In this document: piece after piece, positions 1 to 64,000 of the stretch | Numbering within the stretch: the stretch's first letter is position 1 | How the letters are laid out: every line of letters starts with the position of its first letter | From: a virus | Taxonomy: Duplodnaviria > Caudoviricetes | DNA: 64,000 nucleotides | Strand: one strand, 5' to 3' | Virus record (IMG/VR): IMGVR_UViG_3300025939_000002 | Span: 1,435-65,434 of that record | Position numbers and translations under genes: made by a program | The notes under the pieces: generated by a model | Told to the model about the DNA's origin: nothing | Databases searched by the model: none | What the model saw: the letters and a program-made list of their open reading frames with translations, nothing else

Positions 1-137
1 CAAAGGCCGTCGCCTCCGCCCTCAGCGATCTCGGTCCAGGCGGCCTCGGTGGCCTGCGGCCGGTCGCAGACCTCGCACGCGGGACCGACGTGGCGCGGGT
101 CGATGGCGGTGACCACGCCACCGCTATCCGACGTCAT
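1..137 (-). CDS. hypothetical phage protein, 5-prime part only (runs off window)
   Basis: ATG at 137 overlaps the TGA of the MazG-like gene (ATGA); CxxC motif (CEVC). Confidence 0.4.
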   Translation of the reverse strand, partial: MTSDSGGVVTAIDPRHVGPACEVCDRPQATEAAWTEIAEGGGDGL

Positions 138-445
138 GGCTGCGCCTCCTCGTCGGTGACATCGGCGAAGCTGGCGTCGCCCTCCTCGAAGATCCGCATC
201 GCCACCGCCGCCACCTGGATCGCCTCGCTCTCGACGTCGCCTCGGGCCTTGCGTTGGAGGAGCGCCCGCGCGAGCTCGCCGACCTCCTCGGCGAGCGCGG
301 CGAGCATGAGGCGGTTCGCCGGAAACTTCCTCCTGCCCCGCAGCACCTGCTCCTGCAGCGCCGTGATGGACGACGACGCCAGCGTGCTCGCGGCCCGACG
401 GGTTGGGCGTCCCCACGGCTCCGGCTGCCCGAGCACCGCGCTCAC
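134..445 (-). CDS. MazG-like nucleotide pyrophosphohydrolase domain protein
   Basis: ALAEEVGELARAL...ESEAIQVAAVA helical ExxE motif pattern; coupled to neighbours. Confidence 0.7.
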   Translation of the reverse strand: MSAVLGQPEPWGRPTRRAASTLASSSITALQEQVLRGRRKFPANRLMLAALAEEVGELARALLQRKARGDVESEAIQVAAVAMRIFEEGDASFADVTDEEAQP

Positions 446-1239
446 GCCGCCTCCGGCGCCGGCGGCTCATCGCCGAGGTGGTTGTAGATTCGCGCCGCCG
501 TCAGCCGCCGACGCAGCTTCGCGATGTCCTTGTCGAGCGCGGCGAGGCTAAGCTCCGCCCGCCTCCGCTCGAGCTCCGCCTCGGCATCGTGCTGGACCGC
601 CTCGGCGATCGCCCGCGCCTCGCGATGGCTCTCGAGGGCGGCGGCCCAGCCCGCCCGCGACTCCACGAGTTGAGCGAGCCGCTTCTCGGCTCCGAGCACG
701 CCGTCCGCGAGATGATCGACTTCCGCCTGCGCCTTGAGGGCCAGGCTCGATTCGTCCTGTGCCGTCGCCGCGGCCGACCTGGCCGCGGCGATGAGGTCGC
801 CGTTGCGCTCGTCGAAGCGCTGCAACCGCTGCGCCCGCTCCTGCTCGAGAGCATCGAGGTTGAGCGCCAGGCGCTCGACCCGGCGGCGCGCCCGCTCGAC
901 CTCGGCGTCGGTTGGCAGCGGGGCGATCCCTATCGCCGGCCCGGCGGCCGCCGCCTTGTCCCGGGCCCGCTTCTGCCGCCACCCGAGGACGCAGCAGCCG
1001 CAGACGGCAGCGATGCGGGCGCCGCCCGGCCCGGGGCGATAGACCCACCCCTCGGTGCAATGCCGGCAGCGCCGATGGCGGCACGCGAGCAGTTCGCCCA
1101 GGGGGGCGGTCTCGCCGTTGCCGAGGGCGATCGGCGAAGCGGAGGTCAGGACCCGCCCCTCGGCGGGGGTCAGCTCGGGCGCGATCTCGGTGGGGATGGC
1201 GGGCGCCCCACCGAGGGACTCGTCGGGGGCGAGCGACAT
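442..1239 (-). CDS. hypothetical protein, Cys-rich (Zn-finger-like) N-terminus plus long coiled coil
   Basis: Start MSLAPDES at 1239 (TGATG overlap with upstream stop); CRHRRCRHC...CGCC; heptad-rich C-terminus. Confidence 0.6.
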   Translation of the reverse strand: MSLAPDESLGGAPAIPTEIAPELTPAEGRVLTSASPIALGNGETAPLGELLACRHRRCRHCTEGWVYRPGPGGARIAAVCGCCVLGWRQKRARDKAAAAGPAIGIAPLPTDAEVERARRRVERLALNLDALEQERAQRLQRFDERNGDLIAAARSAAATAQDESSLALKAQAEVDHLADGVLGAEKRLAQLVESRAGWAAALESHREARAIAEAVQHDAEAELERRRAELSLAALDKDIAKLRRRLTAARIYNHLGDEPPAPEAA

Positions 1240-1850
1240 CACGCCACCGGCCTCGTCGGCCAGACGCTCTCGCCCAGCATCCGCTCCTCGCGCACCTTCT
1301 GCTCGCCGACGTCCTTGGGCTCGCCGGCGCTGGCCTGCTCGTCGGGCTTCGCCTTGCGCTTCTTGCCGCCGGGCTTCCCCTCGTCGGGCTTCCGTTCGGC
1401 GAGGGGCAGCGAGAGCTGGCGCTTCGACAACGTGACGTCGATCGTGCCGCAGGCGTTCTTGCCGAAGAAGAGCCACACGTCGGCCGAGAACACGAACTGG
1501 AACTTCAGCTCGACGCTGGGCTTGTCGGGCTCCTTGTCCTCCTGGAGCTTCTTCGCCTTCGCGACGGCCTTGATGCCGGTCACCTGCGCGATCTCGATCG
1601 CCTCGCCCTTGTCGCCGACGAGCTTCGCGTGCGCGGCCACGCTGTCGATCGGGAACACCACCTGGGTGATGCCGCGGTCGTCGAGCTGCTCGAGGGCCGC
1701 CAGCCCGAAGTCGCCGCCCAGCGAGCGGGCGATGTCCTCGTTGAGGTCGCGGCGGAAGGTCACGCGGCAGACCTTCTGCACGGGCCCGTCCACCTTCGGC
1801 ACCAGGGTCTCGATCCGTTTCACCTCTGCTTTGAGCGTCTGGTCGAACAT
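1239..1850 (-). CDS. hypothetical phage protein
   Basis: 203-aa ORF with RBS and host-like codon bias. Confidence 0.65.
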   Translation of the reverse strand: MFDQTLKAEVKRIETLVPKVDGPVQKVCRVTFRRDLNEDIARSLGGDFGLAALEQLDDRGITQVVFPIDSVAAHAKLVGDKGEAIEIAQVTGIKAVAKAKKLQEDKEPDKPSVELKFQFVFSADVWLFFGKNACGTIDVTLSKRQLSLPLAERKPDEGKPGGKKRKAKPDEQASAGEPKDVGEQKVREERMLGESVWPTRPVA

Positions 1851-1864
1851 GGCGGTCTCCTTCG

Positions 1865-3208
1865 TCAGGCGGTGAGTGGCATCTCTTGCTGCTCGGGCTC
1901 GACGTCACGTTCGACGTCGCAGAACTTGTAGTGGCGGCCGATCCAGTGCGCCTGGACCCAGCCGCCGGGCGCGCCGTTGCGGCCCTTGTCGCAGACGAGC
2001 GTGACGGGGCCGTCCTTCGTGAGGTCCTTGTTCCAGATCAGGATCACGAAGTCGGCCGCATACTCGACGTCGCCCGACTCCTTGAGCGACTTCATGGTCG
2101 GCGGCTTCGCGTTGTCCTTGCGGTCGCGGTTGAGCGACGACACGCCGATGATGGGAAGGCCGAGCTCGCCGGCGAGCGCCTTGAGCGCCCGGGCGTCGTC
2201 GGCAACCTGCTGGGCGCGGCTCTGCCGATCGTTGCCCCCCGAGGCGAGCTGGAGGAAATCGAAGATGGCGAGGGCCTTGTCGTTCGGATGGCGCGCCCGC
2301 CAGACGCGGGCGAGCGCGCCGAACTCGCGCACGCTGCGAACCTTCGTGTTCGCGTAGAACCGCAGCTTCCGCAGCAACGAGCCGGCGTCGTAGAGCCGGT
2401 GCGTGTCGTCGATCGAGACCTTCCCGCTCCGCAGGTAGAACGAGTTGACCTCGCCGAGGTGAGCGAGGGCGCGTTCGGCGAGCTGCTGCTTGCTCATCTC
2501 GAGGTTCACGCAGAAGCACGTGCCCCCCTCCTCCACGCAGAGGCGTAGGCCCGTCTGCACGGCAAGCGCCGACTTGCCTGCGCCGGGATCGGCGCCGAGT
2601 ATCACGAACTCCTCGGGGAAAAAGCCGTTCGTCATCGCGTCGAGCGCGAAGATGCCGGTCTTCACCCCCTCGACGGCGCCGCTACCGCGCGCCTCGATGG
2701 CATCGAGCGCGCCTGCGACGCTATCGCCGAGGAGATCGAGATCGTTGCGCGCCGAGCGGACCACGAGCTTCGAGACCAACGTGGAGTGCTCCTCGACGAG
2801 GCGGTCAGCCTCGACCTCGCCCCAGGCGCGCGAGGCGGTCTCGGCACAGAGCCGAATCAGGTCGCGCTTGGCGGCGGCGTTGCGGACGATGCTCACGTAG
2901 CCGGCTACGTTCTCGGCGGTGGGCACGGCGTTCGCGAGCGTCATGAGGTACCCCTCGCCACCATCGAGCCGTCGGATGACATCGCGGGCGCGGAGCTCGT
3001 CGGCCACGGTGACGGGGTCGAGGGGCATCTGGCGATGCGCGACGGTCGCCATCGCGTCGTAGACCTCGCGGTGGGCGGGGAGAAAGAACTCATCGAGGCG
3101 GAGCTGCGACTCGACAGTTGGCCACAGCGACGGGCGAATGAAGACGGCGCCGAGGACCGACTGCTCGGCCTCGACGTTGTGGGGCAAGGGGCGATCGGGG
3201 AGATTCAT
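1865..3208 (-). CDS. dnaB: replicative DNA helicase, DnaB family
   Basis: N-terminal LPHNVEAEQSVLG; Walker A GADPGAGKS; IFDFLQL, SLKESGDVEYAADFV, KGRNG motifs; ATGA overlap at 3205-3208. Confidence 0.95.
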   Translation of the reverse strand: MNLPDRPLPHNVEAEQSVLGAVFIRPSLWPTVESQLRLDEFFLPAHREVYDAMATVAHRQMPLDPVTVADELRARDVIRRLDGGEGYLMTLANAVPTAENVAGYVSIVRNAAAKRDLIRLCAETASRAWGEVEADRLVEEHSTLVSKLVVRSARNDLDLLGDSVAGALDAIEARGSGAVEGVKTGIFALDAMTNGFFPEEFVILGADPGAGKSALAVQTGLRLCVEEGGTCFCVNLEMSKQQLAERALAHLGEVNSFYLRSGKVSIDDTHRLYDAGSLLRKLRFYANTKVRSVREFGALARVWRARHPNDKALAIFDFLQLASGGNDRQSRAQQVADDARALKALAGELGLPIIGVSSLNRDRKDNAKPPTMKSLKESGDVEYAADFVILIWNKDLTKDGPVTLVCDKGRNGAPGGWVQAHWIGRHYKFCDVERDVEPEQQEMPLTA

Positions 3209-4227
3209 CGCGGCTGGTTGTTGGGGTCGAACCACGGCTCGCTCGCCTTTTTCGCGGCCTTCGCGGGCTCGCGCGAACGGCTATGGAGCTTCTCGCGGAG
3301 CCGGGTGAAGTCGCCGCACCAGCAGCCGAAGCCGAGGGTCGGATTTTCGAGGGCGCCGGTCTTTCCCTCGCCGGCCACGAGCTCGCGGAAGTGCAGCTTC
3401 ATCGTCGAGCGCACGTCCGCCGCCGCCTCGGGCGACAGCCGCTCGGCGAACGTCTCCGCTTTGCCGTCCGACGAGACCGGCGAGTCCCACGGCAACGCCC
3501 CCTCGACGTGCTCGCTCCGGATCTCTCCGTAGAGCCTCAGCAGGTCGTAGCCGACCAGCTTCGGGCCGCTGGGCAGGGGGTGGATCGTCGCGCCGTTGCC
3601 GTTCGCCTCCGGTGCCGTACGGGGTGGCGGTGGTGGCGCTACCAGCTCCGTGGGATCCTGCGCGCGCGCGGGCGGAGGGGGATCAGAGCAGGGAAGAGCA
3701 GAGCAGAGCAGAGCAGATACGTCCGCCGTGCGATGGAATTCCGTCACCGGTCCGACGCCGTTTGGCGTTTGTCCGTCACCTGTCCGATGGACGTCCGACG
3801 GAACGGCGTCGGAAGTCCGCAGCCGCGTCCGAAGTGTGGTGACCAGCGCCTCAAGGCGCGTCACCTCTGCCGCATCCTGTGACTGCTTCGCCCGAGCGAT
3901 CGACTTGCGCACCCGGTCGATTTCCATCCGGATGAGGCCCGCGCCCATGCGCCGCATCCAGTTGTGCACGCGCGTGCCGGCGGCGTCCCGGTCGATGAAG
4001 CCCGCTTTGACGGCGGCCTCGAAGAACCGGCCGTCCATCGCCGACCAGCCGACGTGCAGCTCGATCTCGGCCGGTGTGTAGGCGCTAATATCGCCGTCCT
4101 TCTGAAACTTCGCGCACCAGCGCCAGAGCTTCCAGAGATAGCCCCAGCCCAGTGGGTTGCCGACGAGGGCGCAAAAGCGCACCGTCTTCGGGTGCTCGGG
4201 GAAGTCCTCGTCGGTGTCGATGTTCAC
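3205..4227 (-). CDS. phage replication initiator / replisome organiser
   Basis: Directly upstream of dnaB; wHTH-like N-terminus (HPKT...GYLWKLWRWC); internal repeat array; GGAGG RBS before GTG. Confidence 0.7.
   Translation of the reverse strand: MNIDTDEDFPEHPKTVRFCALVGNPLGWGYLWKLWRWCAKFQKDGDISAYTPAEIELHVGWSAMDGRFFEAAVKAGFIDRDAAGTRVHNWMRRMGAGLIRMEIDRVRKSIARAKQSQDAAEVTRLEALVTTLRTRLRTSDAVPSDVHRTGDGQTPNGVGPVTEFHRTADVSALLCSALPCSDPPPPARAQDPTELVAPPPPPRTAPEANGNGATIHPLPSGPKLVGYDLLRLYGEIRSEHVEGALPWDSPVSSDGKAETFAERLSPEAAADVRSTMKLHFRELVAGEGKTGALENPTLGFGCWCGDFTRLREKLHSRSREPAKAAKKASEPWFDPNNQPR
3695..3831. repeat. putative replication origin: (AGAGC)x4 tandem repeat plus seven GTCCG iteron-like repeats
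   Basis: AGAGC tandem at 3695-3717; GTCCG at 3721, 3750, 3771, 3782, 3793, 3815, 3827, all inside the initiator gene. Confidence 0.6.
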
Positions 4228-4237
4228 GAGACCTCCA

Positions 4238-4750
4238 TCAGGCGACCTCGGCCTCGGGAGCCCCGGCGGCAGCCCCCTCGGCGGTGACGACCGCCAGGCA
4301 GCGCACCTCGCGCACGATGCGCGCGACCACGGCCTTGAGGTCGGGGCGCGCCTCGACCTGCTTGAGCGCGTAGATGACCGGCGTGTGGTCGCGATAGCAG
4401 GCGGCCCGCCCGCAGACCGGGAGGCTGCGGCCCATCGCGCGCATCGAGGCGGCGATCACCCAGCGCGCCTCGATGTGCGGCCCGGACTTCAGAGTCCACC
4501 GCTCGGACAGGTGCCGCGGTTCGATGCCCAGGGCGGTGGCCGCGAGCTCGACGACGTAGGCAGCCATCGCGTCGGTGTGCGCCGACGGCCGGGTGAACTG
4601 GTGGACGACGGTCACCTTCAGCGTCACGCCCGGCAGCTCGAGCTGCGTCTTCACGGCGGTCGCCACCGCCGAGACAGCCTGCTCGAGGCTGCGGGTCGCC
4701 TGGAATTCGGCCTCGAAGACGGCGATAAGCTTCTTTGTGTCGGTCGTCAT
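4238..4750 (-). CDS. DnaA domain-IV-like HTH protein
   Basis: ARWVIAASMRAMGRSLPVCGRAACYRDHTPVIYALKQVE resembles the DnaA C-terminal S(L)PxIG...RDHTTV motif; ATGA overlap at 4747-4750. Confidence 0.7.
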   Translation of the reverse strand: MTTDTKKLIAVFEAEFQATRSLEQAVSAVATAVKTQLELPGVTLKVTVVHQFTRPSAHTDAMAAYVVELAATALGIEPRHLSERWTLKSGPHIEARWVIAASMRAMGRSLPVCGRAACYRDHTPVIYALKQVEARPDLKAVVARIVREVRCLAVVTAEGAAAGAPEAEVA

Positions 4751-5340
4751 GCAGCCTCCTGGGCCCGGCGGGCGCCGGCGATGGGCACGATCGGGGTGTC
4801 GTAGGCGAGCATCAGCGGGTGGCGGGGGGAGCCGTCGCGGTTGAGCCCCAGGCAGTCGGCGATGCTGCAGAAGACCTGCACCCGCGCGCCCTGCGTGAGC
4901 CCGCGCAGCCGAGGCGGGACGCGGCCCCACGCGGCGATGTTCCGGCCGATCAGCGCCGGGCGGGAGATGGCCCATCCGATCGCCGCCTCGTTGTGCTCGC
5001 CGCGGACATCCACGCCCCGGCACGCAGCGCGGACCAGATCGCAGGGGTCCGTGGCCGAGTAGGCGAGCAGGTTGACGATGACGATGCCGCCGGCGCCACC
5101 TCGGCGCGCGAACCCGACGCACTTGCGGACGGTGGGGTCGTCGACGTCGTGGCGAGCCTTCGAGGGGTTGAGCATCGCGAACGTCCACAGCGGGCGGTAC
5201 GTGCTCCAGGGGTCGTCGCCAAAGTAGTCGTCCCACATCCGACCGACGAGGTAGCGATAGCGGTCGTCGGGGCTGGTCACGGCCCAGGCGCGCTCGTCAC
5301 CGCGGGTGACGAGGCCGAGACTCGCGAGGATGGCCTTCAT
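4747..5340 (-). CDS. DUF1643 family protein
   Basis: FAMLNPS...DDPTVRKC...NLLAYSATDP...AAWG...RHPL motifs. Confidence 0.85.
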   Translation of the reverse strand: MKAILASLGLVTRGDERAWAVTSPDDRYRYLVGRMWDDYFGDDPWSTYRPLWTFAMLNPSKARHDVDDPTVRKCVGFARRGGAGGIVIVNLLAYSATDPCDLVRAACRGVDVRGEHNEAAIGWAISRPALIGRNIAAWGRVPPRLRGLTQGARVQVFCSIADCLGLNRDGSPRHPLMLAYDTPIVPIAGARRAQEAA

Positions 5341-5855
5341 GCCGCGTCCTCCTCGCCCGGATGCCGCCGCCGCAGCTTCCCGGTCGCGATCTCCTCGAGC
5401 TGCCGTACCCGCTCGCGCGTGAGCCCCACAAGGCGCCCGACGCGCTCGAGGGTCTCACCGCCGCGGGCCGCGACGTCGAGGACGCAGGTCTCCTCGAGCT
5501 CCCAGGGGTTCCGCTGGGGCTGGTTGAGCTTGAGCGCGCCCGTCGGCGAGACGTCGAGGTAGAGGTGCCACTTGCAACTGACCCACGGGCATGGGCGCAC
5601 GCCGTCGATGCAGTCGCCGCGGGTCCGCGGGCGGCGGACGTCCTCGGGGAGGACCAGGAGGCCGGCGGCCTCGCGCTCCTCACGGCTGAGCGGGCGGTCG
5701 TCCCTGACCGAGCGGCGGCGCCACGCGCGCAGCATCGCCACCGTGGGCGCGGGCTCGTCGGTGATGTCGTTGGCGGGCGCCTCGTTGCGGGCGTAGCCGC
5801 AGACGATGCACGGGCAGGCCTCGTCGAGGGGGTGGTCGTCGTCGCGGAGGGTCAT
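5337..5855 (-). CDS. sigma70 region-4-like HTH DNA-binding protein (myxobacterial RPxTRxxC...PCPWVSCxxHLYLDV type), copy 1
   Basis: PCPWVSCKWHLYLDV; C-terminal TLERVGRLVGLTRERVRQLE HTH. Confidence 0.8.
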   Translation of the reverse strand: MTLRDDDHPLDEACPCIVCGYARNEAPANDITDEPAPTVAMLRAWRRRSVRDDRPLSREEREAAGLLVLPEDVRRPRTRGDCIDGVRPCPWVSCKWHLYLDVSPTGALKLNQPQRNPWELEETCVLDVAARGGETLERVGRLVGLTRERVRQLEEIATGKLRRRHPGEEDAA

Positions 5856-6160
5856 GCGATCCCCTTCCCGCGATGCGGGAACGCGTAGGCGATGGCGTCC
5901 GCGAGGTCGTCGCGGGACTCACGCGGCGGCACCACCCAGCACCCGGGGCAGACATCGCGAAGGCAGCGCCCGTCGCACCGCTGCACCCAGCCGGCGGACG
6001 CGGCCTGGTGGACGGCCACGGCCCGGTCCCAGTCGCTGTCGCGGCCCGTGTAGCAGAGCGGCCCGGCGGCGCCGCAGCCGTCGCACACGACCCCGACGTA
6101 GGTCGACGAGTACTGTCGGCCGTCTCCGCCGGTCCAGCACACGTAGTCGATGCGGATCAT
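5852..6160 (-). CDS. hypothetical Cys-rich protein
   Basis: ATG at 6160 overlaps upstream stop; CDGC and CPGC motifs. Confidence 0.55.
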   Translation of the reverse strand: MIRIDYVCWTGGDGRQYSSTYVGVVCDGCGAAGPLCYTGRDSDWDRAVAVHQAASAGWVQRCDGRCLRDVCPGCWVVPPRESRDDLADAIAYAFPHRGKGIA

Positions 6161-6507
6161 CTGGTCCTCGCTACCGGCCGGTACGGCAAACGAGCGGCGC
6201 CGCGAATCCGCTCGCATGTCGACACTGGGCGGAAATCGGGATCGCCGAACACCAGATCGGCGAAGAGTTCATCGATGACTTCGGGGTCGTGCTGAATGGC
6301 CTGCACGAACCACGACAGGTGGTGGTCCTCTGCGTAGGTGTTCTCAGGAAGACGGCTCGTCCAATACGGACAGCCCGCCTTAACTGCATCGTGATGAACG
6401 ATCCGGAAGCCCGTCAGGATGGTCTGGGGGTCGGTGGAAAGCCACTCGACCCATCCATCATCGAGGTAGCGGATTGGCGTATGACACGCGTCGCACAGGA
6501 GTTTCAC
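6157..6507 (-). CDS. hypothetical protein
   Basis: GTG at 6507 (GTGA overlap) with GGAGG RBS; CDAC motif. Confidence 0.55.
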   Translation of the reverse strand: MKLLCDACHTPIRYLDDGWVEWLSTDPQTILTGFRIVHHDAVKAGCPYWTSRLPENTYAEDHHLSWFVQAIQHDPEVIDELFADLVFGDPDFRPVSTCERIRGAARLPYRPVARTR

Positions 6508-7034
6508 GCTGCCTCCGCGGGAATCTGGTCGCCGAGGCACGTCCACCCCGGCCGGCGCCGACGGCTGAACAGCTCTACATACGGTCCCGCCGATAGCCGC
6601 TCGACGAGGCTGTAGAACACCCCGGGCTTCTCCGAGTGGGCGCGCACGGGGGCAGCGAAGCGCGAGCGGACGGCCCGGTCGGCGGGCTGCACGCGGCCGC
6701 GCACCGCCACGATGCAGGTCTCGTGGGAGGCGCGGACGTAGCGGCCCATCCCGAAGTGGGGCTTGCCGGTGGCGGTGACCTTCTCCCAGACGATCTCGCT
6801 CTTGGCGGTAAAGCCCCAGGCCCGCACCACCCGGTAGGCCTCCTCGACCTGCGACGAGACCCGCCACAGGAACAGCCACGCGTCGTCGGCGACGGGGGGG
6901 ACCGCGAAAGCGCAGATGTCGTCGACGGTCATGACCGCGTAGTTCTTCGCGGCGCCGCGGCTGGGGCCGGGCAGGCGGTCGTTGAAGGCCCAGGGCGGAT
7001 CGGCGACGAGCACGCGGGCGGGCCCGTCGCTCAC
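6504..7034 (-). CDS. MT-A70 family adenine methyltransferase
   Basis: VLVADPPW; LFLW; WGF; GMGRYVRASHE; HSEKP; ELFSRRRRPGWTCLGDQ. Confidence 0.92.
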   Translation of the reverse strand: MSDGPARVLVADPPWAFNDRLPGPSRGAAKNYAVMTVDDICAFAVPPVADDAWLFLWRVSSQVEEAYRVVRAWGFTAKSEIVWEKVTATGKPHFGMGRYVRASHETCIVAVRGRVQPADRAVRSRFAAPVRAHSEKPGVFYSLVERLSAGPYVELFSRRRRPGWTCLGDQIPAEAA

Positions 7035-7354
7035 GACGGCCTCCCCGGGCAGCGGGGCGCCCGGTGGTCGTCGCCGCCGCAGAGGCCGCAGCACTTCCGG
7101 AGGCGCCCGGGGGTGGCCGCCCGGCGCTCGGCCTGCCGGACCCGCCAGGGGCGGCGGACCCGGTCGAGGCAGTCCTCGAACTCCCGCAACAGGGAGTCGA
7201 ATACCATCTGCGACATGCCCTCGAAACGGGCCGCCGGCAATCCTGTGTAGCGCGCCCAGTTGACGAAGTTCGCGACAACCTTCGCGCTACGCCTTCGCTC
7301 GGCCATCACGGCGTCGATCACCACCCGCCGGGGGACGACCGTCACCAGCTTCAC
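7031..7354 (-). CDS. hypothetical protein with C-terminal CCHC zinc knuckle
   Basis: CGLCGGDDHRAPRC; GTGA overlaps at both ends. Confidence 0.55.
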   Translation of the reverse strand: MKLVTVVPRRVVIDAVMAERRRSAKVVANFVNWARYTGLPAARFEGMSQMVFDSLLREFEDCLDRVRRPWRVRQAERRAATPGRLRKCCGLCGGDDHRAPRCPGRPS

Positions 7355-7431
7355 GTCAGCACCAGCACGGCGATGCTGATCACGAGGATCACCACCAGCA
7401 GCGAGATCGCCTCGTTGCGGTCGTCCCTCAC
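7351..7431 (-). CDS. 26-aa single-TM peptide (MRDDRNEAISLLVVILVISIAVLVLT)
   Basis: Read by hand; fills the gap exactly with GTGA overlaps on both sides. Confidence 0.5.
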   Translation of the reverse strand: MRDDRNEAISLLVVILVISIAVLVLT

Positions 7432-7625
7432 GACGCCCTCGCGAGCTGCATCTGGGCGCCGACCTCGCCCGCCATCCGCTCGACGCACGACCGGCAGGCC
7501 TCGGTGTCCTGCCGGGACTCGAGGCGATGGCGAAGAACCGCGACTGCCTCGGCCGCGCCGAGGTGGCAGTACTCACATGCGACCACCAGCGCGTAGTCCT
7601 CCCTCACGAACACGTCGTCCATCAC
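7428..7625 (-). CDS. hypothetical protein (CEYC motif)
   Basis: Small ORF in a coupled operon. Confidence 0.5.
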   Translation of the reverse strand: MMDDVFVREDYALVVACEYCHLGAAEAVAVLRHRLESRQDTEACRSCVERMAGEVGAQMQLARAS

Positions 7626-7628
7626 CCG

Positions 7629-7856
7629 CTACCTCCCGGCTTCGAGCTCGGCGACGAGGCCCAGGACCTCGCCGCGCACGTTGTCCACGCGCACCTGCTC
7701 GCGCCGCGTGGGCCACTCGGCGTACTTGGCGGCCCGCCGATCAGCGCGGGCGAGGATGTCGCGCAGGCGCCAGGCGAGCGCCGCCCGCTGGCGGGCCGGG
7801 ATCGCGCGGGCGTCGACGTTGGGGATCGCCCGGACGGGCAGGTGGAGGGCTCTCAT
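7629..7856 (-). CDS. hypothetical protein
   Basis: ATG at 7856 overlaps upstream stop. Confidence 0.5.
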   Translation of the reverse strand: MRALHLPVRAIPNVDARAIPARQRAALAWRLRDILARADRRAAKYAEWPTRREQVRVDNVRGEVLGLVAELEAGR

Positions 7857-8185
7857 CGCGCGCCTCGTGCGTGCGCCGGGCATCGATCACGGTTCGAGCC
7901 GACGCGGTGGCGATGGATGGCGCAGACCCGTCGGTCGCATGTGCGGCGGCCCTCGACGGGTTCGTCGCAGAGCGCGACCTGCTCGTTCTTGCAGCCGGGC
8001 TCCTCGCAGAGGGCAGAGCGACGTCGGCCCCGGATGCAAACGTGGGCCGCCGAGCCGCCGGCCGCCACGGCGGCCTCGCCCGAGGCGAAGACGCGGCCGC
8101 AGACCAGGCATTCGCCGCCACCAGCCGGCGCCTTCCCCCCCGCCGCGACCTCCCCGCCGCAGGGGCACCGCACCATCCAGCTCAC
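7853..8185 (-). CDS. hypothetical Cys-rich protein
   Basis: Several CxxC pairs; coupled to neighbours. Confidence 0.55.
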   Translation of the reverse strand: MSWMVRCPCGGEVAAGGKAPAGGGECLVCGRVFASGEAAVAAGGSAAHVCIRGRRRSALCEEPGCKNEQVALCDEPVEGRRTCDRRVCAIHRHRVGSNRDRCPAHARGAR

Positions 8186-8535
8186 GCCGCCCTCGCGGGT
8201 TCGAGCGCGAGCTCGGCGGCGAGGATCGCCTTGTCGAGCAGCGCGAGGACCTCATCGCCGCTGCGACCATCGCGCATCTCCCAGTCGACGATGCCGGCGT
8301 AGCGGTCCCGGGGCAGGAACGTCTCGACGAACCCGCAGACGCCGTAGACCGCGACGTGCCAGGCGGCCTCGCTCTCGAGCGGCCCCCTCGCGCCGAGCGC
8401 GCGGTCGAGCACCGCCAGGGCGACGGCGTAGTAGATGCTGACGCCGGCGTTGTCGTCGAACGGCCCCCAGCCGCGCTCGAGGATGATGCCGCGGGCGGCG
8501 TTCAGGACCTCCGCGGCCGTCTGCACGGGCGTCAC
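8182..8535 (-). CDS. hypothetical phage protein (DUF6197-like)
   Basis: EVLNAARGIILERGW...DWEMRDGRSGDEVLALLDKA pattern; GTGA overlap. Confidence 0.55.
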   Translation of the reverse strand: MTPVQTAAEVLNAARGIILERGWGPFDDNAGVSIYYAVALAVLDRALGARGPLESEAAWHVAVYGVCGFVETFLPRDRYAGIVDWEMRDGRSGDEVLALLDKAILAAELALEPARAA

Positions 8536-8621
8536 AGGACGCCCCACAGCCGCAGGAGGGCCGCGACCAGCGCGCCGATGGCCGCGGCGGCGACGAGGCA
8601 AGCCCAGCAGCGCTCCCTCAT
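8532..8621 (-). CDS. small hydrophobic peptide
   Basis: MRERCWACLVAAAAIGALVAALLRLWGVL; overlaps both neighbours. Confidence 0.45.
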   Translation of the reverse strand: MRERCWACLVAAAAIGALVAALLRLWGVL

Positions 8622-8842
8622 CGCCGGGCTCCGAGCGGGAGGGTGAGCTGCCGGTGGATCTGGTCGGCCTCCCGGAGGAGGGCCTCGGGCCCGTAGGTGC
8701 CCGCGGCCGCGAAGGCCAGCTTCATCGCGGCGTCGCCCTCGGTGAGCGCCTCCAGCACCTGGATCGCGGCCCGGGCGGCCCTGAGGGCGTCGCTGGCGGC
8801 CACACACGCGACGGCCCACTGCCCGGTCTCGGCGACGGTCAT
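8618..8842 (-). CDS. hypothetical protein
   Basis: ATGA overlaps with both neighbours. Confidence 0.5.
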   Translation of the reverse strand: MTVAETGQWAVACVAASDALRAARAAIQVLEALTEGDAAMKLAFAAAGTYGPEALLREADQIHRQLTLPLGARR

Positions 8843-9069
8843 GACCGGCCCCCGTGCCGCCACGACCGGGCGATCGCCAGCGCGGCGGCCTCGAGGTGGG
8901 GCTCGGGCGCGACGAGGATGTGCACCTCGCAGTTCGCGCACCGCTTCAGGAAGGCCGGCGTGCTGGGCCGCAGGTCATCGACCTCGACCCGGCGGACCCC
9001 GGCCCCGAGGGCGTGGATGTCCCAGCGGCAGAGGGTCGCGGCGGCGAGGCGCCGGAGGAGGGAGATCAC
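8839..9069 (-). CDS. hypothetical protein coupled to the int stop codon
   Basis: GTG overlaps the int TGA at 9066-9069. Confidence 0.5.
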   Translation of the reverse strand: MISLLRRLAAATLCRWDIHALGAGVRRVEVDDLRPSTPAFLKRCANCEVHILVAPEPHLEAAALAIARSWRHGGRS

Positions 9070-10685
9070 CGTCGACCCCCGCCGACGGCGACCCCCTCCC
9101 CTTCTCCGCGCTCGGCCTCGAGCGCCCGCTCGAGGATCTCGCGCACATGGTCGAGCCGCCCGCGGTCGAGCGCCGCGAGCGCCTGCCGCAGGGCCAAGGT
9201 TGCCAAGGTTGCCATCGGCGCCGCCGGGCCGCCGGTGGCGGCGTCTGCCGCCTCAGCACCCGGTTCGAAGTGGCGCCGTTCCGCGGTTTGTCCGTCGCTG
9301 TCGCCGCCGATCAGCGGCTGACGAGCGTCCGCCGGATTTTCGATTCCCGGTGGGGTCACCGCGTAAGTCATTGACGCCAATTGAGGATTTTCGGCATGGC
9401 AACCCAATGGCAACCCTGCAACGCGTGAAATCGCGGGGTTAGCCGGGCTCGCCGGCGGCGCTGCCGGCGTCGGCACCGGCGCCAGCGGTGGCGCGAGCTT
9501 CAGCTTGCCGACCTCGGCGCAGAGGGCGGGCCAGAGCACCTCGGTCTCCGTGTAGATGTCCATGATGTCTCCCTCCGGTCCGTGCGTCACCAGATGCAGC
9601 AGGTCCTTGTCGGCGCCGTCGGCGCGGCAGAGCGTGATGAACGTCCGGCGAGCGTCGTGCTGGCGACGGTTCCGTAGCCCGAGGCGCTCGAGGTCGCCCG
9701 GCACCGCGGCGCGGGCCTTCCGATTCCGCTCGGGCTCGGCGGTCCGGGCCGGCCGACCGTTGAGGGCCTGCCACATCGTCGAGCGGCTCCGGTAGGTGTT
9801 GCGCCGGCTCGGGATCAGGATGTCGCCCTTGCGCCAGGGCCGCCCCATGAGCTGCTCCCAGCCGGTCGCCAGCCACTCGTCGAGGATCGACTTGAGCCAG
9901 GGATGGACCGGCACCAGGCGGGGGTTGTCCGTCTTCGTCGGTCCGATGGTCCCCTCGTCGCTATCGTAGGAGCGCTCGACCGCGAGCTGGGCGAGCGGCA
10001 GCATCTCGGGCTGGTAGTCGTCGACGAGCAGCGCCGAGATCTCTCCGAAGCGGCACCCGGCGAGGAACAGCGCCGAGTAGAACACCCGGCGGTCGTAGGG
10101 GACGAGCGGCGAGGTCAAGAGGAGCACCACCTCCGCGCGCGTGAACTGCGCCTTACGCCGCCAGCCGGGGACCGCGTCCTTTTTTTGCGGCATGTCCTCC
10201 TCGGCAATCTTCCCGCAGGGGTTCGTGTCGAGTAGGCCCCGACGGATGGCCGCGCGGAAAATCGGGTTGAGCGTGTAGAAGACGTGGCGCTGGGTCCGCG
10301 GGGCGAGCCGGCCCGCGCCCCGAAGAATCGCGGCGACGTCGTCACCGGTCACGGCGTCGAGGCGCTTCGCTCCGATGAGCGGCAGGATGTAGTCGCGCAA
10401 GCGCTGCTCGTAGGTGCCCGCGATCTTCTTGCCCTGCTTCGTCGCGAGCCACTGCTTCGCCCAGCGGGCGAACGTCATCGGCCCGGTCTCGTCGTCGCCC
10501 TCGAGCGTGGCGGCCGCCTCGCGCCGGCGGGTGAACTCGGCGAGGATCCGCTTGGCCTTGCCCTCCTCCTCCGGCCCCCGGCAGCTCGTCGCCTTCTGTT
10601 TCTTGCCGCCGCCGGGCCCCGGGTAGACGATCGTCCAGACGCGCCCGCGGCGCAGGAAGAGGAAGGGCTTGAAGGGCTCGGCCAC
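9066..10685 (-). CDS. int: tyrosine recombinase/integrase with a long C-terminal extension that contains attP
   Basis: Catalytic set GCRFGE (R), HDARR (HxxR), VTHG (H), DIYT (Y); arm-binding and core-binding N-terminal domains. Confidence 0.93.
   Translation of the reverse strand: MAEPFKPFLFLRRGRVWTIVYPGPGGGKKQKATSCRGPEEEGKAKRILAEFTRRREAAATLEGDDETGPMTFARWAKQWLATKQGKKIAGTYEQRLRDYILPLIGAKRLDAVTGDDVAAILRGAGRLAPRTQRHVFYTLNPIFRAAIRRGLLDTNPCGKIAEEDMPQKKDAVPGWRRKAQFTRAEVVLLLTSPLVPYDRRVFYSALFLAGCRFGEISALLVDDYQPEMLPLAQLAVERSYDSDEGTIGPTKTDNPRLVPVHPWLKSILDEWLATGWEQLMGRPWRKGDILIPSRRNTYRSRSTMWQALNGRPARTAEPERNRKARAAVPGDLERLGLRNRRQHDARRTFITLCRADGADKDLLHLVTHGPEGDIMDIYTETEVLWPALCAEVGKLKLAPPLAPVPTPAAPPASPANPAISRVAGLPLGCHAENPQLASMTYAVTPPGIENPADARQPLIGGDSDGQTAERRHFEPGAEAADAATGGPAAPMATLATLALRQALAALDRGRLDHVREILERALEAERGEGEGVAVGGGRR
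9198..9215 (-). repeat. attP arm-type integrase sites (two TGGCAACC, minus orientation)
   Basis: GGTTGCCA at 9198-9205 and GGTTGCCAT at 9207-9215. Confidence 0.75.
9339..9360 (+). other. attP core: tRNA 3-prime end TTCGATTCCCGGTGGGGTCACC (probably tRNA-Glu-like)
   Basis: T-loop TTCGATT, T-stem CCCGG, acceptor strand TGGGGTC, discriminator A, CC; no 5-prime tRNA half present. Confidence 0.85.
9396..9416 (+). repeat. attP arm-type integrase sites (two ATGGCAACCC)
   Basis: Direct repeats at 9396-9405 and 9407-9416, inverted relative to the pair at 9198-9215. Confidence 0.75.
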
Positions 10686-10696
10686 CGGTCACCTCC

Positions 10697-11125
10697 CTAT
10701 TCGTCGTCGTTGAGCAGCCGATCGACCTCGGCAGCGATGTCGTCGTCGTCGTCGTTCGCTGGCCCCGGTCCCGGTGACACGCCGCCAGCGGCCAGGGACG
10801 AGCCGCTCGGCGGCCCCTTGCGGCTGCGAGCCCCCTTCGCCATCTCGGCCATCCACCGGTCGAGCTCCGACCGGGCGATGCGGTTGCCGTGGAGCCCCGA
10901 CGTCGTCAGCGTGCCCATCGCGATGTGCCGGGTGAGCGTCCGCTTGTGGTACTTCGCGATCGCCGCCGCGTCGCGGAGCGTGAGGTAGTCCTCACCGTCC
11001 GCGGCCCGCGGCGGCATCCTCATGGCCTCGAGCGCCTTGGGCAGCGCCTTCGGGAGCTGGTCGGCGAGCGCTGCGCGCACAGCGCCCTCCACGATCGAGC
11101 CGAGCTGGGATTCGAGGGAGCCCAT
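10697..11125 (-). CDS. xis: excisionase-like HTH (HTH_17/MerR-like) protein
   Basis: YLTLRDAAAIAKYHKRTLTRHI...RIARSELDRW; immediately upstream of int. Confidence 0.7.
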   Translation of the reverse strand: MGSLESQLGSIVEGAVRAALADQLPKALPKALEAMRMPPRAADGEDYLTLRDAAAIAKYHKRTLTRHIAMGTLTTSGLHGNRIARSELDRWMAEMAKGARSRKGPPSGSSLAAGGVSPGPGPANDDDDDIAAEVDRLLNDDE

Positions 11126-11190
11126 CACGTCCCCTTCTCCGCGTCGTCGAACATCGACATGCCTTCGTCCCTCTCGTTGGCTTGGTCCAC
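11125..11190 (-). CDS. 21-aa leader peptide coupled to xis
   Basis: GGAGGAGG RBS, GTG at 11190, TGATG overlap with the xis ATG. Confidence 0.35.
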   Translation of the reverse strand: MDQANERDEGMSMFDDAEKGT

Positions 11191-11306
11191 GCGCTCCTCC
11201 TCCGGCGAAGGATCGCACCGACACACCGCCCCTGCCCAACTCCGCCCGCGGTTGCTCGCCTCTGTCACCGCTTGCCAGGAGGCTCGCAATGTCTGCGCGC
11301 GACTGC

Positions 11307-11336
11307 ACGGTAACCTTTAGGAGACAGCCCTGACAA
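11307..11336 (-). promoter_or_regulatory. sigma70-type promoter for xis-int (TTGTCA-N18-TACCGT)
   Basis: Hexamers read directly; same 18-bp spacing as other promoters in the window. Confidence 0.6.
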
Positions 11337-11419
11337 GGCAGAAAAGCTCGACGTCGTCCACTTTTCATCGATCGCGATCGACAGCGTAGCGCGCGCTACG
11401 TGAGTTCATCGCGACGGCT

Positions 11420-11436
11420 TACGGATTCCTTCCGTA
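11420..11436. promoter_or_regulatory. operator TACGG-N7-CCGTA (copy 1; extends to CTTACGGA/TCCGTAAG at 11418-11438)
   Basis: Inverted repeat also found at 11899-11915. Confidence 0.6.
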
Positions 11437-11535
11437 AGGCTTCCGGCAGACGCCTGAGGCGTCCTCCATGCGACGGGAGCGTGCCCCGCGCCGGTTACAC
11501 CCCGGTTAGACCGCATGTGACTACTGAACACGCGT

Positions 11536-11796
11536 TCACTTTTTCTCGTCCTTCGGCGGACGGCCCCGAATGGGCATCCGGCGCTCGATCCACGACAGCC
11601 GGCCCTCGAGCTTTTTCTGCTCTTCCGCAAGCGCGTCGAGCCGCTCCTCGAGCGCCTGGATCTCCTCGTCGGTGTGGGCGCCGTCCTTCTCCCGGGCCTC
11701 ACTTTCCGTCCGCACTTCACGGCGAATCCGCTCTTCCAGGTGAACCAGCCGTGCCTCGATCTTCCGCCGCCATTGCGGTGGTACTGCTCTCGCCAT
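11536..11796 (-). CDS. small coiled-coil protein, divergent from RHH regulator 1
   Basis: 86-aa charged coiled coil. Confidence 0.6.
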   Translation of the reverse strand: MARAVPPQWRRKIEARLVHLEERIRREVRTESEAREKDGAHTDEEIQALEERLDALAEEQKKLEGRLSWIERRMPIRGRPPKDEKK

Positions 11797-11866
11797 GCGC
11801 TTCCCGATGCCGATGCTAACCGTCGGAGATTGGCGTTGACGCCGCGGGGGTGCCTCCGTGATTCTT

Positions 11867-11915
11867 TACGGCAGCCATCCGGCACAATTCCTACACTGTA
11901 CGGCACGTATCCGTA
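11867..11915. promoter_or_regulatory. operators TACGG-N7-CCGGC (11867-11883) and TACGG-N7-CCGTA (11899-11915)
   Basis: Same half-sites and spacer as 11420-11436, in an AT-richer divergent intergenic region. Confidence 0.6.
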
Positions 11916-11934
11916 AGGAATACAACAATTTCGC

Positions 11935-12261
11935 ATGGCAAAAAAACCGGCTTACCATCGCGGGGGAATGCCGCGCCCGCCCACCCGAGGTCGAACCGCT
12001 CGAGTCGAGTTCCGCACGAAGCCCGAATTCAAAGCGCTCTGGGAGGGCCTGGTGGACCGCGACGACATGGAGGATTTCACCGACTGGCTGAACGACGCTG
12101 CGAACGAGCGGGCTTGCCGGATCCTCGAGAAGAGAGAGCCCGGGTCCTGGGCGGCCAAGGGGTTCGCCATCCGGCGGCCTTCCGGCAAGGTGCCGGGTCG
12201 GGGCCAGCCGTCGCAGCCGTCGCCGCCAAGAAAGAAGCGGCCCAAGCGCCGCAAGCGGTGA
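11935..12261 (+). CDS. ribbon-helix-helix regulator 1 (DUF1778/Arc-like)
   Basis: TARVEFRTKPEFKALW...FTDWLNDAANERA beta-alpha-alpha pattern. Confidence 0.6.
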   Translation: MAKKPAYHRGGMPRPPTRGRTARVEFRTKPEFKALWEGLVDRDDMEDFTDWLNDAANERACRILEKREPGSWAAKGFAIRRPSGKVPGRGQPSQPSPPRKKRPKRRKR

Positions 12262-12299
12262 TCTTGGGCGGCTGATCCCGGGCGGCGACCATCGCCGCC

Positions 12300-12626
12300 A
12301 TGAGCGCTCGCATCGCCTGTGTGGCGTTTTTGCTCCTGGCCGCCTGCCCCCACCCCCTGCCCAACCCCGGCCAGGTGGTCCTCACCTGCGGGATGGCCGA
12401 GGCGAGCGATCCGAAGGTCGTCCAGGCGGTGCTCGACGCCCTCGCGGCGCCGGACTTCCGTGGCAAGCTGGCGGCCCTCGTCGGCGCCCTGCCGGGGGTG
12501 ACCGCCGAGGTCATCGCCTGCGTCCTCGAGAGCTACCTCGGCCGGCCCGCCGCCACCCCTGAGGACAACGGCCGGCACGAGCGAGCCCGCACCTACCTGC
12601 GTGAGCACCACTACGAGGCCCCCTGA
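12300..12626 (+). CDS. lipoprotein
   Basis: Signal peptide with lipobox LLAA-C. Confidence 0.7.
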   Translation: MSARIACVAFLLLAACPHPLPNPGQVVLTCGMAEASDPKVVQAVLDALAAPDFRGKLAALVGALPGVTAEVIACVLESYLGRPAATPEDNGRHERARTYLREHHYEAP

Positions 12627-13405
12627 TGGGCCGCGCTTTCGGCTGGTTGAAGGACCCGGCGAAGCAGCCGGGCGAACCCCCCGACCACGACGCCCGGACC
12701 ATCCTGGCCTCCACGCCGATCCCCCGAGCGGCGTCGAACCGACGGCTGATCGTCGACGTCCTCGACCAGGGCCAGCTCGAGAGCTGCGTCGCCAACGCCA
12801 TCATGCAGGCGATCCGGGCGACGCACGTCCGCGACGGGGTGACCGCCCCGCGGCTCGGCAGCCGCCTCTACGGCTACTGGTGCTCGAGGGCCTTTCACGG
12901 CTCGACCCGCGTCGACAGCGGGACCTACCTGCGCACGTTCTTCCAGGCGCTGAACAAATTCGGGTTCTGCCCGGAGGAGCGCTGGCCCTACGACGCCGGC
13001 CGGTTCGCCGACATGCCGCCGAACGCGGCCTTCCGATCCGCTTTCGACCAGCACTCGCCGACCAGCTACAAACGGATCACCTCGGGGGGCGTCGACCGGA
13101 TCGCTGACCTCAAGCGGGCGATCGCCGCCGGGTACCTCGTCACCTTCGGGACGCTGGTCACCGAGGCGTTCGTCCAGGGGGATCTCGGCACGGAGCCCCT
13201 CGCCCCGCCCCCGCAGCAGGACCACATCGCCGGCGGTCACGCCCTGTGCGCCGTCGGCTACGACGGCGATGTCTTCGAGGTGGTGAACTCGTGGGGGACC
13301 GGCTGGGGTGACAACGGTCTCTGCTACATGGCGAGGGAGTACTTCATGTGGGGCTACACCGACGACGTCTGGGTGGTGGCCGAGGCGCCGAGGTACAGCG
13401 AATGA
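12626..13405 (+). CDS. C1 (papain-like) cysteine peptidase
   Basis: DQGQLESCVANA (Gln, catalytic Cys); GGHA (His); VNSWGTGWGDNG (Asn). Confidence 0.92.
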   Translation: MGRAFGWLKDPAKQPGEPPDHDARTILASTPIPRAASNRRLIVDVLDQGQLESCVANAIMQAIRATHVRDGVTAPRLGSRLYGYWCSRAFHGSTRVDSGTYLRTFFQALNKFGFCPEERWPYDAGRFADMPPNAAFRSAFDQHSPTSYKRITSGGVDRIADLKRAIAAGYLVTFGTLVTEAFVQGDLGTEPLAPPPQQDHIAGGHALCAVGYDGDVFEVVNSWGTGWGDNGLCYMAREYFMWGYTDDVWVVAEAPRYSE

Positions 13406-13680
13406 AACGAGCGCTGCTCCTGGGGGCCCTGCTGGTCTGTGCCGCCTGCCCGCCGCCGCCCAAGCCCCCCGAGCCGCCGCCGGGCGCACCGACGTGCGCG
13501 GACTACTGCCACCACGTCGCCGAGCTCGGGTGCGAGGCGGCCAGGCCCACCGCCAAGGGCGCGAGCTGCGTCGACGTCTGCGCCAACGTCCAGAGCTCGG
13601 GCGCGGTGGCCTGGGACCTCGGCTGCCGGACGAAGGCGGTGACGTGCGACGAGGTCGACCGCTGCGAAGCGGGTCGCTGA
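13402..13680 (+). CDS. Cys-rich lipoprotein
   Basis: MKRALLLGALLVCAA-C lipobox; eight further Cys downstream; ATGA overlap. Confidence 0.7.
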   Translation: MKRALLLGALLVCAACPPPPKPPEPPPGAPTCADYCHHVAELGCEAARPTAKGASCVDVCANVQSSGAVAWDLGCRTKAVTCDEVDRCEAGR

Positions 13681-14063
13681 CCCGCTCGGCGCCCCTCAAA
13701 CGGCTCACGCCCCTGGCGGCGACGGGGCGGCTGCCACCGAGACGGATCAGGCCCCGGCGCGGCCCGCAGCGGGTGCCCGCGTACCTCGCCTTCGTCCGTG
13801 GCCTGCCCTGCTCGGCGCCGGGGGCGCCGGCCGGCTGCCGCGGGCGGGTGGAGGCGCACCACGCGGGCGTCCGGGGCCTCGGCCAGCGGGCGGCCGACGT
13901 CACAGCGATCCCGCTCTGCGGCGGGCACCACGGCGCCTGGCACGACGGCCGGGGCCCGTTCCGGGGGTGGGATCGCGCGGCCCGACGGGCGTGGGCGGAC
14001 GCGGCCATCGCCGACACGCAGGGGCGCTGGTCCCGGCGAGGAGATCCGCCGCCAGGGCGATGA
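13677..14063 (+). CDS. DUF968-like His/Cys zinc-binding (HNH-related) protein
   Basis: YLAFVRGLPC...VEAHH...GLGQR...AIPLCGGHH...H; start uncertain (CTG 13677 or GTG 13773). Confidence 0.7.
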   Translation: MTRSAPLKRLTPLAATGRLPPRRIRPRRGPQRVPAYLAFVRGLPCSAPGAPAGCRGRVEAHHAGVRGLGQRAADVTAIPLCGGHHGAWHDGRGPFRGWDRAARRAWADAAIADTQGRWSRRGDPPPGR

Positions 14064-14207
14064 GGCCGGCTCCGGTGTCGACCTGACCCGCGGCCTGGCA
14101 GAGGGCCGCGACGGCGAGGAGGTGCCCGGCGGTGTCGCGGGGGGTGGGCAGCATGTGGGGGTATCGGCGCGGCGCCCCCGAGAGTTGCGTGGCAGACCGA
14201 TTATGCC

Positions 14208-14235
14208 TTGACGGAATATGCTGCCGTGGCATACT
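14208..14235 (+). promoter_or_regulatory. TA promoter TTGACG-N16-CATACT with overlapping operator TATGC-N7-GCATA (14217-14233)
   Basis: Read directly; predicted TSS falls at about the ATG at 14242. Confidence 0.6.
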
Positions 14236-14241
14236 GATTCC

Positions 14242-14583
14242 ATGGTCGAGGTGGTCGGCACCGACGAGTTCGAAGCCTGGTACGGCGGGCTGAACGAGAA
14301 GGAGATGGACGAAGTCGACCACCTCGTCGGGCTGCTCGAGCAGCAGGGCGTCACGCTGCGGTTCCCCTACTCGTCGGCCCTGGCGGGGACGAAGTCGGCG
14401 CTGCGCGAGTTGCGGGGAACGGCGGGCAAGGCCGAGCTGCGCATCGTTTACGCCTTCGACCCCCGGCGGAACGCGGTGCTCATCATCGGCGGCGACAAGA
14501 GCGGCGACAAGCGGTTCTACGAGCGGATCCTCGCCCAGGCGGAGGCCATCTGGGCGCAGTACCTCAGCGAGCAGGGCTTCTAG
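14242..14583 (+). CDS. higB: type II toxin, RelE/HigB (Gp49-like)
   Basis: EFEAWY...FPYSSAL...LRELR...RIVYAFDPRRNAVLIIGGDK. Confidence 0.88.
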   Translation: MVEVVGTDEFEAWYGGLNEKEMDEVDHLVGLLEQQGVTLRFPYSSALAGTKSALRELRGTAGKAELRIVYAFDPRRNAVLIIGGDKSGDKRFYERILAQAEAIWAQYLSEQGF

Positions 14584-14596
14584 AAAGGACGGACAC

Positions 14597-14905
14597 ATGG
14601 CGATTCACAAGTGGCGAGACATCCAGGCCCGGCACCGGACCCCCGAGCAGATCGCGCGCACCGAAGAGCGCGTTCGACAGACGCTGGTGGAAATGGACCT
14701 CCGCGAGCTGCGCGAGCTGGCCGGCATGACCCAGGTCGAGCTCGCCGAGAAGATCGAGGTCAACCAGGCGACGGTGTCGAAGCTCGAGCGCGAGCTGTTC
14801 GAGATCCGGATCGCGACCCTGAAGAAGGCGGTCGAGGCCATGGGGGGCGAGCTCGAGGTCACGGCGGTCATCAAGGGCAAGCGGGTTCGGCTGGCGGTGG
14901 CGTGA
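14597..14905 (+). CDS. higA: XRE-HTH antitoxin, HigA-like
   Basis: LRELRELAGMTQVELAEKIEVNQATVSKLE; follows the toxin. Confidence 0.88.
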   Translation: MAIHKWRDIQARHRTPEQIARTEERVRQTLVEMDLRELRELAGMTQVELAEKIEVNQATVSKLERELFEIRIATLKKAVEAMGGELEVTAVIKGKRVRLAVA

Positions 14906-15102
14906 TGGCCAGCAGGAAGCCGCGAAAGCCGCGGGTCGAACCGCGGCGGGTCGACCCCGGCTCGGTCATCCTGGAGGGCTCGAGGGAGTTCTGGGAGGAG
15001 ATCGAGCGGCGCCGGGCCGCGAAGGGCCCGCGGCGAACCGTCGAGCAGGTGCGGGCAGACCTCAGCGTGCCGAGCCGGGGCCGCGCGAAGAAGGCGGGGT
15101 AG
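14905..15102 (+). CDS. small basic protein, third gene of the TA operon
   Basis: TGATG coupling to higA; SREFWEEIERRR...TVEQVRADL. Confidence 0.55.
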   Translation: MASRKPRKPRVEPRRVDPGSVILEGSREFWEEIERRRAAKGPRRTVEQVRADLSVPSRGRAKKAG

Positions 15103-15430
15103 GCTGCTCTCGCCGTCGTTTCCCCACCCGCGACTTGAGGCGCACCGTCTCGACGATCCCGCTCGCCTGCTCGCCCCGCAGCCAGGCGTACAGACCCCGC
15201 TGCGCGACCTCGGCGCGGCTCCGGCCGTAAAGACCCGTCGCCAGCAAGTCGTCGAGGAGGTTCGAGACCGCGGGCGCGACGGTGATGGCCAGGCGGATGC
15301 CCCGGCGGTAGGCCGGCGTGGTGCCGGCTCGCTTGCGGCGACGGCGCCGGCCGTCGCCGTTCACGTTGGCCGGGGCCACGAGCGGAGAGGCGATCGCCCT
15401 TTTCCACCGGCGCTCCTTCGGGGTCTTCAC
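15062..15430 (-). CDS. ribbon-helix-helix (CopG/MetJ-like) protein
   Basis: IRLAITVAPAVSNLLDDLLATGLYGRSRAEVAQRGL. Confidence 0.6.
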   Translation of the reverse strand: MKTPKERRWKRAIASPLVAPANVNGDGRRRRRKRAGTTPAYRRGIRLAITVAPAVSNLLDDLLATGLYGRSRAEVAQRGLYAWLRGEQASGIVETVRLKSRVGKRRREQPTPPSSRGPGSAR

Positions 15431-15660
15431 TCGTGGACCCGGTGGGCGCGCATGCGCTCAAGCGCCTCGATCGCCTCGATCGCGGCATCGCGGGCGAGCT
15501 TCCTGGGGTCGCTCTTGGCGATCAGCATGATGGCCTTACCCGCCCAGATGAGGGCCGCCGCCTTGCCGTCGACCGTGGGCACGAGGAGCGCCTCGGCCGC
15601 GCGGACAAGCGCCGCGAGCGCCGCCTTCTCGCAACGCTCACGCGCCTGCCACCCGCTCAT
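15427..15660 (-). CDS. hypothetical protein
   Basis: Overlaps both neighbours (ATGA at 15657-15660, GTGA at 15427-15430). Confidence 0.5.
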   Translation of the reverse strand: MSGWQARERCEKAALAALVRAAEALLVPTVDGKAAALIWAGKAIMLIAKSDPRKLARDAAIEAIEALERMRAHRVHE

Positions 15661-16319
15661 CGCCGCACCCGCCGGAACGTCAACGCCCAGACCCAAGGGT
15701 TTGCCTCCCAAGACCCGGCGCCGTTGATCTGGTCCCACAGCCGGGCGTAGTTCTCGACGGACGTGCGGTTGTCCCACTCGTGGCCGGGCTCCTTCGTCAT
15801 GTCGTAAAGCCCGGCAGCGTGCGCTTCGCCCGCCGTCTGCGGGATCCCTTCCGCCATCGCGTCGGCGATGGTGATGTCCTGCAGCCGCTGGACGCGGACG
15901 TCGGTGATCTCGAGGTCGATGCGCGAGGCCCACCTGGGCATGTGGATCGACGACCGGAGCCGGCCGATGCCGCCGCCGCACCCCGATGGCGTCTCCCCGT
16001 TGCCGGTGGCCTCGTGCCAAGCGCCGGACTTCAAGTAGTCCTGCGACGGCGGCTTGTGGTCCTGATCGGCGCGCAGCCGGAAGGCCTCCTTCACCCACAG
16101 CCGGTCGCCCGGCTCGCCGTAGGGGCAGAACGGCAACGGGTGAAACGACGTCCCCCCGTCGTGGTCGCGCACGAGCGCGAAGCCGTTGTAGCTCCAGTCG
16201 TCGTCGCCGGAGGGCAATACGAACTTCCCCGGCTTCAACACCCGCCGGGTCTGGATCTTTCGGCCGTCGAGGATGGCCCTGACCATCGGCGCCGAGAAGA
16301 GGATCGGCCGCTCCTTCAC
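15657..16319 (-). CDS. ASCH/PUA-like phage protein
   Basis: MKERPILFSAPMVRAILDGRKxQTRR...GDRLWVKE...SIHMPRWASRI...VQRLQDIT. Confidence 0.8.
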   Translation of the reverse strand: MKERPILFSAPMVRAILDGRKIQTRRVLKPGKFVLPSGDDDWSYNGFALVRDHDGGTSFHPLPFCPYGEPGDRLWVKEAFRLRADQDHKPPSQDYLKSGAWHEATGNGETPSGCGGGIGRLRSSIHMPRWASRIDLEITDVRVQRLQDITIADAMAEGIPQTAGEAHAAGLYDMTKEPGHEWDNRTSVENYARLWDQINGAGSWEANPWVWALTFRRVRR

Positions 16320-16540
16320 CGCGGCGGCTCCTCGACCGTGCGGAGGTCAATGACGAGGTGGGCGCCGAGCGCTCGCGCAACCTTGGCCAGGGTGTCGACA
16401 CCTGGGTTGGCATCGTCGCGCTCGAGCTTCGCGACCGCCTGCTGGCTCCACCCGAGGGCCGCCCCGAGCTGGACCTGCGTCCACCCCCGCGCCAGGCGCA
16501 GCCGGCGAATCTCGGCGGCGACGAGTCCGCCCGCGGTCAC
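16316..16540 (-). CDS. XRE-family HTH protein
   Basis: IRRLRLARGWTQVQLGAALGWSQQAVAKLE; no S24 peptidase domain. Confidence 0.8.
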   Translation of the reverse strand: MTAGGLVAAEIRRLRLARGWTQVQLGAALGWSQQAVAKLERDDANPGVDTLAKVARALGAHLVIDLRTVEEPPR

Positions 16541-16701
16541 GACCGCCTCCGATCGTCCCGCCACAGCTCGAAGGCGCACCACAGCCCGGCGGCGAGGCTC
16601 GCCAGGGCGACCGGGATGTGGCCGGCGAACATCCACGCCACGGCCCCCAGCGAGCCCGCGGCGCTGGCGACGGCAAAGGCCATGCGCTCCCGGGGGGTCA
16701 T
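16537..16701 (-). CDS. small 2-TM membrane protein
   Basis: Two hydrophobic stretches; coupled to neighbours. Confidence 0.5.
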   Translation of the reverse strand: MTPRERMAFAVASAAGSLGAVAWMFAGHIPVALASLAAGLWCAFELWRDDRRRS

Positions 16702-17630
16702 CGCGCCACCGCGGGGAACTGCCGCACGCGGAGGTCGTTGGGCCACTCGGCCGGGTCGCCGCCCTTGCGGTCCGCGAGGCCGAACCACCAGCGCTCACCC
16801 TGATGCGAGCCTTGGGTCTGGTAGTTGATCGCGTCTCTGGCGTCGCCGATGGGCCGCGCCCCGAGCTGCTTTACGAAGCAGGCCACGGCTGCGTCGCGAC
16901 ACTGCGCCACCATCAAGCGCGCCCACCCGACGTCGAAGGGGCGCGCCCCCGGTCCGCTCTCGCCGCCCACGATTACCCACGACAGCCGAGCCGGCACTGA
17001 GGGGCCGACGTAGCGCCTGAGGTCGATCGGCCCGAGGAGGGGTTCAGCGCTGATGAACCGGACCGCGGCCGGCGTCTGCAGCAGCAGCGGGATCCGCTCG
17101 TCGGCGGTGGCCTGGTCTTCGGCGGAGACGCCGAGCCAGACGTTCGGCAGGGGCCAGCCGCCACCGGGGACATCGATGTCGATGAGGTTCTGCGTGTGCG
17201 CCCCGATGATCTCGCGGGGATGGCTGGGGCCGCGGGCGAGCAGGTCGAACCACGCCCGCATCCGGGCCGGCCGCTTCGTCAGCACCTGGAACGTGTGCTG
17301 TGGGCAGGCCGCCATCACCCCGAAGACGGCGGCGATCGTCTCGTCGGGAACCCGCTCGTAGAAGAGGTCGCCCATGTCGGCAACGAAGATGCGCGAGGGC
17401 TTGCGGATCTTCAGCGGCAGCTCCAGGTGGGGCACCCAGAGACGGGCCTCGCCGGTCCACCGCGGACCGTTCTTCCCGATGGCGGTGAGCCCCTGGTACT
17501 TCGGCGTCCTCGAAAGGCGGGTACCGGCGAGGCGCTCGGCATAGCATGCCTCGCACCCGCGCGACACCCGGCGACAGCCGTTGACGATGGGCCAGGAGTG
17601 GTCCGTCCATTCGATCGACGTCTTGCCCAT
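16698..17630 (-). CDS. DUF5131 (phage Gp37/Gp68, radical-SAM-like) protein
   Basis: TSIEWTD...GCRRVSRGCEACYA; IFVADMGDLF; LTKRP; WLGVSAE; SAEPLL; WVIVGGESG. Confidence 0.9.
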   Translation of the reverse strand: MGKTSIEWTDHSWPIVNGCRRVSRGCEACYAERLAGTRLSRTPKYQGLTAIGKNGPRWTGEARLWVPHLELPLKIRKPSRIFVADMGDLFYERVPDETIAAVFGVMAACPQHTFQVLTKRPARMRAWFDLLARGPSHPREIIGAHTQNLIDIDVPGGGWPLPNVWLGVSAEDQATADERIPLLLQTPAAVRFISAEPLLGPIDLRRYVGPSVPARLSWVIVGGESGPGARPFDVGWARLMVAQCRDAAVACFVKQLGARPIGDARDAINYQTQGSHQGERWWFGLADRKGGDPAEWPNDLRVRQFPAVAR

Positions 17631-18076
17631 CAGCCCTCCTTCGCGGCATCGAGCAGGCGCACGCTGCCCTCCTCGAGCCTAAGCCACTCGTAGACGGTGA
17701 GGTTGTCGGCGGTGACAACGTGGGCGAGGAACTCTTCGTCGAAGGTGGCGATCCCGCTCTCGACCACCTCGAGTTTGGCGCGCAGGGCGAGCAGCAGGCA
17801 GCGCCAGCGCCGGCGGGTCTCGTCCTCGATCCACTTCGCGCGCTGGCCGTCGTTCAGGCTGCGATGGTAGCGGCCTCGTCGCGCTCTCGCCTCCGCCTCG
17901 GTGGGCAGCGCCAGGACGAACCGGACGAGCCGGCCGCGCATGGCGAAGCTGATCGCCGCCCTGGCGTCCTCGGTCCAGCCCGAGGCGAATCGGGTGGCGC
18001 CGTGCTTCGACACGAGGGCCTCGATCTCGCCGCGGGTTTTGCCGACCGGCACCGTGGTCCCCTCGGCGAAGCTCAT
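17630..18076 (-). CDS. conserved hypothetical phage protein
   Basis: 148-aa ORF; RWRCLLLALRAKLEVVESGIATFDEEFL. Confidence 0.65.
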   Translation of the reverse strand: MSFAEGTTVPVGKTRGEIEALVSKHGATRFASGWTEDARAAISFAMRGRLVRFVLALPTEAEARARRGRYHRSLNDGQRAKWIEDETRRRWRCLLLALRAKLEVVESGIATFDEEFLAHVVTADNLTVYEWLRLEEGSVRLLDAAKEG

Positions 18077-18264
18077 GGCGCCGGCCTATCCGCCCGGGCG
18101 CGCTCCTCGGCGAGGAGCCTGTCGTAGTGCTTGGCCACCACGTTGGAGGCGGTGTGCTCGTTCGCCAGGATGAGGATCTGGAGGGCCTCGGCCAGCCCTT
18201 CCTTTCGCCCAAGCGCACGCCCCACCTCGATCCCCTCCACGTAGACGTCCTTGAAGTCGGTCAT
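18073..18264 (-). CDS. hypothetical protein
   Basis: ATGA overlaps with neighbours. Confidence 0.5.
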   Translation of the reverse strand: MTDFKDVYVEGIEVGRALGRKEGLAEALQILILANEHTASNVVAKHYDRLLAEERARADRPAP

Positions 18265-18731
18265 GGCTCGAGCCCCGCCCGGCGGCGAAGAGAGGCGATC
18301 ACCGCCCAGGTGGCGAGCCGAGCATTCACGAGAACGGTTGAAGGCAGACCCGCGGCGACGGCATCGACATTCCTCTCGCCGGCGTCCAGCACAGCGCGGA
18401 GGCGGTCGCGCTCGGCCTCGGCCGCTCTCGTACGCTCCGTCCATTCATTCGCGACCCGTTGCCAATCGGCACTGTCACCGCGCAGCGCCTCCCGCTCCTC
18501 GACGGCCTTGGCCAGGTCGGCGCAAGCCTGGTCGCGCTCCTCGAGCGCCCGGTCCCGCTCGGCCCACGCCGCGGCGAGGAGCCGTTCCCCTTCCGCCTTC
18601 GCCTTGACCAGCTCGACCACGCCCTTGGCGATCCCGGCCCCCATCTCGAGGCCGAGGCGCCTGCCCTCCACCTCGGCCGCCGCCAGCCAGGCCGGAGCTG
18701 CCTCGTCGCTCCCGCGCTCGTCGTCGCTCAC
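18261..18731 (-). CDS. coiled-coil hypothetical protein
   Basis: GTG at 18731 overlaps upstream stop. Confidence 0.55.
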   Translation of the reverse strand: MSDDERGSDEAAPAWLAAAEVEGRRLGLEMGAGIAKGVVELVKAKAEGERLLAAAWAERDRALEERDQACADLAKAVEEREALRGDSADWQRVANEWTERTRAAEAERDRLRAVLDAGERNVDAVAAGLPSTVLVNARLATWAVIASLRRRAGLEP

Positions 18732-19003
18732 GTCCACCTCCGCTCTCCGCTCCAGTGTTGTTCCCGGTGGCCCCGGGCGAGCCGGCATCGAGCCGGACGA
18801 TCGCGCGGCGGCTCCTTCGGGTCGGTGGCACCGCAGGACTCGGCTTCCGGCAGGCCATCGGGCTCAACCTGCTGCCAGCCCTTCACGCCGTCCCTCCGCC
18901 AGACGGTCCCGTCGTCGGCCAGCGCGAAGAGCACCGGCCAGAATTCCCCGGCTTCGCCATCGGTGGCGGCCGCGATCTGGGTGATGCGCCTGAGGACGCC
19001 CAT
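18728..19003 (-). CDS. hypothetical protein
   Basis: Coupled ORF. Confidence 0.55.
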   Translation of the reverse strand: MGVLRRITQIAAATDGEAGEFWPVLFALADDGTVWRRDGVKGWQQVEPDGLPEAESCGATDPKEPPRDRPARCRLARGHREQHWSGERRWT

Positions 19004-19332
19004 CAGGGCCCCTCTCGCGCCGGCACGAGGAGACGCATTTCGGGGTCGTCAAGGTGACGCCGCCAGAGGACGCACGCCTCGTCCTCCACCGCCTCGTTGT
19101 GCAACTGGACGGTGTACGGAAACCATTCCGCACGGGGCGGCGCCTCGTAGACCCGCGACCGCCAGCCACACTCACAGCCGACCTGGATCCGGTAGACCCG
19201 TCGCCGGGTCTCGTCGCCCTGGCGCATCCCGAGCTCGCGCCACCACATCCAGGTGTTGCCTGCCGCCGACTCCATCTCGGTCAGTCCGACAATGAAGCCC
19301 TCGTGCCCCGGTTTGTCGCTGACCCAGCCCAT
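19003..19332 (-). CDS. hypothetical protein
   Basis: Coupled ORF; CECGW motif. Confidence 0.55.
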   Translation of the reverse strand: MGWVSDKPGHEGFIVGLTEMESAAGNTWMWWRELGMRQGDETRRRVYRIQVGCECGWRSRVYEAPPRAEWFPYTVQLHNEAVEDEACVLWRRHLDDPEMRLLVPAREGP

Positions 19333-20196
19333 CTACCGTGCTCCCTTCCGCTTGCCGCCCTTCGCCTCGAACATCGCCGCCAGCCCGTCGAAGGTGCTGG
19401 CCAGGCTCTTGTCGCTGACGCCGCCCCGCAGCCAGGTGAGGAGCAGCATGGGCTTCTCCGGCAGCGACCCCGGGTGCTCGTCGAGGAACGCCTCGAGCCG
19501 GCGCAGGCGCCGGACCGGCGTCATGGGCCCCTTGCCGTTCGGCTGCTCGCCGCGGGCCTTGCGGGCGGCGCGGGTCGGGCGCTCGGCCTCGATCTTCGAG
19601 AGCGCGGCCTGCTGCTCTCCCTTCGGCAGCGCGCCGATCTCCCGGACGGCGTCGGTCAGCCGGACCGTGCCCGCGTCGAGTGCCTTCTGCACCGACGCGT
19701 GGAGGTGCGGGATCTCCGTCCAGTTCTTGATAGTCGCCGTCGAGACCCCGAACCAGGTGGCGACCTGGGCCTCGCTGTAACCGGCCCCCAGGGCGAGGCG
19801 GGCCTCCTCGGCGCGGGCGGTGAGGGGCAGGTCCTTGCGGATCGCGTTCTCGATGATCTTGAGGGCGATTCCCTCGGCGCCTTTCTCGCCGCGGAACACC
19901 GCGGGGATGAGCTTCGGGGGCAGGCCCTCCTTCTTCAGCTCGCGGTTGGCCTGGCGGGCGGCGACGGTGCGGCGGGCGCCGGCGGCGACGTAGGGGCGGC
20001 CGTCGTCGCCGCGGACGACGAGGATCGGCTCGATGACGCCGTGGCTCTTGATGGTCGCCACCATCTCGGCGTCGGGCGGCTCCTCGCCCCGACGCTGGTA
20101 GAGGGGCCGGGTCGGGTCGAGCTCGATGACCAGTTCGTCGGGGTCGAACTTCAGGGTCCCGGGGCCGCGCTCGGCGCTGAAGGGCGTCTTGGGCAT
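19333..20196 (-). CDS. ParB/Spo0J-like protein with HTH
   Basis: IKSHGVIEPILV...AGARRTVA...IIENAIRKDL...AQVATWFGVSTATI. Confidence 0.8.
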   Translation of the reverse strand: MPKTPFSAERGPGTLKFDPDELVIELDPTRPLYQRRGEEPPDAEMVATIKSHGVIEPILVVRGDDGRPYVAAGARRTVAARQANRELKKEGLPPKLIPAVFRGEKGAEGIALKIIENAIRKDLPLTARAEEARLALGAGYSEAQVATWFGVSTATIKNWTEIPHLHASVQKALDAGTVRLTDAVREIGALPKGEQQAALSKIEAERPTRAARKARGEQPNGKGPMTPVRRLRRLEAFLDEHPGSLPEKPMLLLTWLRGGVSDKSLASTFDGLAAMFEAKGGKRKGAR

Positions 20197-20203
20197 GGCG
20201 ACC

Positions 20204-20668
20204 TCAGAGCGCGATGCCGAAGGCGCCCTTGACCGCCGTGGCGAGCTTCTCCTTGACCGCGTCGTTGAGCGCCTTCCGCAGGCTGTCGCGAGCGGCCTCG
20301 ATCTCCTTGCCGAGCTCGCCGCGCATCACCGCCTCGACCGTCTTGGCGCACACCTCGTCGACGTACGTCTTGCGGTCGTAGCCCGTCGGCTTGAACAGGA
20401 TCTCGGCGATGCGCTCCTTGAGACCGATGCGCTCGCCGACGTTCTCACCGTAGGTGTTCGTCCGCGGCCACCCCTCGGCGAGCGCCTTCTCGACGGCGGC
20501 CTCGATGCGGTCGGCGCCGACGACCGCCACGAGGTCGTCGATCTGCTTGTCGACCTGTTCGTCAAAGCGTCGGCGCACGAGGCGCTCGAGCTCCTCGTAG
20601 AGCTTGCCGGCCACCTGCTCGGCCATCTGGTTGGCCTCCCAGCCCGTCACCGTGATCGTCAAGTCCAT
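20204..20668 (-). CDS. hypothetical helical protein
   Basis: ATG at 20668 with GGAGG RBS. Confidence 0.6.
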   Translation of the reverse strand: MDLTITVTGWEANQMAEQVAGKLYEELERLVRRRFDEQVDKQIDDLVAVVGADRIEAAVEKALAEGWPRTNTYGENVGERIGLKERIAEILFKPTGYDRKTYVDEVCAKTVEAVMRGELGKEIEAARDSLRKALNDAVKEKLATAVKGAFGIAL

Positions 20669-20899
20669 CGTGCGCCTCCGCCTGCGAGGTGGTGCCACCA
20701 CCCCCGCCGCCGAGCCGGTTGTTGCCCGGCGGCGGGGGCACCCGTTTTCGCGACGGCTCAGTGGCGGGCCGTCGGAGCCGGCGGTTTGAGACCCTGCCGG
20801 CGGGTCGCGGACAGCCCGGGTCTCGCTCCCGGCGGCCTCTGCGGCGCTGCCCAATGCGCGTAGGCTGTGACCCGGGGACGCGCGCCCGGGGTGCCCCGG

Positions 20900-21508
20900 C
20901 TAGAAGGGGATGTCGTCGTCCTTGGGCGGCGGGACGTCCTGGCGCCATCCCGGCGACGCCGCGGCGGGCGCTGCCGCCTGGCGGGCCGGCGGCGGCTGAG
21001 AGGCCGGGGCGGGCGGCGGCGCGACCGTCGCCGGGGGCTCGCGCTTGGCGCCGGCGACCTCGGGTTTGCCCTTGAGCTTGCCCTTCATCGTCGCCGAGAA
21101 CTTCCGCAGCTCGTCGGACTTCATCGGGTTGGCCATGCGGAAGGCGCCCCCGCCGGGAGCGTTCACCCAGGCGACCTTCGCGCGGACCTTGCCGTCGTAC
21201 TCCTCGTGCTCGACGACGACCTGCACCTCCTGGTCGAGGGGGCCGAACATCGCGTTCGCGAGGTCGTCGCCCTTGAGCCCGCAGAGGCGCAGCGACTCGA
21301 TGGTCCGGTCGACGGCGCCGTCGGTGAAGTAGCCGAACCAGCCGAGGCGGCGGCCGGCGTGGTCACCGTCGATGATCGCGAACGCGACGTACACCTGGCG
21401 CGTGCCTTTCTGCTGGCTCGTGCCGAACTGCGCCCAGACGGCGCCGTCTTCGGTCTGCACCGGGACGGCGACCGCGGCGTAGTAGCCGGGCGGGATGAGG
21501 TCGGACAT
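20900..21508 (-). CDS. single-stranded DNA-binding protein (DUF669-like)
   Basis: OB-fold-like N-terminus, acidic DDDIPF tail; follows the Sak4-like gene. Confidence 0.75.
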   Translation of the reverse strand: MSDLIPPGYYAAVAVPVQTEDGAVWAQFGTSQQKGTRQVYVAFAIIDGDHAGRRLGWFGYFTDGAVDRTIESLRLCGLKGDDLANAMFGPLDQEVQVVVEHEEYDGKVRAKVAWVNAPGGGAFRMANPMKSDELRKFSATMKGKLKGKPEVAGAKREPPATVAPPPAPASQPPPARQAAAPAAASPGWRQDVPPPKDDDIPF

Positions 21509-21537
21509 GGTCGTGGTCTCCTTCGGGGGGCTGGGGG

Positions 21538-22593
21538 TTACGTCGCCTGCTTCGCCGGGCGGCGCCGGAGGTCGTTGAGGAACCGGTGGAGGGCGTCGGC
21601 GTTGCCGCGCTTCACCTCGGCCGCGACCGCGGCCTCCACCTTCGGCGCGAGCTCGGCATCGCCGATCCGCTCGACCTCGGCGGCGATGAGGCGCTGGAGG
21701 CCAGGCAGGTCGATGGACAGGGCCTCGTCGATCGCCTTGGCGAATGGGGCCCAGGGGTTGGCCTCGGCGAGCTCCACCTCGTCGGGAACCGCGAACCGGC
21801 ACTTGGCGTCGAACGCCGCGTCCCGCGCCAGCTTCACGATGCGCCGGCCCGTCGAGGTTCCCTTCGCGCGGTCCTGCCCGCGGGCCTTCGTGGTGACGTC
21901 CTCGAAGCAGCAGAACCCGACGACCTCCGCCCACTCCTTGAGGTAGCCACCCGCCTTCTCGTTGATGCGCGGGAGGAACCGATCGAAGTCCTCGTCGGTG
22001 GGGTTCCGGAAGCCCTTGATCTGGGCGTGGCCGAGGATGATGACGTTCATCCGCCGGACCATGCGGAGGCGGTCGAGGCGGGCGCAGAGGGCGCGCCACT
22101 CGTCGAGGGCGACCTGGTAGCCCTTGCCGTAGCCGTAGTCCTCGATGCCGGTCAGGCCGCCCTTCACCTTGGCGGTGTCGCGCGCGATGATGTGCTTCCA
22201 GATGAGGGCCTCGAGCCGGTCCGCAGTGTCGACGACCAGGCTCTCGTAGGGGCTCTCGTTCGTGGTGAGGTCGTCGATGGCCGCGACGACCTCCTCGTAG
22301 CTGCCGGGGACGTGGCCGCCGGGCTCGTCGCGGAAGGGGTAGCGGGCGACGTCGAGGAGCGCCGAGCCGTCCTCGATGTCGAGCCAGATCGGCGCCGGGG
22401 CGTGGGCGGCGAGGGTGCTCTTGCCGACGCCCTCGGTCCCGTAGAAGAGGCAGCGCAGGGGCATGCGCAGCCGGCCCTTCTGCACCTTGGCGAGGCGGCT
22501 GTTGGTGTTCGCGGGGGCGGGCGCGGGCGAGGCGGCGGCGGCGGCGGGCATGGCGATCTGACCTCCTGGCGTGGGTTTCGGGCGGGCGGCCAT
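21538..22593 (-). CDS. AAA_24 ATPase, Sak4-like annealing protein
   Basis: LFYGTEGVGKST; LVVDTAD; IILGH; AKCR; alternative start at 22551 with GGAGG RBS. Confidence 0.85.
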   Translation of the reverse strand: MAARPKPTPGGQIAMPAAAAASPAPAPANTNSRLAKVQKGRLRMPLRCLFYGTEGVGKSTLAAHAPAPIWLDIEDGSALLDVARYPFRDEPGGHVPGSYEEVVAAIDDLTTNESPYESLVVDTADRLEALIWKHIIARDTAKVKGGLTGIEDYGYGKGYQVALDEWRALCARLDRLRMVRRMNVIILGHAQIKGFRNPTDEDFDRFLPRINEKAGGYLKEWAEVVGFCCFEDVTTKARGQDRAKGTSTGRRIVKLARDAAFDAKCRFAVPDEVELAEANPWAPFAKAIDEALSIDLPGLQRLIAAEVERIGDAELAPKVEAAVAAEVKRGNADALHRFLNDLRRRPAKQAT

Positions 22594-23678
22594 CAGGCGG
22601 CCCTGCCGCCGTCGGCGTTGTCGTTCGCGAGCTCGGGGTGCTTGTCGTCGAGGCGCTTGAACCGGCTGGTGTCGTCGAGAGACGCCGCCCCCGAGCAGAC
22701 GTCGTAGAAGGCGCAGATCGAGCCGTAGTTCATGCATGCGTCGGGGTTGCGCGGGGCGCGCCCGGTGTTGCGAGCGTCGCGGATCATCAGCGCCGTCTCG
22801 TAGGTGTCCTTGCGCGACTCCTCGAGCTCGTGCTCGAGGCGCACCACCTCGGCCCGCTGGAACCACTTCTCGGGCGCCTCCTGGATCTCGGCGGCGATGC
22901 GCGCCTTGAACTCGTCGACGGTCTCGTCGGTCTCCCGCTGGCCGGCGTATAGCTTCCGGTCCTCCTTGCGGTACTTGCGCTTCTCCTCGGGGGTCGCGGC
23001 GAGGGGCCGCTGCTGGGGCTTGGCGATGACGTCGTATAGACAGCCGTGCGGCTCGTAGCCGAGCGACTTGACGCCGTCCCAGTAGACGCTGATCTGGGTG
23101 TCCATCCGCAGGCGCATCCAGTAGGTCGAGCCCGGAGTGAGGTCGGCGGTCGTCGTCTTGTGCTCGACGATCCAGACCGTCCCGTCCGCCCGGCGGCGGA
23201 CGACCACGTCGAGCTTCCCGGCGACGCGGAGGCCGCGAACCCGCTTGGCGCCGGCCGGGGTGGGCATCGGCGCCTCGAAGCGGCGCTCGACCGCCAGCAC
23301 CTCCCACTCGCCCATCGTCGGGGCGTAGAGGGCGTGGTAGCCGATCATCATGAGGTCGGCCTTGGCGGCGGTGGCCGGGTCGAAGAAGGACGCCCGCTGC
23401 GCGGCCTTGGCGATCGCCGCCTGCGCCTCCTCGAGCGCGAGCAGCTCCCGGCCCTCCTGCCAGGCGCGCCACCAGGCCTCGAGGCCGGCGTGGAAGATCG
23501 AGCCGAACTCCGCGTCGGCGCGGTCGACGACCGGGCGGTAGCCGAGCTCGTACCGGATGTGGTGGAGGCGCCGGCAGGCGTTGTAGTCCTTCTGCCGGGA
23601 GGTGGTGATGAGCTCGACCCGCGGCTTGCCTTCGGCGGCGGGCTGCGGCTCGGCGGGTGCGGGCGTGGGGTCGGCCAT
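22593..23678 (-). CDS. PD-(D/E)XK exonuclease (RecB/Cas4-like)
   Basis: CRR..Y; FGSIFHAGLE; GKLDVVV...IVEHKT; Cys cluster NPDACMNYGSICAFYDVC; AAGGAG RBS before 23678. Confidence 0.85.
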   Translation of the reverse strand: MADPTPAPAEPQPAAEGKPRVELITTSRQKDYNACRRLHHIRYELGYRPVVDRADAEFGSIFHAGLEAWWRAWQEGRELLALEEAQAAIAKAAQRASFFDPATAAKADLMMIGYHALYAPTMGEWEVLAVERRFEAPMPTPAGAKRVRGLRVAGKLDVVVRRRADGTVWIVEHKTTTADLTPGSTYWMRLRMDTQISVYWDGVKSLGYEPHGCLYDVIAKPQQRPLAATPEEKRKYRKEDRKLYAGQRETDETVDEFKARIAAEIQEAPEKWFQRAEVVRLEHELEESRKDTYETALMIRDARNTGRAPRNPDACMNYGSICAFYDVCSGAASLDDTSRFKRLDDKHPELANDNADGGRAA

Positions 23679-23957
23679 CGGGGCTCCTTTCGGGTCGTGC
23701 AGCGAGTTGCAGCGGCGTCCGTCGCGGTGGTGGCCCTCGGGCAGGGTGCAGTGGCTGGCGTGCTTGCGGCCGCACGAGCCCTCGGGCATGCGGTCCGCCC
23801 AGGCGGGCCGCGGGACCGGGGCCTCCCCGTACTCGGGCGGGGTGGCGAGCTTCCAGGCGTCGTAGCCGGCGGGGATGGCGGCGCCGGCCTCGACCTGGGC
23901 GGCTCCCCCCTCGTCGAGCACGTCCGCGGCGTCGTCGAGATGCCGACGGGTGGTCAT
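23679..23957 (-). CDS. in-frame upstream extension of the exonuclease ORF (Cys/His-rich)
   Basis: ATG at 23957 overlaps upstream stop; no stop before 23678. Confidence 0.4.
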
Positions 23958-24205
23958 CGGCCCTCCCGCTCCCGCTTCGACTGCTCGACCAGCCGCGCCC
24001 GCAAGGCTTCGAGGGCCTCCTCGCTGACCCCGTTGAACGTCCCGAGGCCAAGCTTCGCGGCGACGCGCAACACGCGGTCTCGCCCTCCGGGGCGAGTCGG
24101 CAACCCGGCCAATACGCGGCGGACGGTTTTCGGATCCACTTGTGCCTCGGCGGCGATGGCCATCTCGACGTACGGCGGCACTCGGATCGGCAGCGGAAGG
24201 TTCAT
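23954..24205 (-). CDS. small HTH protein (LacI/Cro-like)
   Basis: IAAEAQVDPKTVRRVLAG. Confidence 0.65.
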   Translation of the reverse strand: MNLPLPIRVPPYVEMAIAAEAQVDPKTVRRVLAGLPTRPGGRDRVLRVAAKLGLGTFNGVSEEALEALRARLVEQSKREREGR

Positions 24206-24411
24206 CGCGCCACCTTCAGGCCGAGCATCTGCTCGACGTCACCGCGATGAACGTAGAGGCGGCGCCCTACGCGCCGGTGCCTCACGGCCTTCGCTCGCAC
24301 CCAAAGGTAGATGACCTTGGGGCGGAGCCCTCTCAGGAGCTCCGCAGCGTGGGCGACGGTGATCATCCCCTCGGCCTCCAACGTCCTGTCCAGCTCGGTA
24401 TTCGCCTTCAT
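24202..24411 (-). CDS. HTH_17 (excisionase-like) DNA-binding protein
   Basis: ITVAHAAELL...KVIYLWV...RVGRRLYVHRGDV. Confidence 0.7.
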   Translation of the reverse strand: MKANTELDRTLEAEGMITVAHAAELLRGLRPKVIYLWVRAKAVRHRRVGRRLYVHRGDVEQMLGLKVAR

Positions 24412-24521
24412 CGCGTAGTTCGTCTGTACGCCCTTCGTCTGCGCCTGTGCGCACCGCCTTGAGCCCTGTGGAAAGGCGATCAATTTCGTTGCGAGATCCG
24501 CCATTTGCGCAGATCGCCTTT

Positions 24522-24950
24522 TCACAGGTTGGCGGGCGCCTTCCGGGCGGCGGCGTCGATCACCCGCCGCAGCTCCTCGCCGAGCGCGTAGCCGTCGCGG
24601 TAGAGGCGGGCGTCGGTCCGCGCGAGGGCGGCGGCGCCCATGGGCTCGCGGCACCAGGCCGCCTCGAGCCCCTCGGCCCAGGCGAGCGACGCGCCCAGCG
24701 CCCGGGCGGCGGCGTCGAGGGGCTCCTCGCCGCCGGCCGGCTCAGGCTGCAGGTGGAGCAGCACCGCGCCGACGAGGCTCACCCCGGCGCGCGGGTCGTC
24801 GGCCGACCAGTCGCCGGCGAGCCCCGCCGCGACTCCCACCGGGCCCTCCCCGTGCACCCAGAGGCCCCGGGAGCGGGCAGCGGTGAGGGCCGCGATGACG
24901 TGGCCGCGGGCGAGGTCGCCCGCGTAGATCGTGACGCTGATGCCGCCCAC
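24522..24950 (-). CDS. hypothetical phage protein
   Basis: 142-aa ORF in early operon. Confidence 0.55.
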   Translation of the reverse strand: MGGISVTIYAGDLARGHVIAALTAARSRGLWVHGEGPVGVAAGLAGDWSADDPRAGVSLVGAVLLHLQPEPAGGEEPLDAAARALGASLAWAEGLEAAWCREPMGAAALARTDARLYRDGYALGEELRRVIDAAARKAPANL

Positions 24951-24963
24951 CGGAGGCCCTCCG

Positions 24964-25461
24964 CTACCGCATCCCGCCGCAGAGCCGCGAGCCGCAGGTC
25001 AGGCGGTTCGGCCGCACCGGGAGGCCGCAGCGGCAGACCGGCCAGGAGCGCGGCAGCTCGAACCAGACCGTTCCGTTGCCGTCGGTCAGCCCGGCGGCGC
25101 GCCGGCAAGCGCCGTCCCGGCCCCGGAGGATCGTCAGCTCGCGGCGGCCGAGCGCGAGCATGCAGGCCTCCCGGCCGCAGGTGACCCGGCCATCGGCCCG
25201 CGGGGTGGCGCACACCGGGCAGTGCTCCTCGGCTTCGTCGAAGAGCCAGTCGGCGCCGGCGTCGACGATCGTGAGGCCGCGGACCGCCAGGCGGGCGCGC
25301 AGCTCGACGACCTGGGCGGGCTCAAGGTGGAGGTGCGTCTTGCGATAGACCTCGCCGGCGTCCGCGTGGTCGGCGACCTCGGCCATGTCGCCGCACTCGG
25401 CGAAGAACACCACCGGGTCGAAGTAGGGGTCGGGGTCGGGCATGGGGCACACGTCGGGCAT
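24964..25461 (-). CDS. hypothetical Cys-rich protein
   Basis: AAGGAG RBS; several CxxC motifs. Confidence 0.55.
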   Translation of the reverse strand: MPDVCPMPDPDPYFDPVVFFAECGDMAEVADHADAGEVYRKTHLHLEPAQVVELRARLAVRGLTIVDAGADWLFDEAEEHCPVCATPRADGRVTCGREACMLALGRRELTILRGRDGACRRAAGLTDGNGTVWFELPRSWPVCRCGLPVRPNRLTCGSRLCGGMR

Positions 25462-25515
25462 TGGGGGGGGGCTCCTTGTTCGTGGGGGGCGGGAAAAAAG
25501 GCGGCGGCTAGCAGG

Positions 25516-25806
25516 TCACCGGCGGGTTCTCCGGCGAGCGAGGGCGTTCGGGCTCCACGCGGCACCCACCTTCACCTCGCGTCCGGTCAGCCACCGGACG
25601 TCGCGCCAGTACTGGTCGCGGGCGTTCCACGCCTCGATGACGAGTTTCTCCTCGACCAGGATCACCCGGCCCGGATTGTGAGAGGCGCGCGCGGCGGTCA
25701 GGGCAGCGACCGCCTGCGCCCGGAGATCCCGGTAGCGGCTCAGGCTCTCCCGGATCACCCGGCGCGCCCGCCGGGCGGCGTTCGGGGTGATGGGGCCGGT
25801 GGCCAT
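25516..25806 (-). CDS. hypothetical protein
   Basis: TGATG coupling at 25806. Confidence 0.55.
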   Translation of the reverse strand: MATGPITPNAARRARRVIRESLSRYRDLRAQAVAALTAARASHNPGRVILVEEKLVIEAWNARDQYWRDVRWLTGREVKVGAAWSPNALARRRTRR

Positions 25807-26099
25807 CAGAGCGCCCCCGGGTTGGAGGCGGGGACGTATGGGTGACCGGGGCCTTCATGGGGCCCTTGGCCTCCGCAGAGGGCGCAGGGGGCCGGCTTGA
25901 GGTTCGTTCGCGACGCGGCTGGAGCGGCCGCGCCGAGGTCGATGTCCGCGCCGCCGCAGCCGGGGCAGCCGTCGGGGCCGAAGGAGGCCTTCTCCGCCGC
26001 GGCGACGGTCCGGAACCGGTGGCCGCATTCGTTGCAGGCGAAGCCCGAGGTCGTCTTGGCGCTGGGCGCCGCCGTCGCTGTCTTCGTCATCGTGGGCAT
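25806..26099 (-). CDS. zinc-ribbon protein, first gene of the leftward early operon
   Basis: CNECG...CPGCG; ATG lies 7 bp from a -10 hexamer. Confidence 0.6.
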   Translation of the reverse strand: MPTMTKTATAAPSAKTTSGFACNECGHRFRTVAAAEKASFGPDGCPGCGGADIDLGAAAPAASRTNLKPAPCALCGGQGPHEGPGHPYVPASNPGAL

Positions 26100-26105
26100 G
26101 AAAAC

Positions 26106-26135
26106 ACTGTACCCACGCGCGTCGGGACGAAGCAA
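26106..26135 (-). promoter_or_regulatory. leftward early promoter TTGCTT-N18-TACAGT
   Basis: -35 at 26130-26135, -10 at 26106-26111. Confidence 0.55.
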
Positions 26136-26194
26136 CTCCCAAGCAGTGAGAATTGCTCCTGTTTGCCGCGCACCGCGCGGCGCAGCGCGGACCC

Positions 26195-26224
26195 TTGCGA
26201 GAAGAGCGCGATTGTGGGTACGTT
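26195..26224 (+). promoter_or_regulatory. rightward promoter TTGCGA-N18-TACGTT
   Basis: -35 at 26195-26200, -10 at 26219-26224. Confidence 0.55.
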
Positions 26225-26230
26225 GTGGAC

Positions 26231-26455
26231 GTGCCACCGCGCAAGCCCAAGCCGCCGTCCCGGATGAAGAACGACTTCCTGAAGATCCGAGCCACGACGG
26301 AGCAGATCGAGCGCTGGCGCCGAGCCTCGGAGCTGGCCCGGCTCGACAACGACGAGCTCGACTACTCGAGCTGGGTGCGGACGACCCTCAACGAGGCGGC
26401 GAAGGTGCTCGAGGAGCGCCACGGGGCGGGGCGCGGTAAGGGAGCCGGCCGGTGA
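26231..26455 (+). CDS. ribbon-helix-helix regulator 2 (DUF1778/Arc-like), candidate repressor
   Basis: FLKIRATTEQIERWRRAS...YSSWVRTTLNEAA; GTG at 26231 (or ATG at 26264). Confidence 0.65.
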   Translation: MPPRKPKPPSRMKNDFLKIRATTEQIERWRRASELARLDNDELDYSSWVRTTLNEAAKVLEERHGAGRGKGAGR

Positions 26456-26595
26456 GCGACGAGCAAGCGCGCCGGGGGTTCGCGATGTCTCCGGAGCTCG
26501 AGGCCGCGCTGGCGCAACTCCGCCGGGCCACCGCCGAGCTGCGGGCGTTGGTGGCGGCCGCTAGAGCAGCCGCACCGTCTTCCCCGCCAGCATGA
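26452..26595 (+). CDS. 47-aa helical peptide coupled to RHH2
   Basis: GTGA overlap; read by hand. Confidence 0.4.
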   Translation: MSDEQARRGFAMSPELEAALAQLRRATAELRALVAAARAAAPSSPPA

Positions 26596-26722
26596 AGCAC
26601 GCGACGAGCAGCCCGCAGGCGAACATCAGCCGCCCGACCTCCTGCCGCTGACCGTTGCCCGGCAGGACGTACATCACGAGCCCGACGAGCGCGATCAACA
26701 CCACCGCCCACGAGACCAGCAT
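26561..26722 (-). CDS. small 2-TM membrane protein
   Basis: MLVSWAVVLIALVGLVMYVL...LMFACGLLVACFML. Confidence 0.5.
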   Translation of the reverse strand: MLVSWAVVLIALVGLVMYVLPGNGQRQEVGRLMFACGLLVACFMLAGKTVRLL

Positions 26723-26912
26723 GCCCAAGAAGGTAAGTCCGGACGAACAGCGCAGGCGGCTCGTTGAGGCGGCCCTGAGCCGAGTGATGGCGGCGAACGC
26801 GCGGTTGGCCAAGCTGGAGCGCGCCTATGCGCGCGATCTGGAGCGCCTGCGCAGTGAACTGGACGACGCGACCGACCACCTCAAGTTGCTGTTCTATGGT
26901 CGCCTGAAGTAG
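26721..26912 (+). CDS. small coiled-coil protein
   Basis: MPKKVSPDEQRRRLVEAAL...; start uncertain. Confidence 0.45.
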   Translation: MPKKVSPDEQRRRLVEAALSRVMAANARLAKLERAYARDLERLRSELDDATDHLKLLFYGRLK

Positions 26913-26944
26913 AGCGCGGCCGCCCCCCATGCGCACCATCGCGC

Positions 26945-27754
26945 ATGGCGGTCATCGTCGCCGGCGCCCCCGAGGAGATCCCCGGCCTGCACACGGTCTC
27001 GTGGCTCGACCACCCGCAGCTCCGCCTCCGCGCCGGCGAGGACTACCGCTCGCGCAACCCCGGCACCTGGATCAGGCAGGTCATCCTGCACACCACGAAG
27101 GGCCTCCCCGCCAAGGCCGGCGATCCGGGCCAGGTGATCCGGGTGGGCCTCGGCGCGCCCGTCAACGCCGGCGAGCGGACCGCGGTCTACTGGTCGCACG
27201 ACGGGCGCCAGGCGGGCGCGCACCTGGTCGTCGACCATGACGGGACCGTCGCCTGCTGCGCCGACCTCCGCGCCGACGCTGCCTACCACGCGGGCGCGGT
27301 GAACGAGCGCTCTTTCGGGGTCGAGATCTACCAGGGGGCCGGCGGCGAGCTCTACCTCGGCCAGCTCCAGGCGGTGGTCGCGCTCTGCGACTGGCTCACC
27401 CGGCGGTTCGGAATCCAACGGCAGCTCCCCCAGCTCTACGCGGGCCGACCGACGAAGCGGCTCGAGGACGGCGGCGAGGACTGCGTCGGGGTCTTCGGCC
27501 ACCGCGACGTCACCGCGACTCGGGGCCCCGGCGACCCCGGGACGGTCATCATGGAGCTGCTCCGCCAGGCCGGCTACGAGCGCTGGGACTTCGCCCTCGG
27601 CGAGGACCTCGACGCCTGGCGGACCCGGCAGTTCGGGCTCGGGCTCGACCCCGACGGCATCCCCGGGCCCGTCACCGTCGCCCGCTTGCGCGCCGGGGGC
27701 CGGCCCGCTGGCCTCTGGGTCACCCGCCCGGGCGACGTGCCCGAAGTCGCGTAG
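26945..27754 (+). CDS. endolysin: N-acetylmuramoyl-L-alanine amidase (Amidase_2) with PG-binding domain
   Basis: VILHTT; AHLVV; YHAG..N..SFGVEI; GHRD; DPG; C-terminal LDPDGIPGPVT. Confidence 0.88.
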   Translation: MAVIVAGAPEEIPGLHTVSWLDHPQLRLRAGEDYRSRNPGTWIRQVILHTTKGLPAKAGDPGQVIRVGLGAPVNAGERTAVYWSHDGRQAGAHLVVDHDGTVACCADLRADAAYHAGAVNERSFGVEIYQGAGGELYLGQLQAVVALCDWLTRRFGIQRQLPQLYAGRPTKRLEDGGEDCVGVFGHRDVTATRGPGDPGTVIMELLRQAGYERWDFALGEDLDAWRTRQFGLGLDPDGIPGPVTVARLRAGGRPAGLWVTRPGDVPEVA

Positions 27755-27846
27755 GATCTCCGGGCGTCGCCGCGGTGGCGCCGGAGGGCACCCGCCACGA
27801 AAGCGCGCCCGCAAGCGGTCAGGGGCGACTGGCCGCGGCGGCGCGC

Positions 27847-28185
27847 CTAGCGCCCAGCGTGCGTCGGCAGGACGTCGACGAGCTGGGGCTTCGAGCCCTC
27901 CGGCCGACGCTCCATCGACACGATGAGCGTGAGCCGCAGGGGCCCCGGCCCGCGGTACTGGTAGGCCCCCGTCCTCGTGATGCGCGGCTCGATGGGCGGG
28001 TCGGCGACCTGGTAGCGCTGCCACGTCGCCGCGGCGTACTCGATCAGCTCGTCGGACGCGTCGTCGAACGAGAGGGTCACACCCGGCACCGGGGGGCGCC
28101 CCTTCCGGTGCAGGGACTGCGTGCGGATCGCCATGAAGCGCCGCACGGCGTGCGCGGTGACATACCAGGGGCACTCGGCCATCAT
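27847..28185 (-). CDS. hypothetical protein with YVTAHAVRRF motif (RNase-toxin-like)
   Basis: The HAxxR helix pattern occurs in DUF4258/BrnT-like folds; weak call. Confidence 0.5.
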   Translation of the reverse strand: MMAECPWYVTAHAVRRFMAIRTQSLHRKGRPPVPGVTLSFDDASDELIEYAAATWQRYQVADPPIEPRITRTGAYQYRGPGPLRLTLIVSMERRPEGSKPQLVDVLPTHAGR

Positions 28186-28267
28186 CGAGAGAGGCGCGGA
28201 GGACGGGTGCTCATGTGCGACCCCGTCGTGCGGCTTCAATGGGGCCGCGCCTCTCTCGACCTCGACC

Positions 28268-28546
28268 CTACCGGCGTGCGCCGGCGCCGTCAACGATCTC
28301 GCGCGGCCCGCGATTCGGCCGACCCGGCAGGGACGGCTCCGTGCCGACGCGGTAGCGCCGCCCCTCGAACTGGTACTCGACGGTCGAGTAGCCGAGCCGG
28401 CTCTCGAGTCGCCTGGTCGCCTGGATCATGCCGCGGTACGACCGGTACTCGCGACCGATCATGCGCTCCTGGATCTCGCTGTCGTCGATGAGGTGATCGC
28501 ACGCGCTCCAGCCGCGCTGATTGCACACGTTGAGGACCTTGAACAT
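28268..28546 (-). CDS. hypothetical protein, lower GC
   Basis: GGAGG RBS and own promoter. Confidence 0.55.
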   Translation of the reverse strand: MFKVLNVCNQRGWSACDHLIDDSEIQERMIGREYRSYRGMIQATRRLESRLGYSTVEYQFEGRRYRVGTEPSLPGRPNRGPREIVDGAGARR

Positions 28547-28595
28547 CTGAGCCTCCGCTTCAACAGGGCCAGCGGACCATCCGCCGGTATGGATC

Positions 28596-28625
28596 AGGCT
28601 ACGGCAGGTCGATCGCGAAGCTCAA
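28596..28625 (-). promoter_or_regulatory. promoter TTGAGC-N18-TAGCCT
   Basis: Read directly upstream of 28546. Confidence 0.5.
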
Positions 28626-28659
28626 GGCGCGTCGCTACTGCGCGGCGTCCATTGCAGAA

Positions 28660-29151
28660 TTAGACCGCCCCGGCCCGCTGCGCGAACCGCCGCTGGCGCA
28701 GCTCCCAAGTAGCCAGCCCCGCGGCGTCCGCCTCGTCGGCGCCGAGTGCCGTCCCGAACGTCGACCGCACCCAGATGGCCGCCGCCGCCTTCCGCGCCTC
28801 GCGGCCGCTCTTCGGCGTGATGAGCCCGGTGAGGATCCCTCGCTGCCAGACGTCCGCCATCACCAGTTTCGTCTCGAGGCCCAGCCCCTCGAAGGCCTGC
28901 TGCCAGCGCCCCACCAACCGGGACAGCGCTTTCGTCGTGCCGACGTTCTCGCCGTAGTAGGCGTCCTCGATGGCGACCACGTCGATGGACGGGCAGCGGT
29001 GCACGACCTGTCCTGAGAACTCGGTGACCACGTCGGCGTCGACGGCCGTGAGCGCCCCGTAGGCGACGAGCCGTTCCTGCCGCCCGTCGCGCTCCACCAG
29101 CGCCCAGCCGGTCCGGCGAGGCGCCGAGTCGATCCCCAGAACGAGGCCCAC
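28660..29151 (-). CDS. ruvC: RuvC-like Holliday junction resolvase
   Basis: LGIDSAPRRTGWA; VAIED; DEADAAGLA. Confidence 0.88.
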   Translation of the reverse strand: MGLVLGIDSAPRRTGWALVERDGRQERLVAYGALTAVDADVVTEFSGQVVHRCPSIDVVAIEDAYYGENVGTTKALSRLVGRWQQAFEGLGLETKLVMADVWQRGILTGLITPKSGREARKAAAAIWVRSTFGTALGADEADAAGLATWELRQRRFAQRAGAV

Positions 29152-29167
29152 AGGTTTTCTTCCCGGC

Positions 29168-29491
29168 TTAGTGCGGGTCGCGCATGTCCATCCGGGCGCG
29201 CCTTAGCGCTCGCCGCGTGTCGTGGACGGCTTCGCCGAGGGTCTCGAGCTCGTGCTCGATATCTCGGAGAGCCGCCGCTCGATCACCGGCGCTGAAGTCC
29301 TCACCCATTCGCGCAGCCTCCGCACAGCGGCCTGCAGCGGCGTCGGCGAGGTCAGCCTGGTGGCGCAGGCGGGTGGCGACGGTGGCGAGGGCGATCCCGG
29401 TGCTGGCGATGTCCGCCTCGACGGTGCCGGCGGCGACACCGCCGGGGGGAGACGGCGCGGGGGTCGGGTCATCGTCGTGGGAGTCGGCCAT
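29168..29491 (-). CDS. hypothetical protein
   Basis: AGGAGG RBS. Confidence 0.55.
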   Translation of the reverse strand: MADSHDDDPTPAPSPPGGVAAGTVEADIASTGIALATVATRLRHQADLADAAAGRCAEAARMGEDFSAGDRAAALRDIEHELETLGEAVHDTRRALRRARMDMRDPH

Positions 29492-29565
29492 ACCTCCTGA
29501 TCCTCGCTGCGGTCGTCCGCCTTTTTCACTTCACCACCCTCCTCTCCCCCCGCACCCCCCAAAAG

Positions 29566-30144
29566 TTACCGACCCGTGACGCCAGCCCCGCCGTCCGCGG
29601 GCGGAGACGGAGGGGCCCCCCGGTAGATCTGCCGCTCGGCCTCGTCGAGGTTGCTGGGCAGAGGCCGCGGGTGGGCGTTCACCACCACCGGCACCGGGGG
29701 CGGAAGCGTCGAGGCGGCCCGGTGGCGGGCCTTCGCCCGGGCCTCAGGGTGGGCCGCCTCGGTCGCCACCTGCATCCGCCGGGCGGCCTCCTCGAGCACC
29801 AAGACCCGCCGCTCGAGCGCCTCGAGCGCGGGCTTGGTGACCTGGTAGCCGGCCTCCGACTTGTTCTTAACCTCCTGCGACTTCGCGCGGGTCTCGTCGA
29901 CGGCGGTCTTGTAGGCGCCCACGGACGCCACGACGGCGGCGGCAAGCGCGGGGGCGAGGATGCCAAGCGCCTTGGCCACCGTCCGCGACCCCTGCACGAC
30001 CACCTTGCCGGTGGGGCCCAGCGTCCGCAGCTCGTCCTCGGTCAGGCGGGGCGGGGCCGGGGTGCCCAGGGGCGCCGTGATCCGGCGGACGTACTCCTCG
30101 GGCTTCTCGCCGGGGAGCGCGGGGGGCCGGGGATCGTCGCCCAT
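29566..30144 (-). CDS. membrane-anchored coiled-coil protein (possible spanin-like)
   Basis: Hydrophobic LGILAPALAAAVVASVGA followed by a coiled coil. Confidence 0.5.
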   Translation of the reverse strand: MGDDPRPPALPGEKPEEYVRRITAPLGTPAPPRLTEDELRTLGPTGKVVVQGSRTVAKALGILAPALAAAVVASVGAYKTAVDETRAKSQEVKNKSEAGYQVTKPALEALERRVLVLEEAARRMQVATEAAHPEARAKARHRAASTLPPPVPVVVNAHPRPLPSNLDEAERQIYRGAPPSPPADGGAGVTGR

Positions 30145-30156
30145 GCGACGATCCTG

Positions 30157-30717
30157 CTATGCCTGCGGGCGGTCCTCAGGTTGGGGGGACGCCTCGCCGT
30201 TGGGGGCCGGGCGGTCCCAGCCGCCGCCGTCGACCAGCGTCGCCGCTTCCAGGTGGCCCTGGGCGCGGAGGTAGTCGGCGATCCGCTCCGCGACCGGGAC
30301 CTCGGCAAGGGCCTTGGGAGGCGCCCAGTCCTCGGCCGCCGGGTCGTAGACCGGCACGCCCGCGTCGTCGTCGTAGGGCCGCTTGGCCTTGATCGCCTCG
30401 AGCGCGTCCCAGAGCGAGCCGAGGGTGCGCTCGACCGCGGGCGCCCGCTCGACCTCCTGGAGCCCGAGGGCGTAGTCGATGTTCTCGTCGGTGAGGGTGA
30501 AGACAGCGGGCTTCTTCGAGGTCGCCATCGCAACGCTCAATGACCCCTTGTGCTCGTCGGCCGTATCGAGGATCTGGGTGATCCCGAAGGCGCGGAGGAA
30601 GCGCCGATACAGGCGCCCCCGCTGCCCTTGCACCTTCTGCCCGTTGTCGTGCGCCAGGTTCATCAGCGCGAACCGCTGCGCGGGCGTGATGACCACCTCG
30701 TGGATCTGGTCGCTCAT
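30157..30717 (-). CDS. hypothetical protein
   Basis: TGATG coupling at 30717. Confidence 0.6.
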   Translation of the reverse strand: MSDQIHEVVITPAQRFALMNLAHDNGQKVQGQRGRLYRRFLRAFGITQILDTADEHKGSLSVAMATSKKPAVFTLTDENIDYALGLQEVERAPAVERTLGSLWDALEAIKAKRPYDDDAGVPVYDPAAEDWAPPKALAEVPVAERIADYLRAQGHLEAATLVDGGGWDRPAPNGEASPQPEDRPQA

Positions 30718-31154
30718 CACGACACCGTGCCAGCCGGAAGGATGGGGATGGTCGTCCCGAGGAGCACGGCCGCCTCGGACGGGGCTTGCACGACGGTGCC
30801 GCTTAGCCCCTGCAGGGCGGTCATGAGAGCGCCACGACGGTCGGCGCCGGTAGCGCGGTACGCGGCGAGCGCGCTCGTGAACGCGCTCGCCAACCCGGCC
30901 CCGGAAAGCCCGACGGAGATCATCGTCTCCTGGATGCAGATCGGCGCGGGGTTCACGACGAGCGCGTCGGCCGAGCCGTTTTTGATAGCGAGGACCCACG
31001 GGTCGCGGCGCTGAAGGACGCCGCCGCCCCCCTGCACCTGGATCTGAACCAGCATGATGCTGGCGTCCTCGTCGATCTGGAGGACCTGCAGCACCTTGCA
31101 CTTCTGCAAGTTGGCGACGCTGACCGCCGCCGTGAACTGGAGGTTGTTGGCCAT
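30717..31154 (-). CDS. hypothetical protein (possible fibre chaperone/accessory)
   Basis: Follows the tail fibre gene; ATG at 31154. Confidence 0.55.
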   Translation of the reverse strand: MANNLQFTAAVSVANLQKCKVLQVLQIDEDASIMLVQIQVQGGGGVLQRRDPWVLAIKNGSADALVVNPAPICIQETMISVGLSGAGLASAFTSALAAYRATGADRRGALMTALQGLSGTVVQAPSEAAVLLGTTIPILPAGTVS

Positions 31155-31168
31155 CGGGGGTTCCCTCT

Positions 31169-33067
31169 CTATGCCGCCAGCCCAAGCGGGCGAATGCACT
31201 GTGCGAGGAGAGTTCGCGCAGCATCGTGCGCCTCCTGTAACATCGTCTGTTCTGTCGCTCCGTACGTGCCCGCGGCCGTCCGGGTGGCGAGCGCGGCGGT
31301 CACGCCGCTCGGCTGAACGACCGGCGACGCGTTGAAGAATGCGAGCTTCTGGGTAGTGGCGGTTCCGATCTTCGTTCCCGTGGTGGTCCCCATCGCCATG
31401 TTCGAAGCGTCGTTGAAACTGATCCCCGTGGAAGCCTGGATGTTCAGGGTGTCGATGACGCCGATGTTCGTCGACCGGAACCGCATGCGCTCCGTCCCGG
31501 CGACGAAGATCGCGACCGTGTCGGCGCCGTTCTGGGAGATGCCGGTGGTGGCCGAGCCCGAGAACTGAATCGCGTTGTTCGATGACGAGCCCGCCGCCAG
31601 CGCAAGCGGATCGTTGACGTTGATCTTTCCCTTTGTCGCGTTCGTGGTCGAGTTGAGAGACAGGTTTCCCGAAGCCGACGTGCTGCCGTAGACGCCGTTC
31701 TGGATGACGGTGAACCCCGAGGCCCCGAAGAGGATTAGGCCGTTGTTCCGGTCGAGCTGGATCGACAGATTGTTGGCCTGCAGGACGAGGTTCGTGTCGG
31801 TGCAGTTGAAATTTGTGCCAGCCGTACCCCCGTCGGCCGACGGCGAATAGATCTTCACGCCACCGCTCGCGGCGGTCTTGAGGAGGAGCTTGTTCGTGCC
31901 GCTCGTCGGCCCGGTGAGAACGGCGTCCCCGGCGACCGAGGAGGTCGCCCAGTCGTTCGTGCTGACCGCGTAGCCGAAGGCGCCCTGCCGGGTGCCGCCG
32001 CTGTCGCTCGCGATGAACCCCGTCGGGGCGGTGCCGGTCACCTGCGCCACGTAGCCGCTGTGGGCCTTGCCGTTCTTGACCGTCATCGGCACGGCGGCGG
32101 CCGTCGCGGTGCAGTCGACGAGGACCGCCCCGCTGTTCGCCACCGAGAAGCGAGAATTGTTCGAGGCCGTCCCGACCTGGAGGTCGAGGAGATTGTGCGT
32201 GCCGACGACCGCCGTCTCCGTCGCCCGAACAAAGACCCCCGTGACCGTGCCGTTCGCCCCACCGGTCTGGTTGACCGTGTAGTCGACGGTGACCGCGTCG
32301 AAAACCCCGGTGCCGCTTGTCGGCGCGAACGTCGGCACCACGCGTAGGCCGTGCCCGGTGTTGAGGGTGTTCGTCCACGTCCCGCGGATCGCGATGGCGG
32401 TCAGGTTCGTCGCCGTGGCCGGGCCCGCACCGCCGAGCACCGGAGGGCCGGTCACCGCCATCGTCGACGCGTTGGTGATGACCACCGCCGCGGAGGCCGC
32501 GTTCAGAGTGGGCGGCGCGACCGTGACGTAGTTGAAGCCGCCGGCCGTCGCGATGGCCGTGGTGCCGGTGATCGTGACGGTGTGGCCCTGGGCCGAGATC
32601 GCGTCGAGGACCGCGCCGGACGCCGACAACACCGTCGTGACGGCATTGACCTTGAAGCGCGACGTACCGCCGACCTGCAGGTCTAGGAGGGCGTGGGCCC
32701 CAAGGACGGCCGTCTCGGTGGCGTTCAAGAAGAGGCCCGTCACCGCGCCGCTGGCGCTCCCGGTCTGGTTGACGGTGTAGCTCACCGACACCGGCTGGTA
32801 CGCGGCGTTGCCGCTCGCCGGGCTGAAGGTGCCCGCGACCGCGATCCCCTTCTCGGTCCCGGCGGTGGCCGCGGTCGAGATCGTCACCGCCAGGGGCACG
32901 ATCCCGGTCAGCGCCGAGGCGACGATCGCGACGCCGCCCCTCGTGGCGTCGAGGGTGAGCGTGCCGTCGGTCGGCCCCGCGCCGTTGCCGTAGACCTGCG
33001 CGAGGGTCAGAGACGCCGCCCCGCCCCCGCCGGTCGCCTCCTGGCCGCCCGTCGTCTCCTGGGCCAT
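31169..33067 (-). CDS. tail fibre / receptor-binding protein
   Basis: T/G/A/S-rich beta repeats; duplicated YTVNQTG...ATETAV.G.H.LLDLQVG unit; GTKIGTATTQKLAFF motif. Confidence 0.75.
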   Translation of the reverse strand: MAQETTGGQEATGGGGAASLTLAQVYGNGAGPTDGTLTLDATRGGVAIVASALTGIVPLAVTISTAATAGTEKGIAVAGTFSPASGNAAYQPVSVSYTVNQTGSASGAVTGLFLNATETAVLGAHALLDLQVGGTSRFKVNAVTTVLSASGAVLDAISAQGHTVTITGTTAIATAGGFNYVTVAPPTLNAASAAVVITNASTMAVTGPPVLGGAGPATATNLTAIAIRGTWTNTLNTGHGLRVVPTFAPTSGTGVFDAVTVDYTVNQTGGANGTVTGVFVRATETAVVGTHNLLDLQVGTASNNSRFSVANSGAVLVDCTATAAAVPMTVKNGKAHSGYVAQVTGTAPTGFIASDSGGTRQGAFGYAVSTNDWATSSVAGDAVLTGPTSGTNKLLLKTAASGGVKIYSPSADGGTAGTNFNCTDTNLVLQANNLSIQLDRNNGLILFGASGFTVIQNGVYGSTSASGNLSLNSTTNATKGKINVNDPLALAAGSSSNNAIQFSGSATTGISQNGADTVAIFVAGTERMRFRSTNIGVIDTLNIQASTGISFNDASNMAMGTTTGTKIGTATTQKLAFFNASPVVQPSGVTAALATRTAAGTYGATEQTMLQEAHDAARTLLAQCIRPLGLAA

Positions 33068-33070
33068 GGG

Positions 33071-33493
33071 CTACCCCGGGACCGAGGTCGAGGCCTCGGC
33101 GTAGATGAGCGCCTTCGTCGCGCTACCGGTGCTCCCCAACGCGGTCACCTGGATAAACACCTCCCCCTTCATCGTACAGGTGTAGCTGCCCGAGCTCGGC
33201 GCGAGCGTGTCGGGGCGGAGGGCGACGAAGGCCGGCCGAGCCAGGTCGGCGGTCGCCCCGTCGTCCTTCTCCCAGACCGTGAAGTTCGCCGTCGCCCCCG
33301 GGATCTCGACGTTCGAGTTGTCGACGAACCGCAGGCAGAATCGGACGCCCTCGATGTCCTCGTCGATGAGCTGGTCGCCGGGCGAGAGGCCGTCCACCTT
33401 GAACGTCGTGCCGGCCGCCGGGGCGGTCACGTTGGGGTTCGCGTCGCCGACGAACCCCGAGACGGTGATGGTGCGGACCAAGGACATCTTCAT
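33071..33493 (-). CDS. virion structural protein (beta-rich)
   Basis: Position between fibre genes; composition. Confidence 0.55.
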   Translation of the reverse strand: MKMSLVRTITVSGFVGDANPNVTAPAAGTTFKVDGLSPGDQLIDEDIEGVRFCLRFVDNSNVEIPGATANFTVWEKDDGATADLARPAFVALRPDTLAPSSGSYTCTMKGEVFIQVTALGSTGSATKALIYAEASTSVPG

Positions 33494-33539
33494 CGGCGTG
33501 ACCTCAGGCTAGGGCGACCCCGGTGACGGGCTCCACTTC

Positions 33540-34514
33540 TCAGAAGGCGTCGGGCCACAGGTTGCAACAGAAGCGCGGAACGCCGACCGTCATCACGCCG
33601 CTCGAGCCCCCGGCGCTCGCCATCGCGAAGAGGGGGGCGGCGGTCGCCGGAGAGGCGGCGCTGGGCATGTTCGCGGTCAGGTTCTTAACGAGCGTCCCGT
33701 TGATGAAGAACAGGACGCGCTCGGCGCCCGCCTCGTCGACGTTGACGCCGTGATACTCGATCCGGAAGCGGGTCTTGCTGGTGCCAATCGCCACACCAGA
33801 GTCCTGATCGTTGAGCGCCGTTCCGTCGTCGGTCTGGCAGCGCCAGTTCCCCGAGCCGCCCGCGTTGTAGAACCACGCGTGTGCCCCGTGAGCGCCGGTA
33901 GCGAAGTCCGACTGCCCGCCAAACCCCATCGCGATGTCGTAGTTCGGCGTGGCCGGGAGTTTCATGTCCCACTCCATGGCGAGCACCACGTCCGCGTGAA
34001 ACATGCACGGCGCCACCCGCTGCGCGAAGGAGTAGTCGCCGGCGCTGTTGCCGGCGTCGATCTCGACGTAGCGGCTATGGGGCCACGTCGCGTCCGGGAA
34101 CTGCACCTGGACCGCGCCTGAGCCGGCAGCCTTCTTCGATCCGAACTGCCAACCCTGGTCTGAGAACGCGCTGAGCTGCAGGCTGCCCGCGCCGATCACG
34201 AAGATCTGGGTGCCCCAGTTCTCTTGCCACACCTGCAGCTTCCCCATCGGGAAGCCGAGGTGGTCGATCCCGAAGCGCTTCCTCAGCCCGCCGTCGCGGT
34301 AGAGATGGATCGGCTCGGCCCATTGGCTCGCCCGGGCCCGCGGCTTCATGAGCCATGCGATCCAGTCCGCGGGTACTTTCGCGAGCTGCGTGATGCTGGC
34401 GGCGTTCTCGGCCTCCCCATCCGCCGGGATCACCACGATCGGCGCCGTGTCGGGGATCGGAGCCCCGGAGGGCGTCTGCGCGGCGGTGGGGTCGCCCGTG
34501 TAGTTCGTCGCCAT
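33540..34514 (-). CDS. tail fibre/spike protein with lectin (ConA/LamG)-like C-terminus
   Basis: Follows baseplate I; RFRIEY...VLFFINGTLV. Confidence 0.65.
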   Translation of the reverse strand: MATNYTGDPTAAQTPSGAPIPDTAPIVVIPADGEAENAASITQLAKVPADWIAWLMKPRARASQWAEPIHLYRDGGLRKRFGIDHLGFPMGKLQVWQENWGTQIFVIGAGSLQLSAFSDQGWQFGSKKAAGSGAVQVQFPDATWPHSRYVEIDAGNSAGDYSFAQRVAPCMFHADVVLAMEWDMKLPATPNYDIAMGFGGQSDFATGAHGAHAWFYNAGGSGNWRCQTDDGTALNDQDSGVAIGTSKTRFRIEYHGVNVDEAGAERVLFFINGTLVKNLTANMPSAASPATAAPLFAMASAGGSSGVMTVGVPRFCCNLWPDAF

Positions 34515-34517
34515 CCG

Positions 34518-35243
34518 CTACAACCCCGGGATGAACCGGACCGAGTTGCTGCCCCAGTTGCCGCTGCCCCAGGTGTGGCTCGTCGTCGGCCACCCCCAGA
34601 CGCGGCCGGCGAGGACGACGAACGTTCCGATGAATGTCGAGAGGCCGGGCCGCCAGCGGTTCACGATGGCGTTGAGGATGGCCTGCCCGTTCGCGCTGCT
34701 CAGATTCGCGGCGTCGCTCGGGAAGAGGAGCGCGAAGCGGCTCCACAGATCGCCCGTCACGTCGTGGCCGTCCGCGCTGAACTGCCAGCCGGCCCGCCCC
34801 CGGGTGATCATCGTCATCAGCGTTCCGGGGGTGAGTACCCCGCCCGAGAGGAACCAGTAGCGGCCGTTGTCCTGGATGATGTTCGCGCCCGTGTACCCCT
34901 GGACGGCGAGGGCGTTGAGGAGGCCGTAGGGGCCCCCGAGGTACCCGAAGTCGTCCCAGGCCGAGAGCAGGCGCCCCGAGAAGGCTGTGTCGCCCTCGGC
35001 GGGGGCCCGCGGCACCTGGCGGTCCGCCCCGGTGTGGTCGAGGGCGTCGGTGGGCGCCACGCTGGCGGGCTGGTCCGTCTCGCGGGTGACGGAGCCCGGG
35101 AAGCGCGCGAGGACCCCCATGCGGGCCCGGTCGAGGACGTCGTCCTTCGCCCCGCCGAGTTCCCGGACGAAGGCGCCGTCGTTCGTCCCCTGCAGCCAGG
35201 GCGGGCCGCTGAAGAATTGCCAATCGCGATACGAACCAGCCAT
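34518..35243 (-). CDS. baseplate protein I-like (Mu gp48/P2 gpI)
   Basis: ALDHTGADRQVPR..E....F..RL; follows baseplate J; start at 35243. Confidence 0.65.
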   Translation of the reverse strand: MAGSYRDWQFFSGPPWLQGTNDGAFVRELGGAKDDVLDRARMGVLARFPGSVTRETDQPASVAPTDALDHTGADRQVPRAPAEGDTAFSGRLLSAWDDFGYLGGPYGLLNALAVQGYTGANIIQDNGRYWFLSGGVLTPGTLMTMITRGRAGWQFSADGHDVTGDLWSRFALLFPSDAANLSSANGQAILNAIVNRWRPGLSTFIGTFVVLAGRVWGWPTTSHTWGSGNWGSNSVRFIPGL

Positions 35244-36685
35244 CAGAGCGTCTGCCAGGTGAGCTGCTGCGCGAGCAGCGGGGTGGAGGCGGGCAGGATG
35301 GCGACCTTCGTCGAGGCCAGCGCGACGTTGCCGCCGCCGTTGAGCTGGGGCGAAAGGAAGTCGGTGGCGCCGGCGTCCATCACGGCCCGCACCAGGTCGG
35401 CGACGCGGACCACCTGCCCGATGTCGGCCGCGAGCAGGACCGCCTGCCAGCGCGTCTGCGCCGCCGCCTGCACGGCGGCGAGCTGCGCGACGGGGACCTG
35501 GACCGTCCCTGAGGCGGTGATCTCGAGGGGGTCGGCCGCCCGGGCGACGACGATCCGGCCGATGGGCGCCCGCGGGTCGATGTAGGCCTGCACCGCGCTG
35601 ACCGCCCCGCCGGTCACCGCCCCCGCCGCGCCGGCGAGGGTCACGTAGAGCTTGCCGCGGTAGGTGCCGTCCTCCTCGAGGCGCACGCGCGTGACCTCGG
35701 CGCTCGCGGCCTTCGCCCACTTCAGGTAGCGGCTCTGCGCCGGCGGCTGGGTAAGGTCGGGCCAACGCGCCTTGCACCGGGCGATCAGCGCAACGTCGGA
35801 TTCCTGGTCCCTGCCCACCGTGACGAAGGACGTCCCCGGGGTGGCGAGGGAGAACCGATCGCCGGCGACGAAGCTCGGGGTGCCCGCCCCGTTCGCGAAC
35901 GTGACCCGGGTGCCGCTCGGCAGCCCGCTGGCGAGCACGAGGTCGGTCGTGCCGATGACCCCCGCGGAGATGAACGTCCGCCCGCCGTCGGCCGAGTAGC
36001 TCCACGCCCCCGCCCCCACCTGCCCCGAGCTGTCGATCCGGAGGATGAACGTCGCCGTCGTCGGCGTGACCCCGCCCGAGGTCCGGCTGGGCGTGACCGT
36101 CCCCGTGCTGCTGTTCGTGGCGCCCGCCGCCACCGCGCTGAAATCCGCGGCGGCGTTCACCGCGGTGACCCCCGCGAGCGGCGTCAGCATCGTCTTGATG
36201 GTGCCCGCCGCGTCGTTGTAGGAGGCCCCCGGGCCCTCGGCCTGGATCTGGATGGCGAGCGTGCTGCTGATGTTGAGGGTGCCCCCCGTCCGGTTCACCC
36301 AGCGCCGCCCCGAGGCCGCCTGGAACCAGAGCTGCCCCGCCGCGATCGTGTAGGGGCCGTGCGAGCCGTCGCAGGTGAGGGTGAGCGACTGGATCGCGAG
36401 GACCGCGTCGGTGCGGCTGAGGCTGTAAAGCTGCTGGGCCGCGAGCGTGAGCCAGGGGCTGTTCGCGAAGTCGAGCGCCGCCGCGCCGACCATCGCCGGG
36501 ATCGCGGCCCCCATCAGGTCGCCGTCGGCGAGGGCCTCGAGCTCGACCAGGGTCCGCATCACCCCGCCCGAGTTCCAGTCGTCGATAGGGAAGCCCGGGA
36601 TCGCCTTCATCCCGTCGATGAGGGCCTGCTTGATCTGGGCGTCCGTCGGCGGCGCGAGGATGTCGGTGGGGGCGAGGTTGGCCAT
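35243..36685 (-). CDS. baseplate J-like protein, paralogue 2
   Basis: GRDQESDVALIARC...YLKWAKA...V.LAG..GAV...V.AVQAYI. Confidence 0.85.
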   Translation of the reverse strand: MANLAPTDILAPPTDAQIKQALIDGMKAIPGFPIDDWNSGGVMRTLVELEALADGDLMGAAIPAMVGAAALDFANSPWLTLAAQQLYSLSRTDAVLAIQSLTLTCDGSHGPYTIAAGQLWFQAASGRRWVNRTGGTLNISSTLAIQIQAEGPGASYNDAAGTIKTMLTPLAGVTAVNAAADFSAVAAGATNSSTGTVTPSRTSGGVTPTTATFILRIDSSGQVGAGAWSYSADGGRTFISAGVIGTTDLVLASGLPSGTRVTFANGAGTPSFVAGDRFSLATPGTSFVTVGRDQESDVALIARCKARWPDLTQPPAQSRYLKWAKAASAEVTRVRLEEDGTYRGKLYVTLAGAAGAVTGGAVSAVQAYIDPRAPIGRIVVARAADPLEITASGTVQVPVAQLAAVQAAAQTRWQAVLLAADIGQVVRVADLVRAVMDAGATDFLSPQLNGGGNVALASTKVAILPASTPLLAQQLTWQTL

Positions 36686-38151
36686 CAGACGGGCTCCCAC
36701 AGAAGGGCGTTGAGGAGCGTCGAGCCGTCGGGCGGAACGGCCACCTCGCTCGTGCCCAGGGTCAGGTTCGGCGCGCCGCCGGTGAGGGCGAGCGACGAGT
36801 AGTCGAGCGCCCCGGCGTCCATCACCGCCTGCTCGAGCTCGGCGAGGCGCACGGTGCCGCCGATGTCGAGGCTCGCGAGGTAGGCGGTCCAGTTCTTCTC
36901 GGCGGCCGTCTGCACGTCGGCCAGCTTGAGCCGGGGGACCTTCACGTTGCCGGTCACCGCCACGGCCCGCGTGTCGACCGAGAAGACGTTCGCGGCCTCG
37001 GGCGGCTCGAGGCGGGCCGTGATGTATTCCTGGACCGCCACGACGGTGCCGGGCGACGCCCGGCCGGCGGAGCTGCCCAGGTAGACGAGCATCTTCAGGG
37101 CGGCGTTCGGGTCCGCCAGCACGCGCACCCGCGCTACCTCGGGGGCGGCCGCCTTCGCCCAGAGCTCGACCGTGCCGCTCGTCGGGACGTCGGAGAGCGT
37201 GAGCCACCGCGCCCGGCAACGGGCGGCGAGCCGCGCGTCGCTCTCCTCGTCGGAGCCCTGGGCGAGGATCGAGGTGTTCGCCCAGAAGAAGACGTCGCCG
37301 GCGACGAAGGATGGGTTCGTGAAGGGGGAGTCGACGAAGGTGATACGGCTGCCGTCGACCAGGTCCACGACGGCGTCGGCGAAGAACGGGCCCTGGTACG
37401 TCTTGCCGTCGTCCAGGGAGAGCATGCACTGGGCGAAGGGGGCGGTGGCCCCCTGGCCGCTCACCGTGATGAGGAGCCGGTAGCGCTCGGCCGAGGGGGT
37501 GAAGCCCGGCGTCGCCGAGGGGAAGATCTGGCCGGTGCTCGCGCTGCCGGTCATCAGGGCCGCGGGGCTGGGGGTGAGGATGCGGGAATTCTTGACGGCC
37601 ACCCCTGGGAAGCTGGTGACCAGGGTGACGACGGTCCCGGGCGCGTCGTCGTAGGCAGAGCCAGGGTTCTCCGCCTCGAACTGAAGGACCACAGCCGGGA
37701 CGTCTGCCGTTCCGGCTCCCGAAGGAATGGTCCCGCCTTCGGTGTTCCGGTACCGATTAGCCCCAGTGATCGACCCGGCGCCGATGACCACCAGCTCACC
37801 CGGCTGGACCGTGTACGGCCCGGCCGCCCGGCTGCAGATCAGGGTGATCGCCTGAACCGTCTTCGTCGCCGGGTTCCTGTCGAGAAGGAAGAACTGCTGC
37901 GCGAGGAACGTCAGCCAGTCGCCGGCGGCCAGGTCGAGAAAGCCGCCGTCGATGGCTGCCCCTAGCCCTGCTCCCACGAGGTCGGCGATGGCGCCGGCGG
38001 CCATGTCGACAATGCCGCTCTCGAGTCCACCCTGCGCGGTCGGCGCCCAGTCGCTCGTCGGGAAGCCGGCACCCTGCAACCCCGACATGACGCGGGCCCG
38101 GATCTGGTCGGCGGTCAGCGGGGCGCGAAGCGAATCGAGCGAGGCGGTCAC
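36685..38151 (-). CDS. baseplate J-like protein, paralogue 1
   Basis: AAGDWLT; GSDEESDARLAARC; VVAVQEYI. Confidence 0.85.
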   Translation of the reverse strand: MTASLDSLRAPLTADQIRARVMSGLQGAGFPTSDWAPTAQGGLESGIVDMAAGAIADLVGAGLGAAIDGGFLDLAAGDWLTFLAQQFFLLDRNPATKTVQAITLICSRAAGPYTVQPGELVVIGAGSITGANRYRNTEGGTIPSGAGTADVPAVVLQFEAENPGSAYDDAPGTVVTLVTSFPGVAVKNSRILTPSPAALMTGSASTGQIFPSATPGFTPSAERYRLLITVSGQGATAPFAQCMLSLDDGKTYQGPFFADAVVDLVDGSRITFVDSPFTNPSFVAGDVFFWANTSILAQGSDEESDARLAARCRARWLTLSDVPTSGTVELWAKAAAPEVARVRVLADPNAALKMLVYLGSSAGRASPGTVVAVQEYITARLEPPEAANVFSVDTRAVAVTGNVKVPRLKLADVQTAAEKNWTAYLASLDIGGTVRLAELEQAVMDAGALDYSSLALTGGAPNLTLGTSEVAVPPDGSTLLNALLWEPV

Positions 38152-38972
38152 GCGAGGGCCTCCGCGGTGATGAGCTCGACGGTGAGAGCGCTGACGGCCA
38201 CCTGGAACTCGAACGGAGCATCGGCAATCTCGCAGGCGATCGTGATGCTCATCGAGGCCGCGGGGAGGTCCGTCGTCACGGTGACAATGGGGTTCTCCAC
38301 GCGAGGATCCTTCGAGACTTCGGCGGCGATGTCGGCCTGGACCTGAGATATCTGCCCGGACGTCATCCCCGCGTTGAGGTAGCTACGCACGTCGATACCA
38401 TAGTTGCCGTCGTAGAAGAGACCGCCTCGGGGGGTGGTGAGGCGGCGCGCGAGCGCGTTGCCGATATTGCGGACGCTCTTCGCGAGCGTGAAGCTCTTGC
38501 CGGTGTCGGCGATGCAGTCGAGGTCGACACCGGTCTCAACCACATCGGTGCGGGCGAGCGTCGGGGGCGGTGCGATCGGCGGGTTGCTGACGATGGCGAG
38601 CGATGCGTAGGCGAGGCGGGCGCCGTTGCCGACGTGGCAGAGCTTGAGGAGATTAAGGCCGCTGAGGCTCAGCGCCGAGAGGTCGGCGGTGAAGGCGGTC
38701 GGGAAGGTGGCCGTGGGGAGGACCAGCTCGAGGATCACCGTCCCGCTCGCGGCGCCCGCGGTGCTGGGGTCGGTGTTGACGCGCAGCCGGATGGTGTACG
38801 GGACGCTGGAGGAGTAGACGCCCCAGAGGTGAAGCGACGGGTAGGCTGGCAGCAGCGACGGATCGAGCACCCACTCGGTGCGGTTCTGGCCGCCGGTGTT
38901 CACCACCTGCTCGACGGAGGTTGCCGTCGTCTCCGAGAACTGCCGGACCGCAAGGATCGAGGGCGCGCCCAT
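38148..38972 (-). CDS. baseplate wedge gp25/W-like protein with extra N-terminal beta domain
   Basis: C-half: NALARRLTTPRG..FYDGNYGIDV...DPRV. Confidence 0.75.
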   Translation of the reverse strand: MGAPSILAVRQFSETTATSVEQVVNTGGQNRTEWVLDPSLLPAYPSLHLWGVYSSSVPYTIRLRVNTDPSTAGAASGTVILELVLPTATFPTAFTADLSALSLSGLNLLKLCHVGNGARLAYASLAIVSNPPIAPPPTLARTDVVETGVDLDCIADTGKSFTLAKSVRNIGNALARRLTTPRGGLFYDGNYGIDVRSYLNAGMTSGQISQVQADIAAEVSKDPRVENPIVTVTTDLPAASMSITIACEIADAPFEFQVAVSALTVELITAEALA

Positions 38973-38975
38973 CGC

Positions 38976-39764
38976 TCAGTACCACATCACGACGCTGTTG
39001 CTGTTCGAGACACCGCCCGCGAACGAGTCGATCCCCGTCACCTTGATGACCTTCAGGCCCGAGAATGTGTTCACGAAGGTCCCCGCGGCTGAACACGGGT
39101 TTCCCGAGCCTCCGCCCGAGCCAACCATGGACCCCGTCAGCACGACCGTCCCCGTGAGGTCGTTGTAGTTGGCGATATCGGCAATCCGCACCTTGAAGTC
39201 GCCGACAAATTGCACGGCCATGCCCGCAAGCGCGATGTGCACGGTGGCGCCCAGCGGGATCTGGGAGAAGTCGAAGTAGCCGACAACGCCGCCGAGCGAC
39301 TCGGACGGGGGAAAGTTGTTGAAGACCCAGTTGACGTTCGACGGCTGCCAGAACGTCCAGAGCTTCTGCGAATCCGCGTCGACGAGATCGAGCGCGAGCA
39401 GCATGTCCTCCGTCGAGCCCGCCTTGCCGGCGGTGTCCATCTGGGCGGTGCAGTTCACCCGCTTGATGCCCGACGGCTTGCTGTAGGTGGGCCCGGCTAC
39501 CGAGACCAGGCCGACATTCGGGATGGTGATCGTATCGCTGCGGTCAACGCTGTCGCCGCCGCTCGACGGCGTGATGATCCGGACGTTGAGCTGCGCGTGG
39601 CTGCCGCTGTCTGCGGTGGCGACCCGCCCGAGGAGCCGCGGGCAGACCAGCGAGCCCGGCAGCGCCGAGAAGTCGAGGACCGGCGACGTCCCGAAGACCG
39701 GCCCCACGACCGTGTTGGCGGGAATGGAGAAGAGATCCTGCGGGAGGATCAGGTACTGCTCCAT
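38976..39764 (-). CDS. beta-sandwich structural protein
   Basis: Start MEQYL at 39764 (TGATG); lies in baseplate cluster. Confidence 0.6.
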   Translation of the reverse strand: MEQYLILPQDLFSIPANTVVGPVFGTSPVLDFSALPGSLVCPRLLGRVATADSGSHAQLNVRIITPSSGGDSVDRSDTITIPNVGLVSVAGPTYSKPSGIKRVNCTAQMDTAGKAGSTEDMLLALDLVDADSQKLWTFWQPSNVNWVFNNFPPSESLGGVVGYFDFSQIPLGATVHIALAGMAVQFVGDFKVRIADIANYNDLTGTVVLTGSMVGSGGGSGNPCSAAGTFVNTFSGLKVIKVTGIDSFAGGVSNSNSVVMWY

Positions 39765-40354
39765 CAGCCGGTCCTCACGATGCTCGAGAGGAACGTCGCC
39801 GCCTGCCCCTCGAAGGCGGCGAGGGCGGCGACCGCCGCCGCGAGCGCGGCGCCAGCGGCAGCCAGACCGGGCTGCGCGGCGCTGTGGGTGGCGGCAGCCC
39901 CGGCGGCCGCCAGCCCGGCGCCGGCGGCGGCGAGCTGCGCCTCGAGCGTGCTGTGGAGGGTGGCCTCGGCCGCCCGGTAGGTGGTCGCCAGCAGGACCGC
40001 CTCCGTGGCGCCTTCGACGCCGAGCTCGAGGAGGTCCGCCACCAGCGACACCCGCAGGGCCTTGGCTCCCTCCCACAGGAGGGCGATCGGTTTTGCCGGG
40101 TCGCCGTTCTCGAAGGCGACGAGCATCCGCGCCCCCGAGTCCATGTCGACGGTCGCGCCGGGTAGGCCCACCTGGATCGAGAGCGCCGACATCCCGGGCA
40201 GTCGGGGGTCGTCGAGGGTGACGTCGACCGTCTGGCCTCTCTGCGCCACGACCACGCCGCGATAGACCGAGGAGTAGATCGCCCGCGGGTTGGCCGCTCG
40301 CGCCAGCGCGAAAAGGCTTGCCTTTACGCGATCCCAGTTGGCCACCTCGGCCAT
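39764..40354 (-). CDS. baseplate spike (gpV/gp45-like OB fold)
   Basis: YRGVVVAQ...VDV...G.RMLVAFENGDPAKPI. Confidence 0.75.
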   Translation of the reverse strand: MAEVANWDRVKASLFALARAANPRAIYSSVYRGVVVAQRGQTVDVTLDDPRLPGMSALSIQVGLPGATVDMDSGARMLVAFENGDPAKPIALLWEGAKALRVSLVADLLELGVEGATEAVLLATTYRAAEATLHSTLEAQLAAAGAGLAAAGAAATHSAAQPGLAAAGAALAAAVAALAAFEGQAATFLSSIVRTG

Positions 40355-40426
40355 GGTGGCCACGGTGCGCGCCGCCCTACACTTCACGCCCTGCAGGAGA
40401 GCGGCGCTCCGGCCGAAACTCCTGTC

Positions 40427-40939
40427 ATGCGGACTACGATAACGATGGTGGCGATGGTGGCCCTCCTGGGCTGCGCCGGGGCGGAGACGGCGGGTCCCTC
40501 GCCGGACAGCGGAGCGATGACGTCGGCCGAGAGCAACGGCACCGGGGCGACCGGCGGCAGCTCGCCGGCGATGGCCGCTGGCGGGAGCGGCGGGGTTGGC
40601 GGGAGCGGCGGGGTCGCGGGCTCCGGCGGAGCCGGTGGCCAGGGCAGCCCCGACGCGCAGCCGGCCCCGAAGCTCGACGCGATGCCGGCGACCTCGAGCC
40701 CAGACGCTCAGCCCTCGACGGGCGCTCCGCAGGCCTGCGTGTCGAGCCGCATGATCTACGCCGACGTGTGCCTGGACCCGCCCAACAGCAAGAACGGCAA
40801 AGTCCTGCGAAAGGACGGGCGGGACTGCGCATTCTGCGCCACCTACAAGAGCGACGGGACGACCATCGACAAGCAGTTCGTGGGCTGCCTCTCGCAGCGG
40901 GGGGAGATCTGCGTGATGTCCTGCGGGGAGTGCCAGTGA
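40427..40939 (+). CDS. lipoprotein with Gly/Ser linker and Cys-rich C-terminal domain, antisense to the tail operon
   Basis: MVALLG-C lipobox; GGSGGVGGSGG linker; eight Cys in the C-terminal domain. Confidence 0.7.
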   Translation: MRTTITMVAMVALLGCAGAETAGPSPDSGAMTSAESNGTGATGGSSPAMAAGGSGGVGGSGGVAGSGGAGGQGSPDAQPAPKLDAMPATSSPDAQPSTGAPQACVSSRMIYADVCLDPPNSKNGKVLRKDGRDCAFCATYKSDGTTIDKQFVGCLSQRGEICVMSCGECQ

Positions 40940-40986
40940 CTCCACGGTCTCCACGCGGCCGAGAAGCCGCGCCATCGCCGCCGTCG

Positions 40987-41661
40987 CTAGGCCTCGAACC
41001 ACACCGCCGTCCGCGCCCCCTCCCCGTCGAGCCGATGCTCGACGTACGAGACCCGCCGGCCGCCGAGGGCCGTGCCTGGTAGCAGCGCGGGGGCCTCGAC
41101 CCCCAGCTCGGCCGCCCCGTCCTCGGGTCGCTCGGCGAGGTCCTGGTAGTCCGTCACGTTCATCAGCCGGCTGTCGGGCCAGGTCTCCTGACCGATGAAC
41201 AGCGAGCCGTCCGGCAACACACGCCATGTCGTCGCGGGCGGGAGTCGGACGTCCTCGAGCAGGGCCGCGATCATCCGGCCCACGGGTTGAGCCGTGGTCA
41301 CCCAGCCCGGAAAGGTCAGCGCCAGGGTGGTGGCGTCGGACGAGCTCGCCAGGCGCTCGCCGGCGGTGGCGAGGAGCGCTTGCAGCACTGCCCGCAGGGT
41401 CGTCTGCCGGTAGTGCTGAGCCCGCGCCGTCTTTGTCAGCCCCCCGGCACCGCCCACGACCAGCAGCCTCGCCGTGTCGAGCCACACCCCGCTGGCGACC
41501 GCGGTGCCGACGAGGGTCAGCCCGCCGGCGATCGCCAGCGTGCACCCGCCCGTGATGGCCGCGGAGCCGTCCACGGCGAAGTTCGCCGTCCACGCCCCCA
41601 CCCGCGGCATGCAGATCGAGCCGTGGAAGACAGGCCGGCCGTTGAGGGTCGCGAAGGCCAC
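40987..41661 (-). CDS. baseplate hub protein (gpD/gp44-like)
   Basis: Position after tube initiator; MPRVGAW; WRVLPDGSLFIG. Confidence 0.65.
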   Translation of the reverse strand: MAFATLNGRPVFHGSICMPRVGAWTANFAVDGSAAITGGCTLAIAGGLTLVGTAVASGVWLDTARLLVVGGAGGLTKTARAQHYRQTTLRAVLQALLATAGERLASSSDATTLALTFPGWVTTAQPVGRMIAALLEDVRLPPATTWRVLPDGSLFIGQETWPDSRLMNVTDYQDLAERPEDGAAELGVEAPALLPGTALGGRRVSYVEHRLDGEGARTAVWFEA

Positions 41662-41662
41662 C

Positions 41663-42271
41663 TCAGTCGACCCCGCCCTTGTGGCTGACAGGCTGGCCGC
41701 CCGGGTGGATGCCCGTCTTCGAGGGCGGCTCGCCGGCTTCGTTCCGAGCGGGGTTGAAGTGAACGTTGATGGGCCCGAAATCGATCGAGCTGCGCGCGGT
41801 CTTGGTCTTGCCGGGCTTCTGCTCGACGTACTCGACGCATTTGATCTTGATGACCCGCGAGCCCCAGACCGGCCCCTTCTCGGGAACGGAGACGCCGAGG
41901 ACTACTACATCGGTGATGCCCCAAAGCGCGAATGCGGGGTTTTTGATCGGCACGGCGAGCGCCTTGGCCTTCGTCTTCTTGTTCGGCTTCGTCCAGATCT
42001 TGGACGAGATCTCCTCCATCCTCCTCAGGTGCTCGGGCAGCCAGATGAGGCACTCGATCGTGATCGGCCCCGGGAGGTAGCCGTTGACGGTGATGGTGGC
42101 GCCGTCGACCCCACCGGCCTTCTTCTTGTCGAAGGCCAGTTGCGGCTCGCCCTTGACCGTGCAGATCCCGGGCAGTTGCAGGCCGCCGATGGAGACGGTG
42201 TCCCACTCGTCGGGGGCGTAGAGGGGCCCGAAGACGCCGGTCCCGACCGGATCCCAGAAAGGCAGAGCCAT
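41663..42271 (-). CDS. tail tube initiator / distal tail protein
   Basis: Directly after tape measure; start MALPFW at 42271. Confidence 0.6.
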   Translation of the reverse strand: MALPFWDPVGTGVFGPLYAPDEWDTVSIGGLQLPGICTVKGEPQLAFDKKKAGGVDGATITVNGYLPGPITIECLIWLPEHLRRMEEISSKIWTKPNKKTKAKALAVPIKNPAFALWGITDVVVLGVSVPEKGPVWGSRVIKIKCVEYVEQKPGKTKTARSSIDFGPINVHFNPARNEAGEPPSKTGIHPGGQPVSHKGGVD

Positions 42272-44052
42272 CAGGTGCCCGCCTCGTGCTGCATCCGCTG
42301 GAACGCCGACTGGAGAGCGCCGGGCAGAATCGCCTCGACGACAGTCGCCACCTGCTGGCCGATCTGCTCGCCGGCCTCGCCGCCGCCGTGTCCCGCGCCT
42401 CCCACGTTGGTGGTCACGTTGACGGTGACCTGGATGGGCCCGGCGGCGGCGCCCATCGAGGCGGGCTGCGCGTAGGAGCCGGCCGGCTGGATGTCCGGCA
42501 TCGCGGCGAGCGAGCCGTCGAGCCCCTCGAGATATCCCTCGCCGGACATCTCGCCGAGGTTCTTGAAGACCTTCGAGGGCGACTCGGCCTTGATCTCCTT
42601 CTTCATCCCGCCGTGCGCCGCCTCGCCCATCTCGGTGGTGGCGTCCCTCACCTTCGGGGTGGTCTCCTCGAGACCCTCGACGGCGCCCTCGCCCATCGCC
42701 TTGCCGAAGAGCCTGCCGCGGATGTAGGCGTCGCCCGAGGCCCCGCCCGGGCCGGCCGGACCGCCCGCCGGAAGGCCCAGCGCCGCTTGCGCCGACCTGT
42801 GGAGCTTGTCGGCATCGAAGGCAGGCGACTTCGGCCTGAGGGCGTCGGCGATCATCTGCCCTACCAGGGTGTGCTCGAAGGCCCAAGCCTCGACCTTGGC
42901 AAAGGCCAACACCGCCTCGGTCAGCTTGATGAGGAGGTTCACGAGAGCCGGCAGCTTTTCGATCAACCGGCCCACATCGTCGATGAACTTCCCCATGTCG
43001 ATCTTCGCGAGGGCGTCGACAAACTTGGTAAGCGACTTGTCGATGCTCTCGAAGAACCTCATACCGAGCGGCGTCTTCGGATCTAGCCGCTCGGTCAGGT
43101 CCTTGATGAACGCGTTGAGGCGCTCGAACGCCGGGGACTTGGCGATCTGCTTGTAGAGCTCCTCCGGGACCTCCTTGAAGTGCGTAATGGTCGCGCCCAT
43201 CGTCTTGCTCATCGCCTCGGCCGGGTCTCCCAGCGCCTTGCCGGTTCGCTTGCGAATGAGGTCATAGAGCGCGGCCAGCGCCTGGTCGGCATCGAGGGTT
43301 CCCTTTTCCATCTCCTTCTTGAGGGTCGCCGCCGACTTGCCGGTCCGCACTGCCAGGTCAGCCAGGAAGTCCTTCTCGCCGGCGCCGACGCCGCGGAGGG
43401 TTCGGTTGTCGACGTGACCGGTGCGCTTGATCTGTTCGAGCGCGAAGGCCGCCTGGTCGAGATTCCCTTCGGGCAGGGCCGCCAGGTCCGCCGCCGCCGC
43501 AACGGCGTATCGAAGACCCTGCCCCGCGAACCCGACGCGGATGAAGCCCGCGGCCAGGGCTTGTAGTCTCTCCAAGGTGAACTCGGTGTGATTGTGGATC
43601 TCCTCCAGGTACTCGAGCAGATGCTCGCCCCCCTCCTCGCCGAGGAGCAGCTTGAAGGACTTCTCGGTCCGCTCCGCCATGGCCCCGGCGTGAACGATCT
43701 CCTCGCCGAGCTCCTTGACCTTGTCGACGACCTTCTCAACGACCTCGTAGGCGAGCGCCACGCCGAGTCCCTCGGCGAACTCGAGGACGGCGTGCCTCGC
43801 CCCCTCGTACTGGTGCCCGAGCTCCCAGACCGCGTGGCTGTGCTTGCCGTGGGCGCCGGCCGCCGCGTGGCTTGCGTGCTCGGCGTGCTCGACGGAGTGC
43901 GCGGCGTGATCCACCGAGTGGGTGACCTGCTTCGCGCTCTTGTCGAGCTCGTGCAGCGCCTTCGTCGACTTGTCGATGGCGGCGGTGCCCTCGTTCAAGC
44001 CGTCCATCTTGGCGTCGAGGTCGAGCAGGAACTCCACGCTCTCCTGGCTCAT
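42271..44052 (-). CDS. tape measure protein
   Basis: Helical and Ala-rich; tape_meas-like TEFTLERL...ALEQIK; ends IKAESPSKVF. Confidence 0.85.
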   Translation of the reverse strand: MSQESVEFLLDLDAKMDGLNEGTAAIDKSTKALHELDKSAKQVTHSVDHAAHSVEHAEHASHAAAGAHGKHSHAVWELGHQYEGARHAVLEFAEGLGVALAYEVVEKVVDKVKELGEEIVHAGAMAERTEKSFKLLLGEEGGEHLLEYLEEIHNHTEFTLERLQALAAGFIRVGFAGQGLRYAVAAAADLAALPEGNLDQAAFALEQIKRTGHVDNRTLRGVGAGEKDFLADLAVRTGKSAATLKKEMEKGTLDADQALAALYDLIRKRTGKALGDPAEAMSKTMGATITHFKEVPEELYKQIAKSPAFERLNAFIKDLTERLDPKTPLGMRFFESIDKSLTKFVDALAKIDMGKFIDDVGRLIEKLPALVNLLIKLTEAVLAFAKVEAWAFEHTLVGQMIADALRPKSPAFDADKLHRSAQAALGLPAGGPAGPGGASGDAYIRGRLFGKAMGEGAVEGLEETTPKVRDATTEMGEAAHGGMKKEIKAESPSKVFKNLGEMSGEGYLEGLDGSLAAMPDIQPAGSYAQPASMGAAAGPIQVTVNVTTNVGGAGHGGGEAGEQIGQQVATVVEAILPGALQSAFQRMQHEAGT

Positions 44053-44056
44053 CGGC

Positions 44057-44235
44057 TCACTTCTTCATGGTCAGGAACTCGCGCACGAGGCGGAGGCAGT
44101 GCAGCCCGTCCGCCAGCAGCAAGGCGCCCGTGAAGGCCTCCTCGCCATCCCCGTCCGCGCCGTGGAAGAAGGCGGTCAGGGCGGCCGCCGCGGCGAAGTG
44201 GTCCTTCTTCGCCCGCTCCAGGCGCGCTAGAGTTT
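44057..44235 (-). CDS. tail assembly chaperone downstream (-1 frame) segment
   Basis: KTLARLERAKKDHFAAAA...MKK; no start codon of its own; GC3-rich codons. Confidence 0.55.
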
Positions 44236-44556
44236 TCGGCTGGTGGCGGTGCCGTCCACGCCGGCGATCTTGACCAGCTTGGCCCCCACCGTCTCGGCGA
44301 GACCGGGGCGCTCGGCCAGCAGAGCCGCGAAGTCGGCGCCCTTGGGAAAGACCGCGCAGTAACTCGCGAGCCAGCGGAGCGCGCCCGGGCGCTGCTCATC
44401 ATCGGCCTGCATGGCGCGAAACACCCGCCACTGGTCCTCCTTGGGCTTCCGGACCACGATCTCGACGCTCGCCTCCGGGCTGCTGACGACGTGAAGCTCG
44501 ACCCCGGGGTTCTCGGCCTTGATCCGCTCGAGCTGCTCTTCCGTGAGTGACGACAT
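44227..44556 (-). CDS. tail assembly chaperone
   Basis: Between tube and tape measure genes. Confidence 0.75.
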   Translation of the reverse strand: MSSLTEEQLERIKAENPGVELHVVSSPEASVEIVVRKPKEDQWRVFRAMQADDEQRPGALRWLASYCAVFPKGADFAALLAERPGLAETVGAKLVKIAGVDGTATSRKL

Positions 44557-44603
44557 GCCCCCACGGTAGAGCCCGGCCGCAAGACGCTAAACTCCCGGCG
44601 CCC

Positions 44604-45080
44604 TCAGAACCCGATGTTCTGCCCAGGCGTGGCGATGCCGACGCCGCCCAGCAGGACACGGGTGACGAAGAGCTCGCACTTGATGACGCTCGCGTCGGTG
44701 CCGTCGGTGTTCGCGGAGCCGACCTTCTTGATGCGGCAGCCGCGAAGTTGGTCGGTGATGACCGGCTGGCCGAACTCGAAGAAGGTGACGACGATGTCGA
44801 AAAAGCGTTCGCCGAACCCGAGCGGAGGCAGGGCGCTTCCCAGCGTGGCCTTGAAGAGTTCGAATTCGAGACGGTACATCTCGAAGTCGCCTGAGGCCTT
44901 CTGCTTTCCGCGCGTGGCCCCGAGGACCTGCGGCCGGCTGCCATAAACCTCGCCCGGCTCAAGCGAGTCGTCGTAGTTGATGGCCTTGAAGCCAAGGCTG
45001 GGGAGTTCGTTGAAACGGGCCTCGATACTCGCGAACGAGAACCGGTGGCCGTTGATGAGGGGGTACTGAGGCGTCGCCAT
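44604..45080 (-). CDS. tail tube protein
   Basis: INGHRFSFASIE...INYDDSLE; follows sheath. Confidence 0.8.
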   Translation of the reverse strand: MATPQYPLINGHRFSFASIEARFNELPSLGFKAINYDDSLEPGEVYGSRPQVLGATRGKQKASGDFEMYRLEFELFKATLGSALPPLGFGERFFDIVVTFFEFGQPVITDQLRGCRIKKVGSANTDGTDASVIKCELFVTRVLLGGVGIATPGQNIGF

Positions 45081-45093
45081 GTGAGTTCCCTTC

Positions 45094-46776
45094 TCAGGCT
45101 GACAGCGCCGGGTTGCTAAACCCGATGTTCGTCGCGATGAATTTCAGGTAGCCAAGCGGCACGATCCGCACGGTCACCGGAAGGATGCTCGTCGACAGGA
45201 TGTTCGCCGATCGGTTAACCACCACGCTCGATGACGAGGCGTCGCCGGTGCTGACGACGCCCGACGAGAGCTGGCTGTTGACCTTCGCCTCGAACTGCTG
45301 AGCGTCCCGCTCGTCGATGTAGCCGGTGCTCGGGTCGATTCGCACGGAGCCGTTGAGGTAGGGCAACTCGGCCTGACGAGCGATCCGGCAAGCCGCGTCC
45401 ATCACCCGGCGGCGCTGGACCAGATTAAAGTCGCTGCCCGAGGGCGCCATCATGTTGCCGTTGGTGATGAAGTAACCCGCCCGCCCGGGGATGCTGCGCA
45501 TCGTGGTAAAGCGCTGGGCGTCGAGGAGCTGCGTCTTCTGCTCGTCCCGATAGAGCGAGGCCACGTTCCGGATGGGCTTCGTCGACCCGACGAAGCCGGC
45601 GTCCTCGCCCGGCTGGATGCCGGCGATGTGAGCGGCGACGATCCACGCGGCGTTGCGACGCAGGATCCGCCCGTTGATGGGCGAAACGGCGCCGACGTCG
45701 CCCGCGACGACCATCGTCCGGAGGCTCGAGAACGACGCGAAGGCGGCCGCGACCGTCGAGTCGCTCTCCGACGTCGGGCACTCGATGATGCCGAAGGCGA
45801 AGCGGAACTGGGTCTCCGCCGTCGCCATCTGAGTGTCGACGATGGCCGCCGCGGCCGCCGCGCCGGAGGCATTCGTCCAGGTCGCCACCACGTGGACGAA
45901 GCCCCACTCGGGCGCGGCGGCGCGCAGGGCGGCGAGCGCCGTCGTCAGGTCCGACGTCGAGAACCCGGCTGCGGTCGTGGTCCACGAGTACGTGTCGCCG
46001 GCGGTGAACGTCCCCGAGAAGGTGATCACCACCCCCGTGTTGGCGATGGCGTACTTCCCCGAGCCCGAGGGGATGGCGATCTGACCGCTGACGCTGTTGC
46101 CGCCGTCGACCGAGTAGGTGAAGACCCCCGCCCCCAGGCCGCCGGCCGTCGTGATGGTGAGGACGATCGAGTAGGCGTCCAGCGGGCTCGAGACCTGGGT
46201 GACGTTGCTCGCAGCCGGGCCCGAGCCGGTGAGGGTGATCGCCCCGAGGGTGTCGATGGTGTAGACATCGTTGAGCACCCAGGTCTGGCCGCTCGCGAGG
46301 GTCACGGTCGTCAGCGTGCCGGGGATGGCGTAGCTGAACGTGCCGCTGGTCGTGGCCACCGGCGACGAGTAGGCGCCGCCGTTGAGCGAGACGGCGAACG
46401 CGCCGGTCCCGTTGGCGCCCCCCGTGGTGATCTTCAGCGCGATGGTCTGGGCCGGCGAGAGCGCCGCCGTGGCGGCGGTGACGGTGCCGCTGCCCGGACC
46501 GGTGTGGGTGACCGAGCTGGCGACGCCGACCGCGCTGGGGTTGGCCGGGATCGCGTAGACCGGCCCGCCGGAGACGGCGAGGGCGTGGGCGATGGCGTCG
46601 ACGAGGGGACCCTGGCCGAGGGTCTGCTGGGCGACGCCGATGTCGCTGAAGGAGTAGACCGTCCCGACGACGCCGCCCGAGCAGACGCCGACCTTGGCGT
46701 GGGCGTTGGCGACGGAGGCGGGGACCTGGCCGAGGGCCCCGTCCTGGATGGTGAGTGTGACGTCAGGCAGTGCCAT
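45094..46776 (-). CDS. tail sheath protein (DUF2586-like)
   Basis: LDAQRFTTMRSIPGRAGYFITNG...RRVMDAACR. Confidence 0.85.
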   Translation of the reverse strand: MALPDVTLTIQDGALGQVPASVANAHAKVGVCSGGVVGTVYSFSDIGVAQQTLGQGPLVDAIAHALAVSGGPVYAIPANPSAVGVASSVTHTGPGSGTVTAATAALSPAQTIALKITTGGANGTGAFAVSLNGGAYSSPVATTSGTFSYAIPGTLTTVTLASGQTWVLNDVYTIDTLGAITLTGSGPAASNVTQVSSPLDAYSIVLTITTAGGLGAGVFTYSVDGGNSVSGQIAIPSGSGKYAIANTGVVITFSGTFTAGDTYSWTTTAAGFSTSDLTTALAALRAAAPEWGFVHVVATWTNASGAAAAAAIVDTQMATAETQFRFAFGIIECPTSESDSTVAAAFASFSSLRTMVVAGDVGAVSPINGRILRRNAAWIVAAHIAGIQPGEDAGFVGSTKPIRNVASLYRDEQKTQLLDAQRFTTMRSIPGRAGYFITNGNMMAPSGSDFNLVQRRRVMDAACRIARQAELPYLNGSVRIDPSTGYIDERDAQQFEAKVNSQLSSGVVSTGDASSSSVVVNRSANILSTSILPVTVRIVPLGYLKFIATNIGFSNPALSA

Positions 46777-46791
46777 CGGGTCGTCCTCTCG

Positions 46792-47139
46792 TCAGCGGGC
46801 CACGTGCTCGCCCGCGGCCTTGATGGCCGCGTCGAACTCCTCTTCGGTCAGCTCCTTGCCCTCGGGCCAGCCGTTGCCAGCCTTGGCCGCGGCGAAGCGC
46901 CAGTACTCCGGGTTGGGCCGAGGGCCGGTGAGCGAGGCCATCGGGACAGCCACGGTGCCGAGCGCTCCCGCCTGGCCGCCGGAGACCTGGACAGCGGGCG
47001 CCGGGAAGAGCTGCGGCCACAGCCCCTTCTGCTCGGCCCATTTCTCCGCCGTCTTCCTCTCGGCCGCGGAGGCCGAGGGGGCGGCGTCGCGCGGCTCCTG
47101 GATGTCGGGGTCGCCGGAGGGGTAGTCGAAGTTGGCCAT
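46792..47139 (-). CDS. small neck/sheath-associated protein
   Basis: Position; LTEEEFDAAIKA. Confidence 0.55.
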   Translation of the reverse strand: MANFDYPSGDPDIQEPRDAAPSASAAERKTAEKWAEQKGLWPQLFPAPAVQVSGGQAGALGTVAVPMASLTGPRPNPEYWRFAAAKAGNGWPEGKELTEEEFDAAIKAAGEHVAR

Positions 47140-47149
47140 GGGCGCGCTC

Positions 47150-47635
47150 CTATGCAGGGACGACCTGCGGCGTGATAGGCATGCTGGTCACGGTGGCGAA
47201 GACGTCGGCCTCGCGCGTGATGGGGATCTGGATCTCCCACTCGAGGACGTAGAGCCACCCCTTGCGGTTCGCGGCCGCCTGGCCGATCTGCCAGTCGGCT
47301 CGGATCTCGTTATGGGCACCGTGACATTCGGCGTGGATCGCCGCCACGAGGTGATTGGCGAGCGCCTCGCACGCGGGGATGTCGTCGCCCCAGACGTGCG
47401 CCTGCACCACCACGTGCCGCGAGCGCAGGGGCCGCGGGTTCGAGACGCCGTCGCCGCCCTGGGCATGAGGTCCCTGGATGGTCTCGACGGTCGGCACCCA
47501 GACCACGCGCGGGGGCCGGCCCTCGCGCGCGAGCTGGTCGGCGCCGGTCAGGAACTCGGGCACCGTCTGCGAGAGCGCGGTGAGCACCGTCGTGACCTGC
47601 GTCTCCACGGCGTGGAAGACGTCGACGAGGCCCAT
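47150..47635 (-). CDS. tail terminator-like protein
   Basis: Position after morphogenesis gene; PPRVVWVP. Confidence 0.6.
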   Translation of the reverse strand: MGLVDVFHAVETQVTTVLTALSQTVPEFLTGADQLAREGRPPRVVWVPTVETIQGPHAQGGDGVSNPRPLRSRHVVVQAHVWGDDIPACEALANHLVAAIHAECHGAHNEIRADWQIGQAAANRKGWLYVLEWEIQIPITREADVFATVTSMPITPQVVPA

Positions 47636-48099
47636 CAGTGCGGCCCCCCAGCCGCGCCTCCGCCGGGCGCCATCGCCTGCTTGAAGGCGAGCTCGATCTC
47701 CCTGCGGAAGGCGGCCGTCCAGATCGGCCCCAGCCCCCCGGCGCGGTCGGGGACGATCTGCCGGCGCGGGATGCGCCGGGTGCCGTCCTGGTGGTACGAG
47801 GCGTACGAAACGGGGATCACCACCCGCACGAGCGCCCCCGAGGCCTGGTTGGCCTGTTGGCCGACGGCGGCCGCCCGCAGCCGGCCGGTGTCGAGCAGGG
47901 GCTTGCCGACCCGGTACTTCAGCGGCTTCCAGGGGCGCCCGTAGGGGTCCTGCGACCGCCGGAACTCGTCGCCCAGGAGCTTGATCGCCGTGCCGGTCAG
48001 GCGACGAGCGACGGCCGCGGTAAAGGCGGGGTTGCGGACCTCGCGCAGGCGGCGCTGGAGATCCTCGAGCGCGCCGAAGTTCCCCCGGAGGACGGCCAC
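47635..48099 (-). CDS. phage virion morphogenesis protein (Mu gpG-like)
   Basis: DPYGRPWKPL...LLDTGRL...YASYHQDG..RIPRRQI. Confidence 0.85.
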   Translation of the reverse strand: MAVLRGNFGALEDLQRRLREVRNPAFTAAVARRLTGTAIKLLGDEFRRSQDPYGRPWKPLKYRVGKPLLDTGRLRAAAVGQQANQASGALVRVVIPVSYASYHQDGTRRIPRRQIVPDRAGGLGPIWTAAFRREIELAFKQAMAPGGGAAGGPH

Positions 48100-48102
48100 G
48101 GG

Positions 48103-48561
48103 TCAGTCCCCCTGGAACGGCCAGCGGCCGTTTGGATCGCCGCGGGCGGAGAAGCCCCGCTGCGACGAGGAGATGACCGTCGGCGATGAGCCCGGCAGCC
48201 CCTCCTCGGACCCCTCGCTCGAGTCGGTGATGTCGGGGACCGCCTTGCCGGCGGAGACCATCTTGAGCCAGGCGATGGCGTCCTCGTAGCGCTGGCGGAT
48301 GCCGGGGTCCTCCCCCACCTCGGGGTTGTAGCCACGGCCCACCAGCACGTAGTAGACGGCGATGTTGATGCAGGCTCGCTTGACGTCGCCGCCCACCTGG
48401 GTGAGCGGCAGCGTGAACTGGGCGCGCAGGAACGAGTCGATGAGACGCGAGGCCGCGTCGATGGCGTCGGTCTTCTGCTGGGTGGTGACCCCGGCGATCG
48501 CGTTGGCGCTGATCCCGCTGTCGAGATCAGCCACCACCGCGTATTGCAGGACCGTCGCCAT
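48103..48561 (-). CDS. head-tail adaptor (DUF1320, Mu gp36-like)
   Basis: AASRLIDSFL...ACINIAVY...RYEDAIAWLKMVSAG. Confidence 0.85.
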   Translation of the reverse strand: MATVLQYAVVADLDSGISANAIAGVTTQQKTDAIDAASRLIDSFLRAQFTLPLTQVGGDVKRACINIAVYYVLVGRGYNPEVGEDPGIRQRYEDAIAWLKMVSAGKAVPDITDSSEGSEEGLPGSSPTVISSSQRGFSARGDPNGRWPFQGD

Positions 48562-48567
48562 CGGCTG

Positions 48568-49068
48568 CTACCTCCCGCCCTTGCCGCCCTTGCCGCCAGT
48601 GACCTTCTCGGAGTGCTCGGGGTCGACCTCGCCCGACGGCTTGCCCCCTTCGCCGCCGCCCTTGGCCGCCGCGAGCTGGGCCTCGAGGCGCCCGATCTTC
48701 TCCTGCGCCTCGGCGAGCCTCGCCTTCGTCTCGACGAGCTCGCCGGCCAAGGTGGAGGCCTGCTTGCGGGCGGCGTCGAGGGCCGCCTGCGACAGCTCGG
48801 AGACCGTCTCGCCGTCGGCGAGCACCCGCAGGACCGGGTCCGTCATGATCTGCGTCTCGAAGACCTTGCGCGAGATGCGCGTCGGGTGAGGCTGCTTCGC
48901 GATGTACTTCTTGCCGGCCCCGTCGACCTTCTCGACGTCGACCGTCGGGTCCGCCTCGTCCTCGACGACCTCGACGGGGACCGCCTGGCCCGAGGGCCAG
49001 AAGCGACCGGCGCGCGGGCGATAGGAGAAGCCCTCGCGCGCGAGGGCCTGGATCTGCACGATCTTCAT
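48568..49068 (-). CDS. Mu gp35/HI1506-like protein
   Basis: GFSYRPRAGRFW...DPVLRV; ATGA overlap at 49065-49068. Confidence 0.6.
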   Translation of the reverse strand: MKIVQIQALAREGFSYRPRAGRFWPSGQAVPVEVVEDEADPTVDVEKVDGAGKKYIAKQPHPTRISRKVFETQIMTDPVLRVLADGETVSELSQAALDAARKQASTLAGELVETKARLAEAQEKIGRLEAQLAAAKGGGEGGKPSGEVDPEHSEKVTGGKGGKGGR

Positions 49069-50006
49069 GGCGTGCACTTGATGGCGAGGAAGGGCAGGCC
49101 GTAGCCACCGGTGCCCCGCGCCTCGACGCCCCTGGTCCACTTACGCAGGTTGAAGACGATCGGGTTCTGCGGATCGATCATTTGCACCGGCGTCGGCGGC
49201 TGCCGCTGCTGGAAGATGAGCGGCTTGATGCGATCGGTGCTGAGGAGGTACCAGGCCTTGTCGGTGTCGTCGACGAGGCGCGGGTTGATGATCGGCACCA
49301 CCTCGCCCATGTTGACGTTCGAGGCCGCCGCCGATGCGACGTTCTCGGATCCGGCGACGTTCTTCGCGATCTGCGCGATGAGCGACCCCTGGCAGATCTC
49401 GAGGGCGATCTCCCGCAGCTTGGGCCCCACCATCAGGACCGACGGCTGCACCTCGAGCGGCTTGCCGGACTCACCCCGGAAGCTCTGCATCGTCGCGTAG
49501 GCGAGGTTGAAGTTCGCCTGGGTGAGGGCCGTGGTCGTCAGCAGATTCGCGTAGGTCCCCTGGCTGGAGTCGTCGAGGTCGACCGGGTGGTCGGTGTCGA
49601 AGAAGAACTGCCCGTCGAAGCAGGTGGCCGTGGTCCCCTTGATGAGGACGTCGGTCATGAGGTCGTCGGGCCAGCGGTTCGCCGCGTCCCCCAGTAGCTC
49701 CTCGCGCCGCCCGTAGATCCCCGCCGTGTCGTCGGAGATGTCGTTCCGGTCGATCTCGTACGTATCCTCCCAGTCGTCGTTGACGAGGGCGTACGAGCGC
49801 GACGCGATGTTGCGCGCCATCTTCGGGCCGACCCACTTGCGCAGGCCGGGCAGCTCGGCGAGCCACGCGTAGACGTTCTGCTTCGTGGCCGACGGGACGG
49901 TCTCGGCGAACTGCGAGAAGTACTGCTTGCGGCGCTGGTACCCCGCCTGGTACCGCATGTCGAGCTGCTGGAAGAACGTCGCCAGCGTTGAAGTCGTGAT
50001 GTCCAT
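49065..50006 (-). CDS. major capsid protein (Mu gpT-like)
   Basis: YAWLAELPGLRKW; DDTAGIY; CFDGQFFFDTDHP; WYLLSTDRIKPLIFQQR. Confidence 0.92.
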   Translation of the reverse strand: MDITTSTLATFFQQLDMRYQAGYQRRKQYFSQFAETVPSATKQNVYAWLAELPGLRKWVGPKMARNIASRSYALVNDDWEDTYEIDRNDISDDTAGIYGRREELLGDAANRWPDDLMTDVLIKGTTATCFDGQFFFDTDHPVDLDDSSQGTYANLLTTTALTQANFNLAYATMQSFRGESGKPLEVQPSVLMVGPKLREIALEICQGSLIAQIAKNVAGSENVASAAASNVNMGEVVPIINPRLVDDTDKAWYLLSTDRIKPLIFQQRQPPTPVQMIDPQNPIVFNLRKWTRGVEARGTGGYGLPFLAIKCTP

Positions 50007-50042
50007 TGCTTGGTCTCCGGGTTCCTCTGTTGCGCCGCTCGG

Positions 50043-50822
50043 CTAGGTGATGGCGACGGTGCCGCCGACGAAGACGATCCGCCAGCCACCCGACGTCCAC
50101 TCGAGCTCGAGCGAGCCGCGGACCGTGGTGAAATCGGCGCTGGTCCAGCCCGAGCCGTGCGCGGGGGTCACCACGCCGTGCGGGGTGGAGCCGGCGCTGT
50201 CGGCGGTGATCGTCTTGCGCTGGCCGACGCGCGTGCCGTCGGCGAGGGTGTAGGCGACCGTGCCGGAGACGGCGAGGGTCGATGAGCGCTTCGTCACCGA
50301 GATGGCGCCCGAGGTAAGGCCCGTCTCCACCGGGGCGGACCCGGTGCTGATGGCCGACTCGACCAGCTTCGAGAGCTGCTGGGCGATCTGGACCGAGACC
50401 CCGACGCTGTCGACGGCGACGACGACGCCCGCCGGGCTGCGCGTACCGCCCCCGTCGGTCTTGGCGACGGTCTGATCGTCGACGATGAAGCAGACCTGCC
50501 CGACGTCGGCCTGAGCGATCTGGTCGCTCGACGACGAGTTGGCGAACTTGAACGTCCCCTGGATGACGCGCGCGACGAGGTCGCCGTTGCTGCCGCTCGT
50601 GTTATCGAGGCTCGGGCTCGCCGCCTTCTCCGCGTTGAAGACGCCACAGGCGATGAGGCCCACGGCGGTCTGCCCCTTGACGCCGTAGCCGGTCGAGTCG
50701 ATGCAGACGATGCCTCCCTGCCAGACCTTGCTGCCGGCCTTGAGGGGGACGTCGATGCTCGAGAGGATGACTTCCCCGGGCCCGAACTTCGGGGTGTTGC
50801 GGGCTGCTGTCAGTGCGGACAT
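50043..50822 (-). CDS. capsid cement/decoration protein with C-terminal extension
   Basis: MSALTAARNT...GTFKFAN...DVG..CFIVDDQTV. Confidence 0.75.
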   Translation of the reverse strand: MSALTAARNTPKFGPGEVILSSIDVPLKAGSKVWQGGIVCIDSTGYGVKGQTAVGLIACGVFNAEKAASPSLDNTSGSNGDLVARVIQGTFKFANSSSSDQIAQADVGQVCFIVDDQTVAKTDGGGTRSPAGVVVAVDSVGVSVQIAQQLSKLVESAISTGSAPVETGLTSGAISVTKRSSTLAVSGTVAYTLADGTRVGQRKTITADSAGSTPHGVVTPAHGSGWTSADFTTVRGSLELEWTSGGWRIVFVGGTVAIT

Positions 50823-50852
50823 GGTGCGTGGTCCTTGCTCGGGTTACGGGGG

Positions 50853-51962
50853 TCAGACGCTGGCGAGGAGCGCCGCCTTGGCCTTCTCCTCGACCTGCTT
50901 CCGCTTGAACGCCAGGACCTGCTCGAGGTCGTGGCCCATCATCTTGGCGACCTTGATGTCGTCGGCGGTGAGCGCCACCTCGCCGACCGCCTTCTCCGTC
51001 GGGCCGCCGGCGCCGCCGGGGTTGACGACCTTCGGGGCCGCGCCCCACTTGCCCGTCAGCCACTCGACGCCCTCCTTCGAGGGCTTGCCGCCGCCGAACG
51101 CCAGCGCCGCCTTCTCCTCGTGCGGGCGCATCGCGGGCGGCAGCTTGCCGTCCTTGATCGCGGCGTCGAGGACGTCCTTGACCTGCGCGGTGAGGGCCGC
51201 CGCCTGCTCCGCGGCCCGCTCGGCCTCGAGTTGGTCGGTGCGGGCCGCCTTCGCCTTCCACCCCTCGACCACGCCCAGGGCGCCGGCCTCGGACGCCTGG
51301 CCCGTGAGGGCGACCATCTTGTCGCGCACGCCGGTGAGCGCGGTCATCTTCGCCTCCTTGTCGTCGTCCTTCTTCTCGAAGGCGGAGAGCTTCTGCTTCA
51401 GCGCCGAGCACTCCTCCTCGGTGGACTTCAGCCTCGCGCTCAGGGCGGTGCAGTTCTCGCAGGCCATGTCGTCTTCCTTTCGGGCAGTGGCGGCCACGAG
51501 CGGTTCGAGCTCGTCCATGGCCGGGTCGTTCGTCAGCGCGATGTTCTTCAGGCGGATCACCCGGCGGGTGTTCTCGTCGAAGAACAAGATCGGGGAGAAG
51601 TAGCGGTACTCGGGCGCGCCCTTGTCGGGGGCGAGCATCGCCGTCGCCCGGGCTGTCCAGGCCACCTCGGTCGCCCAGAGCTCGCCGCCGCGGACCTCGG
51701 GCTTGAACCACCCCGCGGCGGGCTTGGCGGCGTCGCCCCCGCCGGGCGGCGGCTGGACCGACTGGTGCTCGTAGTCGATCTGGACCTTGGGCAGGCCCTT
51801 GGCCCGGAACGACTCCATCACGAGGCCGGCGGCCTCGTCGTCGAAGAGGAACTCGCCCTTCTCGGTCTTGTTCAGCCCGGCCCGGAGGATCCGGAACTCG
51901 GTCGGGGCCCCACCTCCCGCTTCGAGCGGGAGGGCCACGAGCGCCAGCGACGCGAGCTTCAC
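50853..51962 (-). CDS. Mu gpI-like prohead protease/scaffold
   Basis: IDYEHQ; AAGWF; WTARA..M...EYRYFSP; ALTNDPAM; coiled scaffold C-terminus. Confidence 0.9.
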   Translation of the reverse strand: MKLASLALVALPLEAGGGAPTEFRILRAGLNKTEKGEFLFDDEAAGLVMESFRAKGLPKVQIDYEHQSVQPPPGGGDAAKPAAGWFKPEVRGGELWATEVAWTARATAMLAPDKGAPEYRYFSPILFFDENTRRVIRLKNIALTNDPAMDELEPLVAATARKEDDMACENCTALSARLKSTEEECSALKQKLSAFEKKDDDKEAKMTALTGVRDKMVALTGQASEAGALGVVEGWKAKAARTDQLEAERAAEQAAALTAQVKDVLDAAIKDGKLPPAMRPHEEKAALAFGGGKPSKEGVEWLTGKWGAAPKVVNPGGAGGPTEKAVGEVALTADDIKVAKMMGHDLEQVLAFKRKQVEEKAKAALLASV

Positions 51963-52037
51963 GCCATCGAGGGTCGGGGGCCCGGTGCGCTACCTCAACT
52001 TCGCGACCGCGCCCGCCGCGGACCTAGCTCCGCGCGG

Positions 52038-52244
52038 TCAGCGGGCCGGGGCCCGGTCGACCATGGAGCGCCACTCCATCGTCTGCTCAATCGCGACCAC
52101 CGCCGCCTCTTTCTCGTCAGGATCAGCGTCGAGCTTCCGGAACGCCTCGAGCGCGGCGAGCGCGTCGGCATTCGAGACCCGCTGGCTGGAGGCGACGCCC
52201 GCCACGCGCTCGTATTCGGCCAGGAGCTCGGCGTGGGAGAGCAT
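52038..52244 (-). CDS. small acidic helical protein downstream of MuF (candidate immunity)
   Basis: 68 aa, starts 13 bp after the MuF stop. Confidence 0.55.
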   Translation of the reverse strand: MLSHAELLAEYERVAGVASSQRVSNADALAALEAFRKLDADPDEKEAAVVAIEQTMEWRSMVDRAPAR

Positions 52245-52257
52245 CGCACCACAGATC

Positions 52258-53868
52258 TTACCGGTACTCTTCCCCCTTGACAATCCGCCCGACCCACCTG
52301 TCCAAATCTGCAATCCTTTCCGGCACTGCCGTCTCGGACAGCATGTAGTCGTGCAGCATGCGCGAGACGTTGTCGACGATCCGCGTGTATTCAGGGTGAT
52401 TACCCTTGATGCCGTGCTTGTCGAGGATGCCGCGGGTAAACAGGCCGTAGCGGTGGTCGTCGCCCTCGTAGGCCGGTAGCCGCTTTACCTGCAGGGCCCG
52501 CCCGGCGACGTGGCGCTCGAACGCGGGATCGGCTGCCGAGACGCCATCGACGTACGAGACGAGCTGGGCGAAGGACTTCACGAAGTTCGGGTAGGCGGTC
52601 ATGCGGCTCAAGACGGGCTTGCCGTCGACATCCGCAAACATCGGAGGCTCGTGCCCGAGCGAATTGTGCAGCCCGAGGCGGGCCTGGTACCTGCGGTTGT
52701 AGTGCTGGGCGAGGATCTCCGTCGTCGCCTCCTCCATCGCAATGCGATTGCCGGTGTAGCGGTAGTCGGGTGTCGAGGCGGCGTGGAACTGCTCGTGCAG
52801 CAGGATCTCGATCGCATTGTCCTCCCGGGGCGTGCGAACCGCGCCCCGAACGATGACGTCTCGGATCCGTTTCGCGATATCCGGCCGCAGCTCGACGGGC
52901 CCCCAGTTGTACTGACCGGCCACGCCGGGCGGCAGGTTGTAGTTGACCTTGTGGGTGACGACGGTGAAGCCCTTGCCGGTAAGGCCGCAGACCAGCTCAG
53001 CCGACGCCCGCTTGAGCTCGGCGTCGTTGTCGGCGAAGAACAGATCCGTCGTCGCCGCCCCGCTCGTGCGCTCCCACTGAAACGGCGACGCCTCGGGCAG
53101 CTCCGGCGCAAGCTCGGACGGCACCCGGGGAAAGGCCGCGGGGTGCTCGGGTTCCGGCTCGGGCTCGACCTCGTTGGCGGGGGCGCTCTCGAGCTTGCCC
53201 TCGAGCAGCTCGCCGATCGGCTCGGGGTAGTCCTTCGTGTCGGGCTCCCAGTCGTCGCCGCCGAGGCCCGGCTGCCGCCCGAACCCCTCGTCCGCGTCGA
53301 CGTCCGGCGCCTCATCGTCGACCCCCTCGTCCTTCGCCTCCTCCTCGCTGAGGGGCACGAGCACCGATCGACAGTTGAAATGCAACGGGGGCGTGTGCGC
53401 GTGCCAGAACGGATCATCGGCGGGCCGTATGACGCCGTCTAGCGCCTGGCAGATCTCCGAAGTCCTCGAGTCCATCACGGCGTCAAAGCGCCAGAACGGC
53501 CGCGCCTTCTTCACCTCGGGGTGGTTCAAGATCTCGTGCCGGCCGGCGTTGTAGGCCCCCAGCGCGTTCGTCCGGAAGATCGTCTCGAGCCGCGCGGGGT
53601 CCTTCTTCCCCCAGGCGGCCTCGAGCTTCTCGCCGATCTGCGCCTTGAAGTCGGCGAGGGTGGTGCCGTCCTTGATCGCCCGGTCCATCGCCCCCCAGGC
53701 GTCGGTGGCGAGGTCGGCCTGGGCGACGCCCGAGACCTTGAAGGCCATCTCGCGCTCGGCCTCGGTGAGGGCGTCCCACTTCCAGTCGGGCATGGGGACG
53801 CGGCGGCGGAAGGCGCGGACCGCCTCCTCGAACGCGTCCGGGTCGTCGGTGACGTCAACCTTGCTCAT
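52258..53868 (-). CDS. MuF (gpF) minor head protein with C-terminal zincin-like peptidase domain
   Basis: RLETIFRTN; PFWRFDAVMDSRTS..C; FWHAHTPPLHFNCRS; C-terminal LLHEQFH...EEATTE. Confidence 0.88.
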   Translation of the reverse strand: MSKVDVTDDPDAFEEAVRAFRRRVPMPDWKWDALTEAEREMAFKVSGVAQADLATDAWGAMDRAIKDGTTLADFKAQIGEKLEAAWGKKDPARLETIFRTNALGAYNAGRHEILNHPEVKKARPFWRFDAVMDSRTSEICQALDGVIRPADDPFWHAHTPPLHFNCRSVLVPLSEEEAKDEGVDDEAPDVDADEGFGRQPGLGGDDWEPDTKDYPEPIGELLEGKLESAPANEVEPEPEPEHPAAFPRVPSELAPELPEASPFQWERTSGAATTDLFFADNDAELKRASAELVCGLTGKGFTVVTHKVNYNLPPGVAGQYNWGPVELRPDIAKRIRDVIVRGAVRTPREDNAIEILLHEQFHAASTPDYRYTGNRIAMEEATTEILAQHYNRRYQARLGLHNSLGHEPPMFADVDGKPVLSRMTAYPNFVKSFAQLVSYVDGVSAADPAFERHVAGRALQVKRLPAYEGDDHRYGLFTRGILDKHGIKGNHPEYTRIVDNVSRMLHDYMLSETAVPERIADLDRWVGRIVKGEEYR

Positions 53869-53986
53869 AGCGGGCGGATGCCGGGGCCGGCCCGGACTAC
53901 CTGCGCGGTTGCAGTACGGGAGGCCCGTTCCCCGTGCTCATTCCAGATGCCGCCCCACCTGGTTCTCTCGCCTCCCCGGGAGAAAT

Positions 53987-54205
53987 CTAGGCTCCGTGCT
54001 TCTCGGCCTGAATCTTGGCCGCCTCTTTGCCGTTGTCGGCGATCCCCTGGCCGACGAGGTAAGCCATGACGAGCTCGACCACCCACTTCTTGCGGTCGGG
54101 GTCGAGGGCGGTGTCGGGGACCAGCGCGATGGCGGCGCCGACGATCGTGGCGGTCAGCTTCTTGTGGCCCCAGCACCAGGCGCGGATGGCGGCGAGCACC
54201 CTCAT
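53987..54205 (-). CDS. holin-like small membrane protein
   Basis: KKLTATIVGAAIAL...LVMAYLVGQGIAD. Confidence 0.55.
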   Translation of the reverse strand: MRVLAAIRAWCWGHKKLTATIVGAAIALVPDTALDPDRKKWVVELVMAYLVGQGIADNGKEAAKIQAEKHGA

Positions 54206-54380
54206 GCCCGGGATCGTCCTGCTGGAGCGGAGGGCGCCCAAGATCGTGCTGCGGGCCCGCGAGTCGAACGCGGTGTCTCCGGTGGTGAACCGGCGGGGTG
54301 CCGTCCCCCTCAGCCCGCACGCAACCCAGGGGCGCGACGGGCGAGGGCTCCCCCGCCGGCCCAGCCCCCGGGCGGCACGC

Positions 54381-54710
54381 TCACCCGGAGGCGATCCGGC
54401 TCGGCCGCTTGCCGAGGGCACGCGTTCTCCATCTGTCGAGGTGGCGCCGGTGCGCCTTGCTGTTCCGCCTCCGACGCGGCGATGCCGCCCGTGGGGCCGG
54501 CGGGTGCCCCACGAAGAACCGGAACTCGGCCCGGCGCTCCAGCGCCTTGAGGGCCTGCCACGTCTCCCGGTCCCCGGGGGTGGCGTGCGGGTCGGCGACG
54601 CAGGCGAAGCCGGCCGAGGGCGCGTCGCACGTGCAGGCGGCCGCCGTCGCCGCCACAGTGATGGTGGAGGTAGTCGCGTTGTACGCGGGCGGCACGTAGT
54701 AGACGGCCAT
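54381..54710 (-). CDS. hypothetical protein
   Basis: TGATG coupling at 54710. Confidence 0.45.
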   Translation of the reverse strand: MAVYYVPPAYNATTSTITVAATAAACTCDAPSAGFACVADPHATPGDRETWQALKALERRAEFRFFVGHPPAPRAASPRRRRNSKAHRRHLDRWRTRALGKRPSRIASG

Positions 54711-54817
54711 CACCGCGGCCACCGCTTCGCGAGGTAGACGATCGCCCAGACGTAGGCCCCCAGGGCGCCGAGGCCGACGCAGGCGAGGCCGCCGAGGATG
54801 CAGAGGGCGACCTTCAC
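54710..54817 (-). CDS. 35-aa single-TM peptide
   Basis: MKVALCILGGLACVGLGALGAYVWAIVYLAKRWPR, read by hand. Confidence 0.5.
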   Translation of the reverse strand: MKVALCILGGLACVGLGALGAYVWAIVYLAKRWPR

Positions 54818-54821
54818 CGGC

Positions 54822-55094
54822 TCAGGCCTTGTCGAAGATCGAGACGCCGTCCCGCGCGTACTGAAGGACCTTCCCGAGTCGCATCCGCGCGTCCTCCAGG
54901 TGGCGGACCGCCAGCATCGACTGGGCGATCATCTCGCCGTGCTGGCCGGGGAAGGCGTCGGCGCCCTGGAAGTCCTCGCGCGCCTTGAACGCGCGCACCG
55001 TCTTCTCGAGGGTGAGCAGCTCGCCGCGAAGCCGGTCGCAGAGCGACTTGAGGTCCTTGAGGCCGGCGCGCAGGAGGTCGGGCTCGGGGTTCAC
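54822..55094 (-). CDS. small helical phage protein
   Basis: MLAVRHLEDARMRLGKVLQ...GVSIFDK. Confidence 0.65.
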   Translation of the reverse strand: MNPEPDLLRAGLKDLKSLCDRLRGELLTLEKTVRAFKAREDFQGADAFPGQHGEMIAQSMLAVRHLEDARMRLGKVLQYARDGVSIFDKA

Positions 55095-55357
55095 GCCAAG
55101 ACCTTGGTGTAGCTGTATTCCAGCTTCACCGAGACGCTGCGGTTCTTCTCCACGCCGTCCTCGGTGTAGCCCGATCCCCCGGCCTCGAGCTTGATCAGGA
55201 TGTCGGTCGGCGCGAAGTTCTGCCGGACCAGCGCCACCAGGTGTGGCGCCGCCGCTTCGTACTCGACCTTGCTCTGCCCGGACAGGCTGCCCGCGTACTC
55301 CTCCAGCGCGGCGGCCACCTTTTCAGGCACTCCGATCATCGACACGCTCCAGCTCAT
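55091..55357 (-). CDS. hypothetical protein
   Basis: AAGGAG RBS. Confidence 0.6.
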   Translation of the reverse strand: MSWSVSMIGVPEKVAAALEEYAGSLSGQSKVEYEAAAPHLVALVRQNFAPTDILIKLEAGGSGYTEDGVEKNRSVSVKLEYSYTKVLA

Positions 55358-55372
55358 GATCGCTCCTTCCGT

Positions 55373-57616
55373 TCAAACGTCTTTGACCGCGGCGAGCTGC
55401 CCGCCGAGGTTCGCCATGATCCGCGCCTTGGCAACGATGCTCGCCAAGCGCTTGGGGTCCATCCCCTTGTAGGCGGTGACGATCCGGTGCCGCAGGTCAT
55501 CCCAGCTCGTCGCCGCGTCGATCTGCTCCTTGATGGCGGCGAGATCCACCGCGAGTGCCCGCGCCGCGAGCTGCTTCGCCCGGTCCGCCACGGCGTCGGC
55601 GTAGAGGCGCGCCCGGCGCTGCCCCGCCGGCGTCCGCAGAGCCCGCAGCGCCGCGACCCGCTGGGCGCTCGCCCGGTTCGCGAAGGCGAGGAGGGCGTCG
55701 ACGGTGTCCTGGTGCTCGGCGAGGGCCTCGGCGGCGAGGGCCGTCGCGCGGATCTTCCCGGTGCCGGTCCGCCGCTTGAGCTTTCGCTTGAAGTCGTCGA
55801 GGGCGATCACCGACATCCCGCCGAAGGCCCCCTCGTCGTTCCGGTGGGCGAGGAACGCCGCCTTCGCCGCGTCGGCCGTCGGGAAGCCCAGGAAGACCTT
55901 GTCCTCGTCGTGCTTCGCGAAGTCGGGGGCGAGCCGCTGGTGGACGACGTAGACGTGGTCGGCCGTGGGGTCGGGCCCGATGTAGCAGTCGAGCTCCTCG
56001 TCGTCGCCCGAGAGGTGGCCCTCGATGTAGCCGTAGTCGTGCTGCATCGTCGTCGAGCCGATGGTCCCGCCGCCGGGGCCGGGCTCGCGCCAGAGGCGGA
56101 TGCTGCCGGCCGGGTTCTCGACGGCGATCGGTAGCCCCTGGAACTCGTAGCGCTTCACGGGGGGCGGCAGGGGGATGCGGGCGGTCACCGAAAGCGCGTC
56201 GCCCTTCGCCGCGGGCGGCGGGGGCGGCCTCCCCTGACCGTCCCCGCCGCCGTTGGCCATGTCGCTCCCCTGTCCAGATCCCTGCTGCATCGCCTCGAGC
56301 CGGGCCTGCGCCTCCTCGGCGGCGACCGCCTTCTGCGCGGCCTCCTCCTCCTCGGTAATCATCGGGACGCCCGCGCGGTCGAGGATCGTCCGCACGTCGA
56401 TGGGCGCCGCGGCGGTCTTCATCGCGTTGAGGGCGTCGCCGAGCATCTTCAGCGCGGTCCCCTCCTGCACCTCGTCGGCGGGCGGCTCGACCTGGTACTC
56501 CGGGCGCGGGGCGAGCTCGGCGTCGCCGTAGTTGTAGAGGGCCCACCAGGTGAGGACCTGCTGGCGGATGCATTCGGCGATGCCGGCGTCCTCGATCGCC
56601 TTGTCGATGCGAACGAGGTTCTGGACCTGGCCCAGCGCCCGGCTGCCGCCGTCGGTGCCGCCCTCGGTGGTGAGGTTCTGCCCGAGGACGGCGATGGCGA
56701 TGTCGACGTCCAGCTCCTTCTTGAACTGCTGGAACGTCTCCCAGTTCCGGGTCTTCGACTCGATCATCTCCATCCCGAACGAGGCGCCCTCGCCCTCGTC
56801 CATCTGGGGCAGCTCGAGGACGGCGTCGGAGCCGATGTTGGCGATGTCGCGGACGAACTTGTCCTTGATCTTCTCGTCGGCGGTGACGGGCACCTTCGCG
56901 CCGAAGGTCGCCATCCCTTGGCGCTCGTTCGACCGCGCCCAGTCGCGGTAGTCCCAGCCGCGCATCAGGTACTTGTCGGCGAGGGCGCGGACGAGGCCGT
57001 CGAGCCAGCCGTACTGGTAGCCGTAGGGCGTCCAAAGCACCCAGTTGCCGTCGCTCATGGGCTCCATGTCGACGCGAGGGAGGCGGACGATCCCCTCGCG
57101 CGCGACGACCACGTACTGCATCTCGCCCGCGTCCCAGTAGAGGAACTGCGGGTGCCAGACCCGCAGGCGCGGCAGCCACTCGCCGGCCGACGTCTGCCAG
57201 ACGATCTGGGCTATGCCGATGCCGAGGGCGTTGCCCCAGGCCGACAGCGACTTGATCACCGCGGGGGGGCAGATCCGCTCCCACAAGCCGTGCTCGTCCT
57301 CGCCGTCGCCCGAGAGCTCCTTGGCGGCCCGCGCCGCCTTCGCCTTGCCGTTGGCCGGCTTGATCTCAAGGGGGGCGGCGACGAGGGCCCCGACCCGGGT
57401 GGCGGTGACGCCGCGGATGCGGTCGTCGCGCTTCATCGCGTCCCACAACTTCGCCGAGTTGCCGAACTGCCCGAGGTCGTGCTGCCACAGGACGCTTTGA
57501 ATGCCCGCGACCGTGTCGACGCCGGCGATGGTGGATATCGGGACGTCCGTGAACGCTTGGCGGCGCGGCGCGGGCACTATGCGCCGATGATCCGGCGGGC
57601 CCCGAGGCGCCTCCAC
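55373..57616 (-). CDS. portal protein (DUF935, Mu gp29-like) with inserted InPase-like domain
   Basis: WARSNERQG; IAVLGQNLTT; GSRALGQVQ; extra domain about 55775-56157. Confidence 0.88.
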   Translation of the reverse strand: MEAPRGPPDHRRIVPAPRRQAFTDVPISTIAGVDTVAGIQSVLWQHDLGQFGNSAKLWDAMKRDDRIRGVTATRVGALVAAPLEIKPANGKAKAARAAKELSGDGEDEHGLWERICPPAVIKSLSAWGNALGIGIAQIVWQTSAGEWLPRLRVWHPQFLYWDAGEMQYVVVAREGIVRLPRVDMEPMSDGNWVLWTPYGYQYGWLDGLVRALADKYLMRGWDYRDWARSNERQGMATFGAKVPVTADEKIKDKFVRDIANIGSDAVLELPQMDEGEGASFGMEMIESKTRNWETFQQFKKELDVDIAIAVLGQNLTTEGGTDGGSRALGQVQNLVRIDKAIEDAGIAECIRQQVLTWWALYNYGDAELAPRPEYQVEPPADEVQEGTALKMLGDALNAMKTAAAPIDVRTILDRAGVPMITEEEEAAQKAVAAEEAQARLEAMQQGSGQGSDMANGGGDGQGRPPPPPAAKGDALSVTARIPLPPPVKRYEFQGLPIAVENPAGSIRLWREPGPGGGTIGSTTMQHDYGYIEGHLSGDDEELDCYIGPDPTADHVYVVHQRLAPDFAKHDEDKVFLGFPTADAAKAAFLAHRNDEGAFGGMSVIALDDFKRKLKRRTGTGKIRATALAAEALAEHQDTVDALLAFANRASAQRVAALRALRTPAGQRRARLYADAVADRAKQLAARALAVDLAAIKEQIDAATSWDDLRHRIVTAYKGMDPKRLASIVAKARIMANLGGQLAAVKDV

Positions 57617-57617
57617 T

Positions 57618-59066
57618 TCAGATGCGGCGGGGTCGCAGCGGCCCCTCGCGGCTCGTCCCCGTGATGGCCTTCTGGTACCCGGTGTTCCAGGCGTGAGCGA
57701 GGGCGTCGACCTGGTCGTCGTGCGCGTCCTTGACGCCGGTGAACCGGGAGATCTCGGCGAGGAAGTCCTTCAGCCACTTTACCGGCTGCGCCTGGGTGGG
57801 AATGGGCACGAGGACCCGCCCGCCGTTCCAGGCGGCGGCCACGGGCTGCGCCCGCTGGAACTTGTCGCCGAGGGCGGTGATCTCCTTGATGCGCAGCTCG
57901 GGGTCGGCCTCGCGGAGGAGCTGCGGGACCACCTTGAAGGCGCCGTTGGACTCGACGGCGACCTTCGGGTTGCCGTAGCGGATCTGCCAGGCGCGCAGGT
58001 CCCGCGCGAACTGCGGGATGGTCACCTGCTCCCGGTAGAAGTCGAGGACGTAGGCGCGGGTGTCGATCCCGCGGCCGACCATCGCGAGGACGCAGATCGT
58101 GCTGTAGTCGGCGGTGGTGTCGTCGCTGGCGGCCTCGTCGGAGGCGAGGATGATTCGGCAGCCGGTAAGGTCGAGGCGGCTCTGGTCGTAGTAGTGCTCG
58201 GTCCCGAACACCGTCGCGCCGCGCGGGATGGGCCGGCCCTGGTAGAGGGCCGAGAACTCGAACTCGCCGATCTCGCCCCGAATCTCGGTGAACTCCTTGA
58301 CCGGGTACATCGAGGGCCAGAGCGCCTCGCCGGGCTCGCGGCCGAGGGGGTCGTCGCCGCCCGCGAGGGCGGGGAGGTTGATCACCTCCCAGCCGTCCTT
58401 TTCGGCGAGGCGGCCGATGAGGTCGTCCTGATGCCAGCGGGTCTGGACGATGAGGATCGAGGCGTTCTCGATGCGGGTCCGCGCGACCGTCGTGTAGAAC
58501 GACCAGACCGCCTCGCGGTTCGCCTCGCTGTTCGCGTCCTGCCTGGACTTGAAGGGGTCGTCGAAGACGCAGAGGCCGGTGATGCGCTGGCCGGTGACCC
58601 GGCCATCGACGCCGGCGGCGAGGAGGCCCCCGCCGTCGGTCGTGCGCCACTCGGCGCCCGACCACGTGTAGGGGTCGAGCTCGACGCCCGCCTCCTCGGC
58701 GATCTGTCGGGCGATCTTCGACTTGCCCCAGGCCTGCCGGTCGGCGTACGAAAGGTACGCGCAGGTGTCGGAGGGGGTCGCGGCGAGCCACCACGCGATA
58801 GCGCGCAGGATGGTCAGCGTCTTCGCGTGACCGGGCGGCATCGAGATGCAGGCGCGCACCCGCTCGCGGCGGGCGCGCTCGAGGAGCTCGATCAGGGGGG
58901 CGAGGTGGCGCGGGACGGGCGCGTGCTCGGGCGCCGTGCGCTCGATGAACTCCCGGAGGGACTCGCGCCCGCCGGCAAGCTCGGCGTCGATGGCCTGGAG
59001 GCGGCGGATCTCCGCGGGGGTCAGACCGTCGAGATCGTCGTCGGCGGTCTCAGGCCGGGCCGCCAT
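57618..59066 (-). CDS. terL: terminase large subunit
   Basis: ISMPPGHAKT; CVFDDPFK; QTRWHQDDL; ASDEA; HDDQVDA. Confidence 0.93.
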   Translation of the reverse strand: MAARPETADDDLDGLTPAEIRRLQAIDAELAGGRESLREFIERTAPEHAPVPRHLAPLIELLERARRERVRACISMPPGHAKTLTILRAIAWWLAATPSDTCAYLSYADRQAWGKSKIARQIAEEAGVELDPYTWSGAEWRTTDGGGLLAAGVDGRVTGQRITGLCVFDDPFKSRQDANSEANREAVWSFYTTVARTRIENASILIVQTRWHQDDLIGRLAEKDGWEVINLPALAGGDDPLGREPGEALWPSMYPVKEFTEIRGEIGEFEFSALYQGRPIPRGATVFGTEHYYDQSRLDLTGCRIILASDEAASDDTTADYSTICVLAMVGRGIDTRAYVLDFYREQVTIPQFARDLRAWQIRYGNPKVAVESNGAFKVVPQLLREADPELRIKEITALGDKFQRAQPVAAAWNGGRVLVPIPTQAQPVKWLKDFLAEISRFTGVKDAHDDQVDALAHAWNTGYQKAITGTSREGPLRPRRI

Positions 59067-59091
59067 TCACGCGGCCCGGCGGCCAAGCCGT

Positions 59092-59310
59092 TCACCGCTG
59101 GCGCAGGGAGGCGGCGACCTTCGCGGCCCGGGCCTTCTCGCGCTCGATGCGGGCCGGCGCCGACGCCCGCCAGCCGGCGAGGAGAGCGTCGCCCTCCTTG
59201 CCCACCAGGACGTGCCCGAGCTTCTCCTCGAAGTGGATCTGGATCGTGCGGAAGTCCGCCCCCTTCGTTGCGAGCCGGCAGGCCTCTTCCGCGATCGCCC
59301 GTTCATCCAT
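59092..59310 (-). CDS. hypothetical protein
   Basis: 72-aa ORF overlapping the methylase stop. Confidence 0.5.
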   Translation of the reverse strand: MDERAIAEEACRLATKGADFRTIQIHFEEKLGHVLVGKEGDALLAGWRASAPARIEREKARAAKVAASLRQR

Positions 59311-61831
59311 TCCCAGACTGTAAGGAGGCGGCCGGATCCTGCTCCAGGGGAATCGCGGAGAGCGGCAAGTCCATTGCGATTCTCCCGCCAGCGTCGGCGG
59401 CCCGGCGTGGATCGCCCTTGCAAAAGACGAGGACGTTCTGGTGGGTCTTGCCGAGCTTGCGCGACGTCTCGAACTGCTTTCCGGTTCGAAGCGGCAAGCT
59501 CCCGACGGCGGTGACCAGGACGGCCTCGTTGTAGAGGCGGGCGCCCGCCGCCTCGAACGCCGCGATCGTCTCGCTTACGAAGCCGCGATAGAAGCCCTTC
59601 TTGTCGCGAACGTCGCCGACGCAAAAGCAGGCGAAGCGGTCGTCGCGCAGGCGCCCGACGGCCGCGGCGATGATTTGCCGGTAGGCCTCCACGAACGCCG
59701 GGTAGTCCATCGTCGACAGATCCCGGGGGTCGTCGCTGTAGACCTCGAGATCGGCGTACGGGGGACACGAGAAGACGAGGTCAGCAGCGAAGTCCGCCGG
59801 CAGAACCTTCGCCAACTCGCGGGCGTCGGCTACGTGCCAGACGGGCATCGGCGCGGCGATCACCGTCGGCAGGGACGGCGCCCCGGCCCCGGGCGCCCCG
59901 GCGTCAACCGATCGGCGGGCGAGGAAATAGAGGCAGTCGCCCTCCTCGGCGAAGGCGGCGAGCTTGCCCTCGTAGTAGGGATCGCATGGGACGCCATCGA
60001 TGGCGTCGAACGGGACGCGGGCCTCGTAGTCCATCCCCGACGGGACGAGCCTGACCCGCTTGCGCCAGCCGGCGGGCGCGTGGCGGTCGAGGACCTTCGA
60101 GGGGTCCTTGCCGATGCAGACCCCCAGGACGGGGACGGAGCTGCGGCCGGCGTCGTCGAGGCCGTGCAGGATGGCCGCGAGGCCCGTACCCGAGCCGACG
60201 GCCACCACGATCCGCCGAGCGTCGGGGGGGAGGTTGGCGGCCTGGGGCCGGTTGGCCGCGATGTAGTCGAAGCTCTCGAGGCCGAGCTCGAGGAACCGCC
60301 AGCCGCGCCGCTTGGCGTCCGCCCGGGCCTTCGTCTGAAGGGGGGCGAGGTAGGTGACGTCGCCCTTGATGACCTCCGCCCCGTGCGCCTTGGCGTCGAT
60401 CTCCTGGTCGGTCCAACTCTTCGACTTCGCTGTCCAGACCCGGCAGGGGATGCCGGCGGCCTCGGCGAGGCGGGCGGTGCGCGAGACCATCGGCGAGTGC
60501 CGGTTGCCGGCCGTAACGAACCCGGCGGCGCCCTGGGCGAGGATCCGCCCGGCGCGGGCCTTCGACCCGCGAACGCCATTGAGGACGAAGGCATCGTCGC
60601 GCTTGATCCATACCCGGGCGCCCGAGGGCATCCTCGCGCGGACCACCGGCGTAAGCGCGGCGGGGTCGGTTACGTCGCCGGCGCGGTCGTGGTCGATCGT
60701 CGGCAGGGACGACGGCTGCACGCCGGGGCGGCTGAGGATGCTGCGGCCCTGCTCGCGGTTGGCCTCGACCTGTTCGGGGCGAAGCTCGATCCCGACGTAC
60801 TGGCGGCCGAGCTTGGCGGCGACGATGCCGCGAACCGAGCCGCCGGCGAAGGGGTCGAGGATCACGCCGCCGGGAGGCGAGAACCACGAGTAGGCGAGCT
60901 CGCAGAGGACGGGGTCGAAGATGGACGTGCCGGACTGAGGCTGGGCCTCTAGAATCTTCCGGCTCGTGTCGTCGAGGGCGTCAGGGTCCCGGGCGCCCGC
61001 CACCCAGGTGAGGCGGTTCTGTCCCACCACGTGCTCGCCCCGCATGAGGTCTTGTCCGGAGGTCCGGGCAAGACCTCGCCCCTTGCCGTCGCCCCGGACC
61101 GTCTTGCCGTCCCTGCCGAGGCTTGCCGCGGGACGAGGCGAGCCTCCCGGCGATGCGCGCTTGCCGCCGCGGTTTCCCGCCCACGGGGAGGCACCTCCGT
61201 CCTCGGAGGTGCCTCCCGCGATGATCGCGTCGCCCCGCCCCAGCTCGCTCTTGATCCCCAGCGCCAGCCACGCCCGCTTCCGGTCCTGCCAGTAGCCCTG
61301 GCGGGCGTCGAGGACCGAGAACGGCGGGATGCCGAAGCGCTCGGCGAGCGCGCCGGCGCCGGTCCCGGGCGCCGCTTCGGGCTCGGGTAGCCCGGCCTCG
61401 AGCGTCGCCTGCAGGGCGTCGAGGCGCAGGCCTGCGTAGTCGACGTCGTCGTCGATCGCCTTGAGCTGGGCGAGGGCCTCGGGGGTGTATTCGCCCTGGA
61501 GGTGCGGGTTGTTCGCGACGAGGTTCGCCGCCCGCTGCTTCGAAGGATCCCAGTCGACGATGCGGATCGGGAACTCCGCGCCCGTCTTCGGGTGGGCGAT
61601 CATCCCTCGGGTCTTCGACAGCCGGCGCCAGGTCTTCGCCCCCGCGGCCCGGAGCTGCGCCATCCGCTGGTGCCCCGCCACGAACTCCCCCGTCCGCTCG
61701 TTCCAGGTGATCCCGGCGATGTCGTCGAAGGTTTCCATCGACACCCCGAGGCCGGTCGCCGCCTCGGGCTTCATGACGCGGGGGTTGGCGGGGTCCGGCT
61801 TGAGCAGCTCGATCGATTCTTCCTTCGCCAT
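59303..61831 (-). CDS. ParB-N + DNA amino-methyltransferase with inserted PLP-dependent (PALP/ACC deaminase-like) domain
   Basis: ParB: PANPR...VAGHQR. MTase motif I: LDPFAGGS...GIEL. PALP insert: LTP..IKRDD..GSKAR, AVGSGTG, DPYYEGK. MTase motif IV: FSCPPY. Confidence 0.85.
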   Translation of the reverse strand: MAKEESIELLKPDPANPRVMKPEAATGLGVSMETFDDIAGITWNERTGEFVAGHQRMAQLRAAGAKTWRRLSKTRGMIAHPKTGAEFPIRIVDWDPSKQRAANLVANNPHLQGEYTPEALAQLKAIDDDVDYAGLRLDALQATLEAGLPEPEAAPGTGAGALAERFGIPPFSVLDARQGYWQDRKRAWLALGIKSELGRGDAIIAGGTSEDGGASPWAGNRGGKRASPGGSPRPAASLGRDGKTVRGDGKGRGLARTSGQDLMRGEHVVGQNRLTWVAGARDPDALDDTSRKILEAQPQSGTSIFDPVLCELAYSWFSPPGGVILDPFAGGSVRGIVAAKLGRQYVGIELRPEQVEANREQGRSILSRPGVQPSSLPTIDHDRAGDVTDPAALTPVVRARMPSGARVWIKRDDAFVLNGVRGSKARAGRILAQGAAGFVTAGNRHSPMVSRTARLAEAAGIPCRVWTAKSKSWTDQEIDAKAHGAEVIKGDVTYLAPLQTKARADAKRRGWRFLELGLESFDYIAANRPQAANLPPDARRIVVAVGSGTGLAAILHGLDDAGRSSVPVLGVCIGKDPSKVLDRHAPAGWRKRVRLVPSGMDYEARVPFDAIDGVPCDPYYEGKLAAFAEEGDCLYFLARRSVDAGAPGAGAPSLPTVIAAPMPVWHVADARELAKVLPADFAADLVFSCPPYADLEVYSDDPRDLSTMDYPAFVEAYRQIIAAAVGRLRDDRFACFCVGDVRDKKGFYRGFVSETIAAFEAAGARLYNEAVLVTAVGSLPLRTGKQFETSRKLGKTHQNVLVFCKGDPRRAADAGGRIAMDLPLSAIPLEQDPAASLQSGNG

Positions 61832-61835
61832 CAGG

Positions 61836-62402
61836 TCAGGTCTCCTCTGGCTCGCCGGGCGGGTGAACGCCGTTGACGCCGTTGGCGCCGTTCGACTGCG
61901 TGGCGGCGCTCGTCTTCGCGGCCAGGTACGCCTCGCGCTTCTCGAGGATGGCCGCGAGCTCCCTGCGCAGCTCGCCCGTTGTGGGCCGGCGCCGGGCCGG
62001 GGTCGCGTCGGCGCTGGTGATGGGCCCGCCGTCGGGGCCGCTCATCTCGAGACGCTCCTTGGGCTTGCCGAAGTAGTACGCCGCGCAGATCTCGAGCAGG
62101 CGGACGTGGTCCTTCCGGCGGACGTCCATGGCGCTGGTGTAGAGCCGTTCGAGGAGGGCCACGCGGCGCTGGACCTCGACGACCTGGCCGTCCTTCGTGG
62201 TGCCGCGCACCACGGCCTCGAAGAACGCGTCGAGCACGGCGTCGCGTTTCGGCCGGCCGTGTCCCACCCCTGCGCGGTTGCCCTTCTCGAAGCGGCCTCG
62301 CCCCCCATCGCGACGCCGCGAACTGGGCGCCGCTGTAGGCGATGGTGCGGCTCCGCTTTCCGGCCGCTTTCCGCGCGTGCCGCCGCCCTCGCCGTCAGGC
62401 AT
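61836..62402 (-). CDS. terS: terminase small subunit-like (DUF5681-type)
   Basis: GRFEKGNRAG..GRPK; LEMSGPDGGPI; upstream of terL. Confidence 0.65.
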   Translation of the reverse strand: MPDGEGGGTRGKRPESGAAPSPTAAPSSRRRDGGRGRFEKGNRAGVGHGRPKRDAVLDAFFEAVVRGTTKDGQVVEVQRRVALLERLYTSAMDVRRKDHVRLLEICAAYYFGKPKERLEMSGPDGGPITSADATPARRRPTTGELRRELAAILEKREAYLAAKTSAATQSNGANGVNGVHPPGEPEET

Positions 62403-62658
62403 GGCGCACCCCGCAGCGCCGGCACCGAGACGGTGGCGGCGGTTCGGCCGGCTCGGGAAGGTCGACCAGCTCGTTGGTCTCCCGGTTCCACGCGCAAGGC
62501 GGCGAGGTCCCCAGGATGACCCAGCCGGCGCGGTTGACGTTCGCCACCAGCCGCTCGACCGCCTCCATCGAGCCGGCGTGGACCTTCCCGTCGGGCCCGA
62601 CGCGCACGTCGTGCTTCGGCAGGAACCGATCGATGATGACGTCCACGCCGCCGTTCAT
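62395..62658 (-). CDS. hypothetical protein
   Basis: ATGA overlap at 62655-62658. Confidence 0.5.
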   Translation of the reverse strand: MNGGVDVIIDRFLPKHDVRVGPDGKVHAGSMEAVERLVANVNRAGWVILGTSPPCAWNRETNELVDLPEPAEPPPPSRCRRCGVRHA

Positions 62659-63347
62659 TCGCCGCCTCCCCCGAGGAGACCGGCCACGGCCTCGTCCCCC
62701 AACTTCGCCCGCGCCTCGGCGAGGACATCGAGCTCGAGCTGCCGGGCGCCCTCCAGCGAGATGTTGAAGCAGCGCCCCAGCTTCTCGAGGGTGACCCCGT
62801 CGTCGTTGCGGTCGGCGATGTCGAGGGAGCACGAGTCGCGCATCTCCCACGGCTCGAGGTGCGGGAAGTTCAGCTTGATCCAGCCCCGTTCGCTGACGTC
62901 GAGGTAGAGATGGTGCCGGCAGGTCACCCAAGGGCACGGGCGGGGGCCGTCGATGCACTCGGCGCGGGTGGCGGGCCGGCGCAGGCGGGCCTCGGGGACC
63001 ACGTCCGCGGGCGGGGCGGCGTCGAGCTGGCGGCGGGCCTCGGCGGCGAGGACCTCGCGGCGGGAGAGGCGCCGGGCGGGGACGCTCATCGGCCTTGGTG
63101 CTTCGCTCCATTTCCGATCGGGCGCGGGGTGGGCCCAGCGCCCCACGCCGGCGAGCAGCTCCTCGGGCCAGAAGTCGCCCTGAAAGGCGTTGCGGTTGGC
63201 CGGGGGCGTCCCCCCGGCGGCTCCCGGAGCGCCGCTCCTGGCCGCAGCCAGCGCGCTACGGGCCCATGCCCGGGCGAAGTCGGCGCTGGCGAGGCCCCAG
63301 TCGACCGGGGCGCCGACGACCTGCTGCATGAAGAGTTGGCGCATCAT
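62655..63347 (-). CDS. sigma70 region-4-like HTH protein, copy 2 (domain starts about 63089)
   Basis: RPATRAECIDGPRPCPWVTCRHHLYLDV...VTLEKLGRCFNISLEGARQLE. Confidence 0.75.
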   Translation of the reverse strand: MMRQLFMQQVVGAPVDWGLASADFARAWARSALAAARSGAPGAAGGTPPANRNAFQGDFWPEELLAGVGRWAHPAPDRKWSEAPRPMSVPARRLSRREVLAAEARRQLDAAPPADVVPEARLRRPATRAECIDGPRPCPWVTCRHHLYLDVSERGWIKLNFPHLEPWEMRDSCSLDIADRNDDGVTLEKLGRCFNISLEGARQLELDVLAEARAKLGDEAVAGLLGGGGE

Positions 63348-63514
63348 CGGCGCCGCCCGTCTTCGTAGAGCCCGAAAACCAGAGACGCGCCGAGGAATAC
63401 GACCGCGAGGCCAAGCTCGAGGGTCGCCGAGCCGGGGGTGTTGAGGCCGAGGTCCCAGAGCCCGACGAGAGCCCAGACGGCGGCGGAGAGCCCGAGGGCG
63501 GTGGAGGGCTTCAT
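63344..63514 (-). CDS. small 2-TM membrane protein
   Basis: Two hydrophobic segments; ATGA overlaps. Confidence 0.5.
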   Translation of the reverse strand: MKPSTALGLSAAVWALVGLWDLGLNTPGSATLELGLAVVFLGASLVFGLYEDGRRR

Positions 63515-63840
63515 GGCTCGGCGCCCTCGGGGGCGGCCGGCGGGCGGTGGCGGGCGATCAGGGCCCGGGCGCGCTCGTGCGCGCATGGCGGCTGGCAGGC
63601 GCAGTGGTCGGGGCCGACGAGCGCCGCAAGGGCCTTGAGCAGGTCCGGCGCGTCCTCGATGAGGCGGGCGAGTGCAGGGCCACGAACTGGCGAGCAGATC
63701 GCTCCGCCCGAGGCGATGACGAGAGGCGCGCCGGCGTCGTCGACGAGGGTGGGGACCGGCGCCGCGCCGGTTGCCGTCCGGTCGCCGTAGCGCCACTGCC
63801 ACGGCGTCGCCGGCCACCACGGCGGGCTGTGGGCGGTCAC
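63511..63840 (-). CDS. hypothetical phage protein (ARLI..APDLL.AL family)
   Basis: LARLIEDAPDLLKAL. Confidence 0.6.
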   Translation of the reverse strand: MTAHSPPWWPATPWQWRYGDRTATGAAPVPTLVDDAGAPLVIASGGAICSPVRGPALARLIEDAPDLLKALAALVGPDHCACQPPCAHERARALIARHRPPAAPEGAEP

Positions 63841-64000
63841 GGCCGCACCTCGGGTCCCGACGGCTCCGCCTCCGCGGCCGCCTTCTCCGCGAGCAGCTCG
63901 ACCGTCACCCGGACGCCCCGGTAGAGCAGCGCCCCGCAGGCGCGCTCCTCGTCGATGGTGGTGGCGATGGTCATCGTCCAGGGCTGGTCCTCCTCGCGCT
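63837..64000 (-). CDS. hypothetical protein, 3-prime part only
   Basis: Open frame ending EVRP* with GTGA overlap. Confidence 0.4.
   Translation of the reverse strand, partial: REEDQPWTMTIATTIDEERACGALLYRGVRVTVELLAEKAAAEAEPSGPEVRP

Follow-up and report, generated by a model that had tools for sequence, protein, structure and literature searches.

The integration systems of Mx8 and Mx9 are widely used in myxobacteria. On integration the Mx8 Int protein is said to exchange 112 residues for 13, and Mx9 reportedly has its attP within int and a tRNA-Gly gene as its target. In BPs, Brujita and Charlie, attP reportedly lies inside the repressor gene and the tail that is lost is said to be an ssrA-like degradation tag, and in SSV the integrase gene is itself partitioned, being split by attP. 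According to a review (PMC6070905), attP of Mx8 is situated inside int, and the recombinant gene that results from integration has a new 3' end, the enzyme being modified and not inactivated; Mx9, which integrates by means of a single int gene, follows a similar principle of attachment-site recombination. The Islander paper treats the Mx8 and SSV integrases as extending across attP.

We analysed a window of 64000 nucleotides (64 kb), which corresponds to positions 1435-65434 of an IMG/VR record of 65434 bp that has direct terminal repeats and is rated a complete virus genome; as the record represents a complete phage genome, an intact attP was expected. The window very probably belongs to a temperate phage related to Mx8 whose functional attP is embedded in the 3' part of the phage's int gene, and the features concerned are collected in Table 1. 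The int-rewriting design was already known from Mx8 and Mx9, and the present case is a well-supported further example of it, with a new target (tRNA-Glu) and a new arm motif. As in Mx8, a homologous integrase gene carries the 3' end of a tRNA gene as an antisense core downstream of the catalytic tyrosine codon, with an excisionase gene directly upstream and same-strand early genes after int; the target in Mx8, where integration converts IntP into IntX, is tRNA-Asp, whereas here it appears to be tRNA-Glu(CTC). Mx9, which we liken to this phage by description and not by sequence, also differs in its target tRNA. The locus is like BPs, Brujita and Charlie in that attP lies in a coding sequence and integration would change a protein C-terminus, but it is int and not a repressor that is rewritten, and the Int tail ends in GGGRR without a tag of the -LAA/-AA type (the tails of relatives are Arg-rich or end in ..AVS and are likewise not ssrA-like). 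With attP in int and no degradation tag, the arrangement is not integration-dependent immunity of the BPs/Brujita type. As in the SSV (fusellovirus) integrases, the int ORF runs across attP; unlike in SSV, all of the catalytic residues would stay in the attL-side gene.

Table 1. Features of the integration module and the genes downstream of it (positions are those of the window)
Feature	Position	Strand	Description
xis-like ORF	10697..11368	-	HTH_17 excisionase-type HTH at aa 128-175; phrog_66; ends 11 nt before the int start
int	9066..10685	-	539-aa predicted lambda-type tyrosine integrase, Mx8 Int homologue
linker, Int residues 413-491	9213..9449	-	AF2 pLDDT <50; variable columns in A2; holds right arm and core
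right (int-proximal) arm, putative	9397..9415	+	two TGGCAACC 11 bp apart, 36 bp from core
attP core, 22 bp, predicted	9339..9360	+	identical with tRNA-Glu(CTC) 3' end; int reads it antisense as (A)VTPPGIE
detached part of int, predicted	9066..9338	-	residues 450-539 (90 aa) and stop, to other prophage end in the in-silico attL/attR
left (int-distal) arm, putative	9198..9214	-	two TGGCAACC 9 bp apart, 124 bp from core
two-helix hairpin, Int residues 494-529	9099..9206	-	LRQALAALDRGRLD..REILERAL; present only in phage-form Int
orf76	8839..9069	-	GTG start overlaps int stop (GTGA, 9066-9069); GC3 0.97
DUF6197	8182..8601	-	downstream of int
MT-A70 methyltransferase	6504..7094	-	downstream of int
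sigma70-r4 protein	5337..5855	-	downstream of int
DUF1643	4747..5340	-	downstream of int
DnaB helicase	1865..3235	-	downstream of int; same-strand block spans 1865..8601

The best named relative of the integrase is Mx8 Int, with 38% identity over aa 25-400 and an E value of 1e-67 (tblastn and BLASTP), and the Pfam domain found in the protein is Phage_int_M. An AlphaFold (AF2) model with a mean pLDDT of 77 displays an N-domain made up of a three-strand sheet and a helix (aa 8-59), followed by a helical core-binding domain and a catalytic domain that extends to residue 393. The best Foldseek matches of this model were the full-length lambda Int chains 1z1b and 5j0n (approx. 400 columns), followed by Tn1549 Int, XerD and Cre; Brujita Int is also among the matches. 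The catalytic residues R212, K251, H343, R346, H368 and Y378 are invariant in our alignment of 25 full-length Int relatives (A2) and all lie upstream of the core, the codons of which specify residues 442-449, on the 3' side of the codon for Tyr378. Judged by its modelled structure, Int is a lambda-type heterobivalent tyrosine recombinase; it resembles lambda Int in the AF2 fold, in the RKHRHY set and in the short repeats that flank the core at distances like those of arm sites; in lambda itself, by contrast, attP lies outside int and Int is unchanged by integration.

The core is the 22-mer TTCGATTCCCGGTGGGGTCACC, which comprises the T-loop, the 3' T-stem, the 3' acceptor strand, the discriminator and CC of a tRNA gene. 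Alignment with host tRNA-Glu genes places the start of the identity between phage and tRNA exactly at the T-loop (TTCGATT) and its end after the discriminator and CC (..CACC), and the 5' T-stem and all of the upstream tRNA parts are missing from the phage. No complete tRNA overlapping the 22-mer was called by ARAGORN, and an Rfam scan around the attP site gave sub-threshold noise only. A search for the exact 22-mer in one genome per prokaryote species found it in at least 120 places and, among the matches listed, every one that we checked was the 3' end of a tRNA-Glu gene. The high-GC carriers include a Myxococcota MAG (L005), a Polyangiaceae MAG (L043) and a ‘Deltaproteobacteria’ MAG (L055), together with a fourth, 71%-GC MAG that is labelled only ‘uncultured proteobacterium’ (L088). 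In the three MAGs that we scanned, the matched gene is tRNA-Glu(CTC) and lies just 3' of tRNA-Gln. These matches support the tRNA-Glu(CTC) gene as the probable target of the phage.

The 22-mer is not specific to one host, since in the species-genome scan it also forms the 3' end of tRNA-Glu in Saccharibacteria, Bacillota and Gammaproteobacteria. As it ends tRNA-Glu in several phyla, our assignment of the host leans on the GC content, which is approx. 71% across the whole 64-kb window, and on kinship with the myxophage integrases; on this basis the host is probably a myxobacterium. The candidate host MAG that carries a matching tRNA-Glu, which belongs to the Myxococcota, contains a single Int-like match (L122, on G001:C66). 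This is 44% identical over residues 175-403, but it is a remnant that has lost its N-terminal part and has no tRNA alongside, and we rejected it as an integrated form.

The core is surrounded by an unusual cluster of short repeats. The octamer TGGCAACC occurs four times in the window when both strands are counted, compared with approx. 1.1 expected, and all four copies fall within 218 bp around the core, two on the minus strand (9198-9205 and 9207-9214) and two on the plus strand (9397-9404 and 9408-9415). By our own Poisson estimate the chance of such clustering is far below 1e-6. Copies with one mismatch are dispersed through the window, and only one of these, at 9864, is near the site. The right arm is translated in int as G-LP-L-GCH (residues 425-431), its two repeat copies being read in two different codon phases (TTG-CCA and GGT-TGC-CA), and the left arm is translated as M-ATL-ATL (residues 492-498), which is the beginning of the C-terminal hairpin. 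The codons imposed by the repeats (GCA, TTG, CCA, GGT and CAT) account for only 3-11% of synonymous use in the phage genome, and GC3 drops from approx. 0.9-1.0 to 0.40 over Int aa 421-435. Since the right-hand copies lie in different codon phases and use rare codons, we read the conserved unit as repeated DNA and not as a repeated peptide.

Similar repeats, of the form TGGC[A/T]ACC, flank a different tRNA-like core on both sides in two relatives of the phage. In L172, with an Int 46% identical with ours, the core is preceded by GGTTGCCA/GGTAGCCA and followed by TGGCTACC/TGGCAACC, whereas L196 (Int 48% identical) has two copies of GTTGCCA 10 bp apart, encoding different peptides, and three copies of TGGCAAC on the other side. 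The left-arm block is nearly invariant in A2, and GLPxGCH is kept among the relatives. The repeats are putative arm-type sites for the Int N-domain. The repeats around the Mx8 core are, by our own reading of its sequence, of a different type, GTGACAGCG in place of TGGCAACC. Between positions 4000 and 4260 of Mx8 (L267) we found three copies of GTGACAGCG around the tRNA-Asp core, two int-proximal and one distal, as well as GTTGCCA-like words, and these repeats and words are possibly the Mx8 arm sites.

These results agree with an earlier note on this DNA, made from the letters alone, in every detail of what it had noticed here. It had described a tRNA 3' end lacking its 5' half and lying inside int, with a core that encodes VTPPGIE; the 22-mer is indeed present with no tRNA called there, and the whole site falls within the int ORF. 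Its paired inverted repeats proved to be the only four copies of TGGCAACC in the window, arranged as two inverted pairs, and its guess of tRNA-Glu as the target is borne out by the tRNA-Glu(CTC) 3' ends of the Myxococcota, Polyangiaceae and ‘Deltaproteobacteria’ MAGs. The comparison of the core with Myxococcota tRNA genes that it had proposed thus returned exact matches in Myxococcota-type MAGs.

We then recombined the phage in silico with the tRNA-Glu genes of L005, L043, L055 and L088, and each of the four gave the same 454-aa Int, consisting of residues 1-449 followed by PGFLG and ending VTPPGIEPGFLG (...VTPPGIE-PGFLG, then a stop). The predicted attL stop codon, TGA, is the antisense of tRNA positions 35-37 in the anticodon loop. 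The loss of approx. 90 C-terminal Int residues on integration, which had been foreseen from the sequence, is supported by this exchange of 90 aa for PGFLG, with which the integrated relatives described below agree; the corresponding exchange reported for Mx8 is 112 residues for 13, compared with 90 for 5 here.

As we picture the reaction, the Int N-domain would bind the four TGGCAACC arm-type sites, two per side and inverted, and the core-binding and catalytic domains would act on the 22-bp core, which the phage has in common with the tRNA-Glu(CTC) gene of the host; the strands would probably be exchanged at the T-loop boundary of the identical stretch. Integration would restore the tRNA 3' end using phage DNA and would leave xis and the shortened int (454 aa) beside the tRNA, and the other prophage end would receive the last 90 codons (half of the linker and the hairpin) together with orf76, which is translationally coupled, and the early genes. 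Free phage and prophage would in this way produce two different integrases, of 539 and 454 aa, and by analogy with IntP and IntX of Mx8 the change of form is expected to alter the activity or the site preference of the enzyme. Between the C-terminal hairpin and the tail of Mx8 IntP no similarity could be detected, and the functional analogy therefore lacks the support of homology in the exchanged part.

Integrated forms were found among distant relatives. In a set of 94 loci with 29-48% Int identity, the int ORF reaches a stop in 82, and in 19 of these 82 it does so within a tRNA gene encoded on the other strand. Since an int ORF that ends within an antisense tRNA gene marks an integrated form, we interpret these 19 relatives as integrated. 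Their tRNA genes are Asp(GTC), the type that Mx8 targets, in 15 cases and Gly(CCC), Ser(GCT), Val(TAC) and Glu(CTC) in one case each; the Gly(CCC) example (L207) recalls Mx9. In the Glu(CTC) example (L239) int ends ...ATPTGIEPVLPT and a stop (...TPTGIEPVLPT) within the tRNA gene, its TGA being the antisense of positions 35-37, and both phase and stop are identical with those predicted in silico for the window. In integrated forms at tRNA-Asp(GTC) and tRNA-Glu(CTC) alike, the stop TGA is the antisense of U35, C36 and A37, and many integrated int ORFs (L186-L204, L222, L256 and others) stop at a distance of 38-41 nt from the 3' end of the tRNA, e.g. with ..RDLNPRPPA followed by a stop. In a further relative of 455 aa, P0036 (43% identity), the right-arm peptide and a WAQQGSN core are followed by LRPTD and a stop, an end that fits reading into a T-stem.

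Full-length relatives keep the same layout with other cores. A protein search yielded 33 of these, of 494-584 aa, with 42-70% identity and 96-100% query coverage. The same C-terminal hairpin ends all 33, most of them retain GLPxGCH, and in the 25 that were aligned both GLPxGCH and PMATLATLALRQAL..RGR.D...ILERA are conserved. The segment between these blocks falls into at least five classes, VTPPGIE, ATPAGFE, RPQRDSN, WAQQGSK/N and DPxGxRTR, and from the peptides we infer that each class would represent a T-loop and acceptor end read antisense, with three phases in use. At the DNA level an antisense tRNA-like core is visible in the window, in L172 and in L196; the L196 core differs from a tRNA-Glu(TTC) 3' end by at most two mismatches, and the L172 core had no match in three Myxococcota MAGs. 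In one relative of 537 aa (P0022), back-translation of the core-region peptide, PRVRIPLGS, gives a T-arm in sense orientation, GGTTCGAATCC, which suggests that its tRNA fragment is oriented with int, opposite to that of all the other relatives.

We tentatively propose, as an idea that we consider slightly less likely than not, that in this Int clade a disordered linker between the catalytic domain and the hairpin accommodates all of attP, with the arms dual-coded, the core a swappable cassette and the hairpin a sensor of the integrated or free state. If this is true, the phage lineage could retarget to new tRNA genes without harming the enzyme, and the hairpin, as a built-in sensor, would set the direction or the efficiency of recombination. 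The hairpin helices span residues 494-507 and 511-529, with pLDDT values of approx. 70-87 in the AF2 model, and their columns are nearly invariant in A2. Long open frames arise easily in DNA of 71% GC. We argue that the int tail is translated, on the basis that there is no in-frame stop and that the hairpin is in frame in 33/33 full-length relatives, despite variable linker lengths and cores in three phases. A separate 48-aa gene on a 1012-bp JGI contig (P0114), which starts at MATLATLALRQAL, encodes a product 76% identical with this hairpin, and it could be the orphan tail of an attR junction, or the short contig may have given rise to an artefact.

Other explanations of these findings have to be considered. 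That the 22-mer arose by chance or survives as a fossil, the phage integrating elsewhere or never, is scarcely credible to us. It would accord with the fact that searches of 185579 species genomes, 401 Myxococcota genomes and IMG/VR found neither attL nor attR for this phage or for any relative with >50% Int identity; the Int search of the 401 Myxococcota genomes gave a best match of 40% identity and no junction, the search with the left-arm 18-mer gave only chance matches in unrelated phyla, and the searches with core-plus-arm patterns gave no matches. Against it, however, the exact 22-mer sits precisely between the only four copies of TGGCAACC in the window, relatives combine this layout with different tRNA cores, both xis and the catalytic residues are intact, and integrated relatives exist. 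A more serious view accepts the attP as real but gives the C-terminal swap no regulatory meaning, the frame simply being open across attP and both forms of Int behaving alike. Residues 413-491 are indeed predicted to be disordered and are unconserved, every catalytic residue is upstream of the core and the tail is unrelated to that of Mx8, yet the hairpin (494-529) is among the best-conserved parts of Int and is held in frame throughout the full-length relatives, the overlap of the int stop with the orf76 start is kept in L172, and the recombinant Mx8 Int has altered properties according to the review (PMC6070905). We consider an exchange without consequence improbable.

Somewhat less improbable, though still doubtful in our opinion, is that the arrangement serves mainly transcription and translation, so that integration uncouples orf76 to DnaB from xis-int and silences these genes in the lysogen. 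From xis to DnaB the genes lie on one strand throughout, with short gaps or overlaps, the orf76 start lies within the int stop both here and in L172 (where the 4-nt overlap is kept), and integration at the core necessarily puts the two groups of genes at opposite ends of the prophage. However, temperate phages normally rely on a repressor to keep their early genes off, and uncoupling may therefore add little. The operon structure is also conjectural; a sigma-70 promoter scan found no promoter, a result that is uninformative because such a scan is ill-suited to the presumed host. In Mx8 the gene order is the same, yet no such role is given to it in the review (PMC6070905). The earlier note had suggested both that integration separates the downstream genes from the xis-int promoter and that this silences a replication operon: the separation of orf76-DnaB stands by geometry, whereas a common operon driven from xis-int and its silencing remain inference, and ‘replication operon’ is a generous label, since DnaB is present but DUF6197, the MT-A70 methyltransferase, the sigma70-r4 protein and DUF1643 lie between it and int.

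Our preferred reading, a working attP within int whose use rewrites the integrase, extends the Mx8/Mx9 design to a tRNA-Glu target and to a sizeable uncultured clade, in which the design is kept while the tRNA core changes. The segment of approx. 2.3 kb that holds xis, int and attP could serve as a second, orthogonal integration vector for myxobacteria with this tRNA-Glu(CTC), and the natural pair of Int forms (539 and 454 aa) is suited to testing the role of the C-terminal tail. With regard to the first gene of this segment, the xis-like ORF is open for 223 aa and xis is conserved in L172 too, but only aa 116-221 are conserved there; as conservation is limited to this part, the real xis start is probably internal. 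A gene for a papain-family (Peptidase_C1) protein at 12626-13405 (+) neighbours the integration module and runs in the opposite direction. The phage also carries a tRNA-Val(CAC) gene at 54248-54319 (-), which is the sole tRNA gene in the window.

Follow-up and report, generated by a model that had tools for sequence, protein, structure and literature searches.

InPase (PF18823) is one of the phage-specific domains of polyvalent proteins (PMC5512222), which combine 2-15 conflict-related effector domains, usually accompanied by a processing peptidase or by other domains typical of these proteins (Iyer et al. 2017). Four conserved acidic residues coordinate metal ions in the InPase family, and the phage clade lacks the beta-hairpin found between strands 1 and 2 of classical inorganic pyrophosphatases (PPases) (Iyer et al. 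2017, PMC5512222). The fusion of InPase to a portal protein has already been reported for BcepF1.124 (Iyer et al. 2017, PMC5512222). The portal fusions of Pbunavirus, Bcepfunavirus and Myosmarvirus (BcepF1.124; Pa193 gp19, PDB 9b41; Hera) carry PF18823 past the crown, on a long and poorly ordered C-terminal extension, and a MuF-like protein and a prohead protease are encoded downstream in the head module. These portals belong to the Phage_portal_3 family (PF06381), and their InPase domain is near-terminal, being followed by 12-68 residues. The portals of Mu (gp29, also gpH; 512 aa) and JBD30 (gp32; 526 aa) belong to the Portal_Mu family (PF06074) and have no enzymatic insert; in JBD30 the crown and wing domains are inside the capsid (PMC11445458).

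Family I PPases (PF00719), such as E. coli Ppa and M. tuberculosis Rv3628, are free hexamers of 160-175-aa subunits with an OB-fold barrel, a YGY...D-x-[DE]-x-x-D motif and a second acidic cluster with a Lys. The active site of the E. coli enzyme consists of about 14 residues (E20, K29, E31, R43, Y51, Y55, D65, D67, D70, D97, D102, K104, Y141 and K142).

The window, a stretch of 64,000 nucleotides from the complete DTR genome of a 65-kb tailed phage, encodes a portal protein in which PF18823 again lies past the crown on a C-terminal extension that is long and poorly ordered, and in which a MuF-family protein and a prohead protease again follow in the head module (Table 1). Two differences set it apart from the Pbunavirus-type fusions: the portal is of the Portal_Mu family, and the InPase domain is internal, with a hinge and a tail after it, the tail being common to cargo-free Mu-type portals. 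The finding mainly carries a published portal-InPase architecture over to a second portal family. What is new, modestly, is the Mu-type carrier (the known cases being Phage_portal_3), the variable contents of the slot and the repeated gain and loss of its cargo.

Table 1. Portal gene, portal segments and neighbouring head genes in the window (residues counted on the 747-codon reading frame).
Feature	Residues	Positions	Strand	Basis or remark
Portal gene		55373..57616	(-)	ORF list and translation; 747 codons from GTG at 57616; stop codon 55373-55375
Mu-type portal core (wing, stem, clip, start of crown)	56-396	56429..57451	(-)	Pfam Portal_Mu PF06074
Disordered Gly/Pro/Gln-rich linker	446-486	56159..56281	(-)	49% G+P+Q
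Inserted InPase domain, predicted family-I-pyrophosphatase-like OB-fold hydrolase	487-615 (129 aa)	55772..56158	(-)	Pfam, AF2, Foldseek
Candidate catalytic residues	E500, R507, Y528, D538, E540, D543, D570, E571, D572, K573			Conservation and Ppa motif match
Hinge and long helix, InPase to tail	616-659 (44 aa)	55640..55771	(-)	Helix 629-657 in AF2 model
Conserved basic helical C-terminal tail	660-747 (88 aa)	55376..55639	(-)	Conserved in Mu-type portals
Large terminase subunit, directly upstream of portal		57618..59066	(-)	Pfam Terminase_6N + Terminase_6C; PHROG 38, E 5e-84
MuF-family minor head protein, 536 aa, long C-terminal extension, downstream of portal		52258..53868	(-)	Pfam Phage_Mu_F E 4e-21, residues 61-170
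Mu gpI-type prohead protease/scaffold		50853..51962	(-)	Pfam Mu-like_Pro E 4e-41; PHROG 328 head maturation protease
Mu gpT-type major head protein		49065..50006	(-)	Pfam Mu-like_gpT E 8e-70

The portal protein and its InPase domain

The product of the portal gene is a Mu-type (DUF935/Portal_Mu) portal. Its core matches PF06074 with an E value of 2.2e-47 (162 bits against a cut-off of 23.9) and the portal family PHROG 113 with an E value of 6e-39, and the gene belongs to a Mu-like late head module, with the terminase gene upstream and the MuF, gpI protease (3.4 kb downstream) and gpT genes on the other side. Among solved structures, the profile matches the portals of JBD30 (8rka, E 5.5e-27) and Mu (9khx, E 1.3e-20); their identity to the core is low, and similarity at this level (E 1e-20 to 5e-27) is reached only via profiles. 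In the AF2 model the core has pLDDT values mostly above 90 and its last helix, residues 422-445, runs up to the linker. Since an identical database protein (P0002) is 734 aa long, the true start is likely to be V14, a GTG at 57577, which gives a product of that length. No effector domain beyond InPase was found among the Pfam and PHROG matches of the 747-aa protein. Therefore, the portal carries a polyvalent-protein domain, yet it is not a polyvalent protein itself, being a structural portal with a single enzymatic domain.

PF18823 matches the whole protein with an E value of 1.3e-26 (93.5 bits) and the segment alone with an E value of 2.4e-28 (99.1 bits), the gathering cut-off being 26.8 bits, and the match covers profile positions 12-135 of 135. 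Its envelope, residues 488-614, corresponds to 55775-56157, exactly the span that the first-pass annotation had assigned to an InPase-like domain, and the motifs quoted there can all be read in frame from the minus strand: FQGLPIAV (492-499), TMQHDYGYIEG (523-533), DDEELDCYIGP (538-548), VYVVHQ (555-560) and HDEDKVFLGF (569-578). The AF2 model of the 129-aa segment is a compact 8-strand barrel with pLDDT above 90. Foldseek places family I PPases, and nothing else, at the top of its matches (best E 4e-4, prob 1.0), and each of the 50 VIA-align rows is likewise a family I PPase, the sources being bacteria, archaea and eukaryotes, with Z scores of 6.2-7.1, an rmsd of 3.1-5.0 Å over 103-121 residues and a TM score of about 0.45. 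Support for the family I PPase fold is moderate, since the Z scores are below 8 and the assignment rests partly on the uniformity of the match list; only about 110 of the 160-175 PPase residues align to the model. PF00719 itself gives no match to the portal protein even at E <= 1, and a sub-threshold match is seen only in a relative, the portal of Serratia phage Hera (19.2 bits against a cut-off of 23.5). By profile and model, the domain is a trimmed relative of family I PPases, and the first-pass assignment is borne out in both respects.

The conserved residues point to a maintained active site. The domain has the YGY...D-x-[DE]-x-x-D motif of family I PPases and also a second acidic cluster with a Lys. 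In the core motif aligned by hhalign, Y528, D538, E540 and D543 correspond to Y55, D65, D67 (here as Glu) and D70 of E. coli Ppa, and putative counterparts of E20, K29 (as Arg), D97/D102 and K104 are suggested by motif and strand order only. Neither the core motif nor strand order identified a counterpart of E31, R43 or Y51. A longer hhalign alignment to E. coli Ppa, extending past the core motif, conflicts with the order of strands in the model and played no part in residue mapping. Seven residues (E500, R507, Y528, D543, Q560, E571 and K573) do not vary across 50 diverse InPase proteins, in which D538 and D570 are almost as constant, and in 43 portal-type homologues these seven together with D538, D570, H591 and R592 are all invariant; the conserved acidic metal-ligand residues of the family are thus present. 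The domain is predicted to be a metal-dependent phosphoanhydride hydrolase and is probably active. True PPi specificity is uncertain, because the hairpin is missing in the clade and no residue could be matched to E31 or R43. The domain is tethered in a virion protein, in contrast to the free hexameric PPases, and its substrate may not be PPi. A literature search found no biochemical or proteomic study of any portal-borne InPase.

The regions on either side of the domain are variable in length and the end of the protein is not. The linker ahead of InPase, also described in the first-pass annotation, has pLDDT values of 35-42 in the AF2 model, staying below 50 across residues 448-480, and is 18 to 112 aa long among relatives. 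The hinge behind InPase is basic (pI 10.6) and is 23-90 aa long among relatives. The tail, with a pI of 10.4, is 80-100 aa long in 58 of 58 aligned relatives, whether or not they carry an insert. It aligns colinearly, although weakly, with residues 408-518 of the 526-residue JBD30 portal and residues 475-510 of the 512-residue Mu gp29, the latter alignment having domain scores of 1.1 and 9.0 bits and resting mainly on colinearity; a search with the tail only retrieved close relatives and nothing else. Since the tail is kept by InPase-free relatives and has its aligned counterpart at the end of the JBD30 and Mu portals, sequence comparison indicates that InPase is a true insertion in the portal C-terminal extension and not a terminal fusion. 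This agrees with the earlier description of a DUF935 portal that resumes its normal helical C-terminus after the InPase domain.

Slot contents and distribution of InPase fusions

The same portal slot contains in other phages a NUDIX domain, which is a hydrolase of pyrophosphate bonds, or a domain of about 130 aa designated X (in P0104 and L060), for which there was no Pfam match and the protein atlas was uninformative, or it is empty, as in P0091 and P0084. In a tree of portal cores, empty-slot portals are nested within the InPase clade, and the slot has changed state at least 8 times, 5 of these changes being forced by well-supported branches. Thus, the slot cargo has been gained or lost repeatedly, and it is dispensable and swapped in evolution.

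The possibility that InPase and the tail form a separate gene, split or frameshifted from the core, was rejected. Among 80 IMG/VR loci classified, 14 are InPase-bearing, and in 14 of 14 the domain shares one ORF with the core and the tail; likewise, core, InPase and tail make up one ORF in every metagenome locus having upstream sequence. Several database proteins of 240-270 aa start just ahead of InPase, at least two of which (L154 and L156) are contig-edge fragments. A real alternative arrangement is found in L148/L086, in which InPase, the tail and 340 aa lie in a separate 595-aa ORF.

When proteins are clustered at 90% identity, at least 80 clusters have exactly the Portal_Mu+InPase architecture; one of them was annotated by JGI as 'gp29-like protein/inorganic pyrophosphatase'. 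In a collection of 50,697 phage genomes, no record combines a Mu-type portal with InPase at E <= 1e-10, and no carrier of the Mu-type fusion turned up among cultured phages. InPase matches occur in 466 of the 50,697 records, 293 of them from Pseudomonas phages, and most are annotated as 'minor head protein' and are mostly of the Pbunavirus type; three genes checked by Pfam (Pa193 gp19, BcepF1.124 and that of Serratia phage Hera) all encode Phage_portal_3 + InPase portals. The claim that a portal, as opposed to MuF, is an unusual site for this domain therefore does not hold in view of these records, the clusters and the published BcepF1.124 fusion. The InPase segment, which aligns to residues 635-751 of Pa193 gp19 with an E value of 3e-12, matches 9,046 clusters at 50% identity. 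Besides Phage_portal_3 portals, InPase is fused to the N-terminus of Mu-like_Pro proteases and occurs in polyvalent proteins of 1000-2500 aa with 2H, Acb1-like, GNAT and DRAT domains. A profile search of bacterial genome contigs gave one close match, in a Phenylobacterium MAG.

Possible roles of the portal-borne domain

MuF-effector fusions and polyvalent proteins follow the same logic as this portal, in that an enzyme is hitched to a head-internal protein for packaging. In contrast to both, there is here a single cargo domain on an essential structural protein with a fixed 12-copy stoichiometry, and the phage also has a separate long MuF protein. With moderate confidence, InPase is considered to be an accessory cargo of the capsid interior, carried on the dodecameric portal, perhaps freed by a protease, and acting in the newly infected cell. 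InPase would be loaded through portal assembly as cargo and not as a part of the packaging machine, and the portal C-terminus would face the capsid interior, placing up to 12 copies inside the head; the first-pass annotation had also given twelve copies per virion, which follows from portal stoichiometry. An interior location is suggested by the position of the JBD30 crown and wing inside the capsid and by the virion map of Pa193, in which portal residues 529-765 have no density (PMC11456595), a stretch that includes the InPase domain at 635-753.

The gpI-type prohead protease may then trim the portal C-terminus, as has been reported for Mu, possibly freeing InPase. The virion structure of Mu lacks the final 124 residues of gp29, which the authors attribute to cleavage by protease I (PMC11915804), and together with the gpI homologue downstream of the portal gene this provides a precedent for protease release. 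The density missing in Pa193 and Mu is compatible with either disorder or removal. Cutting off and degrading the portal segment before DNA packaging would keep the enzyme from ever entering the next host. In the favoured reading, InPase would be delivered with the DNA and act in the newly infected cell, either by removing PPi in favour of early nucleic-acid synthesis or by destroying a nucleotide-derived host signal. One point against ejection is that a 14-kDa OB domain, once folded, might be unable to leave by way of the portal and tail channel. Counter-defence or early-infection use is a published hypothesis for the InPase domain (PMC5512222), and such a role is plausible for the portal-borne copy.

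A different possibility is that InPase acts late in the producing cell. Fusion to the portal would then be only a means of late co-expression. While heads are being assembled, the domain would alter the pools of nucleotides or PPi, or else silence an abortive-infection signal, either from an intact portal or once the protease has set it free in procapsids. The portal gene does lie in a late head operon, and phages also have small stand-alone InPase genes, such as a 169-aa ORF in Bordetella phage PHB04 that adjoins a RelA/SpoT-like gene and a phosphatase gene. However, the proteins to which InPase is fused (at the portal C-terminus, at the N-terminus of the gpI protease and in virion polyvalent proteins) end up in the procapsid, pointing to packaging rather than to the cytoplasm, and for a metabolic enzyme the portal provides very few copies. 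Action in the producing cell is therefore unlikely.

It is also quite improbable that InPase is catalytically dead and serves in the head as a structural spacer, a plug or an assembly chaperone, for example in procapsid nucleation or in arranging the first DNA layers. That elements of classical PPases are missing, the beta-hairpin for one (PMC5512222), and that the structural similarity to PPases is only moderate would suit a dead enzyme, and the neighbouring basic tail could contact DNA. Against this, the acidic metal ligands and the Lys, Arg and Tyr residues are invariant over very divergent homologues with unrelated architectures, a pattern typical of an active site that has been kept. InPase itself is acidic (pI 5.2), which disfavours DNA binding, and replacement by NUDIX or deletion is not expected of a structural element.

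Terminase ATPases release ADP and Pi, not PPi, and so the removal of PPi at packaging, which had been put forward for this portal from its sequence, is unlikely and without a chemical basis. A role in head assembly or packaging, in which InPase would clear PPi or nucleotides near the portal-terminase motor or in the procapsid and have no function in the next host, would gain from a high local concentration of twelve copies tethered at a portal whose gene adjoins the terminase gene, but is highly improbable, since, apart from the missing PPi, the portal C-terminus faces the capsid interior whereas terminase docks on the external clip, InPase has repeatedly been lost with the tail retained, NUDIX or an unrelated domain in the same slot is a misfit with a core packaging function, and InPase is also found in polyvalent effector proteins with anti-defence-type domains (PMC5512222).

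It is conceivable, though doubtful, that the crown-to-tail segment of Mu-type portals is a general exchangeable 'cargo bay', filled with InPase, NUDIX or domain X or left empty, from which 12 enzyme copies freed by gpI inside the head would be injected with the DNA and would hydrolyse a nucleotide immune signal or another pyrophosphate-linked molecule before phage gene expression. If so, the virion would bring a pre-made dose of counter-defence with a fixed stoichiometry. Capsid-borne enzymes act before phage transcription, making them prime candidates for first-strike counter-defence, and a Mu-type portal that tolerates domain swaps between crown and tail is also of use in building phages for the delivery of protein cargo. 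The portal-borne InPase is a simple system, with one domain in 12 copies per virion, and close relatives with an empty slot or with NUDIX at the same position provide natural controls.

An InPase domain inserted in a Mu-type portal protein

The source record is a complete IMG/VR virus of 65,434 bp with direct terminal repeats, of which the window covers nearly all, and the G+C content of the window is 70–72% all along. The span 55775–56157 lies within a 747-codon ORF on the minus strand (55373–57616), and the protein collection holds a copy of 734 aa, which points to V14 as the start. The first-pass annotation had recognized an inorganic-pyrophosphatase-like (InPase) domain in this portal from a set of motifs, all of which are found in frame in the translation of the ORF, and a Pfam profile search has identified the segment as InPase at that place (see table). 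In agreement with Pfam, PHROGs assigns the first half of the protein to a portal family; the InPase segment matches families annotated as minor head protein, virion structural protein, DarB-like antirestriction or unknown. It is the only InPase domain of the viral record, in which a search for a classical pyrophosphatase found none. The portal neighbours, all on the same strand, make up a canonical Mu-like head module. The three small ORFs between the portal and MuF genes give no match in Pfam and PHROG searches.

Features of the portal protein (residues of the 747-aa form) and of the head module (nucleotides of the window)
Feature	Position	Strand	Remark
Large terminase	57618–59066	-	head module
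Portal_Mu (PF06074)	residues 56–396	-	Pfam, E 2e-47
Linker	residues 446–486	-	pLDDT ~40
InPase (PF18823)	residues 488–614 (the 55775–56157 span of the first-pass annotation)	-	Pfam, E 1e-26
InPase	residues 487–615	-	slot content
Hinge helix	between InPase and tail	-
Tail	residues 660–747	-
Three small ORFs (88, 113, 151 aa) between portal and MuF genes	53865–55357	-	head module
MuF protein, 536 aa	52258–53868	-	head module
gpI-type prohead protease	50853–51962	-	head module
Virion protein	between the gpI-type protease and gpT-type capsid genes	-	head module
gpT-type major capsid protein	49065–50006	-	head module

An AlphaFold2 model of residues 440–747, built with 42 homologues, folds residues 487–615 into an eight-stranded barrel with two helices (pLDDT >90), and the full-length model agrees with it. 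Foldseek against the PDB returns solely family I inorganic pyrophosphatases as top matches (best E 4e-4, probability 1.0), and all 50 entries of the VIA-align list are family I enzymes from the three domains of life (Z 6.2–7.1, rmsd 3.1–5.0 Å over 103–121 residues). The Z scores are moderate, and the predicted fold is assigned with moderate confidence, its weight lying in the uniformity of the list and in the sequence evidence.

Profile alignment with E. coli Ppa has shown that Y528, D538, E540 and D543 correspond to Y55, D65, D67 and D70, and motif and strand order suggest that E500 corresponds to E20, R507 to K29 and the D570-E571-D572-K573 cluster to D97/D102/K104. Across 50 InPase proteins whose architectures differ widely, E500, R507, Y528, D543, Q560, E571 and K573 do not vary, and in 43 portal-type homologues these residues are invariant together with D538, D570, H591 and R592, a pattern that argues for a catalytic site being kept up. 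The portal protein gives no match to the classical PF00719 profile, and the phage InPase clade lacks a β-hairpin found in classical pyrophosphatases and might use nucleotide-like substrates (Iyer et al., PMC5512222). Therefore, the domain is safely described as a putative metal-dependent phosphoanhydride hydrolase whose substrate may not be PPi.

Alignments with relatives lacking InPase were used to decide between an insertion and a C-terminal fusion. The family layout is the portal core, a variable Gly/Pro-rich linker, a slot and a tail of 80–100 aa, which is kept in every aligned member. The family-profile alignments of the tail with residues 408–518 of the 526-residue JBD30 portal and residues 475–510 of the 512-residue Mu gp29 are weak, colinear and reach the very end. 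Therefore, the normal portal C-terminus resumes past the InPase domain, as had been proposed. InPase is acidic (pI 5.2), and the hinge (residues 616–659) and tail are basic (pI 10.4–10.6).

Portal–InPase fusions and the contents of the slot

The InPase domain is genuine and was identified correctly, and the fusion falls in a class that has been described before. The placement in a portal, at first thought unusual, is not: such fusions, exemplified by BcepF1.124, were published with a proposal of injection into the host (Iyer et al. 2017, PMC5512222), and they are plentiful in phage records and protein clusters. BcepF1.124, checked here, consists of Phage_portal_3 and InPase, and Pa193 gp19 and a Serratia Hera gene are likewise Phage_portal_3 portals with InPase by Pfam. 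A tblastn search with the InPase segment matched 466 of 50,697 phage records; 293 come from Pseudomonas phages, and 'minor head protein' is their usual annotation. Of 118 homologous clusters, which reach down to 39% identity, about 80 have exactly the Portal_Mu–InPase architecture, one being named 'gp29-like protein/inorganic pyrophosphatase' by JGI. Among the 80 nearest IMG/VR portal loci, 14 have it as well. An exhaustive HMMER search found InPase in 9,046 clusters at 50% identity, and 37 of the best 150 of these carry a Mu-type portal core.

InPase is near-terminal on Phage_portal_3 in the published fusions (BcepF1.124, Pa193, Hera), whereas it is internal in the PF06074 portal studied here. 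The fusion here is in a second portal family, the Mu-type, and has a tidy insertion topology. The papers that could be searched gave no description of a Mu-type (PF06074) version, of an internal rather than near-terminal InPase in a portal, or of an exchangeable portal slot. None of the 50,697 phage records joins a Mu-type portal to InPase at E ≤ 1e-10, and the match to the closest Mu-type portal there, that of Myxococcus phage Mx4, is confined to residues 23–421.

Two homologous Mu-type portals (P0098, P0099) have a NUDIX domain (PF00293, E 1.5e-20) in the slot, flanked by the core and the conserved tail; with it, another type of pyrophosphate-bond hydrolase serves as portal cargo. An unrelated domain of ~130 aa occupies the slot in the homologues P0104, P0106 and P0109 and in loci L060–L066; it is 88–95% identical among these three, L060 (6449–6934), L061, L064 and L066. 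Pfam assigns it to no family, and the protein atlas gave no informative match. Since the homologue P0105 has an empty slot and a nearly identical core, this insert would have been gained or lost very recently. The slot is empty in many relatives. When 123 portal cores are placed in a maximum-likelihood tree, almost all 82 InPase carriers lie inside one 94-member subtree with empty-slot portals nested among them, and the slot state changes at least 8 times, with well-supported branches forcing 5 of these changes; gains and losses are inseparable because the sample is biased towards relatives of this portal and the root is unknown. Residues 461–508 of P0082, in the slot region of a Mu-type portal without InPase, give weak P-loop kinase-like matches (AAA_28/AAA_18, E 0.04–0.1) and may represent yet another nucleotide-related cargo.

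InPase also occurs at the N-terminus of Mu-like_Pro proteases. In about ten proteins of 630–800 aa (P0157, P0158, P0162 and others) it lies at the extreme N-terminus, followed by Mu-like_Pro (gpI protease/scaffold), a fusion that appears to be another route for loading InPase into procapsids. Polyvalent proteins carry it alongside 2H, Acb1-like, GNAT and DRAT domains. In one soil phage contig (L148:1057–2844, the same as L086), InPase, a portal-type tail and a further ~340 residues are encoded by a 595-aa gene of their own, so the InPase–tail unit can exist apart from the portal core; this gene has the MuF and gpI protease genes on one side and, on the other, an ORF whose product contains a DRAT-like ADP-ribosyltransferase domain. 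The theme common to these architectures is attachment to procapsid-entering proteins. Among cultured phages, Bordetella phage PHB04 has the closest InPase (43% identity), encoded by a free-standing ORF of 169 aa; the cluster in which it lies (L002:1283–4426) also includes genes for a RelA/SpoT-like (p)ppGpp synthetase/hydrolase and a Ser/Thr phosphatase, and is followed immediately downstream by a very large N-6 DNA methylase gene.

Location and role of the InPase domain

Solved Mu-type portals have the crown and wing inside the capsid (JBD30, PMC11445458), so whatever follows the crown in the chain points into the head, and by analogy InPase probably faces the head interior. The last 124 residues of Mu gp29 are missing from the virion structure, which has been put down to protease I cleavage, with Grimaud 1996 cited (PMC11915804). 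This region corresponds to everything past about residue 400 of the present portal, and the gene for a gpI homologue lies 3.4 kb downstream of the portal gene. In the Pseudomonas phage Pa193 portal gp19 (PDB 9b41), InPase occupies residues 635–753; residues 529–765 have no density, and the authors pass over the domain without comment (PMC11456595). Both precedents fit a cargo inside the capsid that may be either flexibly tethered or proteolytically released.

The best-supported interpretation is that InPase is a dispensable putative hydrolase, portal-loaded and carried inside the capsid. It might be released by the prohead protease, and would be ejected to act as the next infection begins, presumably on a phosphoanhydride substrate. 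The invariance of the active-site residues and the domain swaps in the slot both speak against a purely structural role. PPi removal at packaging, an option raised by the first-pass annotation, is unlikely because terminases make ADP and Pi, the domain is predicted to face the interior, and evolution has been able to dispense with it. That the enzyme acts late in the producing cell is less likely than action in the next host. The greater interest lies in the general question of what the very common virion-borne InPase domains do.

Within the head module, the MuF domain spans just residues 61–170 of its protein, leaving ~350 C-terminal residues without a Pfam family, and MuF may thus carry a second head-borne cargo besides the portal InPase. 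Just upstream of the terminase genes, an 842-aa minus-strand ORF (59303–61831) encodes a three-part protein with a ParB-like N-terminus (PHROG 620/15396), an N6_N4 DNA methyltransferase (PF01555) and a PLP-dependent enzyme domain (PALP, PF00291, residues 391–572).
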